Below, piece by piece: positions 1-64,000 of a DNA stretch of 64,000 nt; the first letter of the stretch is position 1; every line of letters begins with the position of its first letter. Both the position numbers and the translations under genes were made by a program. The stretch comes from Squalus acanthias (taxonomy: Eukaryota). Under the pieces are notes generated by a model. The model had not been told where the DNA came from. It ran no database searches and was given only the letters and a program-made list of their open reading frames with translations. The stretch spans positions 22,198,001 to 22,262,000 of the forward strand of contig CM059432.1 in NCBI GenBank assembly GCA_030390025.1. Direction: 5' to 3'.

Positions 1-1535
1 CAGAGGAGTTTCCCTGCTGTCTGCCGCAGGGAAATTCATCGCAAGAATCCTCCTCAATCGCCTTCTCCCAGTGGCTGAAGAGTTCCTCCAAGAGTTGCAA
101 CGCGGATTCCGCCCACTAAGGGGCACAATGGAAAAGATCTTCACCGCACGTCAATTAAAAGAGAAATGCAGGGAACAGCACCAACCACTGTACATGGCCT
201 TCTTTGACCTCACAAAGGCCTTCAACACTGTCAACCGTGAGGGATTATGGAGTGTCCTCCTCAAATTCGGCTGCCCTCAAAAGTTTGTCACCATCCTTCG
301 CCTGCTTCACGAAAACATGCAAGCCGTGATCCTGACCAACAGTTCCACCACAGACCCAATTCACGTACGGACCGGGGTCAAGCAAGGCTGTGTCATCGCA
401 CCAACGCTCTTCTCGATCTTCCTTGCTGCAATGCTCCATCTCACCCTCAGTAAGCTCCCCGCTGGAGTGGAGCTAATTCACAGAACAAACGGGAAACTTT
501 TCAACCTCTGTCGCCTCCAGTCCAGATCCAAGGTCGTCCCTTCCTCTATCATTGAATTACAGTATGCAGACAACGCTTGCATCTGCGCACACTCGGAGGT
601 TGAACTCCAAACCATCGTCAACACCTTCACCGGGCCTTACACTAAACATCCGTAAGACAAAGGTTTTCTACCATCCTGCCCCCGCCACACAGTACTGCTC
701 CCTGATTATCAAAATCCACGACAAGGCCTTGGACAACGTGGACCACTTTCCATACCTCGGGAGCCTACTGTCAACAAGGGCAGACGTCGACGACGAAGTC
801 CAACACCGCCTTCAGTGTGCCAGTGCAGCCTTCAGTCACCTGAGGAAGAGAGAGTTTGAAGACCAGGACCTCAAACCTTGCACCAAGCTCATGGTCTACA
901 GAGCAGTAGTGATAACCGCCCTCCTGTATGCCTCAGAGATATGGGCCATGTACAGCAGGCACCTCAAAGCACTGGAGAGGTACCACCAACACTGCCTCCG
1001 CAAGATCCTGCAGATCCATTGGCAGGATAGGCGCACCAACGTCAGTGTTCTCGCTCAGGCCAACATCCCCAGCATCGAAGCTTTGACCACGCTCGATCAG
1101 CTCCGATGGACGGGTCACATCGTCCGCATGCCCGATACGAGACTCCCAAAACAAGCGCTCTACTCAGAGCCCCGACACGGCAAGTGAGCCCCAGGTGGGC
1201 AGAGGAAATGCTTCAAGGACACCCTCAAAGCCTCCTTGAAAAAGTGCAACATCCCCACTGACACCTGCGAATCCCTGGCTAAAGACCGCGCAAAGTGGAG
1301 GAGAAGCATCCGGGAAGGCGCCGAACACCTTGAGTCTCTTCGCTGGGACCAAGTGAAAGCCAAGCGCAAGGAGCGCACGTCAACCCAAGCACCCCACCCA
1401 CTCACCCCTTCAACCACCGTCTGCCCTACCTGTGACAGAGACTGTAGGTCCCGCATTGGACTCATCAGTCACCTGAGAACTCATTTTTAATGTGGAAGCA
1501 AGTCATCCTCGGTTCCGAGGGACTGCCTAAGAAGA
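1..1535 (+). mobile_element. RTE-clade LINE, 3' portion (RT domain, C-terminal zinc finger, short 3' tail), frameshifted
   Basis: ORFs 71-655, 552-1187 and 1236-1490 give the RT motifs FFDLTKAF, GVKQGCVIAP, LQYADN (decayed YADD), FPYLGS and LRWTGHIVRM, plus a terminal CPTC..RIGLISHLRTH zinc finger. The short 3'UTR ends in taagaagaa. Confidence 0.92.
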
Positions 1536-1599
1536 AAGACATTCCCACTAGAGTGACAACATAACATAAGAACCGTGATTAGTTTTCCACCTCCAAGTC

Positions 1600-1821
1600 A
1601 CATGCCATCCTAACTTAGAAGTATATCGCCGATCCTTCATCATCGCTGGGTCAAAATCCTGGAACTCCCTACCTAACAGCACTCTGGGAGTACCTTCACC
1701 ACACGAACTGCAGCGGTTCAAGTAGGCGGCTCACCACCACCTTCTCAAGGGCAATTAGGGATGGGCAATAAATGCTGGCCTTGCCAGCGACGCCCACATC
1801 CCATAAACAAATTAAAAAAAA
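1600..1821 (+). mobile_element. 3' end of a CR1/L2-group LINE with polyA signal and A tail
   Basis: tggaactccctacc...ttcaag..gcggctcaccaccaccttctcaagggcaa...aataaa...aaaaaaa. This is the WNSLP / FK..AHHHLLKG terminus typical of these LINEs. Confidence 0.7.
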
Positions 1822-1889
1822 CTCTTAGCTCAGAGGTGCATATAGTGCCTTTAATGTAGAGATGCGTCCCAAGAGGTCTGAGGAAAACA

Positions 1890-2060
1890 GATGATGAGCC
1901 AAAGAAGAGAATATTAGGAAGCCACTAAAAGCCTTTTCAAAGACGTGGGTTTTAATGAGAGTCTTAAAGGAGGAGTGAGAGGCGGAGGTATGGAAGGGTT
2001 AAGGCAGGGAATTTCAGAGAGTGGGACCTATACAGTTGCCAATGGTGGGGCGCAAGAGAT
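1890..2060 (-). mobile_element. Degenerate L2 LINE 3' fragment
   Basis: The reverse strand resembles the L2 terminus (ctttaagactctcattaaaacccacgtctttgaaaaggctttt, roughly FKTLIKTHVF). Confidence 0.55.
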
Positions 2061-2247
2061 CAGATTCAGATGAATGGAGAGTTCAGTATGGGGTCAGGGG
2101 GGTTATATGGCTCAATCAGATGCTCTTACTGCTGCCCTGTTGAGATCAGCCATCTCAGATCAGACTGAAGCTCCAACCTTGGACCTTCCTGATCAATGTG
2201 GCTCAGTTCAAAATTTCACAGTGCATTTACCAACTGAGTCACTGGGA

Positions 2248-2315
2248 GAGTTTGTGTGTGTGCGTGAGTGTGTGTGTGTTTGTGTGTGAGTGTGAGAGTG
2301 TGTATTTGTGTATGT
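2248..2315. repeat. Imperfect (GT)n microsatellite
   Basis: Direct reading of gtgtgt/gagtgt runs. Confidence 0.9.
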
Positions 2316-3097
2316 GGCTTTTTTTCTGGTTTAGAACTGTGATTTTTGCAGTGCTGGCTGACACTATGCAGTATGCTTTTAACGTGCGATAATATTCACA
2401 AATTATATTAATTAGTTATGAGATCAACAAATGGGTATTAATGATGTTTACTCTACTGCTGATTGTTAGGATTTAGCACAGTCCGTACATCTGTTAATGC
2501 AGGTTTGATGTATGTGGAATCAACATTACAAAAATCATACAGGTAAATTTTCAGATTGCTCGCACCTGGCACCGAGCCTTGCTGTATGGATGGAAAATTA
2601 TAATCTGTGTGTGCACGATTTTCCGATATGTGCACGCCAGCAAGTGAGGCTTCATGCTAGGAATGTACAAGCACAATATGTACCCTACAGAATAGAATTT
2701 ACTAACACTTTGAAGATTATAGGACGAGAGAGCTCAAAGGCAAAATACCTTGCACAAGGTTAGACACTAGAAAGAATTTTTTTTTCCCCACAGGATAGTG
2801 GACTTCAAGATAAAAGGTAGTTGATTAGGGTCAAGTGACACCTTTAAAAGAGAGTTGGATTGGGCCCCATAGTCATTATGAGGAGATACCTGGTCTGAAG
2901 ACACAGTCAAGCCCTTCTGTGCTTGACCAATAAGGAGGAAGAGCATAGATGTGGCCAGAGAAGTTTATTTTTATTTCCTTACTGGAAGAAAGTGGTGGAT
3001 CTCAAATCAGCAATGGCGCCTCTCCTTGTGTGTGAGTGTGTCTATTGAGAAGGAGGAGAGGAATACAAAGGTACTATAGGGTAAATTTTAGAACTCC

Positions 3098-3249
3098 AGG
3101 GGGGTAAATTTTGAATTATTTCGACTGCCCATTATATATCTCTCCTAATTTTCATTTTTATTGAAGTCAGTGGAAATTCACTTCAAAAGAAGGTGGTTGA
3201 ATCAATATTGGCCATTTTACACTATCAGCCAAAGTCAAAATTATCCCCC
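3098..3249. mobile_element. Short palindromic MITE (related copies at ~18200-18341, ~27835-27967, ~41900-42076)
   Basis: Ends gggggtaaattttga ... tcaaaattatccccc, with a shared central attgaagtcaRtggaaat motif in the other copies. Confidence 0.6.
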
Positions 3250-5369
3250 AAGTATGCAGTTTTGTGTAATGAAAGCATATATTGGTAGTTCGGGTCTGGA
3301 GGTCAGTGCACTCCTGTATGAATTGAAAGTCATGTGGGACACAAATCAAGCATGGTAACCTCCGTGACCTCTGAACCTGCAATCCTGATATGTTCTCCCA
3401 TCATGCAAAGCTCCACACCTGCAGTGATAAATCATAAAATTACCCTTTTAATGCCACTGCTTGATTTTTTGAGGGGGGAGCATAGGGGAAGTTATGAAGT
3501 GTACCTTAAAGTTAGGGATCAGCAGGTAGTAGTGGGGTAAGGTGGGGAGAGGTCAACAATAGAATAACCATACATGGATTAGGAATGGAGGTGGCTTGAT
3601 GGGCTGGATGACTTTTCTCACTCTCCATGTCCTTAGAATTTTCTTCACAATACAAAATGATCGGCATTGTATTTTCTTCACGTAAAAAGGAAAGATCTTT
3701 TGTTTAAGCTTATTGAGCCAATGTAGGTCAGTAAGTAGGAACATGATGGGTGAGCAGGCCTAAGTGCATTAGAGGTTTGGAGTACAAAGACACCCATGAG
3801 GGTTTTGGCAGCAGTGGTCGAGGCGGGCAATATTGCAAAGTTAGAACCTTTGTACCTCAGCTCTGGATCAAACAGAATGCTGAGGAGAATGCAAACACAT
3901 CCCCTTGATTAGTTTGCTGGAACAGGGGTTTTAATCTGAAGGTATAAATTTCCATTTCCATAGGTCTATCATGCTGTCAGTGCCTTGCAGGGCTGGTCAT
4001 TGGTATTTTGGAGTGCAGTAGACAATGAGAGAATGTGGGTCTGTAGTCAGTTACAGTCCTTTTGATATACTCCAATGTGCGAGTCCTTTGACATTTTTAC
4101 ATTACAGGAGAGCAACCAATCGGCTTCACTACCAAGCAGCCGAATATTCAGTTAACCAATAGCAGTAGACTCACAAAAATGTAGGTCCCTGAATCTGCCA
4201 TTAGTTCAGAGGCTCCAGTTATAGCAGAGTAAAGCACAGCAGAGCCTGTCCCACATGCTCCGAAAAGTACATTTCTTTTAGTAAATTGCATTGTTCAAGT
4301 GCTCGATTTTGCTCAGGTGTGTTCACTTTATTTCAAGCATTGGAGCTTCAACCATGATTTCTTTTCTGATATACATTTTTTTTGGAAGGGAAGTTTTTTT
4401 TTAAAAGGTATTTGATTCAAAGAGAAACTGCAATATTCCAAAACTCAGCTAGTCGCCATAGGGTGATTTTTATAGGGTTTATTCTCCCAATATACACACA
4501 CCTGATGCAGACCTCCACCTACTGGGAGTGTGTGTTGGGAAATCACACGCATGTTCCTTGGGATTTTTTAATCTATTATGGCACTTATCCATCCATAGCT
4601 GTACTACATGGCTCTGTTATCCCAGTGGCATTGCAGGTCCACCAAAATGTGCCTCGGTGGTCCTGAGGATTGGCTATAGGAACTGGTCTTAACAATGAAA
4701 ACACAGGGATCTGAGCCTATGTACTTGCTCTTTCCGTGGGGCACTGTACAAATGCGGAGCTCAACGCATCCATGGAGATTGGCTCCCTTGTGCGAATGTA
4801 ACATTGGGACTGCGATGCATGGTCCCAAAATTGGCTCTACTTCAAGCATGAAGATAATAGAGCCGTTAGTTGGGTGCTTGGGAAGTGCTCACAATCCGCA
4901 GAACTATCGTGTCTCCATTGGGTTGCTGCTGCCACATAGAGATTATACACGCAGCTCTCCCTAGACAGCAATACAAAAAACGGAAAGATAAAAGGGCATT
5001 TTGGAATGCTCCAGTGCACCTGCTACACCTGCCACTTGAAGAACAAATGTGGTAAACTAAGGTTGATGACTTACACAGAGAGCACAAATGCTGAGTGAAC
5101 TGTTGCAGTAAATTCTGAGGAAATTGTTTCTTTCACATTACCAAGTCATGCAATACATAGATTACATGGTGCAAAAGTGGGCCCTAGAGGTATAAAACAG
5201 CAATATGAATGTACTATATTACACATCTTTATCTGCAATCTCTTTCATTATCTGAAGCTATGAAACATGCATTCACTTGCAAATAAACACTTTAAGCATT
5301 AGCACTGAAAAGTCATGCAACCCAACAGTGTGGTGAGCAGCACTTTCCGCAGACATTTGCTGAGGATGT

Positions 5370-6270
5370 ATAATCATAGAGACTGGAAATGTAGAGGTAA
5401 ATTATATGCAAATGATGTGCTAAATGGGAATGTACTTGAAGTATCAGAGCAGGAGAGAGAACTTGGGATTTTAGTGGACAGGTCACTAAAACAATCAACA
5501 CAATGTTCCCAGGCTGGTAAAAAAAAAGTAAACAGAATGCTGGGATACATAGCAAGAGGTATAACATATAAATCCAGAGGGATCATTTTAAAACTATTTG
5601 GCCCTGGTGAGACCACATCTGGAGTGCTGCATACAGTTTTGGTCTCCCTATTTCATGAAGGATATTCAGTTATTGGAAGGGAGTAGAAAGAAGGGCCACA
5701 CAGTTGATGCCCAACTTAACGGAATGATGTATGAGGAAAGACTGACTACCAATGTTCCCTTTGAGCTGCGAGTCCACTCGAGACCTCCCGCTCAGCCGGC
5801 TCGCCGGCTTTTCAATGCGAAAAACTGCGCATGCGCGGAATTTTGAATGGGCCACGCACCCCCCAAAAAAATAAAAGGGAACATTGCTGACTACCCTGGG
5901 TCTTTTCTCTCTTCAAAACAGAAGACTGAGGGGGCACATGATGGAAGTGTTTCAAATTATGAAAAGTTTGGACATATTGGAGCCAAGTAAGCTTTTCTGC
6001 CATGTACAGAACTTAAGCACAAGGGGTTACACTTACAAATTAAGGACAACAAAAGAAAATAAGAAATGCAAGAGGAACTTTCTTTACTGAAAGAGTGGTA
6101 AGTATATGGAACAGATTACACAGTTGGTGAAAATAGAAACCCTAATGGGTTTCTTGAAGGAACTGGACAGGTTCTGGTCAACAGATGGAATTCAGACTTA
6201 TTAGAAATGCACCAAGTGAATAGTATGGATAGATGGACCAATGGTCTTCTCCTGTCTGAAATCTTTACCA
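5370..6270 (+). mobile_element. Old CR1 LINE 3' fragment interrupted by a hAT MITE
   Basis: Motifs ERELGILVD, NRMLGYIARGI, ALVRPHLECCIQFWSP, LGLFSLQNRRLRG and TRGYTYKL across frameshifted ORFs. Confidence 0.85.
5750..5886. mobile_element. hAT-type MITE (137 bp)
   Basis: TIRs caatgttcccttt / aaagggaacattg with a perfect 8-bp TSD ctgactac (5742-5749, 5887-5894). Confidence 0.9.
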
Positions 6271-6349
6271 TACTACATGATTCAGCACAGTGCTTCACAG
6301 GATGGGAACATATATCAGAAATTTGGGTACAGAAATTAGTGCACACTGG

Positions 6350-7520
6350 ACTGAAGGTGCGTTGGGGGAGGGACTGCTAGTTTTCGGGTTTCAGTCCCGC
6401 CCCCAGTGACATCTGACCAACCCATGCTATTGAAAGCCAGTGACAGATGACGTCAGCGTATGACGCTTCATCTGTCGAAAAATTTTTGACAGATGAATTG
6501 TCGGCGTTTGACAGCTTTAAGAAGCTGTCAAACACTGACAATCTCTGTTCTAAGGTGAGCCCTTGCACAGAAGGCGCACCAAAACCTCTCTCCTCAGCAG
6601 AAAGCAGATGGCTGCTGCATCTGAGAATGCAGCAGCCATTCTGTCATCTCTGCCGTTGAGATGAGGCACCTCGGATCCCCAAGGGTTGAAGCCTGCAAAG
6701 AAGAAGCAAAGGTAAGGAAACTTTTTCCAACACTTTACACTCACCTCTCATACTGACCTGTCCACACTTGCACCCATCACTCACATCTACAGCTTACATT
6801 TTGACCCCTCTCACCCCCACAGACCCACTGCTTGCCTTGCTGACCCTGGCGAGGTTCGCAGCCATTGGGAAGCCCGCAATTGCAGGCATAAAATGGGGAT
6901 AAGCCTCAAAACTGCCTGTTCACTACCTGTTTAGGATTTAGGATTTACGGCCGGGACACCCGAAAATACAGGTTTCCCGAATTTAACGGCAGGATCTGTT
7001 TAAAATATTTTCAATAGGTTTCCCGGCTGCAGCCAATCAAATTGACAGGCTGTTGGGCGGGAAGGTAGCCGGGGAGCGGAACAGAGGTAAATCCGACATT
7101 GGGGAGGGAGTGTGTCGGACATTGTTGTGGGGGGTGCTCAGCTGATCGTGGGGGTAAGCTTGGTGGGACGGGAGGAAGCACTCCTACTCCTCCTAGCCCA
7201 CAAGCAATGCTGTAAAGGCAATTACCTGATGGATCCGCCCCTTCACGCGTCCCTTCAGCTGACGGGTTTCCTGAGGCCTAGGAAACCCGGCCTGCAGTCA
7301 TTAAAACTAAAAGTGAAGGCACTCAGCCTCCTTAAAATATTTCACTGACCAACCCGCCTCCTGACAGCAGATTGGTAGCCCACTCCCCAACCCGCCTCCG
7401 TTAAAACTGGAAGTGGGCATGTTCGAGGCGGGTTGGGGTTGGGTCGCTCATTTTAACATTTTTAACCCACCTTCCCCCCACATGCCCCGGGGGGGGGGGG
7501 GGTTAAAATGACCCCCCCCC
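6350..7520. mobile_element. Degenerate Harbinger-type non-autonomous element(s) related to the 30987/49373 family
   Basis: Shares atctgtc..tttgacagatgaa, tttgacagct..agctgtcaaacactgaca, aaggtaag..aactttttccaacactt and ctgcctgtt..actacctgtt with 30987-31833. The ends are not resolved. Confidence 0.6.
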
Positions 7521-8371
7521 CCCATACCCCTGCACTCAGAAATTCTTATCCCAATCCCTACTGGCTTACCACCTCTCTCCCTACTTTCAAACGCCTCCTC
7601 AAAATCTACCTCTTTGACTGTTTTTGGTAACTTTCCCGAACATTTTTCCCTCTTCCTCTGCAGATTCTCAGATCTTGCTGCAAAATGCCATGGGGTGTTT
7701 TTTTTTGGTGAACTTCATTATAAAAATACATGTTGCTGTCATTGTTGCTGTCGACAGACCTGCTGAGTGTTTGTAGAATTTGCTGGTTTTATTTCTAGTG
7801 TGCATCTGTGAGTAAAATAGACCAGTGCAAATAAAAAGAAAATCATAAATTGCACAGGACGTCATGGTACTGTGACAAATTACAAAATATATGGAAGCCA
7901 TATATCAAATGGAGCATAAAATTAGAACAATGGATGTAAGCGCAATTAAATATTTATCTCTTACTGCACAATAAAGTGAATTGTGCAATACTACCAACTA
8001 GCTCATGAACATCATCATGTGTCTCACTAGTTTTTAGTTAAGTTAAAGATTACTCGCAACAGAAAAGTGTTGCTGTTTTCACATGTTAGAATGTCTCAGT
8101 AACACAGTGGCCTGAATTTTTCGGGGGGTCAGCTGGGCGTTTGGAGGTGGGTCGGCTGGGAAAATGTTTTTTTTGATAGCGGGTAGGGAACCCACTGTCA
8201 ACCTGCCTCCACGCTAGTCTCCCAGATGTCGGGTCTGTCATCGCAGAACAGACCCGACACCAAGTGGCGGGGGAGGCAATTGACACCATTAGATACATTG
8301 TTAAGAGCCAATTAAGTCATATTTTATATAATATAAAATATGAAACGTTAACTCTGTTTCTCTCTTCACAG

Positions 8372-8653
8372 TCCAAAAATGTGCGGGTTAGGTTGATTTG
8401 GCTATGATAAATTGACCCTTAGTGTTAGGGGGGATTAAATATGTGGGGTTATGGGGATAGGATGGGATATGTTAGGGGGAATTAAATACGTGGGGTTACG
8501 GGGGTAGGGTGGGATATGTGTACTGTGGGGATTAAAGCAGGGACAGGGTACTGGATTTGGATGATCAGCCATGATCGTATTGAATGGTGGAGCAGGCTCG
8601 ACGGGCCGAATGGCCTACTCCTGCTCCTAGATTCTATGTTTCTATGTTTCTAT
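8372..8653 (+). mobile_element. 5'-truncated HE1-like SINE segment joined to a CR1 3' tail, inserted in the Penelope 5' pseudo-LTR
   Basis: tccaaaaatgtgcgggttaggttgatttggctatgataaattg core, an internal ~48-bp tandem duplication, and the CR1 tail gaatggcctactcctgctcc..(ttctatgt)n. It replaces atgctgcc of the pLTR. Confidence 0.7.
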
Positions 8654-8763
8654 GACCTGCTGAGTTTCTCCAGCATTTTCTGTTTTTATTTCAGATTTCC
8701 AGCATCTGCAGTATTTTGTTTTTGTATTAGTGTTTAATTCACTGCCAGCCCTCTCTTCCAGGC

Positions 8764-11518
8764 ATGCCCACCTTGAAGAAGTTCTGCTCTTCTCTCCGAC
8801 GGGAGTTCCGTTTGTCTCTTTTACCTTGTTCATCTTCATTGCTTTCTGTCTCCCTTCTCGTGTTTGATCAGGTGTCTACCAAAACTCGCTTTCACAGCCA
8901 CATATCTTTCCTCAGCAACTGTCTCCGGCTCCGACTTACTCCACGTGGATTCCAACTGAAATTCCACCCTTCGTGTTTTAGATCCACCCAGGACTACAGA
9001 TATCTCCAAGATATTCAGCGTTCCTCGAACCACTGCTCTCGCCGTATCCTGAGATCCATACTGAATGCCATGCGATGCCACATGCACACCCTCGACCTCT
9101 CTCTTCAGCAGCACCGACTCACTCTATCTCAAAGCTGTCCTGGTCCGCAGCGCCATTTCATCCTTCGCCTCATCCGGCGCTTTAACAAAAAACTTTTTTT
9201 CTTCCTTTCAGGTGTCAAGGATCGCAAGCTTCAACAACTCTTGAACACCAACGCCCCTCCGGAACCTTCTTCCCCTTCACTTTCCTCTGACCCCATCACT
9301 TCTCCCAATCTCACCCCCTGCCGTGTTTTCACTATCCCCTCTGACCTTCCCCTCTCTGACCCCGAACGATCAGTCCTTAGCAAAGGCCTGAGCTTCATCC
9401 CCTTACGCCCCCACCTCAATGAATTTCAAGCTCGGCACGACGCTGAGCTCTTTTTCCGCTGCCTTCGTCTCCGTGCCCACTTCTTTGGCCAGGAGTCTTC
9501 CCCCCGCATGGCTGACCCTTTCTCCCGCTTTCAGAATTCTCGTTCCACCTGACCCCTCCCTCTGGCCTCTTACCTTCTCTCGATCTTTTCATTGCAAACT
9601 GCCGGCGTGACATCGGCCGTCTCCATTTCTCTGCTCCCCTCACTCACTCCAACCTACCTCGCTCTGAACTTGCAGCACTCCATTCTCTCAGATCCAACCC
9701 CGACATTGTCATTAAATCTGCTGACAAGGGTGGTGCTGTTGTTGTTTGGCGAACCGACCTCTACCTAGCGGAAGCTGAACGCCAACTCTCCGACACCTCC
9801 TCCTACCTCCACCTGGACCATGACCCCACCACTGAACATCAAGCCACCGTTTCCAAGACTGTCACTGACCTCATCTCCTCTGGAAATCTTCCCCCCACGG
9901 CCGCCAACCTCATAGTTCCCCAACCCCACACAGCCCGCTTCTACCTCCTTTCCAAGATCCACAAACAGGACTGCCCTGGTAGACCCATTGTTTCAGCCAG
10001 TTCTTACCCCACGGAACTTATCTCTTCCTATCTCAACTCTATTTTTTCTCCCCTTGTCCAGTCTCTTCCCACCTACATCCGCGACTCTTCCGATGCCCTC
10101 CGCCACTTTAACAGTTTCCAGTTTCCTGGCCCCAACCGCCTCCTTTTCACTATGGACGTACAATCCCTCTACACCTCCATCCCCCACCAGGATGGCCTGA
10201 GGGCGCTCCGCTTCTTCCTTGAGCAGAGGCCCAACCAGTCCCCGTCCACCACCACCCTCCTCCGCCTGGCTGAACTTGTTCTCACATTGAACAACTTCTC
10301 CTTTGACTCCACTCACTTCCTCTAAATCAAAGGTGTTGCTATGGGAACCCGCATAGGTCCTAGCTATGCCTGCCTTTTCGTGGGATATGTGGAACACTCT
10401 TTTTTCCAGTCCTACTCAGGTCCCCTCCCTCACCTCTTTTTCCGGTACATTGATGACTGTATCGGTGCCATTTCCTGCTCTCGCCCTGAACTAGATAATT
10501 TCATTCACTTTGCTTCCAATTTCCACCCTTCCCTCACCTTCACATGGTCCATCTTCGACTCTTCCCTTCCCTTCCTCGACTTCTCCGTCTCCATCTCTGG
10601 GGATAGGTTATTGACAAACATTCACTACAAGCCCACTGACTCCCACAGCTACCTGGACTACACTTTCTCCTACCCCGCCTCCTGTAAGGACTCTATTCCA
10701 TTCTCCCAGTTTCTCCGTCTCCGCCGCATCTGCTCTGACGATGCCACCTTCCATACCAGTGCTTCCGACCTGTCTTCCTTTTTCCTCAACCGAGGATTCC
10801 CCTCTACAGTGGTTGACACAGCCCTTGACCATGTCTGTTCTATCTCCCGCACTTCAGCCCTCACCCCTGCCCCTCCCTCCCGGAACTACGACAGAGTTCC
10901 CTTGTCCTCACCTTTCACCCCACCAGCCTCCACATTCAATGGATCATCCTCCGCCATTTCCGCCACCTCCAGCATGATCCCACCACCAAACGCATCTTCC
11001 CCTCACCTCCCCTTTCAGCATTCCGTAGGGACCGCTCCCTCCACGACACCCGAGTCCACTCCTCTACCACCCCAAGCACCCCTTCCCTTTCGCCCGGCAC
11101 CTTCCCATGCAAGCGCAGGAGATGCAACACATGCCCTTATATCTCCCCCCTTCCCACTGTCCAGGGCCCCAAACACCCCTTCCAGGTGAAACAGCGATTT
11201 ACTTGTACTTCTTGCAATTTAGTATAATGTATTCGCGGCTCACGATGCGGTCTCCTCTACATTGGGGAGACCAAACGCAGATTGGGTGACCGTTTTGCGG
11301 AACACCTCCGTTCAGTCCGTAAGGGGGACCCCGAGCTTCCGGTCACCTGTCACTTTAATTCACCGCTTCACTCCCACTCAGACCTCACCGTCCTCGGCCT
11401 CTTGCCTTGTTCCACGGAAGCTCAACGTAAACTCGAGGAACAGCACCTCATCTTTCGATTAGGCACTTTACAGCCTTCTGGACTCAACATAGGGTCAAAA
11501 ACAATTTCAGATCATAAC
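8764..11518 (+). pseudogene. Penelope polyprotein (reverse transcriptase + GIY-YIG endonuclease), disrupted by frameshifts and stops
   Basis: Motifs VLSKGLSFIP, IKSADKGGAVVVW, MGTRIGPSYA, FFRYIDDCIG, LPFLD, HYKPTDSHSYL, LYIGETKRRLGDRFAEH and EQHLIFRLGTLQPSGLN. Premature TAA at ~10324; frameshifts near 9550 and 10900. Confidence 0.92.
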
Positions 11519-11787
11519 CTCGGCCCCTATCATATATATATATATATATATCTTTATCCACACCCTTTGTCTGTCTTTTTTTCTTCTCCCCCACATGGCA
11601 GCTGTCTTTCATTCTGCCAGCGCAATTTATACTTAACCTGTCCCTTTACCATCTCCTTTTGCCTTGTCTCTTAACCTCTTCCGCCTTCTATCTTGTCACA
11701 GACCTTCTCTTTTGTTCTTTCATCCCCTCCCCCCTTTCCCAGCCTCTACACTTGCTTAAAAATCTGTTCCATTTCCTGCTTTTTTCC

Positions 11788-11824
11788 AGTTCTGATGAAA
11801 GGTCATCGACATGAAACGTTAACT
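11788..11824 (+). ncRNA. Minimal type I hammerhead ribozyme in the Penelope 3' pseudo-LTR
   Basis: agtt-CTGATGA-a-aggtc/atc/gacat-GAAA-cg-TT-aact. Stem I is agtt:aact, stem II has one mismatch, and stem III is the palindrome AACGTT. Confidence 0.75.
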
Positions 11825-12962
11825 CTGTTTCTCTCTTCACAGATGCTGCCTGACCTGCTGAGTTTCTCTAGCATTTTCTGTTTTTATTTCAGATTTCCAG
11901 CATCTGCAGTATTTTCTTTTTGTAAGCCATATTTTATGCCTACCTTTCAATTTTATGTTTTCCCCCATGGCTTCCCTGCTGCTCAGGGATCACGTCAGGT
12001 AAGGACGTCGGGTGTTGTGATGATTTCTTTATTTGACAGCTGCAAATGGTCTATAAAAGCTCCCATTTCATAGGTGTTCACTTTCCAAGGTTAGAAGCTG
12101 TTACTTACTGCATTTGGAAGACAGATTGAGCTTTATGCAGCTTGCAAGTGTTTGGAGCAAACTCTCTATCCAGTGTCACCTCATTGGAACAACCTCTCTC
12201 ATCATTGACAGATCGCTTCTGTCATCTCAATCTCACCTGCCATCTATTACATCAGCATCGGTGCCCTTGAAAAAAATCTCGCCTTGGTCCTCAGAATCCC
12301 ACCACGATCAGCCCCAACACCAGCAGCACCAGGCACACCAGCAGCACCAACAACAACACCAACCTTCTCCGCAAACAGCTGGTGCTGCACAGGACACAGG
12401 GTATCAGCACCCGACCACGTTGTTGCCCGGGACGCCTCACCATGGCCACAATTACTTCACTTGATGCTGTACACCCTGGCTGCCACATGATGCGCCAGGT
12501 TGGCACCACCCCACACCAACACCATAAAGCATCCCTACAATGCCCAAGTCATTCCTTTCACACTCATCACCATTGTGGGGTTACCGTTATGTCCCACCAT
12601 TCACTGCAACTCACTAAGCCACTTCCAAAAGTGCACACAAATCTGTCCAAGAACGCAAAGTGTTGCAAATAAAGGTTTCAATATTTGACACCACATTAAC
12701 AGAAACTTTACATGAACATTGCATAAAACACCCAAGTGCCCACCTTTGTGTGCTGTTAGTTGGTATGATTGGACTAGGATGAGGGTGTGTGTGAGGGGTG
12801 GCTAGTAAGATGGGGATGTGATAATGTAGAGAGAGAGGGATGGGTGGAGATGCAAGTTAAGTTGGTGTGAGTAAAGATGTGCAGGAGTAGGGTAGGGAAG
12901 GCAGAGTGATGGGGATGTGATGAGAGGCACAGCAGGATGAGGTTGAGTGTGGCTTTGCAGTA

Positions 12963-13165
12963 ATTGAAAGGTTTGCACCACTGCAGCCTGGTCCTCCTTA
13001 TGACATCCCTGCTTGTGCCCTCCTGTGCGTTGTGCAACCAGGCTGCATTGGTCTCCTGGGGAGGTCTCTTCCACCCATTGGAAGGAAAGCGAACCTCCCT
13101 GCATGCTGTGACTCCCTCCATAAGCATAAGGAGGGAGTCATGGGAGAGCCTGGATGCAGCCGTGC
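12963..13165 (-). pseudogene. Harbinger Myb/SANT-like DNA-binding protein remnant
   Basis: AASRLSHDSLLMLMEGVTACREVRFP..KRPPQETNAAWLHNAQEGTSRDVIRRTRLQWCKPFN fits the RFS..L..L...W..IA.....RTW.QCRKRFN pattern of Harbinger/NAIF1-type Myb domains. Confidence 0.75.
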
Positions 13166-13798
13166 ACCTCTGTGCAGTTCTTGTCAGTGTTTGCAGCACC
13201 TCAATGCTGCAGAACACTGAGAGTACAACTGTCAAAAACAATTTGCGCATGGTCCCTTTAAGGAAACCGGCTGATGACGCGTCATCAAATGACCTCATCA
13301 GGCCCGTTTCCTTCAATTGGCCGGGAAACGCACTGGGCGGGCTTAACAAGCCCAATCAACGTAAAGTACTTTTTACAGAGTGGGATGGAGCCAGCAGCGG
13401 GGTTGCACCCTGCCACCGACTCCGGCCGCCCTGGACCTGCCTTGGAAGGCAAAATAATCACCAATGTGTTTTAAGCTGTTGAAGCACCAATACTTTAATT
13501 ACTCTAAAAGCCTATTAATACTCTAATAAAAACTTCAAGTCAAATAAGCTATTCAAAAGTATCGTTATTGATCATTCCTCTTCTGGAAAATAACCTGTTC
13601 ACATTCTGTAAGTGAAACAGCACTGAGACTGGGCCGATGCATAACATTTTCAATATTAGCTCCGAGTCATTAACTCACTCGAAATGGTTCACTGGAAAAA
13701 GTATCACTTTTCTGGTAAAGAATGAGAGTTTTCTGATTCTGGGTATCAGGAATTTTAAATTATGAATTAATTAAAGAAGTTCAGGCCTGTCTTCCTTA

Positions 13799-13953
13799 GA
13801 ACATAGGAACATAGGAACAGGAGGAGGCCATTCAGCCCCTTGAGCCTCTTCCGCAATTCAAGAAGATCATGGCTGATCTACAACCTTACTCCATATACCC
13901 ACCTTTGGCCCATATTCCTTAATACCTTTGGTTAACAAAAAGCTATCAATCTC
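13799..13953 (-). mobile_element. CR1 3' terminus with (ttcctatg)n tail
   Basis: The reverse strand reads EIDSFLLTKGIKEYG, then the CR1 3'UTR hairpin and repeat tail. Confidence 0.85.
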
Positions 13954-15872
13954 CACGGGAAAAGTGATCCAACCATGGTTAACTAAAGAAGTTCAGGATA
14001 GCATTAGATTGAAAGAAGAAGCTTATAATGTTGCAAAGAATAATAGTAAGCCTGAGGATTGGGAGAGTTTCAGAAACCAGCAAAGGTTGACCAAAAAATT
14101 GATAAAAAGGGAAAAAATAGAATATGAGAGAAAACTAGCAACAAATATAAAAGCAGATTGTCAGAGTTTCTACAAGTATGCAAAAAGGAAAAGAGTAGCA
14201 AAAGTAAACATTGGTCCCTTAGAGGCTGAGACAGGAGAAATTATTGTGGGGAATAAGGAAATGGCAGAAACATTAAACAAATATTTTCTATCTGTCTTCA
14301 CAGTTGTAGACACAAAAAGCATACCAAAAATGGTGAGGAACCAAGGGTCTAATGAGGGTGAGGAACTTAACATAATTAATATAAGTAGAGAAAAAGTACT
14401 AGAGAAACTAATGGGACTAAAAGCCGACAAATCCCCTGGACCTGACGGCCTACATCCTAGGGTTCTAAAAGAGGTGGCTGAAGAGATAGTGGATGCATTG
14501 GTTTTGATCTTCCAAAATTCCCTAGATTCTGGAATGGTCCCAGCGGATTGGAAGGTCGCAAATGTAACACCGCTATTCAAGAAAGGAGGGAAAGAAAAAA
14601 CAGGGAACTACAGGCCAGTTAGCCTGACATCAGTCATTGGGAAAATGCTGGAATCCATTGTTAAGGAAGTGGTATCAAGTCACTTAGAAAATTATAACAT
14701 GATTAGGCAGAGTCAACATGCTTTTATGAAAGGGAAATCGTGTTTGACAAATTTATTAGAGTTTTTTGAGGATGTAACTAGCAGGGTAGATAAAGGGGAA
14801 CCAGTGGATGTAGTATATTTGGATTTCCAAAAGGCATTCGATAAGGTGCCACATAAAAGGTTATTACACAAGATTAGGGCTCATGGGGTTGGGGGTAATA
14901 TAGTAGCATGGATAGAGGATTGGTTAACGGACAGAAAACAGAGAGTAGGGATAAACGGATCTTTTCCAGGTTGGCAGGCTGTAACTAGTGGGGTGCTGCA
15001 AGGATCAGTGTTGGGGTCTCAGCTATTTACAATCTATTTGAATGACCTAGATGAAGGGACCGAGTGTAATGTATCCAGGTTTGCTGATGATACAAAGCTA
15101 GGCGGGACAGTAAGCTGTGAGGAGAACACAAAGAGTCTGCAAAGGGATATAGATAGACTAAGTGAGTGGGCAGTAAGGTGGCAGATGGAGTATAATGTAG
15201 GGAAATGTGAGGTTATTCACTTTGGTAGGAAGAATAGAAAAACAGAATATTTTTTAAATGGTGAGAAACTTTCAAATGTTGGTGTTCAGAGAGATTTGGG
15301 TGTCCTCGTGCAAGAAACACAGAAAGCTAGCATGCAGGTACAGTATGCAATAAGGAAGGCAAATAGCATGTTGGCCTTTATTGCAAGGGGGTTGTAGTAT
15401 AAGAGTAAGGAAGTCTTGCTACAATTGTACAGGGCCTTGGTGAGACCACACCTGGAGTACTGTGCACAGTTTTGGTCTCCTTATCTAAGGAAGGATATAC
15501 TTGCCTTGGAGGCGATGCAACAAAGGTTCACTAGATTGATTTCTGGGATGAGAGGGCTGGCCTATGAAGAGAGATTGCGTAGAATGGGCCTATACTCTCT
15601 GGAGTTTAGAAGAATGAGAGGTGATCTCATTGAAACATACAAGATTCTGAAGGGGATTGACAGGGTAGACGCTGAGAGGTTGTTTCCCCTGGCTGGAGTG
15701 TCTAGAACTAGGGGGCATAGTCTCAGGATAAGGGATAGGCCATTTCAGACTGAGATGAGGAGGAATTTCTTCACTCAGAGGGATGTGAATCTTTGGAATT
15801 CTCTGCCCCAGAGGGCTGTGAATGCTGAGTCTTTGAGTATATTCAAGGCTGAGATAGATAGATTTTTGGTCT
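13954..15872 (+). mobile_element. CR1 LINE ORF2 body (RT), one internal stop, truncated at both ends
   Basis: ORFs 13928-15397 and 15416-15907 contain KSPGPDG, NYRPVSLTS, YLDFQKAFDKV, QGSVLG, FADDTKL and RPHLEYCAQFWSP. Confidence 0.95.
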
Positions 15873-15873
15873 C

Positions 15874-16195
15874 TAGTGCCCTTTTTTCAGATGAACCGTT
15901 AAACTGAGGCTATGCCTGTTTGCTTGGCTGGACATAAAAGATCCTATGGCAATATTTGAAGAAGAAGGAGTTCTCCCAGTCTCTTGTCCAACATTCCGAC
16001 TTCATCCATTACCATCGGGTCAAACATTTATTTGCTGCTTGTGGGACATTGTTGTGTGCAAATTGGCTGCCATGTTTGCCTGCATTAGAATAGCAATACC
16101 ACTTCAGAAGTCATCAGGTAGGATAGGATAGGAAAGCATTTTGGGATGTCCTGAGAACATGATAAGCCAATATATGACCATAGGTTCTTTCTTAC
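15874..16195 (+). mobile_element. Degenerate Deu-domain SINE (5'-truncated)
   Basis: Similar to 48303-48763 (gtgcc..tttcagatga..gttaaactgagg; aaattggctgccatgtt). Confidence 0.7.
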
Positions 16196-18502
16196 CCTCA
16201 GCAAGAGTCAACAGCTTCGGGGACGAAGGGTAGAAAATTGACAGAAGGACTTGCTGCCACTGAGCTGAGGCGAGCCATCAGACCCTTTGTCAGCAGGAGT
16301 GTCCAACCTAATAGGAATCAGTTACAGTAAAAAAAAGACAACTTAATTGAATTTTGAATGAACTATCCATATTGGGAATAAACCACAGGATTGTTAGACT
16401 CATAAAAGAATTAATATTAACGTTCCATGATAAGACCAAGTTCAAATAAAGTACAGCTGAATATCATTACCAAACTGGCATATGACTAATCTAATCTCAA
16501 GAGAGGCTGCAGCGATAGGTGAGAGCTCACTAATGAGACTGTAAACTGCTGTGCAACTCATTCCTTGTAGTGTGGAACTGCTGAAAAATAGCTGTATTTC
16601 TCATTAATCATTCTTGTTACTGAGCATCGGTAATAAGGGTTGCCCTCCATTCAGTTGTTCATTGAAGTGACACAGTCAGTAATTAATGAAGCCTTAATGA
16701 AAAGTCTGACAAAAAACATACGCAGTTGTCATTGTAGTTAAAAGTGGTTAAAGATGCCCATTTTTAGCTTTGATTGTTTGCAAAGCATGTCTTTTTTTCC
16801 CCACTCCATACGCATACGTACTTACTTCGGCCTACTCTCCAGTAACTAATTGAATGTGCTATAGGTTTCTGTATGGTTCAGTGTAATCTAATATATACTG
16901 ATCTTTCACTCCAATGTTCTCTCCTCCTCTCCTGAAGACGCCAACTTTTGCTCAATAAGGTCCCGCAACTAATGGTTCCGCCTCAAAGTACCCATTCTTG
17001 AGGGGTATACCCAGACGGTGAGTGTTGGCAAAGTATACAAATGCAGGGGCGGGGGGTGGGGGAGGGCGGGGGGGCGAGGGGAGCCTGAGGTGACATTGCA
17101 CTCTTGCAGACTGTCAAGCAGGAGTCACCGCAGAAAGAACCCTGGCTCCTTTTCTCTTGCCTTGCCCAGGCATGCTATTGATACCTTTGGTGTAGATACG
17201 GGGGGATCAAACTTGGGATTTGGTGCTCTTCCAAATAGCTCAGTTGATAAAGCTAGTGCACTGTTGGGCTCGGGGGTGGGTAGGGGGCCTGGCAGGCTCC
17301 CCCACCATGAGCAGCCAGCGGGAATGGGGCAGACGGGCACCAACGATAATTCTCAAGTGGTGCTTGCACTTATCTGCCCCATGCAAATGAGGTGCCCTTC
17401 CATTAACTCTGCAAACTCTGTTGGAGGTCAGTATTGGAGTGAACGGCAGGCACAATCTTGCTGGGATTGCCGCTTGTGGAATTTCAGGGCCTTTTCCCTT
17501 GCACCAAGATCTAGACCTAATCCCAAACTCCAGGGTCATTTCCATGGCACTATGCCTGCAAGGGCTCTTTAGTGACACCTGCCCTCCGGGATCAATTATC
17601 TTTGTAAGGGTACGATTTGGCACTTTTCAGGAGTCACGCCTGCTATCAGTTGGCAAAAATTCCCCTGAGGTATTTTAAGAGCATAAAGAGTGTAATCCCC
17701 CTCGATACAGGATACGGGTTCAAGGTCAGCCCACGTCACCCACTCTCCCACCAGAAAATGGCTGAACCAAAAAGGGTGGAATCTGGCAGAATTGGTTGTG
17801 CACCATTTTGTGAGCCCTAATCCAGAGATTTGCTGGGTTTCCATTCTGGCCCCGACCAGAATTTCTGGGCTTTTAGCAAAAGAACAAAAATAACAGAGAG
17901 CCTGCTGTTGAATGTGGTTCTGACTGTTGTCATTGAACAAGCTGTGTTTTTTAATTTGTTCTTAGGACATAGGCAAGTCCGCATTTATTGCACATCCCTA
18001 TTTGCCCTAAGAAGGTAGTGGTGGGACTTCTTGAAGCAGTAATTTTTTTTACAACTGTGTAACTTGCTACCACACTGAGGGGTTTGCTCTTATATTGGTT
18101 CACCTCCCTGTTGGCTACAGAATAAGCAAGCTCCTTTTAAGTTACAGAAAAACATTACACGAGGTATAAAAAAAGTTTCCATCACGTGTGTGGTAATCTA
18201 ATGGAGCACCCGCCCTTTATAGAACCCACCCAATTTTTATTCCATTGAAATCAATGAAATTAAGATTGGGAGGCTTCTACAAAGGGTGGGTGATCTGCTC
18301 TGCCAGAGGACTACCAGGTGGTGACGGTGAAAATGTACCCCACCGTAACTTAGTTGATTAGAAATATTTTGAACAGTGCAACGTAACTGTGCAAAAATGT
18401 TTTTGTTTCTTCATCCTGTGAATTCTTTATGGGTCATCAAGATTAATTCAGAGCCAGAATAACGTAACAGTGCAAATGAGGCAACAGTGGTAAAATGCAT
18501 AA

Positions 18503-18646
18503 GGCTGGGAAATGCCTCGGAGCTTCTCCTGATTTATCGCCGTAGCTTCACCGGAAGTGCGGCAGAATCCCAGTTTACACACACAAATGGGATTTCTGAA
18601 GAGGTTATGGCGGCGGAGCAGGAGCAACTCCGAGGAATTCCCGGCC
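18503..18646. mobile_element. Tourist-like (Harbinger) palindromic MITE, 144 bp
   Basis: TIRs ggctgggaaatgcctcggag / ctccgaggaattcccggcc with TSD TAA at 18500-18502 and 18647-18649. Confidence 0.85.
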
Positions 18647-18749
18647 TAAGATTCAACCCAGTGTAAAGACATCTATATCAGTCTATCTAGCACATATTTA
18701 TCAGTACAGAGCTGGAAAGGTTACTGAGTAGCTCAACATAATCTATCTC

Positions 18750-19100
18750 CAGCACATTGACATGCCTTCCCTGCTGCCTGGAGGTGCGGAATCTTGGTCT
18801 ACTGCTTGACCTTGAGCTGAGATTTCTCCCCATTTTCCATTCTATTAACTGCTTTTTTTCAGGCATTTGGTTACTTCTTATTGCCACAATCAGCGGCTTC
18901 TGTTTAAGCCATTATATCTCTGCCCTCTGCAAGTTCTTGTATAGATCTCTTCAAAAGCTTCCTCTCACCCACTTGTTTGGTTTTCCCTTCTTTCCTTTTT
19001 GCTTGATCAATCACTGTCTTTCCTTTACCTTGTAAAGTGCTTTGAGGATTCACTCTGTACATGAAGAGTGCTATGGAAACGTCAGCTGTTGTTCTAAGCA
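18750..19100 (+). mobile_element. Degenerate L2 LINE fragment with 3' tail
   Basis: An EVRNLGLLLDLELRF motif and the tail tgtaaagtgctttgag...gtgctat..aa..gttgtt. Confidence 0.55.
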
Positions 19101-19225
19101 AGAGATATTTAGAGTCAAAGCCTGTCCAGCTTTGTACTGGCTAGTCCGGTTTCAAATGGGATGTCTGGAAATTTCTGAAATGTAAACTGGAAAACCAAAC
19201 TCTGGTTTTAAAATACATTATTGGT

Positions 19226-20595
19226 GTCAGCTTAGCTCATTTGTTACTACTTTTTTCCTCTGAGACTGAAGGTTAAGGTTCAAGCCCCACTCCAGGACTT
19301 CAGCACTTAATCTGAGGTGACATTTCAATACAGTACTGAGGGAGTGCTACATTGTTGGAGGTGAGATGTTAAACTGAGGCCCTTACTGTCGGTTCAGATA
19401 AATGTTAATGATTCCCATAATACTATTCAAAGAAGAATAAGGAGTTGTAGAGGGCATGATTAAGAAGTTTGCAGATGATACAAAAATTAGCCGTGTGGTT
19501 AATAGTGAGGAAGATAGCAGTAGACTGCAGGAAGATATCAATTGACTGGTCAGGTGGGCAGAATAGTGGCAAATGGAAATCAATCTGGAGAAGCGTGAGG
19601 TAATGCATTTGGGGAGGGCTTACAAGGCAAAGAACTACACAATAAAAGGTAGGATACTGAGAAGTGCAGAGGAACAGAGGGACCTTGGGGTGCATGCCCA
19701 CAGATCCCTGAAGGTAGCAGGTCAAGTAGACAAGGTGGTTAAGAAGACATATGGGATACATTCTTTTATTAGCCGAGGTACAGAATATAAGAGCAGAGAG
19801 GTTATGCTAGAACTGTATTAAACTCTAGTTAGGCCACAGCTAGAGTACTGCGTACAATTCTGGTCACCACTACAGGAAAGACATGAAAGCACTAGAGAGG
19901 GTACAGAGGAGATTTACGAGGATGTTGCCAGGACTGGAGAATTTTAGCAATGAGGAAAGATTGGATAGCCTGGGGTCGTTTTCTTTGCAAAAGAGGAGGC
20001 TGAGGGGAGAATTAATTGAAGTGTATAAAATTATGAGGGATCTAGATTAAAGTGGATAGGAAGGACCTAGTTCCCTTAGCAGATAGGTCAATAACCACGG
20101 GGCATAGATTTAAAGTAATTGGTAGTAGGATTAGCGAGGAATTGAGGAGAAATTTTTTCACCCAGAGAGTGGTGGGGGTCTGGAACTCACTGCCTGAAAG
20201 GGTGGTTGAGGCAGAGACCCTCATCACATTTAAAAAGTACTTGGATATGCACTTGAAGTATCGTAACCTGCAAGGCTACGGACCAAGAGCTGGAAAGTGG
20301 CATTAGGCTCTTTTTTGACCCGCACAGACACGATGAGCCAAATGGCCTCCTTCTGTGCTGTAAATTTCCATGGTTGTATGATTCTAACATTGTTTCTTCA
20401 ACACACACCAAAGATAAATTATCCGGTCATTCAACTCATTGCTGTTTGTGAGATCTTGCTATTTGCAAAGTGTTGCTACATTTACCTACATAACAATGGT
20501 GACTGCAACTCAAACTAATTCATTGCATGTGGAATGTTTTGGGATGTCCTGAGAGATGTGAAAAGGTACTACGTAAACACAAGTTCCTTTTTTCT
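19226..20595 (+). mobile_element. Deu-domain tRNA-derived SINE split by a CR1 insertion
   Basis: The head 19226-19450 (A/B-box-like; cagtactgagggagtgct) and tail 20390-20595 match the two halves of 48303-48763. Confidence 0.7.
19450..20385 (+). mobile_element. CR1 LINE 3' fragment
   Basis: Motifs IKKFADDTKI, EQRDLGV, VRPQLEYCVQFWSP and FFTQRVVGVWNSLP, followed by the 3'UTR hairpin and tail. Confidence 0.9.
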
Positions 20596-22199
20596 ATCAT
20601 TACCATTTTTCGCCTGTGATGAGATGGTGTTAGTAGCTTTTCCAATGAACAAAGCAAACATTAGCACTCAAGAGATGATTTCCACTCCCTTTCCTCTGCC
20701 CGATTTTGGACATAGCAGAAGGTAAATACATGAGCAGCCATTGACACAACCGTCAATCTTACTCTCCAATCAGCTCTTTTGGGGAAAAACTATATCAAGC
20801 TGTTTGTGTCAATCTAACCAGAGGAACAGATTGCTAAAATTAAAACCATCTACCTTGAATAATTTATAGCCTACAAACATCCTGTTAATTTCTATCCTAC
20901 TGCACTAGATACAGCTGGAAGAAGGTTCATACAAGACTAAGATTTAATTCCCCTTCTCCTATCCCCAAAGGCTATATGAGTATCGTACTAGAAAATACCT
21001 CATAGTAAGCAAGTTTTTGAAGTGTTAATCACTTAAAGAGAGAAGTGTTTTCAATGTAAATCACCCATCCATTTTATTAAAGTAAAGCAGTATGTATTTA
21101 TTCTCCAAATGTAAGAAGCTAACAGCAGGGGGGAAGATTCCCTCTGATCACTATGTATTGGTGACATCATAAATGTAGTGGAGGATTTCTGCAATTCAAT
21201 AATGCTTGTGAAATTCAAACGTTCTTTTAGAACACTTCTATAATTTCGCTAGAGATAGTGAAAACAGGAAATGTTGCTGCCATGGTTACGATGCCACTAA
21301 TACATAGCGAGGAGAGGATATCTTCTTCCATGTCAGCACTTGCCACCAGCTTTGTCAAGACTCACCATTATGAGCTCTGAGTCAGAATGAGCTGCCGTCA
21401 CTCTGGGAGAAAGATTTAGAAACCTTTTGGGTCTGGATGCTGCTCTTAGTGGTCTAAAGTGACTACTCACTCAGTTCAGGCCAGAAACTGGGATTTCCCC
21501 TACGGTGGAACACTGGGATCAACAATCAACATGGATGCCAGTTTTTCCAGATATAAAACCAACCAGTTAAAGGTAATTTATATATAACTTTAATTGGGAA
21601 AAATAATGATTAATACTTCTGTAACCCCGACATGCAGTTTAACTTCTGCTAAGAATGTACTTAGATGAAAACTAATGGACCTTATTTTCCATATTCCAAT
21701 ACTATTGGACCATTACTGACCAGTTCTATCTTGTAATTATATTAACCGTTTCTACTTGGCTGAGTAGACCAGGGTTACGCAGCAATTTTTCCATTGAGAG
21801 TGACAAAGTAAATATCTATCACCCTCTCCCTCTGTGAGTCTCTGTTATGCCTGGCGGGACTTCAGTAACATCTCAGAGGTTTCTGACCCAGAGACACCTG
21901 GAGCAGCGCATCTGCTGAGTGCTACAGCTGACAAGAAGGTGCTTTGCATATGCTGAGGTAGAAGAAAGTTGAACATAGTGCACAAGTATTTATGGTGTAT
22001 TTGTGAGTAAGATAAAAATGGTTTAAATACCAAGATTTGCAACAACGCAATACTCAATGTGAAATGAACCCAGAATAGCAAGTCTCGAGAAAGCTCATGG
22101 CACGTGATAAAGAATTTCTCCAGTTGCTGTCTATTAATGACATTACAAACAAAGCAGGAAGATTTTACATTTCCTGCCTTCTTCCTTAAGTCTTAGTTA

Positions 22200-22500
22200 A
22201 CTAAGCCATTCCCACATTCTTTTGTTTCTTCCTACCTTATTATTGCCTGATTGGATCGATGTTTCATGTCACTGACAATCTCCTGTCTTTTTTTGAGGAG
22301 GTTGTAGGTCATTCAGCCCATTAACCTCCTCTCTGTATTTTTATCTTTATTCTCCTCTTCCCCTTTTTTTCTGTCTATAATTAAGTTTCTTTATCCCTCG
22401 TCTTGCAATTCTGAAGAAGGATTTAATCTGCAACATCGACCTATCTTTCCTTGCTACATATGCTGACTGACATGCTTTGTATTTCCAGCATTTACTGGGG
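22200..22500 (+). mobile_element. Old Penelope pseudo-LTR remnant with decayed hammerhead
   Basis: ttctgaagaagg..atctgcaacatcgac...atgctgactgacatgct..gtatttccagcattt parallels 11790-11880. Confidence 0.5.
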
Positions 22501-22882
22501 CACATAGTCCTGCTTCTGCACCTGGGGCCCAGGCACAATGAATACAGGAAAATTGGGCAGGGAGAAATGCCTGCCCCTAATGGAGACTGCCGATTTTCTT
22601 ACAGCACCCCACTCCACCAGATTTTCCTGTGTTTGTTATGATTAGACGATCCAATAAGCCCAGGCTCAGGAAGAGGAAGATGGCAGGGCATAAACTGTCT
22701 TACCTCTGGCCTGATGGTTCTACTCACATCATTGAAAAGAATTCATTTACACTTCTCTGCACCTCCAGTGCCCTTCAGCAAGTGGTTCAAACCTGTTCTA
22801 GGCACACTAACTTCACTAAAGGTCTTTGATGCACCGGAGAGAGTTCAGAGAAGAGGGAAGAAGGACGGTTTCAAGACTTGCA

Positions 22883-23055
22883 CCTGGAATTTCCACGGTG
22901 GTTCTCCTGATCTCCCACTGTAGCTCCAGCAGGAGATCAGTGGAAACCCAGGAGAAATGACATACACAGCCATTTGCGCCATTTCTCTGGAGTTTCTACC
23001 GATCTCCTGCCGGAGCTACAGTGGGAGATTGGCAGATCCCGTCCAGAAATGCTAC
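22883..23055. mobile_element. Palindromic MITE
   Basis: Long inverted arms atctcccactgtagctccagcaggagatc / gatctcctgccggagctacagtgggagat. Confidence 0.7.
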
Positions 23056-23139
23056 TCCATAAACTAAGTTCCAAAGTGGAAATCATAAAGGGATAGTTTT
23101 TGCAAAATCACAATGCAGGGTGTGAAACCTCGACTATTG

Positions 23140-23555
23140 GGAGAATAGAATATTTGAGTGCATATTCCCTAACATTCGATATATCAATGGACAGAAAATT
23201 ACAGGGAGTACATACCTGGTACTCTATTCCTCTATTAATAAAGCCATGCGTCCCATATATATGTATTTTTAAACAGGCTTCTCTTGCCACCTTCAAAGAT
23301 TTGTGTACATACACACCGAGTCTCTCTCTTCCTGCACCCCTTTAAAATTGTACCATTTTGTTTATATTGGCTCTCCTCATTCTTCCTACCAAAATGTATC
23401 ACTTCACTTCTCTGCACTAAATCTGATCTCCCATGTGTCTGCCCATTTCACCAATTTGTCTATGCACTCGTGAAGTCTGTTACTATTCTCCTCATTGTTT
23501 ACTACTTTTGTGTGATTTGAAAACGTTGAAATTATGCCCTTCATACCCAAGTCCA
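23140..23555 (-). mobile_element. Degenerate CR1 RT fragment
   Basis: Motifs EVIHFGRKN, KLVKWADTW and GFINRGIEY on the minus strand. Confidence 0.75.
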
Positions 23556-24984
23556 GAGCATAATCAAAATATAAGATGGGAGTCAAAAATTAACAAATCT
23601 CATGCCAGACTAGAAATTAAAGGAAATTATTCCCCTCCTCCCCCCAGAGAGCAGTGGATTTGGAGAAAAACTCCTGTCAAAAGCAGTTAACACAGTGCCG
23701 GTTAACTCCTTCAAAAGTAAACACCTGGTGAAGAGCTCCCGCTAGTTGGAGTAGATGGCCACGATTTTGCCAGCGCTCAGAGGGCGGGTTTGGAGGCGGG
23801 TCAGAGATTAAAGTAGTTTTGATTGACGGCAGGTACCGCACCTGCCGTCAACCCACCTCCACACAACCTTCCCAAGTGTTGGATCCCCGATTTGCGAATG
23901 GACCCGACACCTGGCGGCGGGAAAAGGATTAAAGGCAATTAACTGCCTATTACCAGCTACTTGTCAGCAGTTTTCAGGGTCTTTTTCGATTTTCCAGCTT
24001 CTGGGTCGGGTTTCACGACATCCGGACAAAACGCCAGGTAAGTTTGGCGTGTTGTGAGTCTGGTCTGATGTTTCTGAAAAGATGACAGCTGCAGAAGTGG
24101 TGTCAAGAATGCCATGTTGCACATGGTGAGTTTCAAAGCAAAGAAAATGTTGGTTACTGCATTTATAATACATATACAGATTTCTTTAGCTTACAAGTTT
24201 TTAAATCCAACTGTATGTCCAGTGCCACCTCATTGGGAGAACCTCTCCCACCATTGACAGATTGCTTCTGTCATCTCACCTGCAGCTGCCATCTGTTCCA
24301 GCAACATCGGAGCCAATGAAACAATAAGACCTTGGTCCTCTGAATCCTTCCACAATCATCCCCAACATCACCAATCTCATCACCAACCTTCGCCGCCATC
24401 ACCTGATGGTGCCCTGGACACAGGGCATCAGCTATTGACAAAATTGCTGGCTGGGAGGCCAACAATGGCATCACCATGGCCAGACTTTCTTCACTTGATC
24501 CTGTTAACCCTGGCTGCCACATGATGTGCCAGGTTGACACCATCCCACACCAGCACCGTGAAGCATCCCTTTAATGTCCAAGCCATTCCATGCACACTCA
24601 TCACTATAGCGGGGGGGGGAGTTATGACTGAACAATCATTGGAACTCAGTAAGACACTTCTCAATGTGCGCTCAGATCTGTCCAATAAGGGGCACTTTTT
24701 GAAAAAGAGATTTCACTGTATGACAACACATTACTAGAAACTTCACATGGACATTGGCTAAACCTCTCAAGTGCCCACCCTTGTGTGTTGTTAGTTGGTA
24801 TGCTTGCAGTAGAATGAGGGTGAGTGTGAGGGGTGGCTAGTGAGAGGGGGAAGTGATAAAGTAGATGGAGAGGGTTGGGTGGAGGTGCAAGGTAAGTTGG
24901 TGTCCTGGGGAGGTCTCTTCTGCCCTTGGAAGGGAAGAGAAACTCCCTGCATACTGTGACTCCCTCCATAAGCATTTGGAGGGA

Positions 24985-25208
24985 CAAAAATGAGAAGTCG
25001 CACAACACCAGGTTATAGTCCAACAGTTTTATTTAAAATTACGAGCTTTCGGAGCTCCGCTCCTTCTTCAGGTACACTGTACCTGTACCTAAAGAAGGAG
25101 CGGAGCTCCAAAAGCTCGTAATTTTAAATAAAACTGTTGGACTATAACCTGGTGTTGTGCGACTTCTCATTTTTGTCCACCCCAGTCCAACACCGGCATC
25201 TCCGCATA
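24985..25208 (+). mobile_element. Fold-back Penelope-type pLTR retroposon with two inverted hammerhead motifs
   Basis: ~95-bp inverted arms plus a 30-bp tail, with an 8-bp TSD tggaggga (24977-24984, 25209-25216). It interrupts the Harbinger Myb remnant. Confidence 0.88.
25040..25074 (-). ncRNA. Minimal hammerhead ribozyme (intact core)
   Basis: The minus strand reads tac-CTGAAGA-a-ggagc/gga/gctcc-GAAA-gc-TC-gta. Confidence 0.8.
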
Positions 25209-26152
25209 TGGAGGGAATCGTTGGAGAGCCTGGGTACAAGAGTTCACCTTTGTGCAGTGATTGTCAGTGTTTTAAGCACCTCAATGCTGTCAAACACTGA
25301 AAAATCAACTGTCAAAACAAAATTGAGCATGGTCCCTTTAAGGAAACCGGCAGATGACGCGTCATCAAATGACGTCATCAGACCCGCTTCCTGTTAATTG
25401 GCTGGTAAGCCCGCAGGGTGGGCTTAACAAGGCCAATCAAGGGAAAATCACGTCTGTAGAGCGGAGGCAGCTGGGGGCGGGACCGGAACCCGGAAACCAA
25501 CTGACCCGCACCCATCCCGACACCGATGAGAAAATCGCGGCCGATATCTTTTTTTTGCTCCATGTTTTCAGATTTTAATACCTAGTTTCGCATCATTTTG
25601 ACTATTTTGTGAAGGATTCGCTGTCCACTACAGTTGAACAGGTTGGTTCTAAAAGGTTCATATTTCAGAGTTCCTCCACTTGCCTGACCGAAACAAAATG
25701 GGACAGGAGAGGAAATGGCGACCTTTACCTCAGGCCCTCAAAGAAGTTTGATTACACTCCCATTCTAGCTTCAACAACTCCACCTAAATTGTTAACCTTT
25801 TTGTTACATATGCTGACAGACACGCTAGGCTAAAAATTGGATAGCCACCGAAAATTGTCGTGACGATCGCGATGCGCAATTAACCCGCCCCCTTTCAATG
25901 TAATGCAGGCAGCACGCAAACTTTGTGCTGCCTGCTAATTATAATGATAGTCGTGTGTAGCCCAATGCTAAATGCGCAGCTGAGTGGCTGCACACTCAGC
26001 AGGGGCCCAAGTTCGTGCGAGGCTACCTCCAATTAAAGCTAGCCTGCAGTTTTTAAAGCCAGCCTGCACCTCTTAAAGGGGAGGTACATTCTGGCTGCAG
26101 CAGGTACTGGAAGTCATTGTAGAGGAGTCTGTGACCTACAGGAAGAGTGAAG

Positions 26153-26391
26153 ATGGTGCAATATGGCATAGAGAGGGCTCTCAGATTTTCTGATGTAGCA
26201 TTCGAGGCCCTGGTGCAGGAAATGGGCAGGAGGAGAGATGTCCTGTATACACAGGGACCAGGAGACTCTCTAGACAGATGGTGAGAAGGGAATGGGAGCA
26301 GATAGCCGTCGCTGCCAATGCAAGCAGTGTAGCCCCGAGGATCTGGATGCAGTGCAGGAAGAGGTTTAATGACCTCACATGAATGGTCAAG
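26153..26391 (+). pseudogene. Harbinger Myb/SANT-like protein exon 1 (frameshift + stop)
   Basis: MVQYGIERALRFSDVAFEALVQEMGRRRDVLY-(fs)-RRLSRQMVRREWEQIAVAANASSVAPRIWMQCRKRFNDLT*MVK, followed by the donor gtcagt. Confidence 0.85.
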
Positions 26392-26465
26392 GTCAGTGAA
26401 TTTATCTTCAAATGCCATATCCCACAAACTGCACCACTACACTCACACACTGTTGAGTACACCAC

Positions 26466-26937
26466 GGGGGCTAAATTCGGTTGATTTGTGCCTCCTGTTA
26501 GCACCCGGCTCGTACCCCGGATGTAATATTGGGTGGCGCCCCCGACTTACCGCCGGACACTATGTCCGCTGGGGTCAGGAGGGCCTACCTGCAGCCGGGG
26601 CAGCGCTAGTTAAAGGGGAGGTGGCGGGCGGCCATTTTTGTTGCTGGCTGCCTGCCAGCACCTGCCCCCGTCGCTGTCCCCGGCCCCCGTGAAGCCTCCC
26701 CGCGGGGTGTCGGCTGCTCTCCCGATCCCTGGTGGCCCAGATGGGTGCCGGGACACGCTGCGCCAGGCCCCTCCCCTTTAATAAGGAAGGCTTGCAGTAC
26801 CACGGCACATAGCGTCGTGATATTGGCTCGCAGCGCCCCAAGAGGGACGCGGGGTGCTTCCAGTAGCGCCCCTCCTCCCTCTCGGGGCGCTACCTGAGAA
26901 AGTCGGTCGGGGGGGGGGCACTAACTTTTTCGGGCCC
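26466..26937. mobile_element. GC-rich MITE-like insertion at the internal deletion of the Harbinger element
   Basis: Abrupt CpG-rich block with ggggctaaatt / ttttcgggcccc ends; no TSD visible. Confidence 0.55.
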
Positions 26938-27327
26938 CTCCTTAGTAAAATGGAGACGTCGCATGCAATGTTCCCTTTAATTTTTTTGGGGTGCGCGGCC
27001 CCTTTACTGGGCTGCGCGGCCCTTTCAAATTCCTGCGCATGGGCTGTATTTTCTATTTAAAAGCCGGTGCGCGGGAGCTTCAGACAGCTGCGCGGCTGTG
27101 TAGCTTAAAGGAAACATTGGTCGCATGCACTGTTCCTCGCTGAGGTTGAGGTGGGGGAATTGCTCCCTGAAGACCCTGGGTGGATATGGCCTCCTGCTGA
27201 GAGCCCTTCTCCCCCTCCTCCTCTTCCTTCTCCTGCCTTTTTTAGCAGCTTGTCCTGCTCTGTGTCACCTCTGCTGATTCTCCCTGTCATGCTGCAGGCC
27301 AAGGGGGATGCAAACTACTAACTCCAT
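26938..27327 (-). pseudogene. Harbinger (HARBI1-like) transposase N-terminus, split by a hAT MITE
   Basis: MELVVCIPLGLQHDRENQQR*..RRALSRRPYPPRVFREQFPHLNLSEEQCMR|RLHFTKE reads continuously once 26966-27127 is removed. Confidence 0.75.
26966..27119. mobile_element. hAT-type MITE (154 bp), same TIR as 5750-5886
   Basis: TIRs caatgttcccttta / taaaggaaacattg with an 8-bp TSD gtcgcatg (26958-26965, 27120-27127). Confidence 0.9.
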
Positions 27328-29340
27328 GTCTGGGAACAACTGGTCTAAGCAGATCCCTGGCAAGTCAGTACCAGTTCCTTGACCGCATTCCATACCACTC
27401 CCTGTAGACTTTAGGCAATCTTAAAGAGGTCTAGAAAGCACCAAACCCTTGTACAAACTCAGCAACAGCTCCTGGAGATTAATCAACAACCAAGCTATAA
27501 GTAGGTGATGATCCCTTTTAAAAGGCACTGGTGGGGAGTCCTTCCTGCTGCTGAAGGCATGTTCAGCTGTGCGAGGTTAAGAGAGGGCGTTAGTTCCAGC
27601 GTTGCAGTCGAAAATGGCAGCGCTGGTATCAATCAGCTGATTGACGTCACGATCTGCCTGCTCTGCACAATTAGGACGCACGATTCCAGCGCCGATGCTA
27701 ACGCCCTCACCAAAATGGCGTCCAGCGCAGCCCACACCAGAAGTGTGCGCTCGCTGCTCGGAAGTTATTTTCAAGCTAATTCGGCACGCATAGAGCCCAA
27801 ACAACGGGCACTAGCTAACGATTTTTTAGCCCGCTATATATTCCAGCATTTTCTTTATTCAATAGTCAGTTTTGAAGTCAATGGAAATAAAAATCATGAG
27901 CGATGTAAAACGGGTTGCCGACTCGCGATCACCCGTTTTACACAATCGCCCAGTCAAAATTACCCCCTTTATCATGTGATGTGCATGGCAAACAATGACA
28001 ATCCAATCACTTTGTACATGCCAATTTGCACATTCACAATACCTGAAATCACAGGCTGAGAATGAAGTTGAGAATTAAGTGTAAATCATATCCAAATAAG
28101 TGGGCATATCACAGGAAAAAGAGAATATAGATGACTATGGGCAGATTGTAGAGCATATCCTGGAATTTAAAGAAAAGCTATTATTTCAGTTCAAAGAAAT
28201 TCTATCAAGACTGTAGCTCAAACCTGTCAAAATAAATCATCCCATTTGTGAATACTCCATTAAAATATTCCACTAGAATTCAATAAGCTTTTGGGGGAAA
28301 AAATTCAATCCAACTGCTTCAAAGTAATTTAAAGAGCCATAAATAAAGATTGCAGACAGGATCTGCTACTCTCAAGAAGCCTCTCGCCATTGAATGAGTC
28401 TAAAACACTTTCAATCTTATGATGAGATATTCTCTGAATATAAAAAGGATTCAGTGAGTCATCTGACCTCAAGTGATTATGTTATAAACATCAGATTCTG
28501 AGCCAATGGTTATTTATTTATTTTGTATTCACTAGATCTCGAGCAAAATTTTAATTTACAACATGCTTTCATTTTCTTGTGTGGCACAGGAATCTCTGCA
28601 GATAGGTAGGTAACAGAGAGAGTAGACAAGGTACCACATAATAGACTAATGAATAAAGTCAGAGCAGACGGAGTCAGGGTACAATTAGCAGAATGGATAG
28701 CCAGCTGGCTGAAAGAGAGAAAGCAGAGAGTTAGGGTAAAGGGTAACTATTCAGTGTGGCAGAAGGTGGGAAGTGGGGACCCAGAAGGATCAGTGCTGGG
28801 GCTACTGCTGTTCACAATTTATATTGGCCCAGATATTCCGATCACAGGCCTCCCGCGGGCGGTGCGCTGCGATCTGGAAAAATCTGCGCCAAGACCGGAG
28901 GGCTCCCGGGAGGCGCAGAGTTCCGCTGCTGGGCCTCTCCAAACTGCCGGTGTGCAGGCCCACGTATCCCAGAGGCGCAGGCGGTTCGCAGCGTCCCTGG
29001 GATCATGTGGGCCATGGGGAGCCAATCAGGGAAGGGAATCTCCCTTCACCAATTTGACAGGAAGACCTGTCAAATATATGAATAGAGAGCACCCCCAAAA
29101 CATAGTAAATCTTCAAATAAATTTAAAAATAAACATCACATTTTTAAAATGACTTTAAATTACAATAAAGTAAGTATTTTAAACAAAAATTTATTTTTTG
29201 AAAAAAATAATTAAAGTTTTTAACAGGGCTAAAAATAAACTTACCTTTCTTTAAAGTATTTTAAATGATAAATCAGTGGAAACATTTTTTAAAAAACTTT
29301 TTTCAACTCTTATCCTGGTAAAATGGCCTACTCCTGCTCT

Positions 29341-30947
29341 GCAAAGATCCCGGCAGACTGGAAAACTGCTAATGTAACACCCTTATTTAAAAAGGGCAGT
29401 AGACAGAAGGCTGAAACTATAGATCGGTTAGCCTAACATCTGTGGTAGGTAAAATTTTGGAGTCCATTATTAAGGAGACTGTAACGGGACATTTGGATAA
29501 TCATAATTTAATAGGACAAAGTCAGCATGGTTTTATGAAGGGGAAGTCATGTTTGACAAATTTGCTGGAGTTCTTTGAGGAAGTAACATACAGGGTGGAT
29601 AAAGGGGAACCAGTGGATGTGGTGTATTTAGACTTCCAAAAGGCATTTGACAAGGTGCCACACAAAAGATTATTGCTTAAGATAAAAAATCACGGGATTG
29701 GGGGTAATATTCTGGCATGGATAGAGGATTGGCTATCTAACAGAAGGCAGAGAGTTGGGATAAATGGTTCATTCTCAGACTGGCAATCAGTAACTAGTGG
29801 TGTTCCGCAGGGGTCAGTGCTGGGTCCCCAACTCTTTACAATCTATATTAATGATTTGGAGGAGGGGACCGAGTGTAACATATCAAAGTTTGCAGATGAT
29901 ACTAAGATGGGAGGGAAAGTAGTGAGTGAGAAGGACATAAAAAATCTGCAAGGGGACATAGACAGGCTAAGTAAGTGGGCAGAGATTTGGCAGATGGAAT
30001 ACAATACTGGAAAGTGTGAGGTTATGCACTTTGGCAGGAAAAATAGTAGAGCAAGTTATTATCTTAATGGCAAGAAACTGGAAAGTACTGAAGTACAAAG
30101 GGTTCTGGGGGTCCTGGTGCACGAAACTCAAAAGGTTAGTATGCAGCTGCAGCAAGTGATTAAGAAGGCCAATGGAATGTTGGCTTTCATTGCTAGGGGG
30201 ATAGAATATAAAAATAGGGAGGTATTGCTTCAGTTGTACAAGGTATTGGTGAGACCGCACCTGGAATACTACATACAGTTTTGGTGTCCTTACTTAAGGA
30301 AAGATATCCTTGCTCTCGAGGCAGTGCAAAAAAGGTTCACTCGGTTGATCCCGGGGATGAGGGGATGGACATATGAGGAGAGGTTGGGTAGATTGGGACT
30401 CTACTCATTGGAGTTCAGAAGAATGAGAGGCAATCTTATTGAAACATATAAGATTGTGAAGGGGTTGGATCGGGTGGATGCGGGGAGGATGTTCCCGATG
30501 ATGGGTGAAACTAGAACTAGGGGGCATAATCTTAGAATAAGGGGCTGCTCTTTCAAAACTGAGATGAGAAGGAACTACTTCACTCAGAGGGTGGTAGGTC
30601 CATGGAATATGCTGCCCCAAAAAGCTGTAGAAGCTACATCATTACATAAATTTAAAACAGAAATAGACAGTTTCCTAGAAGTAAAGGGAATTAAGGTTTA
30701 CGGGGAGCAGGCAGGAATTTGGACATGAGTCTAGGTTCGGATTGGTCATGGCCCTGTGGGTAGTGTAGCGGGCCCAGGGGCCGTGTAGCCTGATCCTGCT
30801 CTTATTTCGTGTGTCCAATTCTGTTAGGTTCAGGAGATGGTTCTGTGATAGTAGATTGGCGGTTAGGATCAGATCAGCCATGATCTTATTGAATGGCGGA
30901 GCAGGCTCGAGGGGCCAGTTGGCCTACTCCTGCTCCTATTTCTTATA
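29341..30947 (+). mobile_element. Young 5'-truncated CR1 with an uninterrupted 428-aa RT ORF and a duplicated 3'UTR
   Basis: ORF 29442-30728 carries all RT motifs, followed by a (ttcttat)n tail. Confidence 0.95.
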
Positions 30948-30986
30948 TTCTTATGTTCTTATTTCTTAAATTACAAGAAGACATTA

Positions 30987-31833
30987 GGACTGGATTTTGA
31001 ATCTGGGGTCGGGTTGGGGTTCGGAATCACACATTCTGGCTTGTGAACCCGCCTCCATCGAGATGTGGCCAACCCACTGTATGTTCCCTTGATTGACCTT
31101 GTTGAGCCCGCCCAGTAGGCTCAGCAGGCCAATTAAGGGCCACCCGGCAACAGGTGACATCACAGACTGACATTTCATCTGTCAAGAGCTTTTGACAGAT
31201 GAAATATCAGCGTTTGACAGCTCTGTGAAGCTGTCAAACACTGACAAAATGATTTCTAACTTCAATCCTTCCTTTCAGGCTGAGTTAGAAATCATTCCAG
31301 CACAGACAACAGAAGGCTGCAGGTTTTGACAGAACCACGGCTTTCCTGCTTTCTGTGCCGGTGAGATTTCTAACTCCCGAGAACTGAAGGGCTGACACCT
31401 GCAGGAGGAAGTTAAGGTAAGTAAAACTTTTTCCAACACTTAGCACTTACCTTACACACTTACCTCTGCACACATGCACCCATCACTCACCTGCCCACCG
31501 GACATATCGACCCCTCCAACCCCTGCAGACCCACGGCCCGCCCCGATAACTTGGAGTGGTTGCCACCTGTCGGGAAGCCCACACTTTTCTTTTTAAAATA
31601 GGGATTATACAAAAAACTGCCTGTTAACTACCTGTTAACAGGCAGTTAATTGTCACTAATCCCTTCCCGCCTCGGGGAGTCGGGTCTCAGCACAGGTCGG
31701 GTACCCGCCGCAAGAGAAACTGGCATGGAGGCGGGTTGGAGTCGGGATGGGGTCGGGACCCCCGAATCTGCAACTTTAACCCCGCCCCCCCCGCCTCCAA
31801 ACCCGACTCCACGGGTCATTGAAAATCCAGCCC
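30987..31833. mobile_element. Harbinger-type MITE family B
   Basis: TIRs ggactggattttga / gaaaatccagccc; near-identical inverted copy at 49373-50224. Confidence 0.85.
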
Positions 31834-32523
31834 TTTTAAACAGCGCGTACACACCCGTAGGGATCGGAATTTCTGCACCATTAACAATAGACTTTGGATT
31901 CATAAACACAATTTCTAAATTTGTGCACAACACCAAATTGGGAGAGATAGTCAACACTGAAGAGGACTGCAACAAATTCCTTGTAGTAAAGGGGCCTTTA
32001 GGGAAGAGTCCGTATGAGGGTCGAGTTGGCTACGGTAGATTGGGAAACTACATTAAAAGGTATGACGGTAGACCCAGCCTGTTCATCCTTTCCTGATAGG
32101 TATAACCTCGCAGTTCTGGCATCATCCTTGCAAAGCTTTTTTACACCCTCTCCAGTGCTTAAATATCCCTTTTATAATATGGCGACCAGAACTGTACACA
32201 GTACTCCAAGTGTGGTCTAACCAAGCTTCGATACAAGTTTAGCATAACTTCGCTACTTTTCAATTCTATCACTCTAGAAATAAACGCTAGTGCTTGGATT
32301 TGCTCTTGTTATGGTCATATTGACCTGCATCGCAACTTTTAGTGATGTTTGTATTTGTACTCACAGATCCTTTTGCTCCTCTACCTCATTTAGATTCTTA
32401 TTTTCCAAATAATCTGTGACCTCCTTATTTTTTTTACCAAAATACCTCACACTTATCTATGTTGAAATTAATTTACCAATTATATGTCCATTCTTCAAGT
32501 TTATTAATGTCTTCTTGTAATTT

Positions 32524-34752
32524 AAGAAATAAGAACATAAGAAGTAAGAGCAGGAGTAGGCCATTTGGCCCCTCTAGCCTGCTCCGCCATTCAATAAGAT
32601 CATGGCTGATCTTCTATCTCAACTCCACTTTCCTGAACTATCCCCATATCCCTTGATTCCCTTAATATTCAAAAATCTATCGATCTCTGTCTTGAATATA
32701 CTCAACAACTGAGCCTCTACAGCCCTATGGGGTAGAGAATTCCAAAGATTCACCACCCTCTGAGTGAAGAAATTTCTCCTCATCTCAGTCCTAAATGGCC
32801 GACCTTTTATTCTGAGACTGTGAACGCTGGTTCTAGACTCCCCAGACAGGGGAAACATCCTCCCTGCATCTACCCTGTCAAGCCCTGTAAGAATTTTGTA
32901 TGTTTGAATGAGATCACCTCTCATTCTTCTAAATTCTAGAGAATATAGGCCTAGTCTACTCAATCTCTTCTCATAGGACAATCCCCCCATCCTAGGAACC
33001 AGTCTGGTGAACCTTCGTTGCATTCACTCTATGGCAAGTATATCCTTCTTTAGGTAAGGAGACCAAAACTGTACACAATACACCAGGTGTGGTCTCACCA
33101 AGGCCCTATATAATTGCAGTAAGACGTCTTTACTCTTGTAATAAAGGCCAACGTAGCATTTGCTTTCCTAATTGCCTGCATGTTAACTTTGAGTGATTTG
33201 TGTACAAGGACACCCAGGTCCCTCTGAACACCAACATTACTCAATCTCTCACCATTTAAAAAATACTCTGCTTTTCTATTTTTCCTACCAAAGTGGATAA
33301 CTTCACATTTCTCCACATTATATTCCATTTGCCATGTTCTTGCCCATTCATATAGCCTGTCTATATCCCCTTGAAGCCTCCTTGCATCCTCCTCACAACT
33401 TACATTCCCACCCAGCTTTGTATCATCAGCAAACCTGGATATATTACATTTGGTCCCCTCATCCAAATCATTGATGTAGATTGTGAATAGCTGAGGCCCA
33501 AGCACTGATCTTTGTTGTACCCCACTAGTTACAGCCTGCCAAAAATGACCCGTTTATTCCTACTCTCTGTTTTCTGTCCGTTAACCAATCCTCAATCCAT
33601 GCTAGTATATTACCTTGGGTTGACAAAAAATTTTTTGTCGCTGTTGGGGTTGTCCATGAGGGTCCTGACGTTCCAGGTCCCGAACTTCATTTTAAAGGGT
33701 GGAAGATGCCTATGTGTGAATTCTTTTAACGTGGGGTGGCCGTTGCACACCAGCTACCAACGGGCTTGACAGAGTAAGGTCTTGGTCCAACGGCAAGGGG
33801 ATCCAAGACGATTGGAGACCAGGTTCTGCTACATCGGCCTAGCACACACACACAAACATACACCTACTGTCCTCCTCCCTCCTTCCTGCAGGTCCTCTCT
33901 GTCTGGGTTTCTAGAATCTATGGAATTTTGGAAGATGACAACCAATGCAACCACTATCTCTATCGCCACCTCTTTTAAAACCCTAGGATGTAGCTCATCA
34001 GATCCAAGGGAGTTATCAACTTTCAGTCCCATTAATTTCTCCAGTAGTACTTTTTTACTAATACTAATTTCTTTCAGTTCCTCATTCTCGCTATACCCTT
34101 GGTTCTCCATTATTTCTCGGATATTTTTTGGTGTGTTTTTCCGTGAAGACAGACACAAGTATTTGTATAATTTCTCCGACATTTCCTTATTCACCATTAT
34201 AATTTCTCCTGTCTCAGCCTGTAAGGGACCCATGTTTACTTTTGCTTATCTTTTCCCTTTTACATATCTATAGAAGCGTTTACAGTCTGTTTTTATGTCT
34301 CCATTAGTTTACTCTCATTCTATTTTCCCTACATTTATCAATTTATTGGTCCTCCCAATCCTCAGGCTTACTACTCTTTTGGCAACATTATAAGCCTCTC
34401 CCTTTGATTTAATACTATCTTTAACTTCTCTTGTTAGCTGTGGTTGGACCACTTTACCTGTGGGGTTTTTGTGCCTTAAAGGAATGTATATTTGTTGTAA
34501 ATTATGTATTAATTCTTTAAATACTAGCCATTGCTTATCTACCATCATACCTTTTAATGTATTTTCCCAATCTACCTTAGCCAACTCGCCCCTCATACCT
34601 ATGTAGTTTGCTTTGTTTAGATTTAAGACCCTAGTTTCAGATTTAACAAAATCACTTTCAAACTCAATACAAAATTCTATCATATCATGGTCACTCTTCC
34701 CTAAAGGCTCCTTTATTACAAGGTTATTAATTAACCCTTTCTTATTGCACAA
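32524..34752 (-). mobile_element. CR1 LINE ORF2 fragment with 3' tail and internal deletion
   Basis: Minus ORFs 32619-33023, 33095-33505, 33829-34233 and 34315-34750 contain CR1 motifs; tail aagaaataagaacataagaa. Confidence 0.92.
33638..33842 (-). mobile_element. 5' end (UTR + ORF start) of an RTE LINE
   Basis: The minus strand encodes MKFGTWNVRTLMDNPNSD (APE endonuclease N-terminus), preceded by caccccacgttaaaa. Confidence 0.75.
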
Positions 34753-34839
34753 TTTCTTTCTGAGATCAGATAATTCAGCGCAGATCAAGGTATGGCAGAT
34801 TCCGAAAACTGTCTTTGTTCTTGTTATAATAGACTCTAT

Positions 34840-35116
34840 GGGCTGGATTTTGATACTGGGGCGGGTTGGGGTTGTGTCATCCACATTTCGTGTTATCCAC
34901 CCGCCTGAAATTGGATGTGGGAGATTGATGCAATTTTCACTTAATTGGGCAATTGAGTTCCAGCATGTGGGAACCCATGAACCAATTAGTGGTTTCAGTC
35001 TGAAAGTCGCCTCTGATGATGTCATCATTGCTGCTGCATTGCAGGTCAGAGACTGCCTGGTCTCAGAGACTGCCTGGACTTTGCTGTGAGTGGACCTGGA
35101 TGCAAAATGAGCAGCA

Positions 35117-35152
<36 letters not shown>

Positions 35153-35611
35153 AATTTTTTTTTCCATCCAGGTCCTCCAAAGGTCCTGGCAGTCTCTGAA
35201 GACATTCAATGCAGCAGCATCAGAGGCGACTTTCAGACCTAATACTACTACTACCTTCATCACATCTCCATTGTAATAGTGGACCTGCAGCTGATAGTCA
35301 ACTATCCACTTGTGCTCCCGTCAGGTTTCACTGGTGTGTTTCACATCAGACGTGCTTCACGTCAGAAAAGGGTTAAACTAGCCAAAACGTTTCAAAATGG
35401 CATTACAGAGCCAATTTAGGGCTTGTTGAGGGCTTTAATGGCCTCTCCCGCCTCTTGGAGGTGGGACGAAGTCGGGAACGCCGCACACGATTTTATCAAA
35501 ATTGCGTGGAGGTGGGTTGGAGGCGGGATGGGGTCGGGACCCCCGAATCTGCAACTTTAACCCCCCACACGCCTCCAAACCCGACTCCACGGGTCATTGA
35601 AAATCCAGCCC
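34840..35611. mobile_element. Harbinger-type MITE family A
   Basis: TIR gggctggatttt / aaaatccagccc with TSD tat (34837-34839, 35612-35614), an internal (GA)n, and an inverted copy at 50617-51365. Confidence 0.9.
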
Positions 35612-36614
35612 TATAGTTTACTAATTCATTTGGTAAGAATCAGCAGTGTGGCCACTTTAAAATGGATTCAGCTAACTATGTTTTTGGGGGACATTTTCTG
35701 CTGGCTTGATTTCTCTGTATTGGAGGAGGCTCACATCACCAGCTAGTATGCATATTTCAAAGGCAGATGACTCACCTTTGTTTAGGTAGGCTGTCTCAAC
35801 AAGTGAGAGAAAACTCACAAGCCTCTCAGGCGATAGAAAACATAAATAATGGTTCCCACATGTTAAGCCCTGCTTTGTCCTGAAGGTGGTGAATGCCCTG
35901 AGGCGTTAAGCCGAGCAGCCTCCTTCATATCTGGGAAACAAATTTGATTGATGGATCTGTCCCTGCAAGAAGCGCTCTGAAGTGGGTCAGCTTTGATAAT
36001 TGTGAGTGATCTTTTTGTGTCAGTTTTTCATTCACTGTGAAACATACCTGTTGACATTCCTTTGCCTCAGTTTGGACTTCAAAGCAGAGTACAACAATTA
36101 CTCTCTATCAAGGTTCTTTAGTGAATCTCCATTTCACCAGGCAGCTGGTGGAAACACTCAGTGAATATCAAATTTCACTGAGATATATGTTCAAAGTTCC
36201 AAGAACTATTAAAGTTTTGCAACATTTATTGTTTTGAAATGGGTTTAGAAAAATCATTTTTTATCTTTAACTTAATAAATTTCTGTCTCGCCTGGTAACT
36301 GCCAGCTGGGGCGAGTGGAACCTTCCGATTTCAGTACATATCCGATTTCAGTATAGACTTCAGCTCGTGATCACTGCTCCAAACTAAGACTGTTATTTCT
36401 GAAATCCATGGGAACTTTGAGACATTTTGCTGCTTTGTAATAGGCTTTGTGAGCTATGCAAACCACTATGATGTGTATAGCTGCTGTTATTTAACTTTTG
36501 GTTCTGCTAATTTTATTATGTTTTAAAAGTCTGATCTGTAGTTTTAGCCTGAGATGTATTGTCTGCCAGTGTTATTTATCTGCCATTTAGAGAGATACAG
36601 TGGTAATCAGTATT

Positions 36615-37110
36615 ATTTCTAGCAGCCTCCGCTGCCTCCCCTTGCTCACCTAGCCAAATCTCCCCCACCTTCCCTGGTTCCGCTGTCCTAGTCCTGATTC
36701 TTTGTCTTTCTCTATTTTCTCTCCTATCTCCCCTCATTTCCTCTCTGAGCTCATCCTGTCCAAGATATCCAACTCCTGCTTCCTTGACGCCATGCCCACT
36801 AAATTGCTGGCCACCCAACTTTCCTTCCTGGCCCCGATGCTAGCTGACATTGTAAGTGGTTCCCTCTCCTCAGGTATTGTTCCCCTATCTTTCAAAACCG
36901 CCATCTTAATCCCCTCTTAAAAAAATCACTCTTGACCCTTTGTCCTTGCAAACAACCGACCCCATCTCCAATCTCCCTTTATTATTCAAAGTACTTGAAT
37001 GTGTTGTCGCTTCCCAAATCTGTGCCCATCTTTTCCACAACTCCATGTTGGAATCTCTCCAATCAGATTCCTGCCCCTGCCACAACACTGAAACAGTCAC
37101 AAATGATGGT
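36615..37110 (+). mobile_element. L2 LINE RT-region fragment
   Basis: Motifs SCFLDAMPTKLL, GIVPLSFKTAIL, PISNLPLLFKVLECVVASQ and LQSDSCPCHNTET. Confidence 0.8.
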
Positions 37111-37119
37111 GCATTTCCC

Positions 37120-37470
37120 CAAAGAGAGAACTGTTCAGACACGAGGAGAAACAGAGAGAAAGTTAGACACGAGTAGAAGAGAAGTTAAGAGATACAAGGA
37201 GATAAAGAGGTAGAAGCACAGGCAGATCAGGAGAGTTAGAGAAGCACAGACACTCATAGGGAAGGAGAGAAAGTGGCAAAGTGTGATATAGAGGGACTTT
37301 CAGCCAGACTGATAGACAGAGCAACAGATATACACAAAAATGAAAAGAACAGAACTACAGATGCATGAGAAAAAGAGAGAAAAATAATACGCATGTGAGG
37401 TTTGTGAGAAGAAGTAAAACACATATGTATATAAAGAAAGAGAGGGCAACCAGAGCCATACACAAAGAAG
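37120..37470 (+). repeat. Purine-rich low-complexity (AG-rich) tract
   Basis: Direct reading. Confidence 0.7.
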
Positions 37471-37699
37471 ACAGATAGCTTATTTACGCTCATGGATGAA
37501 CTTGTCACGTGAGTGGAGTCGGTTATGAGGACATGCTTACAAAACATGAAAATAAAAAGATTTTGTTCCGGTGCTTCAAGATTTTGTTCCTACAAAATTA
37601 GGTTGCCAACCCCTGTCTGTGCTTCACTCAGGTCAGGGTCTAGCAGAGTTAGATGCAGGTTAAAGTGTTCCACATTAGGTAAAGCTTCGTTGGAACCTC

Positions 37700-38195
37700 T
37701 CCGTCCTTGGCCTCTTACACTGTTCCAATGAAGCTCAATGTAAGCTCGAGGAACAGCAGCTCATCTTTCGATTAGGCACTTTACAGCCTTCTGGACTCAA
37801 CATCGAGTTCAACAATTTCAGACCATAACCTCTGCCCCTATTTCTTTTTTCTTTTCACATAGCAGCTGTTGATGATTCTGCCATTCCAATTTACACCTCA
37901 ATGAGACTCATTTTTTGTTTCTTAACTTGTCCCATTACCATCTCCTTTTGCCTTGCACATTCATCCCTTTTGTCTTTTAATCTCTCCTGCCATCCACCCT
38001 ATTACAGACCTTCCCTTTTGTTCCTTCCTCCCCTCCCCCTTTCTCTGCCCCTGCACTTGCTTAAAATCTGTTATATCACTAACTTTTTCCAGTTCTGACG
38101 AAGGGTCATCGACCTGAAACGTTAACTCTGTTTCTCTCTCCACAGATGCTGCCTGACCTGCTGAGTATTTTCAGCATTTTCTGTTTTTATTTTAG
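37700..38195 (+). mobile_element. 5'-truncated Penelope (GIY-YIG C-terminus + pseudo-LTR)
   Basis: KLEEQQLIFRLGTLQPSGLNIEFNNFRP* and a pLTR homologous to 11430-11895. Confidence 0.9.
38091..38127 (+). ncRNA. Minimal hammerhead ribozyme (intact)
   Basis: agtt-CTGACGA-a-gggtc/atc/gacct-GAAA-cg-TT-aact. Confidence 0.8.
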
Positions 38196-38964
38196 GTATA
38201 GCTTAGTTAGACGCAGAGCAAATCACTGCCAGGTCAGGTATAGCACAGCTAGGTGCAGAGTAAAGCTTTCTCTTCTCTCTTCCAACAACAAGCCTCAATC
38301 CCAATTTCAAACTCATACTGTAGTCTGTTTTTTTCCCCATTTTCCACACAAGCTAACCTGTGCCCTCCCTGATTGCCAATCTGTTGCCTGTTTATTCATC
38401 AGCTGCGAGCTCCAATTTAGATCAAGCATGTCAATTCACAATGTAATGAAGTTGAATACCAATATGTCATCAGAAAATAAGAACAGTGAAGATGAAGTAA
38501 GACTAATTAGGCCACTGACACGCTTCCCTCTAATACACGATCTCTGCTAACTCTCCCAGTGCTGTAGTTCTGTAAACTTATGTCTCAACCATGCTCCCTT
38601 CAAGTGTGGCTGAGGGTAGTGATTTTTCCCTATAAAATCAATACTCCCTTGTTGCACTGCCTAATGTCACACTGAGCCATTCGAAGCTGGAGGATCCCAG
38701 ATTCAATCCCTAATCTGTGCATTTTGATTGCCCTTAATTTCTTTGTCTGTAGTACGACCGATTAATCCCAAAATTTTGCTCCCTTTCAGTGACTAAATTC
38801 CTTCTAATATCAGTTTGAAATTTAATTTCACAATGCATTGTCAAACCTCAACATTACCTCTCTCTATAGACTTGCACTGTATGTCAACAATTGATCACTT
38901 GGCATTAGTGTTAAAATGCAAACCTGCTAGCAGCTGTTAGAAAGAATATTGTACAAAATATATA

Positions 38965-41215
38965 ATGAACGGTTGGAATCACTGCAGGCATATGGGAGGC
39001 TGAGAATTTCCTGGATCATACGTTCCAGGAGGTGGTCACCCACAACCGCAGGAAGCTCAGGACAGTAAGTAGTTGCCCATCTGGCATGGTTGGAAGAGGC
39101 AGGCAGTGCAGGAAACCTCCAGGAGTGTGGCGCTTACTAACCAGTTTTGAGTATTGATGATGCCTCGAAGGAGTGCATGGCATTGTGAGGCAACGGACTG
39201 CACAGGGGGGTACAGTGAAGTGTAGGTATGCAGTGGTTATAAGGGATTCAATAGTCAGGGAACAGCCAAGCGTTTCTGCACCTGCCGATGTGAGTCCCCT
39301 GGATGTGTTGCCTTCCCAGTGCCAGGGTAAAGGACATCACTGATAGGGTGCAGAATATTTTGAAGGGTAAAAGGGAACAGCCAGAAGTTGTGGTCCAAGT
39401 GGGAACCAATGACATAGGAAGGAAAAGGGTTGAGGTCCTGCAGTCAGAGTTTCACGAGCTAGGGAGGAAGTTAAAAAGCAGGACCTCAAAGGTCGTGATC
39501 TCTGGATTACTCTCAGTGCCACACCCTAGTGAGTATAGGAACAGTAGGATAAGAAAAGTTAATGCGTGGCTGGAGAAATGGTGCAGGAGGGAGAGCTTCA
39601 TATTCCTGGGCATTGGGGACCAGTTCTGGACATGAGGGACCTCTTCAAGATGGACGGATTGCACCTCAATAGAGTTGGGACCAATGTCCTTGCGGGAAGG
39701 TTAACTAGTGGTCTGGGGGAGGGTTTAAATTAACTTGGTAGGGGGATGGGCACCAGGATGAAACATTACAGAGGAGAAACATGGCGTACAGAGAAAGATC
39801 ACATTAGAGCAAAGAATAGTTTAGAAATAGGAGGGATCAGACAGGTGGGAAATGTAAGTAAATGTACATAACGTAGTAAATAAGGTTGGTGAGCTAAAGG
39901 CACAAGTCGCCACATGGAACTATGATATAATGGCAATAACAGAGACCTGGCTTAAAGAAGGAAGGGACTGGGAACTTAATATTCCTGGATACAAGGTATT
40001 CAGGAAAGAAAGGAGAGGGTGGTAGTATTGATCAAATAAAATATTATAGCCCTGGAAAGGGATGAGGTAAATGATGAGCCAAAGACGGAATCTATTTGGT
40101 TAGAATTAAGGAACAATAGAGGAACTATTGCTCTACTGGGTGTTTACTATAGGCCACCGAATAGTGGAAAGGAAATAGAGGAGCAAATTTGCAGACAAAT
40201 TACAGAAAGATGCAAGAACTATAAAGTAGTGTTAATGGGGGGCTTCAATTATCCTATTATAGACTGGGATAGTAACAATGTTAAGGGCAAAGAGGGGGAA
40301 GAATTCCTGAAATATGTATAAGAGAACTTTCTTGATCTGTGTGCTTCCACCCCAAAGAGGAAGGAAGTCGTGCTGGATCTAATTCTGGGGAATGAAGTGG
40401 GGTAAGTGAAGCATGTTTCAGTGGGGGAGCATTTAGGGAACAGTGATCATAATATCATCAGGTTCAGAGCCATTATGGAAAAGGACAAGGAATAATCAAG
40501 CATAAAAAATAGTTAACTGGAGGAGGGCTAATTTCAGTGAGTTGAAAAGAGAGCTGGCACAGGTGGATTGGAATCAAAAATTGGTAGGCAAAACAGTAAT
40601 TGAACAATGGGAGGCCTTCAAAGAGGACATGGTTCGGGTACAGAGTAGACACATTCCCACGAGGGGGAAAGGCAGGGCACCCAAAGCTGGAGCTCTCTGC
40701 ATGACTAAAGGTATAGAGATTAAAATCAAGCAGAGAAAGGAGGCTTATGACAACTGTAAGGTTCATAGACAGACTGGTGAAGTGGGCAGATACATGGTAG
40801 ATGAGTTTTAACTCAGAGAACAAAGCTGAATACAGGAAACACAGAGGCGAGCTAAATAAGGGAATAACAGAGGCAAAGAGAGTGTAATAGATTAGTGGCT
40901 TACATAAAAGGGAACCTAAAAGTCTTTTATATACATATAAATAGTAAAAGTGGAGTCAAAGGAAGGGCGGGGCCGATTAGGGACCAAAAAGGAGATCTTC
41001 TCGTGGAGGCAGAGAGCATGGCTGAGGTACTAAATGAGTACTTTGCATCTGTCTTTACTAGAGAAAAGAATGCTGCCAATGCAGCAGTAAAGGAGGAAGT
41101 AGTTGCAATATCGATAGGATAAAAATAGATAAAGTTGGAGTCCTCAAAGTAGAAAAGTCACTCGGTCCAGATGGGATGCAAGCTAAGTTGTTGAGGGAAG
41201 TTAGGGTGGAAATTT
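38965..41215 (+). mobile_element. Degenerate CR1: ORF1 esterase, APE endonuclease and linker
   Basis: Motifs GDSIVR, CCLPSARVKDI, VGTNDIG, ITETWL, YRPPNS and LGNSDH, with many stops. Confidence 0.88.
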
Positions 41216-42325
41216 CCAGCTATACCTTTGCTAACCTCCCTAATTCTTCTACGGGTCCTGCTCGGCATCAATTTCCACTTTTGTGAAGTGCTTTCCACAT
41301 TAAAAGCATCATTCATTGCTCAGTTCAACTGCTGGGATGTCTAGAATGATCCACATCCACATTGCTACATATGCCTGCACTCTATGTTTAAACATCTCTT
41401 AAGCACTCAATTGTTCAAATGCACCATTTGTTGATAATATAATTGCATTCAGAAAAGAAAAGGGAAAAGGTGGAGATGTGTAGCATCTTGATCCCAATGG
41501 GCAGCTAATTCTTTTCTTGCTGCATTCATTGATTTAGACCTCAAGGCTTTAACAAATATTTTTTTTTGCTGGAGACTGGAGGAGCAGTGATTGATGATGT
41601 GCTTCGAGTAACCAGTGGGCAACCTCCACTCATCAGTTAAGGACCAGAAATTTTGATCAGTGAATCATAGATAACTGCAGATAGTTGTTAAATGGGCGCA
41701 TGGTAGGTTTTTAACCTTTCTAATCAAATATATAAATATTTGCAGGCAACAACTACTATTGAGATACTTTGCAAAGCTAACAAACCCTAGCTAAAGTGTT
41801 ATTGCTGTTGAAAGAGGGATGAGCAGGTGAAGAAAGACACAATATAAGGATCTTCTTCTTTTGTCTCAGTGAGTAAATTCACCCAGAATAGACTCTTGGG
41901 GCGGTGGGGGTGGGGTGTAAGTCCTGGTTTTGTATAATAGGGTAAAATGGGTGATAGCAAGCCCATTTAATATCTCTCCTGATTTTTATTTCTATTGCAG
42001 TCAGTAGAAATAAAAATCGGGAGAGATGTAAAATGGGCTGTCGACTCGCTATTGCACAATGTCAAGATCTACCCCTTAGTTTATGCTGAGTTGGCTGGTT
42101 TTATCTAGATTACAGTGCTATAATCAGTCTAAGGACCATTGGTTAGGAAGGTGGGGGGGGTGTGGAGGGGTAAAAAAATCAACGAGGTTTCTCTGTACTG
42201 ATTCCTATTCCGTGACACATGTGAGAGAGTATATATCTATAGATGTCAGGTAAGGACCGGATTGGGCTCAGCTGTATGCCTTCCATGGTCAAATAGACTG
42301 TCAACGTTCACTGTCTACATTCAGA

Positions 42326-42470
42326 CATAAGAACATAAGAAATAGGAGCAGGAGTAGGCCATTTGGCCCTTCGAGCCTGCTCCGCCATTCAATAAGATCA
42401 TGGCTGATCTTCTACCTCATCTCCACTTTGCTGCACTATCTCCATATCCCTTGATTCCCTTAATATCCAA
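42326..42470 (-). mobile_element. CR1 3' terminal fragment
   Basis: cataagaacataagaaataggagcaggagtaggccatt...ccatatcccttgattccctt. Confidence 0.85.
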
Positions 42471-43531
42471 ATGGCAAATAGGCATTTGTACAAGGTACCA
42501 GAAAGCTGCCAGCATCATAGAACAGTATTCCAGTAAAAGTCAGCTCCACCAGGAGAGAAAAGAAAAAAAATCAGAAGAAACAAAATAATTACTTTGTTGA
42601 CTGTTGCTTGTTTTTCATTCCATTCATCCCCCATTGCTTGTTATACAAATGAGTCTCATCACCAGGCAAGTCAACTAAGAAATCTGTGTAGGAAGAAACC
42701 TTGATGCTGATAATTTTTTTAAAAAATCAAACAATATGATGATGAAATATATCTTGTAAAGATATTAAAGCAACTTACACCTCGAGTACCGCAGATTTGT
42801 AAGTTGTTACGATGTATTATGACCTTGACAACAGATACATGATAAATGAATGCTGTTTTCGATGACTTTACAATTGAAAAAAGAGCTGATGCAGCCTGAG
42901 AGTAATTCCCAAGAGGCCATGATTCCAGAACACAGAGCTCCACCTAATCTCCGAATGGCTAAGTTATTACGTTGGGAGTTAGAGAATGCAGGTATTCCCT
43001 TGACAAAAAAGATTGCAATCTCAGACTCATTAACCAAGCTAATGATTCCATCGGTGTACTCAGAAAGCTTCATGCTACATTGGAACCTTTGCTTCAGTTC
43101 AGTTTTCAAGAGCTTCCCTTTGAAGGGGAGCTTTAATCCTGCATGTCTTTTATTTATATTGAAAAGCCTAGGTGAGGGATCAAGATTTATAGCGGAGGAC
43201 ACCACCAAGGTTGAAAAGAGTAGGTGAGAAGACACGATAAATCAAGAAGTATTGAATAGGTATCATACCTATTCCTTGGTGTGTAACTTGTTTTCCTACT
43301 CTGGCTGTACACTCCTGATTTAATTATTAAATAGAACACTTATTGATGTATCAAAAAGTACCTGTTATTCTCTTAAGCTTCTTAGAATCATGTCCGAATG
43401 TCTCCCTAAATACTACATTCCTCTGCCCTCGATTTATTGCCATCTCTCCTAAAGGTACTGGGATATAGTTCCTCAGACACTGGCTGCCCTCCAGTAGCAT
43501 GCACAAGGGCCCATTGTCCTCAAGACAGTCA

Positions 43532-45401
43532 GGAGGAGAGATTGGGTACCTTTGCGTCTCCCATTATCGCCTCCGGGAGGGTGCAATAACGGGGCGCTAA
43601 CCACTTACTGCCCGGGAGCGGCGAGATTATCGCTCCAGCTAAATTCGGCGGGATGTTTGCGGCAGCGGTATGGCGTTGCGCCCCGATCTCCTTTGCCCGG
43701 AGATCGTGAAGTCATCGCCGTGCGCATCGCCCTGGTTGCGCCCCGGACCCGAACTTCGATTTCGCCCCCTGCAGCATCGCGGGCGATGACACCGACAGCT
43801 GCAGGAGGCGTTGATCGGGTGCTTCGGGGGCGAAAGTTAAAGGGAGGTTGCCGAGATAAGGATGTTCTTGCCATAGAAGGAGTTCAGTGAAGATTCACAA
43901 AGCTGATACCTGGGATGGCAGGAATGACATATGAGGAGAGATTGGGTCGATTGGGCTTATACTCGCTGGAGTATAGAAGAATGAGAGGGGATCTCATCGA
44001 AACATATAAAATTCTGACAGGTCTGGACAAACTAGATGCAGGAAGAATGTTCCCGATGGTCGGAGAGTCCAGAACCAGGGGTCATAATCTAAGGATAAGG
44101 GGTAAGCCATTTAGGACAGAAATGAGGAAGAATTTCTTCACCCAGAGAGTGGTGAACCTGTGGAATTCTCTACCACAGAAGGTAGTTGAGGCCAAGTCAT
44201 TAAATATATTCAAGAATGAGTTAGATATATTTCTTAAAGCTAAAGGTATCAAGGGATATGGGGAGAAGGCAGGTACAGGGTACTGAGTTTGGATGATCAG
44301 CCATGATCTCATCGAATGGCGGAGCCGGCTCGAGGGGCCGAATGGCCTACTCCTGCTCCTATCTTCTATGTTTCTATGTTACTATGTAAGTGCCGACATT
44401 TTTCTAATCGTTTTGGTCATTTTTTCTTTCTTCTCCTGGGCCACGATCGATCAGCCCGGCACACTGCTGGAATGCATGGGGTTGATCGAGTCGGATTGCG
44501 GCTGCCGTCGGGGACCAGCTAACTGTTCCCAATGTAGAGCCTGCAGCGATGGCTCTTCCCTTTAAGGGAGGGAAGGAGGCTCGGAACGCAGCAACGCTGC
44601 ACGGCCCAGTGTGCAGCGCTGCACCACTACCGCCCCGCCTGCGTCCTTTAATGCCCCAGGAAGGAGCGCTAAACCTAATTTCGTGAAAGCTGGCAATCAT
44701 TAGCGCCTGGCGCTAATTTTCCTAGCATTCAAAGGTTATCGCCCCCAAACGGGGCAATAATGAATTTCTCCCCCTGGGTACCTTTGCGCCTCCCGTTATC
44801 GCCTCTGGGGGGTGATAACGGGGCGCTAACCACTTACCGCCCTGGCATGGTGACAATAACGCCTCCCACTAAATTTGGCAGGAGGTTTTGCAGGCGACGG
44901 TATGGCGTTGCGCCCCGACCTCCTCCGCCCGGAGATCGTGATGTCATCACCCCGGTTGCGCCCCCGGATCTGAACTTCGGTTCTGCCCCCTGCAGCATCG
45001 CCAGCCGATAACACCGGCGCTTCGGGGGCAAAACTTAAAGGGGAGGTTGCCGAGGTAAGTCCCTACATTTTTTTAATCGTTTTGCTCAATTTGTTTTCCT
45101 TCTCGATCAGCCCGGCACACTGCTGGAGTGCATGCGGCTGATCGAGCCGGATCGCGGTCGCCGTCGGGGACCAGCTAACTGGTCCCAATGTAGAGCCTGC
45201 AGCGATGACTCTTCCCCTTAAGGGAGGGAAGGAGCCTCGGAACGCAGCAGCTCTGCACGGCCCAGTGTGCAGCGCTGCACTTCCTTCCTGGAGCGCTAAA
45301 CCAAATTGCGTGAAAGCTGGCAATCATTAGCGCCTGGCGCTAAGTTTCCCAGCTTTCAAAGGTTACCGCCCCCAAACGGGGCAATAATGAATTTTTTCCC
45401 C
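43532..45401. mobile_element. Head-to-tail dimer of a GC-rich Harbinger-type MITE
   Basis: Units 43532-44774 and 44775-45401, with outer ends ggaggagagatt / aattttttcccc and TSD tca (43529-43531, 45402-45404). Confidence 0.8.
43861..44385 (+). mobile_element. Young CR1 3' fragment inserted in the MITE
   Basis: ORF 43915-44286 is nearly identical to the C-terminus of 56714-57208; (ttctatgt)n tail. Confidence 0.93.
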
Positions 45402-45621
45402 TCAGAGTTTCCACTCCTGTTTCCTATCTAGAGATCACTGCTGGAAAGTGGGCAATTGTGAATGTCAGTTGAATTCAGGATTAGGCTTAGACAATATGCA
45501 CCTTGTGGAGGAATAGCTTTATAACATTCATTGTTTTGTTTCACTAATGAAGACTGTACAATTTAGACAGGTTCAATAGGGCATCTAGCACTATTTAACT
45601 ACATCTCAGCATTAACAGTGA

Positions 45622-46305
45622 AGGTAATTTTCAACTGCTGCCCACCTACTTCTTGCCTGAAAAGTGGGCGGCCAGTGGAGGAAAATCAGGGTAAAATCTT
45701 GGTTGACCAAGGCCTGCCTGATGCAATTTTATGGGAGGCCTGTAAATGAGTGCACCTGTTTCAGATGTGAGGCTGATTAAATATGACAATCTTGTTCTAA
45801 GCCATTGTAGAACTCTGACTGCAGTTTTGAAGTACAAATGGGTGGAGCATACAAACGGCATGCTCTGCCCGTTTGTATCAGGTGATGAGTGGTCTAACCA
45901 GTAATCCTTAAAGGAATTGCTGGTGGCTGCTTGACCAAAGGACCCCGAACCACGTCTTCCTTTATTTATGCAGGGCCAGAAAGCGCAGCGCTGCATCTCC
46001 TGGCTCCACAAAGTACTGTGGCCTGCTGCTGGCCTATGCTTGTCCTCCCTCCCGGATTGGCACCTCCCCCCCAATTCCCGCCCTCCCACAACTGATAGCT
46101 TCCGCAGAGCGCCTGTTTGGCACCCGCAGCTCATCGGGGGCATTCAACTGAGGCCCAAACCTGAAAATAGTTTGGAGTTTCAAACGTTGGCTTCAAGCAG
46201 GTGGTACATCTTGTCTGCTAACTTCCTGCTTGTTTATTGAAAATTCCGCCCACCCCCTCCACCCCCCACACCCAGTATCGTTAGGAAAGGGTTAAAACTG
46301 GGGCC
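45622..46305. mobile_element. Degenerate MITE-like element
   Basis: ggtaattttcaac / gttaaaactggggcc ends and a GC-rich interior like the other families; no clear TSD. Confidence 0.4.
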
Positions 46306-47423
46306 GGGGAAAGGGGAGATGATTTGAAGAGCCACGTAAGCAGCATAATCTTTTCTTACACCTCAAGATTCTCCTATTTAATAATCAAGAAGCTGGAACA
46401 TCTTTCACAAATACTTTACAGTTACTACTGTGAGTGCCAGAATGAAGATAGTGCCTTGAAAAGGAAGATCGCAATCTCAAACTCATATACCAGGTTAAGG
46501 ATTCCATTGTGGAATTGTACTCGGCAAGCTTCACAATACATTGGAAACTTTTTCCTTGGTTGTCTTTTTCAGAGCTGTTTGTTGAAGGGGATTCATTGCT
46601 GGTAGCGAGCCTTGTTAACAGCGAATGCTGTCTGAGAATTGGGACTTTAGCATTATAGCCCTATCTCTAACCCACACTCGCATCTAGTGAGGCTCCACGC
46701 TGGCAGCGAAGATAGCAAGATTGACCCTTACATATAATTTTTTTATCTATTGAGAAACCGCAAGTGAAGAGCCAAAGCCCATAGGCAGCACCATAGTTGA
46801 CAACAGTGGAGTGGTCAAGGTAAATCAGGGAGCAGTGGTTAGGTGATATGAAACCTGGATTTTGAAAGCTTGTAGATTGTAGAACAAAGGGTCAATTGAG
46901 GGAGGTAAGAACGTAGTTCCACATTTTATGAGGTCCTAGAAAAGAATGAGTAGGAGATGTTTTGATTTCAGCACAGCGTGAATGCAGGGAGTTGGACAAA
47001 GATTTGGACCTTGTGGTGAACACTACAGAAAGATTTAGAGGAAAATGACCATTGATAAAGTAGAGAAAGACTAGAAATGTTATCGCAGAGAGAAATGTTT
47101 GAGCCTCAAGGTGAGAGAAGGATTGCCAGTTGACAAACCTTTTACCATGTCCTATTAACACGTGCTGGACCCAGCAGGATCTATAAATCAGCTGCATCCT
47201 AGCTTAACAACCAGATAATCCATTCAATTAAAAAAATCATGGTGCTGAATTATTTTCTGGTTAATGTTTCTCTTCCCGTTTCCTTCATGAATAACAGTTA
47301 AGACATACCATGAATCAAACTGCTCATCTATGGGAACATTTGCTCACGTAATTTGAATGGGAAGATTTCTGGGTGCTCAAGCTAGTCCTGCCAATGTTCT
47401 ATTATTGGATCAGTAGACATAAT

Positions 47424-48185
47424 AGGGCAGAAATTCGGGTCTCCACGGGTGAGTACGCACTGTGTACTCACCCGTAGGGCCACCGGAAGTGCTGGTTTCG
47501 CACATGCACTGCGTATGCACGGGAAACCGGAACTTCCGGTCTCGTGAAAGAAGTGGTTCCAGGGTCAACTGCGTGCGCCGGAAAGGCAGCGCGCACGCAG
47601 CGAACTTCGTTTTTTTTTCAGGTTTCTCCGTGAGGGTAAGTACGGAGAAGCTGCGCCGGAAAAAAGGAGGCGCAAGGCCTGCTTTTAACAAGGTAAGTGG
47701 TGAATTAAATACAATTTAAACATTTTTTCAACAGGTTTATCTTTTTTACATACTTTAAAGAAAGGTAAGTTTATTTTTAGCAACGTTAAAAAGTGTAATT
47801 AATTTTTTCAAAAATTTAAATTTTTGTTTAAAGTAGTTAATTTATGTAATTTATAGTTATTTAAAAAATGTGATTTAAAAAAAAAATATTTGAAGTTTTA
47901 GTTAGGTTTTGGGGGTGATCGCTATTCATAGATTTGCCGGTCTTCCTGTCAAAATCTATGAATGGAGATTCCCTGCTCCGATTGGCTCTCCATGGCCCAC
48001 GTGATCCCAGGGGACGCTTCGAACTAACTGCGCCCCTGTGATACAGCAAGCACTGCGCGCCGGCAGCTGCAGGAGGCCCAGGAGCCGAAGTCCACGCGGG
48101 CCCGAAGCACAACGGCAGGCGCGGTAGGTAAGTACGTGTGCGATCCTTGCACCCGCGGGAAGCCGGAGAGCCGAATTTCTGGCCC
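47424..48185. mobile_element. Harbinger-type MITE family C
   Basis: TIRs agggcagaaattcgg / ccgaatttctggccc with TSD aat (47421-47423, 48186-48188); CpG-rich arms around an AT-rich core. Confidence 0.88.
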
Positions 48186-48302
48186 AATGTAAGTTCCATA
48201 AAATGCAGAAAAGAAGTCTCCCTGTTATATTTGCAGGAATACAATAACTTGCATCAAAAGGTTACTTGCTTATTACTTTTTGTGGCACTTCTCCACAACA
48301 GT

Positions 48303-48763
48303 GTCAGCTGTGGCTCAGTTGGTAGCACTCTCACCTCTGAATCAGAAGGTTGTGGGTTCATTGTCCCACTCCAGGGACTTGAGCACCAAAATCTAGGCTG
48401 ACACTTGAGTGCAGTACTGAGGGAGTGCTGCACTGTCAGAGGTGCCGTCTTTCGGATGAGACATTAAACTCAGGCCCCGTCTGCTCTCTCAGGTGGACGT
48501 AAAGATCTTATGGCACTATTTCGAAGAAGAGCAGGGGAGTTATCCCCGGTGTCCTAGTCAATATTTATCCCGCAATCAACATCTAAAACAGTTTATCTGG
48601 TTATTATCACATTGCTCTTTGTGGGAGCTTGCTGTGTGCAAATTGGCTGCCGTGTTTCCTACATTACAACAGTGACTACACTCCAAAAGTACTTAATTGG
48701 CTGTAAAGTGCTTTGAGACGTCCGGTGGTCGTGAAAGGTGCTATACAAATGCAAGTCTTTTTT
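48303..48763 (+). mobile_element. Full-length tRNA-derived Deu-domain SINE (SacSINE1/AmnSINE1-like)
   Basis: A box tggctcagttgg, B-box-like ggttcattgtcc, Deu core gtgccgtctttcggatgagacattaaac..aaagatc..atggcact, and L2-like tail ctgtaaagtgctttgagacg..gctatacaaatgcaagtc. Confidence 0.82.
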
Positions 48764-49372
48764 TAACAGCCATTTTTTGCTATCTAGTTAGAGAGATAAA
48801 AAACCTAAAGCTAGTTACTAGATTTATCAACAGTCCTGCATCATAGGTGAGATTGCTGTCACCAGCCTGCTGCATTATGATCAGCAATACTGCGGGCCCT
48901 ATTGTATGAAGAGAGCACTTTCCATATTCAAGTGGTTGTTGTGTCAGGCCTCCTCCATCGCATTCTCTTGCTTTCTCATACTGTCCAGAAAATTCAAACA
49001 AGAGAGAATATTGACGGTAAAGTGAAAAAAATAATTACGGAAAAGGAAGACTAAAGAAAAGAAGTGAAAATCAAAGAATGAGAAACAGAGAAAACAGGAT
49101 AAGAGAGAGAAGGAGGTTGGCCATCCTCTGAGGCCCATGTTTAGATGGGAGGTGCACTGGATACATTTTTCACAACTGAAAATCTCATTTAGCATTTGTT
49201 CAATGTTAATAATGCTGGTATTAGCTATGTGGTAATTACTTATGAGAAGATCACCTACTTTGGATCTACCTTACCTTGTTTTTCTCTACAGGCACTGCAC
49301 GACAGTGTAAAGACCAGAGTGCGTGCATGAGAGTGCAGTAGAATAATCATCTGCCCAATGTCTAGGCTTAAT

Positions 49373-50224
49373 GGGCTGGATTTTGAATGACCCGTGGAGT
49401 CGGGTTTGGAGTCGGGGGGTGGGGGTGGGGGTTAAAGTTGCAGATTCGGGGGTCCCGACCCCATCCCGACTCCAACCCGCCTCCATGCCAGTTTCTCTGG
49501 CGGCGGGTACCCGACCTGCTCTGAGGCCCGACTCCCCGAGGCGGGAAGGGATTATTGACAATTAACTGCCTGTTAACAGGTAGTTAACAGACAGTTTTTT
49601 GCATAATCCCTATTTTAAAAACCAAAGTGTGGGCTTCCCGACAGGTGGCAAACACTCCAAGTTATCGGGTCAGGCTGTGGGTCTGCAGGGGTTGAAGGGG
49701 TCGATATGTCCGGTGAGCAGGTCAGTGATGGGTGCATGTGTGCAGAGGTAAGTGTGTAAGGTAATTGCTAAGTGTTGGAAAAAGTTTTACTTACCTTAAC
49801 TTCCTCCTGCAGGTGTCAGCCCTTCAGTACTCGGGAGTCAGAAATCTCACCGGCACAGAATGCAGAAAAGCCGTGGACCTGTCAAAAACTGCAGCCTTCT
49901 GTTTTCTGTGCTGGAATGATTTCTAACTCAGCCTGAAAGGAAGGATTGAAGTTAGAAATCATATTGTGAGTGTTTGACAGCTTCACAGAGCTGTCAAACG
50001 CTGATATTTCATCTGTCAAAAGCTCTTGACAGATGAAATGTCAGTCTGTGACGTCACCTGTTGCCGGGTGGCCCTTAATTGGTCTGCTGAGCCCACTGGG
50101 CGGGCTCAACAAGGTCAATCAAGGGAAAATACAGTGGGTTGGCCACATCTCGATGGAGGCGGGTTCACAAGCCAGAATGTGTGATTCCTGACCCCAACAC
50201 GACTCCAACTTCAAAATCCTGCCC
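49373..50224. mobile_element. Harbinger-type MITE family B (inverted relative to 30987)
   Basis: TIRs gggctggattttgaa / ttcaaaatcctgccc with TSD aat (49370-49372, 50225-50227). Confidence 0.9.
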
Positions 50225-50616
50225 AATGTCTTAGTCCTCTTTAGAAGCTAATCTTGGGCTGATCTGTGTCTGTGCATAGCTAAGTGACTGACATTATCAT
50301 CATCATCAATGATATTGAGCATTAGTTTTGCTCCTCAATTGGATCAGTAGGTAAATATGTTACTTGTGATAGTACTGAGCCATACAGACCAGGAGGTTTG
50401 ACTTCTGAGCTGTGCTGATTTAGCCCATTTCAGCTGGAGCAGTGTTGGAGCACTGTATTCAATTCCAGGCTAGACACAGTCAAATCAACTGGGGCTCAAC
50501 TCTGAATAACATTCCAGTGAGCCCTGTTGAAATTGCGCCTGTGTGGACATCAAACAAGTACTGGTTTGAGCTAGGCTGTTACGGGCTGTGCAATCAAACT
50601 TGCCTACTGATATTCA

Positions 50617-51365
50617 GAGCTGGATTTTCAATGACCCGTGGAGTCGGGTTTGGAGGCGTGTGGGGGGTTAAAGTTGCAGATTCGGGGGTCCCGACCCCAT
50701 CCCGCCTCCAACCCGCCTCCACGCAATTTTGATAAAATCGTGTGCAGTGTTCCCGACTCTGTCCCGCCTCCAAGAGGTGGGAGAGGCCATTAAAGCCCTT
50801 AACAAGCCCTAAATTGGCTCTGTAATGCCATTTTGAAATGTTTTAGCTAGTTTAACCCTTTTCTGACGTGAAGCACGCCTGATGTGAAACACGCCAGTGA
50901 AACCTGGTGGGAGCACAAGTGGATAGCTGAGTATCAGCTGCAGGTCCACTATTACAACGGAGATGTGATGAAGGTAGTAGTAGTATTAGGTCTGAAAGTC
51001 GCCTCTGATGCTGCTGCATTGAATGTCTTCAGAGACTGCCGGGGCCTTTGGAGGACCTGGATGGAAAAAAAAATTCTCTCTCTCTCTCTCTCTCTCAGAT
51101 GCTGCTCATTTTGCATCCAGGTCCTCTCACAGCAAAGGCCAGGCAATCTCTGAGACCAGGCAGTCTCTGACCTGCAATGATAACATCATCAGAGGCGACT
51201 TTCAGACTGAAACCACTAATTGGTTCATGGGTTCCCACATACTGGAACTCAATTGCCCAATTAAGTGAAAATTGCATCAATCTCCCACATCCAATTTCAG
51301 GCGGGTGGATAACACGAAATGCGGATGACACGACCCCAACCCGCCCCAGTATCAAAATCCAGCCC
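50617..51365. mobile_element. Harbinger-type MITE family A (inverted relative to 34840)
   Basis: TIRs gagctggatttt / aaaatccagccc with TSD tca (50614-50616, 51366-51368). Confidence 0.9.
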
Positions 51366-51545
51366 TCACTGTCCAGGCTTACACGTGAGAAACAGTCATT
51401 TGGATGAGGCACTGGAAGACTGCTGGCAGCTGTAGAACAGTGTCACAACATGAATCATCACCTTCAGGGAGGACAGATGGAAAGAGAGGTAGGGGTGGGA
51501 AAGAGGACCATTCTAATGTCTTAAATGTAAACATTATAGCACTTT

Positions 51546-51780
51546 GTCAGCCTTGGTTCAGTGGTAAGATTCTTGCCTTGAGTTAGAAGGTCATGAGTTT
51601 AAGCCCTACTCCAGAGAACTTGAGCACAAGATCTAGGCTAATAATTCAGTGCAGTATCATAGGTCCTGTCTTTCAGATAAGATGTTAAACAAAGGCCACA
51701 ACTGCCTGCTCAGGTAGATGTAGAAGATCTCGTTGCAATATTAGAAGCAGAGTAGGGGACTTCTCCTGGTGATCCCCCAC
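51546..51780 (+). mobile_element. Partial Deu-domain SINE
   Basis: Head and Deu core homologous to 48303-48560. Confidence 0.65.
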
Positions 51781-52022
51781 CATTAGCCTAAGCTCATTGA
51801 AACCAAATTCACCTAGTGAAAGGACAATATACTTGTCCTCTACACTACACATTCCTTTACTTTTCTTCTTTTCATCTATTTAAACCAGCTATTACAGTGT
51901 GATTACTGATTTGTTTTGGAATATATAACTAATTTTGGAAACTGGATCTTAGGTTGTTCCTCAATTACATGCCTGTCATTATTCTGATGTTAAAGCAGAC
52001 CCTTTTGCTGATCAAAATAATG

Positions 52023-52787
52023 GGTCTGAATTTGCTGGAGCGGGGCATCTCGTGGCTTGCCCAGTTAGTTAGATTTTTTCCTGCACCGTTCAGCTCAAAA
52101 ATGTTTTGCCCTTTAAGTTGCTGGAAGTGCAGGCTGATAATGGCACAGTGAGGGCAACAGGGCATCTGGAACCTTGGTGAACAATGGGGCCAACAGTGAA
52201 TTTCCTTAAATAATGAGATTTAAAGATTGAGAAATAAACAGAGGAGGGACTGAGAAGGAGGGTGAATTAGAGTGGGTGAATTCAATGTCAAATCAGGTAC
52301 AGAAAGAAAAATAAAGAGAGGGAAAGAAAGATTGGATTAAGAGAGAGAGAAAAAGAGACAGAAAGGAAAAGTAAGAAAACAATTTGAAATTTAAAAATTT
52401 GAAATTAAAAAAATCTCCAACAACAATTCAATACCCGAAGGAATGAGACTCCACACTTATAATTGTTTACTTTTTGGGCCAGAGAGGTTGATTGGCAACC
52501 TTTAACAATTGTCACATGATTAAAAGGGTACTTAACTGTTAGTTACTAGACTTAACTTCCTGTGGTGAATTTAATGGGCAATTAGTGTGCAAATGCAGCA
52601 ACATCATGAAACTCACGGGGAGGTTAAGAGCGAAATGCAGTATTTGTGAAGCTAATGACAGAGCGGTGCAAATTGTCCCGCAACCTCTGGTGATTGGTAA
52701 TTCATGGGATATCACTTCCTCGTCACAAATTGCTGGATGATTTGCACATTAATAACAGTGTGTGTCCTTTTTCAGCAAAGTCTGGCC
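52023..52787. mobile_element. Harbinger-type MITE
   Basis: TIRs ggtctgaatttgctg / cagcaaagtctggcc; TSD ambiguous. Confidence 0.65.
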
Positions 52788-52896
52788 TATGGTTTTCTTA
52801 ATGGTCAGGTAGTGAATATGTTAACAATGTTAACACTTAAATAAAAATGAGAAGTCGCACAACACCAGGTTATAGTCCAACAGATTTATTTAAAAT

Positions 52897-52932
52897 TACA
52901 AGCTTTCGGAGCTGTCGCCCCTTCCTCAGGTA
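52897..52932 (-). ncRNA. Minimal hammerhead ribozyme, minus-strand copy
   Basis: Reverse complement of 52958-52993. Confidence 0.8.
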
Positions 52933-52957
52933 GAGTTACTGTTACTCACAGTAACTC

Positions 52958-52993
52958 TACCTGAGGAAGGGGCGACAGCTCCGAAAGCTTGTA
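52958..52993 (+). ncRNA. Minimal hammerhead ribozyme, plus-strand copy
   Basis: tac-CTGAGGA-a-ggggc/gaca/gctcc-GAAA-gc-TT-gta; stem III is the palindrome AAGCTT. Confidence 0.8.
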
Positions 52994-54364
52994 ATTTTAA
53001 ATAAATCTGTTGGACTATAACCTGGTGTTGTGCGACTTCTCATTTTTGTCCACCCCAGTCCAACGCCGGCATCTCCACATCATGAACACTTAAATAGATA
53101 TGGTGTAACAAAAAAACAAAATACTGCAGATGCCAGAAATCTTCAACGAGCGACCCTGACCCTTGCTTACACTGATTGCATGAAAAAGGAAAATGTTTCA
53201 ATCCCCAGCATTAACATCCCTCAATTTTACGAGTACAAATATTCACACACACAAAAAACACAGAAGTGCAAAATAATTTATCTCTTACAATAAGTGTACT
53301 GATATCTCTACTTTTAACAGTTATTAACATAACTGTCTGAATATGAGTGATAGGTTGAGCACCAACCAATGGCCAAATTAAGAGTTTTGTGCCAGGGGTC
53401 TTTAGCTATAGTATAAAGGCTTTAAAAAGAGAGATGGTCAGGAGCGCAAAATGATTACTGCAGTCTGCTGCTGCTGAAACAAAGGAGGATTAGGACGATG
53501 ATGACACTAGAAGGTGGTAATAATATTGTTGTATCTGGATAAACAATAAAAATATCTGTGACTTATCTGTGATTAAATGCTTAACATCACTGTTTAAATT
53601 ACACCATCAATCTAAATCATTGAACAATTAACTAGTAAAGGCCATACACCCCTCCATTCAAATGAGAGGGACCAGATCAATGTTCAGCTATTAAATTGAT
53701 ATCAACTAAAACACAAAAAGAAAAAGACAATTCGATAGCTGGCAGTTCCTCTACTGTTCGGCTACTGTGTAAAAACTTTAATAGATTAGATTTTGATGAT
53801 CCCTATGATATCATAATTTTTTTTTTAGTTTTCAAACGTCCTCTTCTAAAGGCAGTGACTCATTCTGCCTTTATGGTTCCCTGGGGATTGACTACCCTCT
53901 GCAGCACATCCAGGTGGCCATTCTTTACGAATGAATCGACACTGTGACGGCACGTGATTTGACCCAGTCCTGTCCTTAACCAACATCACCGATCCCAACT
54001 TTCCAGCAAGTTCACCAGTGATCAAGAGAAGAAACCGTCTGAGATTAATGATTAGAATACAGCACTTTATCACATAGGAATGATAGGGCATAGTAGGAAA
54101 ATATTAAAATAACACCTGAATTCGGAAAAGTTACTGAAACGCAGCCAAAAGCTGGAAGCTTGAAGCAGTGAAACTTAATGAAAGAATTTCCACACAGCAC
54201 TTCAGAATGGTGACACCTGATTAGAAATAATTGTTCCCTTTCTACAGGCCAAACCTCCTTGGAATGCATGTTTTACTAAGTTTCCCTGACCTAAACTGCT
54301 GATGGTAGCAAAACTGAACTGCCCTGCAGCAGCATTTTGGCACCATGTCCCTTTTTTGGGTCTG

Positions 54365-54570
54365 CATTAAAGAGAGGCTTGATGCACACATGAAGGAGAA
54401 GGGACAAGAGGAAAATGGTGGCAGGGTGTGGAGAGGTAATTGGGGGGGGGGGGAGTGTCAGGTGGGGGTGTGGTGGGGGGTCGGCTAATGTGGAATATAA
54501 ACATCAGCATAGACCAGTTGGGCTGAATGGCCTGTTTCTGTGCTGTAGATTCTATGTAATTCCATGCAAT
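54365..54570 (+). mobile_element. CR1-type 3' terminal fragment
   Basis: gaccagttgggctgaatggcctgtttctgtgctgtagattctatgtaattccatg tail. Confidence 0.7.
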
Positions 54571-54692
54571 TAGAACTTACACTAACTATGCATTTATAAG
54601 ATTCACATATCCTCAGTAGCATTAAAGTCATGTTTGTGACTTTGGAGCAAGTGCGTAATCATGAATCGCACCCATGACAGTCCTCAATTGCA

Positions 54693-56232
54693 GACAGGAA
54701 ACAGAGAGTAGGAATAAATGGGTCTTTTTCGGGGTGGCAGGCGGTGAATGGTGGGGTACTGCAGGGATCAGTGCGTGGGCCCCAGCTATTCACAATACAT
54801 ATCAATGATTTGGATGAGGGAACCAAATGTAATATTTACAAGTTTGCTGACGACACAAAACTAGGTGGGATTGTGAGTTGTGAGGAGGATGAAAAGAGGC
54901 TTCAAGGTGATTTAGACAAGTTGATTGAGCAGGCAAATACATGGCAGATGCAGTATAACGTGGATAAATGTGAAGTTATCCATTTCGGTAGGAAAAACAG
55001 AAAGGTAGAGTATTATTTAAATGCTGATAGATTGGGAAATGCTGATGTACAACGGGACCTGGGTGTCCTTGTACACCAGTCACTGAAAGCAAACATGCAG
55101 GTGCAGCAAGCAGTTAGGAAGGCAAATGGTATGTTGGCCTTCATTGCAAGAGGATTTGAGTACAGGAGCAAGGATGTCTTACTACAGTTGTGATTCTGTG
55201 ATTCTGTGAGTTGTACAGGGCCTTGGTGAGACCACACCTGGAGTACTGTGTGCAATTTTGGTCTCTTTACCTAAGAAATGATATACTTGCCATAGAGGGA
55301 GTGCAGCAAAGGTTGACCAGACTGATTCTTGGGATGGCAGGACTGTCGTATGAGGAGAGATTGGGTTGACTAGGCTTGTATTCACTAGAGTTTAGAAGAA
55401 TGAGAGGGGATCTCATTGAAACGTATAAAATTCTGACAGGGCTAGACAGACTGGATGCAGGGAGGATGTTTCCCCTGGCTGGGGGTCTAGAACGAGAGCT
55501 CACAGTCTCAGGATATGGGGTAGGACGTTTGGGACTGAGATGAGGAGAAATGTCTTCACTCAGAGGGTGGTGAACCTGTGGAATTCTCTACCACAGAAGG
55601 CTGTGGAGGCCAAGTCACTGAATATATTTAAGAAGGAGATAGATAGATTTCTAGACACAAAAGGCATCAAGGGGTATGGGGAGAGATTGGGAATATGGTA
55701 TTGAGATAGAGGACCAGCCATGATCATATTGAATGGCGGAGCAGGGTCATAGAGGCACAGAGTTATACAGCACAGAAAGAGGCCCTTCGGCCAATCGTGT
55801 CCGCGCCGGCCATCTAGCCCTGTCTATTCTAACCCCATTTTCCAGCCCTTGGTCCGTAGCCTTGTATGCTATGGCATTTCATGTGCTCATCTAAATGCTT
55901 CTTGAATGTTGTGAGGGTTCCTGCCTCTACCACCCTTTCAGGCAGTGAGTTCCAGATTCCAACCACCCTCTGGGTGAAAAAGTTTTTCCTCAAATCCCCT
56001 CTAAACCTCCTTCCCCTTACCTTGAAACTATGCCCCCTGGTTATTGACCCCTCTACTAAGGGGAAAAGTTCCTTTCTATCTACCCTATCTATGCCCCTCA
56101 TAATTTTGTACACCTCAATCAGGTCCCCCCTCAGCCTTCTCTGCTCTAAGGAAAACAACCCCAGCCTGTCCAGTCTCGGTCGAAGGGCTGAAATGCCTAC
56201 TCCTGCTCCTATTTTTCTATGTTTCTATGTTT
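54693..56232 (+). mobile_element. CR1 3' half, with its 3'UTR split by an antisense CR1
   Basis: ORF 54744-55193 has RT motifs; the 3'UTR stops at ~55746 and resumes at ~56176 with the tail. Confidence 0.9.
55749..56175 (-). mobile_element. CR1 3' fragment
   Basis: ORF 55829-56158 FSLEQRRLRGDLIEVYKI..WNSLP. Confidence 0.9.
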
Positions 56233-56713
56233 AATCCACCTTTCAGTATAAACCTCAAAGGTAGTAATCTCTGGATTAAACCCGGTGCCACATGCTAGTG
56301 AGTACAGAAACACGAGGATAGAGCAGATGAATGCGTGGCTGGAGAGATGGTGCAGGAGGAAGGGCTTTAGATTCCTGAGGCATTGGGACCATTTCTGGGG
56401 GAGGTGGGACCTGTACAAGCCAGACGGGTTGCACCTCAACAGGACCGGAACCAATATCCTCACGGCAGGGTTTGCTAGTGCTGTTGGGGAGGGTTTAAAC
56501 TAGCTTGACAGGGGGATGGGAATCTGAGAGTGGATTCAGAAGGGAGAGAAGCAAAGCCTGAAATGGAAGGCAGAAAATTAGTAAGCAAGTTTGGTAGGCA
56601 GAGGAAACAAAGGCTAGAAAACATAGAAACATAGAAGATAGGAGCAGGAGTAGGCCATTCGGCCCCTGGAGCCTGCTCTGCCATTCGATGAGATCATGGC
56701 TGATCATCCAAAC

Positions 56714-59555
56714 TCAGTACCCTGTACCTGCCTTCTCCCCATATCCCTTGATACCTTTAGCTTTAAGAAATATATCTAACTCATTCTTGAATATATTGAA
56801 TGACTTGGCCTCAACTACCTTCTGTGGTAGAGAATTCCACAGGTTCACCACTCTCTGGGTGAAGAAATTCTTCCTCATTTCTGTCCTAAATGGTTTACCC
56901 GTTATCCTTAGATTATGACCCCTGGTTCTGGACTCTCCGACCATCGGGAACATTCTTCCTGCATCTAGTTTGTCCAGACCTGTCAGAATTTTATATGTTT
57001 CGATGAGATCCCCTCTCATTCTTCTATACTCCAGCGAGTATAAGCCCAATCGACCCAATCTCTCCTCATACGTTATTCCTGCCATCCCAGGTATCAGCCT
57101 TGTGAATCTTCGTTGAACTCCTTCCATGGCAAGAACATCCTTCCTCAGATAAGGCGACCAAAACTGCACACAGTACTCAAGGTGTGGTCTCACCAAGGCC
57201 CTGTACAACTGCAGCAGGACATCCCTGTTCCTTTACTCAAACCCTTTTGCTATGAAGGCCAACATACCATTTGCCTTCTTCACCGCCTGCTGCACCTGCA
57301 TGCTTACTTTCAGCGACTGGTGCACAAGGACACCCAGGTCTCGTTGCACTTCCCCATCTCCCAATCTATTGCCATTCAAATAATAGTCTGCCTTTCTGTT
57401 TTTGACACCAAAGTGGATAACCTCGCATTTATCCACGTTATATTGCATCTGCCACACTTCTGCCCACTCACCCAACCTGTCCAAATCATCCTGGAGTTTC
57501 TCGGTATCCTCCTCGCAGCGCACACTCCCACCCAGCTTTGTGTCATCTGCAAACTTGGAGATATTACATTTAGTTCCCTTATCTAGATCATTAATGTATA
57601 TTGTGAATAGCTGGGGTCCAAGGACCGATCCCTGCGGTACCCCACTAGTCACTGCTTGCAACTCGGAAAAAGACCCATTAATTCCTACACTCTGCTTTCT
57701 GTCCGCCAACCAGTTCTCTATCCAAGTCAATACCTTGCCCCCAATCCCATGTGCCTTAACTTTACACGCTAATCTCTTATGCGGGACCTTATTGAAAGCC
57801 TTTTGAAAGTCCAAATACACCACATCTACTGGTTCTCTCTTATCTATTTTCCCAGTTACATCCTCAAAAAATTCCAGTAGATTAGTCAAGCACGATTTAC
57901 CTTTTGTAAATCCGTGTTGACTTTGTCCGATCCTGTCACTGTTTTTCAAGTGCTCAGCTATTACATCCTTTATAATGGACTCTAGCATTTTCCCCACTAC
58001 CGATGTCAGGCTTACCGGTCTGTAATTCCCTGCTTTCTCTCTACCACCCTTTTTGAATAGTGGGGTAACATTAGCTACCCTCCAATCCATGGGTACAGTT
58101 CCAGATTCCATCGAATGTTGGAAGATGATCAGCAATGCATTTACTATTTCTAGGGCCACTTCCTTAAGTGCCCTAGGATGTAGATTACCTGGCCCTGGGG
58201 ATTTATCGGCCTTCAATCCCGTCAATTTCCCTAACACCATTTCCCTGCAAATACTGATTTCTTTCAGTTCCTCCCTTTCATCAGACCGTATGTTCTCCAA
58301 CATCTCTGGGAGGTTATTTATGTCCTCCTTTGTGAAGACAGAACCAAAATATGCATTTAATTGGTCTGCCATTTCTTTGTTCCCCATTATTACTTCCCCC
58401 ACTTCTGACTGCAAGCGACCTACACTTTATTTCACTAATCTTTTTCTCTTCACATATCTATCAAAGCTCTTACAGTCAGTTTTTATGTTCCCAGCAAGCT
58501 TACTTTCATATTCTATTTTCCCCTTCTTAATTAATCCCTTTGTCCTCCTTTGTTCAATCCTAAACTGCTCCCAATCCTCAGGGTTACCGCTTTTTCTGGC
58601 CAATTTATATGCCCTCTCCTTGAATCTTATGCTATCCCTAATTTCCCTTGTTAGCCATGGTTGAGTCACCCTTTTTGTTTTATTCTTATGCCACACTGGG
58701 ATGAACCAATTCTGCAGTCTTTGAATGTTTGCCATTGCCTATCCACCGTCAACCCCTTCAGTGACATTCCCCAATCAATCCTACCCAATTCGCGCCTCAT
58801 ACCATCGTAGTTTCCTTTATTTAAATTCAGGACCCTAGTCTCTGATTCAACTCTTTCACTCTCCATCCTAATGAAGAATTCTATCATATTATGATCACTC
58901 TGACCCAAGGGGCCTCGTACAACAAGATTGCTAATTAATCCTTTCTCATTACATAATACCCAGTCTAAGATGGCCTGATCTCTGGTTGGTTCCTCGACAT
59001 ATTGTTCCAGAAAACCATCCCGTAAACATTCTAGGAATTCCTCCTCCACAGTATTTTTACTAATTTGGTTAGCCCAATCTATATGTAAATTAAAGTCACC
59101 CATGATGACTGCTGTGCCCTTACTGCATGTTTCTCTAATTTCCCTTTTAATGCCGTCCCCAACCTCTGTATTACTGTTTGGACGTCTATATACCACTCCC
59201 ACTAACGTTTTCTGCCCCTTCTCAGTTCTGACCATACAGATTCCGCATCATCAGATCTAATATCCTTCCTTTCAATTGTGTTAATCCCCTCTTTAACCAG
59301 CAATGCTACCCCACCTCCCTTTCTTTTTTGCCTATCTTTCCTAAATATTGAATAACCCTGGATGTTGAGTTCCCAGCCTTGGCCACCCTGGAGCCATGTT
59401 TCTGTAATCCCAATCAAATCGTGTTCATTTACCTCTATTTGCGCAGCTAATTCATCCACCTTGTTCCGAATGCTCCTTGCATTAAGACACAAAGCCTTCA
59501 GGCTTGTTTTTTTTATGCTCTCAGACCTATATGAATTATTATTTACTGTGACCAT
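56714..59555 (-). pseudogene. CR1 ORF2 (APE endonuclease + RT), frameshifted
   Basis: ORFs 59202-59555, 58666-59235, 58427-58735, 57233-58414 and 56714-57208 contain LNARS, ITETW, MGDFN, SDH and FADDTKL. Confidence 0.93.
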
Positions 59556-59677
59556 GTTTGATTTAAACCGTTGAGTTCTTTGCCTTCTACTTTTGTTTTT
59601 CTCCTTCCTGTCTTTAGCTTTTATGCTTTTTTCCCTTTCCTCTGTCTCCCTGCTCAGGTTCCCAACCCCCTGCCACT

Positions 59678-60629
59678 TTAGTTTAAACCCTCCCCAACAG
59701 CACTAGCAAACATTCCCCCTAGGACATCAGTCCCGGCCCTGCCCAGGTGCAGACCATCCCGTTTGTACTAGTCCCACTTCCCCCAGAACCAGTTCCAATG
59801 TCCAAGGAATTTGAATCCCTCCCCCTTGCACCATTCCTCTAGCCACGTATTCATTTGAAATATCCGCCTATTTCTACTCTGACTAGCACGTGGCACTGGT
59901 AGCAATCCTGAGATTACTACCTTTGAGGTCCTATTTTTTAATTTACCTCCTAACTCCCTATATTCTGCTTTTAGGACCTCATCCCATTTTTTACCTATAT
60001 CGTTGATGACTATGTGCACCACGACAACCGGCTGTTCGCCCTCCCCCTTCAAAATTTTCTGTAGCCGCTCCGAGACGTCCTTGACCCTTGCACCAGGGAG
60101 GCAACACACCATCCTGGAGTCTCGTTTGCGGACCGCAGAAACGCCTATCTATTCCCCTTACAATTGAATCCCCAATCACTATAGCTCTTCCACACTTTTT
60201 ACTCCCAGCCTGTGCAGCAGAGCCACCCATGGTGCCAGGAAGTTGGCTGCTGCCACCTTCCCCTGGTTAGTCATCCCCCCTAACAGCATCCAAAGTGGTA
60301 TATCTGTTTGAGAGGGGGATGGCCACAGGGGATCCCTGCACTACCTGCCTGCACCTCTTACTCTGCCTGGTGGTCACCCATTCACTTCCTGCCTGTACAC
60401 CCTTTACGTGCGGTGTGACCTACTCTCTAAACGTGCTATCCACAACGTTCTGAGCATCGCAAATGCTCCAATATGCATCCATCCACAGCTCCAGCGCCGC
60501 AATGCGGTCCGTCAGTAGCTGCAGCTAGATACATTTCCCACACACATGCTCGTCAGGGACACAGGAAGCGTCCCTGATTCCCCACATATAGCAGGAGGAG
60601 TATATCACGGGGCAGAGCTCTCCTGCCGT
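59678..60629 (-). pseudogene. CR1 ORF1 (Cys-rich N-terminus + SGNH/GDSL esterase), disrupted
   Basis: A CPVIYSSC..HVCGKC N-terminus, then IVIGDSIVRG, CCLPGARVKDV, NDIG and DGLHL. The start appears mutated to ACG. Confidence 0.85.
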
Positions 60630-60897
60630 GACTTACCCTTTAATTAATTAATTAAAATTAAACTAATTGAATTTCACCAATTTCGCTTCAATTAAATGAT
60701 ATACTCAAGGGCCCTTGCTTAACAGCAGTCCCCGCTACACCACAGAGACTCTAGAAACTATTAACTACAGAATTTAAGTATGGAAAAAAGGAGAAAGAGA
60801 GAAATACTCACCAACCAATCACTTACCTGCTTTCTGGTGACGTCACACTTTTATTTTTTACTTCTCTCTCTCCCGCTCTCGGAGCTCAGATTGGTAA

Positions 60898-61047
60898 GCC
60901 TATCTGGTCGCTGCCGCCTTTTACCGCCGCCGCCTCGCTGCTGTCGCTCCACCCAGGTCCGCTGCCTCTGTGGGCCTACCTGGTCGCTGCCGCCTTTTAC
61001 CGCCGCCGCCTCGCCGCTGTCGCTCCACCCAGGTCCGCTGCCTCTGT
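60898..61047. repeat. Two GC-rich 76-bp tandem units at the CR1 5' end
   Basis: Units start at 60898 and 60974 and differ at 2 positions. Confidence 0.9.
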
Positions 61048-61285
61048 AGACAACATGGGAGTTTGGCAGTGCTAAATGGTATATATTTCAACACAAGGAG
61101 TCTAGGGAATAAAGCAGATGAGCTGCGGGCACAAATAGACATGTGGGAGTATGATATTGTAGTTATTACTGAGACATGGCTGAAAGAAGGGCAGGAATTG
61201 CAGCTCAACATTCCTGGTTACAGGGATTTCAGACGAAATAGAGAGGGAATAAAAAAAAGGAGGGGGGAGGTCGCAATATTGATTA

Positions 61286-64000
61286 AACATAGAAACATAG
61301 AAACATAGAAACATAGAAGATAGGAGCAGGAGTAGGCCATTCGGCCCCTCGAGCCTGTTCCGCCATTTAATGAGATCATGGCTGATCAATCCAAATTCAG
61401 TACCCTGTCCCTGCTTTCCCCCCATATCCCTTGGTCCCTTTAGCCTTAAGAAATATATCTAACTCCTTCTTGAATATATTTAATGAATTGGCCTCAACTG
61501 CCTTCTTTGGTAAAGAATTCCACAGGTTCACCACTCTGGGTGAAGAAATTCCTCCTCATCTCAGTCCTAAATTGCTTACCCCTTATTCTTAGACTGTGAC
61601 CCCTGGTTCTGGACTCCCCCGCCATCGGGAACATCCTTCCTGCATCTAGTCTGTCTAGTCCTGTTAGAATTTTATAAGTTTCAATGAGATCCCCTCTCAT
61701 TCTTCTAAAATCTAGCGAATATAAGCCTAATCGACCCAATCTCTCCTCATACGTCATTCCTGCCATCCCAGGTATCAGTCTGGTGAATCTTCACTGCACT
61801 CTCTCCATGGCAAGAACATCCTTCCTCAGATAAGGTGACCAAAACAGCACACAATAATCAAGGTGTGGTCTCACCAAGGCCCTGTACAACTGCAGCAAGA
61901 CATCCTCTTGCTATGAAGGCCAACTTACCATTTGCCTTCTTAACCGCCTGCTGCACCTGCATGCTTACCTTCAGCCACTGGTGCACAAGGACACCCAGGT
62001 CTCGTTGCACTTCCCCTTTTCCCAATCTATTGCCGTTCAGATAATAATCTGTCTTCCTGTTTTTGCCACCGAAGTGGATAACCTCGCATTTATCCACATT
62101 ATACAGCATTTGCCATGCATCTGCCCAATCACCCAACCTATCCAAATCATACTGGAGTTTCTTTTCATCCTCCTCACAGCACACACGCCCACCCAGCTTT
62201 GTGTCGTCTGCAAACTTGGAGATATTACATCTAGTTCCCTCGTCTAGATCATTTATATATATTGTGAATAGCTGGGGTCCTAGCACCAATCCCTGCGGTA
62301 CCCCACTAGTCACTGCCTGCCACTCGGAAAAAGATCCGTTTATTCCAAATCTTTGCTTCCTGTCTGCCAACCAGTTCTCTATCCAAGACAGTACCTTACC
62401 CCCAATCCCATGTGCTTTAACTTTGCACACTAATCTCTTATGCAGGACATTATCGAAAGCCTTCTGAAAGTCCAAATACACCACATCCACTTGTTCTCCC
62501 TTATCTATTCTACCAGTTACATCCTCAAAAAATTCCAGTAGATTAGTCAAGCATGATTTACCTTTTGTAATTCCATGTTGACTTTGTCCGATCCTGTCAC
62601 TGTTTTCCATGTGCTCTGCTATTACAACTTTTATAATGGACTCTAGCATTTTGCCACTACCGATGTCAGGTTTACCATTCTATAATTCCCCATTTTCTCT
62701 CTACCACCTTTTTTAAATAGTGGGGTTACATTAGCTATCCTCCAATCCATGGGAACTGTTCCAGACTCTATAGAATTTTGGAAGATGACCAGCAATGCAT
62801 CTACTATTTCTAGGGCCACTTCCTTAAGTACCCTAGGATATAGATTATCAGGCCCTGGGGATTTATCGGCCTTCAATCCCGTCAATTTCCCTAACACCAT
62901 TTCCCTACAAATACTAATTGCATTCAATTCCTCCCTCTCATTAGACCCTATGTTCCCCAACATCTCTGGGAGGTTATTTGTGTCCTCCTTTGTGAAGACA
63001 GAACCAAAGTATGTATTTAATTGGTCTGCCCTTTCTTTGTTCCCCATTATAAATTCCCCTGATTCTGACTGCAAGGGACCTACGCTTGACTTCACCAATC
63101 TTTTTCTCTTCACATATCTATAGAAGCTTTTACAGTCAGTTTTTATGTTCCCTGCAAGCTTACTCTCATAATCTATTTTCCTCCTCTTAATTAATCCCTT
63201 TGTCCTCCTTTGCTGAATCCTAAACTGTTCCCAATCCTCAGGTTTGCTGCTTTTTCTGGCCAAATTATATGTTCTCTCCTTGGATCTTATGCTATCCCTA
63301 ATTTCCTTGTTAGCCATGGTTGAGTCACCTTTTTTGTCTTATTTTTATGCCAAACAGTGATGAACAAATTCTGTAGTTCATCCATGCGATCTTTAAATGT
63401 TTGCCATTGCCTATCCACCGTCAACCCTTTAAGTAACGTTCCCCAATCCATCCTAGCCAACTCGTGCCTCATACCATCGTAGTTTCCTTTATTTAAATTC
63501 AGGACCCTAGTCTCTGAGTCAACTACTTCACTCTCCATCTTAATGAAGAATTCTATCATATTATGATCGCTCCTCCCCAAGGGGCCTCGCACAATAAAAT
63601 TGCTAATTAATCCTTTCTCATTACATAATACCCAGTCTAAGATGCCCTGACCTCTAGTTGGTTCCTCGACATATTGGTCCAGGAAACCATCCCGTATACA
63701 CTCTAGGAATTCCTCCTCCACAATATTGTTACTAATTTGGTTAGCCCAATCTATATGTAAAATAAAGTCACCCATGATAACTGCTGTGCCCTTATTGCTA
63801 GCGTCTCTAATTTCTCTTTTAATACCATCCCCAACCTCAGCGTTACTGTTTGGAGGACTGTATACAACTCCCACTGATGTTTTCTGCCCCTTGGTATTTC
63901 TCAACTCTGCTCATACAGATTCCACATCATCAGAGCTAATATCTTTCCTTACTATTGTGTTAATCTCCTCTTTAATCAGCAATGCTACCCCACCTCCTTT
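61286..64000 (-). mobile_element. CR1 LINE ORF2 + 3' tail, continuing past the window end
   Basis: ORFs 63287-63904, 62643-63317, 61858-62649 and 61494-61766; tail (aaacatag)n. Confidence 0.95.

What the first reader, a model, noticed from the sequence alone, without database searches (positions are those of the whole stretch)
52832..53096. Non-coding fold-back retroposon with an intact hammerhead ribozyme on each strand
Seen: a 242-bp insert with a 12-bp TSD, made of a mismatch-free 100-bp inverted repeat (5-nt loop) and a 37-bp tail. Each arm has a complete minimal hammerhead (stem I tac:gta, CUGAGGA, 5-bp stem II, GAAA, palindromic AAGCUU). Established: Penelope-like elements carry minimal, dimer-acting type I hammerheads in their pseudo-LTRs and often form inverted pLTRs. 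Inference: a transcript from either strand contains one ribozyme plus its full antisense, so the unit could switch between self-cleavage and a long dsRNA hairpin. It may propagate as a retrozyme-like non-autonomous element. The perfect arms suggest a recent insertion.
Basis: partly seen in the sequence, partly recalled or inferred. Interest (0 to 1): 0.78.

Follow-up and report, generated by a model that had tools for sequence, protein, structure and literature searches.

The report
Mirror-image stub of Penelope retrotransposon
This small DNA hairpin is two short, head-to-head copies of the tail end of a known type of jumping gene (a Penelope-like element) in a shark-like genome, likely made at the moment of insertion rather than copied as a unit, and the place where it folds back likely marks where that element's RNA starts.

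Summary
In detail: perfect 100-bp arms, 12-bp target duplication, 37-bp tail, and a minimal hammerhead on each strand. The retrozyme reading fails. Each arm is the 3' end of an autonomous Penelope-like element (892-aa RT + GIY-YIG ORF, intact in 9 of 21 junction loci). The tail ends at that ORF's ATG. About 5,600 short fold-backs exist, their apices differ between loci, and this exact apex occurs once. Inverted copy plus tail, and opposite-strand hammerhead pairs, are in print, and the scan noted such stubs before in this and other genomes.

The copies add three things. (1) In this subfamily 18 of 100 arms end within 0-4 nt of a predicted initiator 30 nt behind a TATA box, 15 times background; the window's apex sits there. 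(2) The two arm ends are coupled (24 of 37 near-equal, 5.8 expected). (3) Both outer junctions show microhomology to the RNA. Best reading: both nicked target strands prime cDNA on sense RNA, the cDNAs run off its 5' end and are end-joined. One versus two RNAs, ribozyme activity and the start site are untested. Known kind; modest mechanistic interest.

The parts
52832..52843 (.). Target-site duplication, left copy (12 bp); its last A is shared with the left arm (1-nt microhomology)
   Evidence: modal TSD length in the family is 12 (44 of 98)
52843..52942 (-). Inverted arm: 3' end of the Penelope-like element without the tail; its 5' end is exactly the predicted initiator A
52897..52932 (-). 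Minimal type I hammerhead motif, minus strand (predicted cut after 52900); activity untested
   Evidence: mirror of the + copy
52943..52947 (.). Junction: TA not from the parent at this position + CTC parent sequence; this exact junction occurs once in the genome
52945..53047 (+). Direct arm: 3' end of the Penelope-like element, starting 3 nt upstream of the predicted initiator A (52948)
   Evidence: 140 of 140 nt identical to a long copy in L137; TATA-initiator spacing
52958..52993 (+). Minimal type I hammerhead motif (predicted cut after 52990, H17 = U); activity untested
   Evidence: PMC4209133
53048..53084 (+). 37-bp PLE 'tail' = the sequence just before the parent ORF; ends in the ORF's ATG (53082-53084)
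53085..53096 (.). Target-site duplication, right copy; its first A matches the next base of the parent RNA

Best explanation
The insert is two 5'-truncated 3' ends of an autonomous, Neptune-type Penelope-like retrotransposon joined head to head inside one 12-bp target duplication, likely made in a single insertion in which both cut target strands primed reverse transcription on the element's sense RNA and both copies ran off its predicted start site. Shown: the parent element, the layout, the uniqueness of the junction, the pile-up of ends at the predicted initiator, coupled arm ends, and microhomology at both outer junctions. Inferred steps: (1) A tandem copy is transcribed from a TATA/initiator promoter in the upstream pseudo-LTR. 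(2) The GIY-YIG endonuclease makes a staggered cut 12-14 bp apart. (3) One 3' OH primes at the ORF start codon (tail arm) and the other about 37 nt further upstream (tail-less arm), like the two initiation sites seen in vitro for the anole element. (4) When priming occurs at the first pLTR-ORF junction of the RNA, only about 140 nt of template remain, so both cDNAs stop at the RNA 5' end, which fixes the apex here. (5) The two cDNA 3' ends are joined by microhomology or short insertions and filled in. The hammerheads are passengers from the parent's 5' leader, conserved because the parent needs them; the stub is a dead end. Confidence: about 0.93 for 'insertion by-product of the PLE', about 0.55 for the priming and run-off detail.
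For: Parent: 892-aa ORF with RT, DKG, a C-x4-C-xx-C linker and a GIY-YIG/CCHH end. It is intact in 9 of 21 pLTR-ORF junction loci, and 157 such junctions exist. Nearest named homologues are shark proteins at 80-94% identity. Counts: 6,031 exact tails and 5,614 short fold-backs. TATA-like box 28-30 nt before a TCA(C/T)(T/A) motif in several subfamilies. Of the first 100 of 567 arms of the window's subfamily, 18 end 0-4 nt upstream of that A and 1 in the next 5 nt; rate 0.040/nt versus 0.0027/nt background, Poisson p 2e-15. A by-eye tally of the 100 rows gave 57 ends at -4..0 and 3 at -9..-5. Arm ends are coupled: Spearman 0.77, 24 of 37 near-equal versus 5.8 by permutation. The tail-less arm is longer in 21 pairs and the tail arm in 9, which a simple fold-back of the tail cDNA cannot give. 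Microhomology of 2 nt or more occurs at 54 of 96 left and 49 of 96 right junctions versus 10% and 5% in shuffles. 8 of 41 short fold-backs have arms differing at 2 or more stem II sites; those inspected sit inside one TSD.
Against: The start site is predicted from motifs only; the RNA runs were contigs of guessed RNA and gave no start positions. No clear cap-G signature: 22 of 63 by eye, and too few single-arm copies. The test of whether ends track the initiator across subfamilies was inconclusive because assignments were unreliable. The parent has short inverted repeats around this position, which could itself favour joining there. 82 of 100 arms run past the predicted start, and long arms are also coupled (9 of 17 versus 3.8, p 0.005; Spearman 0.40, not significant); run-off at a fixed start does not explain that. 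Arms of young copies almost always share subfamily alleles (22 substitutions in 4,235 bp), as a fold-back or one RNA copied twice would predict. The mixed-arm loci are mostly old and could be later gene conversion. D. virilis Penelope has a TATA-less promoter (PMC2377424 passages).
Confidence: 0.7

Rival explanations
1. Same parent, but the mirror arm arises by fold-back: one cDNA (or an antisense template, as proposed in PMC3846280) self-primes and is copied into a hairpin, later trimmed at the apex.
For: It explains directly why arm ends are coupled at all lengths and why arms share alleles. Some apices are perfect palindromes with no spacer.
Against: The tail-less arm is longer than the tail arm in 21 of 37 pairs, so trimming must be invoked often. 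It does not explain why the mirror arm stops about 37 nt short of the tail end, whereas two initiation sites do (PMC11167929). 8 of 41 loci have arms differing at 2 or more stem II sites. The pile-up is at the predicted sense-strand start, which fits a sense template.
Confidence: 0.2
2. The apex cluster and symmetry come from local DNA structure or later editing of longer palindromes (hairpin-guided joining, central deletions), not from the RNA 5' end.
For: The parent has short inverted repeats spanning the cluster. Junctions downstream also favour palindromic words such as GGAGCTCC. Spacer size grows with arm length.
Against: The rate of ends drops about 16-fold immediately upstream of the predicted initiator, inside the inverted repeat. 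Several arms ending there abut non-element sequence rather than a mirror arm. TSDs are intact in 98 of 129 pairs.
Confidence: 0.08
3. One reading: a self-propagating, retrozyme-like non-autonomous unit that switches between self-cleavage and a dsRNA hairpin.
For: At least 40 near-full-length look-alikes and 91 loci with a similar apex.
Against: The junction is unique. 135 of 139 inner sequences are distinct, and the four repeated ones are simple junctions. The ribozymes are in opposite strands, not tandem, so no unit-length circle can form. The stub has no TATA box. No one-strand A-to-G scar appears in 184 pairs. The three copies with identical flanks (L008, L014, L015) are a duplicated segment.
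Confidence: 0.02

Closest known systems
Insertion units of endonuclease-positive Penelope-like elements with an inverted 5'-truncated copy and one-sided 30-40 bp tail (Craig et al., 10.1101/2021.04.23.441226 / PMC8557442, passages read; Arkhipova et al. 2013, PMC3846280, parts 1-4 of 5 read)
   Same: Head-to-head inverted pLTR, tail on one side, TSD around the whole unit, TATA plus initiator in the pLTR (noted for Adineta Pen2a), palindromes at the inverted junction.
   Different: Here both copies are cut down to about 100-140 bp with no ORF, and thousands of such stubs exist. The 2013 paper proposes self-priming on an antisense template; these data lean to sense-RNA priming from both target strands.
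Minimal PLE hammerheads (Cervera and De la Pena 2014, PMC4209133, parts 1-2 of 4 read)
   Same: Extra nucleotide after A9, G10.1-C11.1, no stable helix III, palindromic 15.2-16.2, dimer model. That paper already reports dual motifs 100-700 bp apart on opposite strands, attributed to truncated PLEs.
   Different: Shorter helix I (3 bp) and helix II (5 bp) than the Schistosoma examples; H17 is U here and C in sister subfamilies.
Poseidon element of Anolis carolinensis in vitro (Frangieh et al. 2024, PMC11167929, parts 1-2 of 4 read)
   Same: Two internal RT start sites flanking the tail, cleavage and extension of both target strands, AT-rich targets (TSDs here 73% AT), predicted dimer.
   Different: Here the element is Neptune-type by its linker, and the tail ends at the ATG instead of about 115 nt inside the ORF. 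Both junctions here show 1-4 nt homology between target and RNA, whereas that paper reports initiation at a non-homologous site. It did not address how inverted arms form.
L1 twin priming and the postulated 'dual priming' (Meyer et al. 2010, PMC2837659, passages read)
   Same: Both target nicks prime cDNA, giving inverted pieces inside one TSD with an end-joined internal junction.
   Different: In L1 twin priming the two pieces do not overlap and the event is a side path; here they cover the same stretch, and an inverted second copy is seen in 41 of 70 tail-anchored loci.
Metazoan non-LTR retrozymes (PMC7229834, passages; 10.64898/2026.07.22.740005, parts 1-3 of 5 read)
   Same: Non-coding, type I hammerhead, PLE pLTR ancestry.
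   Different: Retrozymes are same-strand tandem repeats that yield circular RNAs; this is an inverted pair with a one-off junction.

Membership tests
EN+ Penelope-like element (truncated copy) | Derived from an element with a single ORF encoding RT plus C-terminal GIY-YIG endonuclease with CCHH motif | tested here: met
   892-aa ORF directly after the tail; RVT_1 hit above its cutoff; motifs read; many homologues carry PF01541. Pfam did not score the GIY-YIG domain on this ORF itself.
EN+ Penelope-like element (truncated copy) | Tandem pLTR-ORF arrangement in source copies | tested here: met
   157 exact pLTR-ORF junctions; unit about 3.0 kb between tails
EN+ Penelope-like element (truncated copy) | Inverted 5'-truncated copy, 30-40 bp one-sided tail, TSD | tested here: met
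EN+ Penelope-like element (truncated copy) | Minimal hammerhead motif in the pLTR | tested here: met
   Invariant core; UA/CG covariation in stem I (18 vs 9 haplotypes); 0 of 500 shuffles reach the score. The rows are related, so this is few independent events.
Neptune clade | CX2-5CxxC linker between RT and endonuclease (shared with Nematis, absent in Penelope/Poseidon) | tested here: met
   CHGNLCKTC in the ORF; definition
Neptune clade | RT phylogeny groups with Neptune rather than Nematis | not tested
   No labelled reference PLE proteins were held; no tree built
Non-LTR retrozyme | Hammerheads in same-strand tandem repeat units | tested here: not met
   One motif per strand, head to head; definition
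Non-LTR retrozyme | A fixed unit copied to new loci | tested here: not met
Non-LTR retrozyme | Expressed as circular RNA through self-cleavage | not testable with these tools
   Only contigs of guessed RNA were served
Active hammerhead ribozyme | Site-specific self-cleavage | not testable with these tools
   No excess of genomic 5' ends at the cut site (weight 3.9 at the site, similar to several other positions, 81 arms); needs an assay

The most novel reading that the evidence does not exclude
Thousands of these stubs record the Penelope insertion mechanism: dual priming is the normal path. A dimeric RT-endonuclease primes cDNA from both target strands at the two tail boundaries, sometimes on RNAs from two different source elements, and 'strong-stop' run-off at the capped start site, only 7-13 nt before the hammerhead core, produces the commonest short product. 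The ribozyme would then sit where cleavage removes the cap-bearing first ~43 nt of the element's mRNA.
Probability: 0.4. Interest if true: 0.6.

Novelty: new member of a known kind. Interest (0 to 1): 0.33.

Why it matters
The locus itself is an ordinary dead-end stub. The family matters because how Penelope-like elements make their inverted ends is stated as open in PMC3846280, PMC8557442 and PMC11167929. This genome has intact ORFs and thousands of young products, which give sharp, testable predictions: a start site, two priming windows, coupled arm ends and occasional mixed arms. Thousands of near-perfect 50-500 bp palindromes may also matter as dsRNA sources or fragile sites in shark genomes (inference, not tested).

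Tried and rejected
Rfam scan: no hammerhead family reported; the miRNA matches reflect the hairpin only. The first genome search suggested a fixed family, but it ranks by similarity to the query (40 of 1,179 candidates scored); position-ordered samples removed that impression. Cap-derived G at the apex: not supported (22 of 63 by eye; 12 single-arm rows, 4 with a TSD). Excess of 5' ends at the hammerhead cut site as a footprint of cleavage in vivo: not seen. Tracking of ends with the initiator across subfamilies: inconclusive; one search used some fold-back copies as references by mistake, and one search had 12 unassigned and many misassigned arms. ADAR scars: none among 184 pairs. RNA evidence: 21 runs listed, 4 laid, all contigs of guessed RNA, no start or end table. 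One search projected arms on one reference and produced indel artefacts, so direct arm-to-arm alignments replace it. No structure or complex prediction was run. Literature searches found no paper in the held library on Neptune/Penelope in sharks (0 hits), and none of the papers read describes apex clustering at the start site. Subscription papers such as Evgen'ev and Arkhipova 2005 and Dalle Nogare 2002 were seen only as citations, and no supplements were read; they may already describe this.

Full report
Observation. The window holds a 100-bp perfect inverted repeat (52843-52942 / 52948-53047), a 37-bp tail and a 12-bp target duplication. The unit folds at -191 kcal/mol, z -31. Each arm carries a minimal type I hammerhead with the predicted cut after 52990. 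Rfam lists no hammerhead match, but across 28 recurring haplotypes from this genome the core is invariant, all 224 stem cells pair, and the outer stem I pair covaries UA/CG. These rows are related, so the covariation reflects few events. Two copies co-fold through the AAGCUU palindrome, as the dimer model of PMC4209133 expects.

What it is part of. A search with the whole insert returned 40 near-full-length copies, which looked like a fixed family, but that list is ranked by similarity. An exact search for the tail found 6,031 sites. In the first 70 loci by position, the tail is the 3' end of a longer element whose upstream part encodes a GIY-YIG-type C-terminus. At 157 sites the tail runs straight into an ORF. 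In 9 of 21 such loci examined the ORF is an intact 892 aa, with RT, the DKG motif, a C-x4-C-xx-C linker and a GIY-YIG/CCHH end (definitions). That makes it a Neptune-type (or Nematis-type) Penelope-like element; no tree was built. The nearest named proteins are from sharks. The tail ends at the ORF's ATG. The window's direct arm matches a long copy of its subfamily at 140 of 140 nt. The surrounding ORFs with Pfam hits are RT or endonuclease fragments (7 of 16 scanned).

Is the hairpin a propagating unit? No. Short fold-backs number 5,614 with exact anchors. In position-ordered samples the apex falls anywhere from about 15 to more than 800 nt from the tail. Among 139 short fold-backs there are 135 different inner sequences (this set includes the similarity-selected copies, and de-duplication was imperfect). 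The window's own junction occurs once in 3.7 Gb. 91 loci have a similar apex, and the 50 listed carry varied microhomologies or short insertions. TSDs are 12-14 bp in 85 of 98 loci with an exact TSD, of 129 examined. The layout is described in print (PMC8557442 preprint passages; PMC3846280 parts 1-4), and opposite-strand hammerhead pairs from truncated PLEs are noted in PMC4209133.

Why the apex recurs here. In long copies a TATA-like box lies 28-30 nt upstream of a TCA(C/T)(T/A) motif in several subfamilies. I noted this as a candidate start site before testing it. The window's arms begin at that A and 3 nt before it. Among the first 100 of 567 arms of this subfamily that reach the A, 18 end within 0-4 nt upstream of it and 1 in the next 5 nt: 0.040 ends per nt against 0.0027, p 2e-15 (the 5-nt window was chosen after the by-eye tally, which gave 57 ends at -4..0 and 3 at -9..-5). 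Without any reference, about half of 96 short fold-backs have their apex between the hammerhead core and this motif. The simplest reading is run-off at the RNA 5' end. Against it: the start is only predicted, no cap-G signal was found, the cross-subfamily shift test was inconclusive, local inverted repeats could favour joining there, and 82 of 100 arms extend further, which requires read-through RNA.

How the two arms form. The tail arm ends at or near the ATG and the other arm about 37 nt earlier, matching the two RT initiation sites that flank the tail in vitro (PMC11167929). Both outer junctions share 2 or more nt with the RNA in 54 and 49 of 96 loci, against 10% and 5% for shuffled TSDs. 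In 37 inverted pairs from the tail-anchored sample the arm ends are coupled (Spearman 0.77; 24 near-equal versus 5.8 by permutation). The tail-less arm is the longer in 21 and the tail arm in 9. Arms of young long pairs differ at only 22 of 4,235 bp, so they usually come from one source. Yet 8 of 41 short fold-backs differ at 2 or more stem II positions (58-75% expected under random pairing), several between recurring haplotypes inside one TSD. Most of these are older copies and some differences are confined to stem II, so gene conversion is not excluded. Together this favours priming from both target strands on sense RNA with end-joining in the middle, like L1 twin or dual priming (PMC2837659 passages), over the antisense self-priming proposed in PMC3846280. 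It does not settle one RNA versus two, and coupling of long arms is not explained by a fixed start site.

The ribozyme. It is conserved because it belongs to the parent's 5' leader. In the stub, a read-through transcript would form the long hairpin and bury it, and the stub has lost the TATA box. No excess of genomic ends at the cut site and no one-strand A-to-G scars in 184 pairs were found. RNA data were uninformative. PLE hammerheads are reported as weak, dimer- or protein-dependent, and dispensable for insertion in vitro (PMC4209133, PMC11167929).

Earlier notes of this scan report the same kind of stub in at least 23 genomes and in this one; they agree but are not independent evidence. 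A look-up for start-site run-off returned none.

Verdict. Real feature, known kind: a truncated, inverted Penelope-like insertion, not a retrozyme. Interest 0.33, carried by the mechanistic signal in the copy population.

Noticed in passing
window 24982-25207: A second fold-back stub of an older subfamily of the same element (arms 24982-25074 and 25075-25207, about 90% identical to the finding); its + strand hammerhead core is mutated.
   Followed up: partly
L004 and L007 (around 1500-1770): Window-type stubs inserted into the TATA-like tract of an older copy of the same element's pLTR, in 2 of the 30 top hits; fits insertion into its own AT-rich terminus.
   Followed up: no
L168, L176, L177, L180, L186, L187, L191: Fold-backs whose two arms carry different stem II haplotypes inside one TSD; in six of these seven, one arm has the same GGAGCAGCGCTCC version. 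Two RNA templates, template switching or gene conversion.
   Followed up: partly
L008, L014, L015: Three copies of one stub with the same flanks and shared private changes inside a tandem array on contig C27: passive duplication.
   Followed up: no
L081: A fold-back with the tail on both arms and a 13-bp TSD; rare (3 of 129 pairs had a long second end).
   Followed up: no
parent pLTR, e.g. L137 6438-6481: The predicted start site lies only 7-13 nt before the hammerhead core in the subfamilies seen, so cleavage would remove about 43 nt including the cap.
   Followed up: partly
stem II loop across subfamilies (alignment A1): The stem II loop is hypervariable (3-8 nt) while the core and the sequence towards the tail are nearly invariant; one variant has a palindromic GATCGATA loop.
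   Followed up: no
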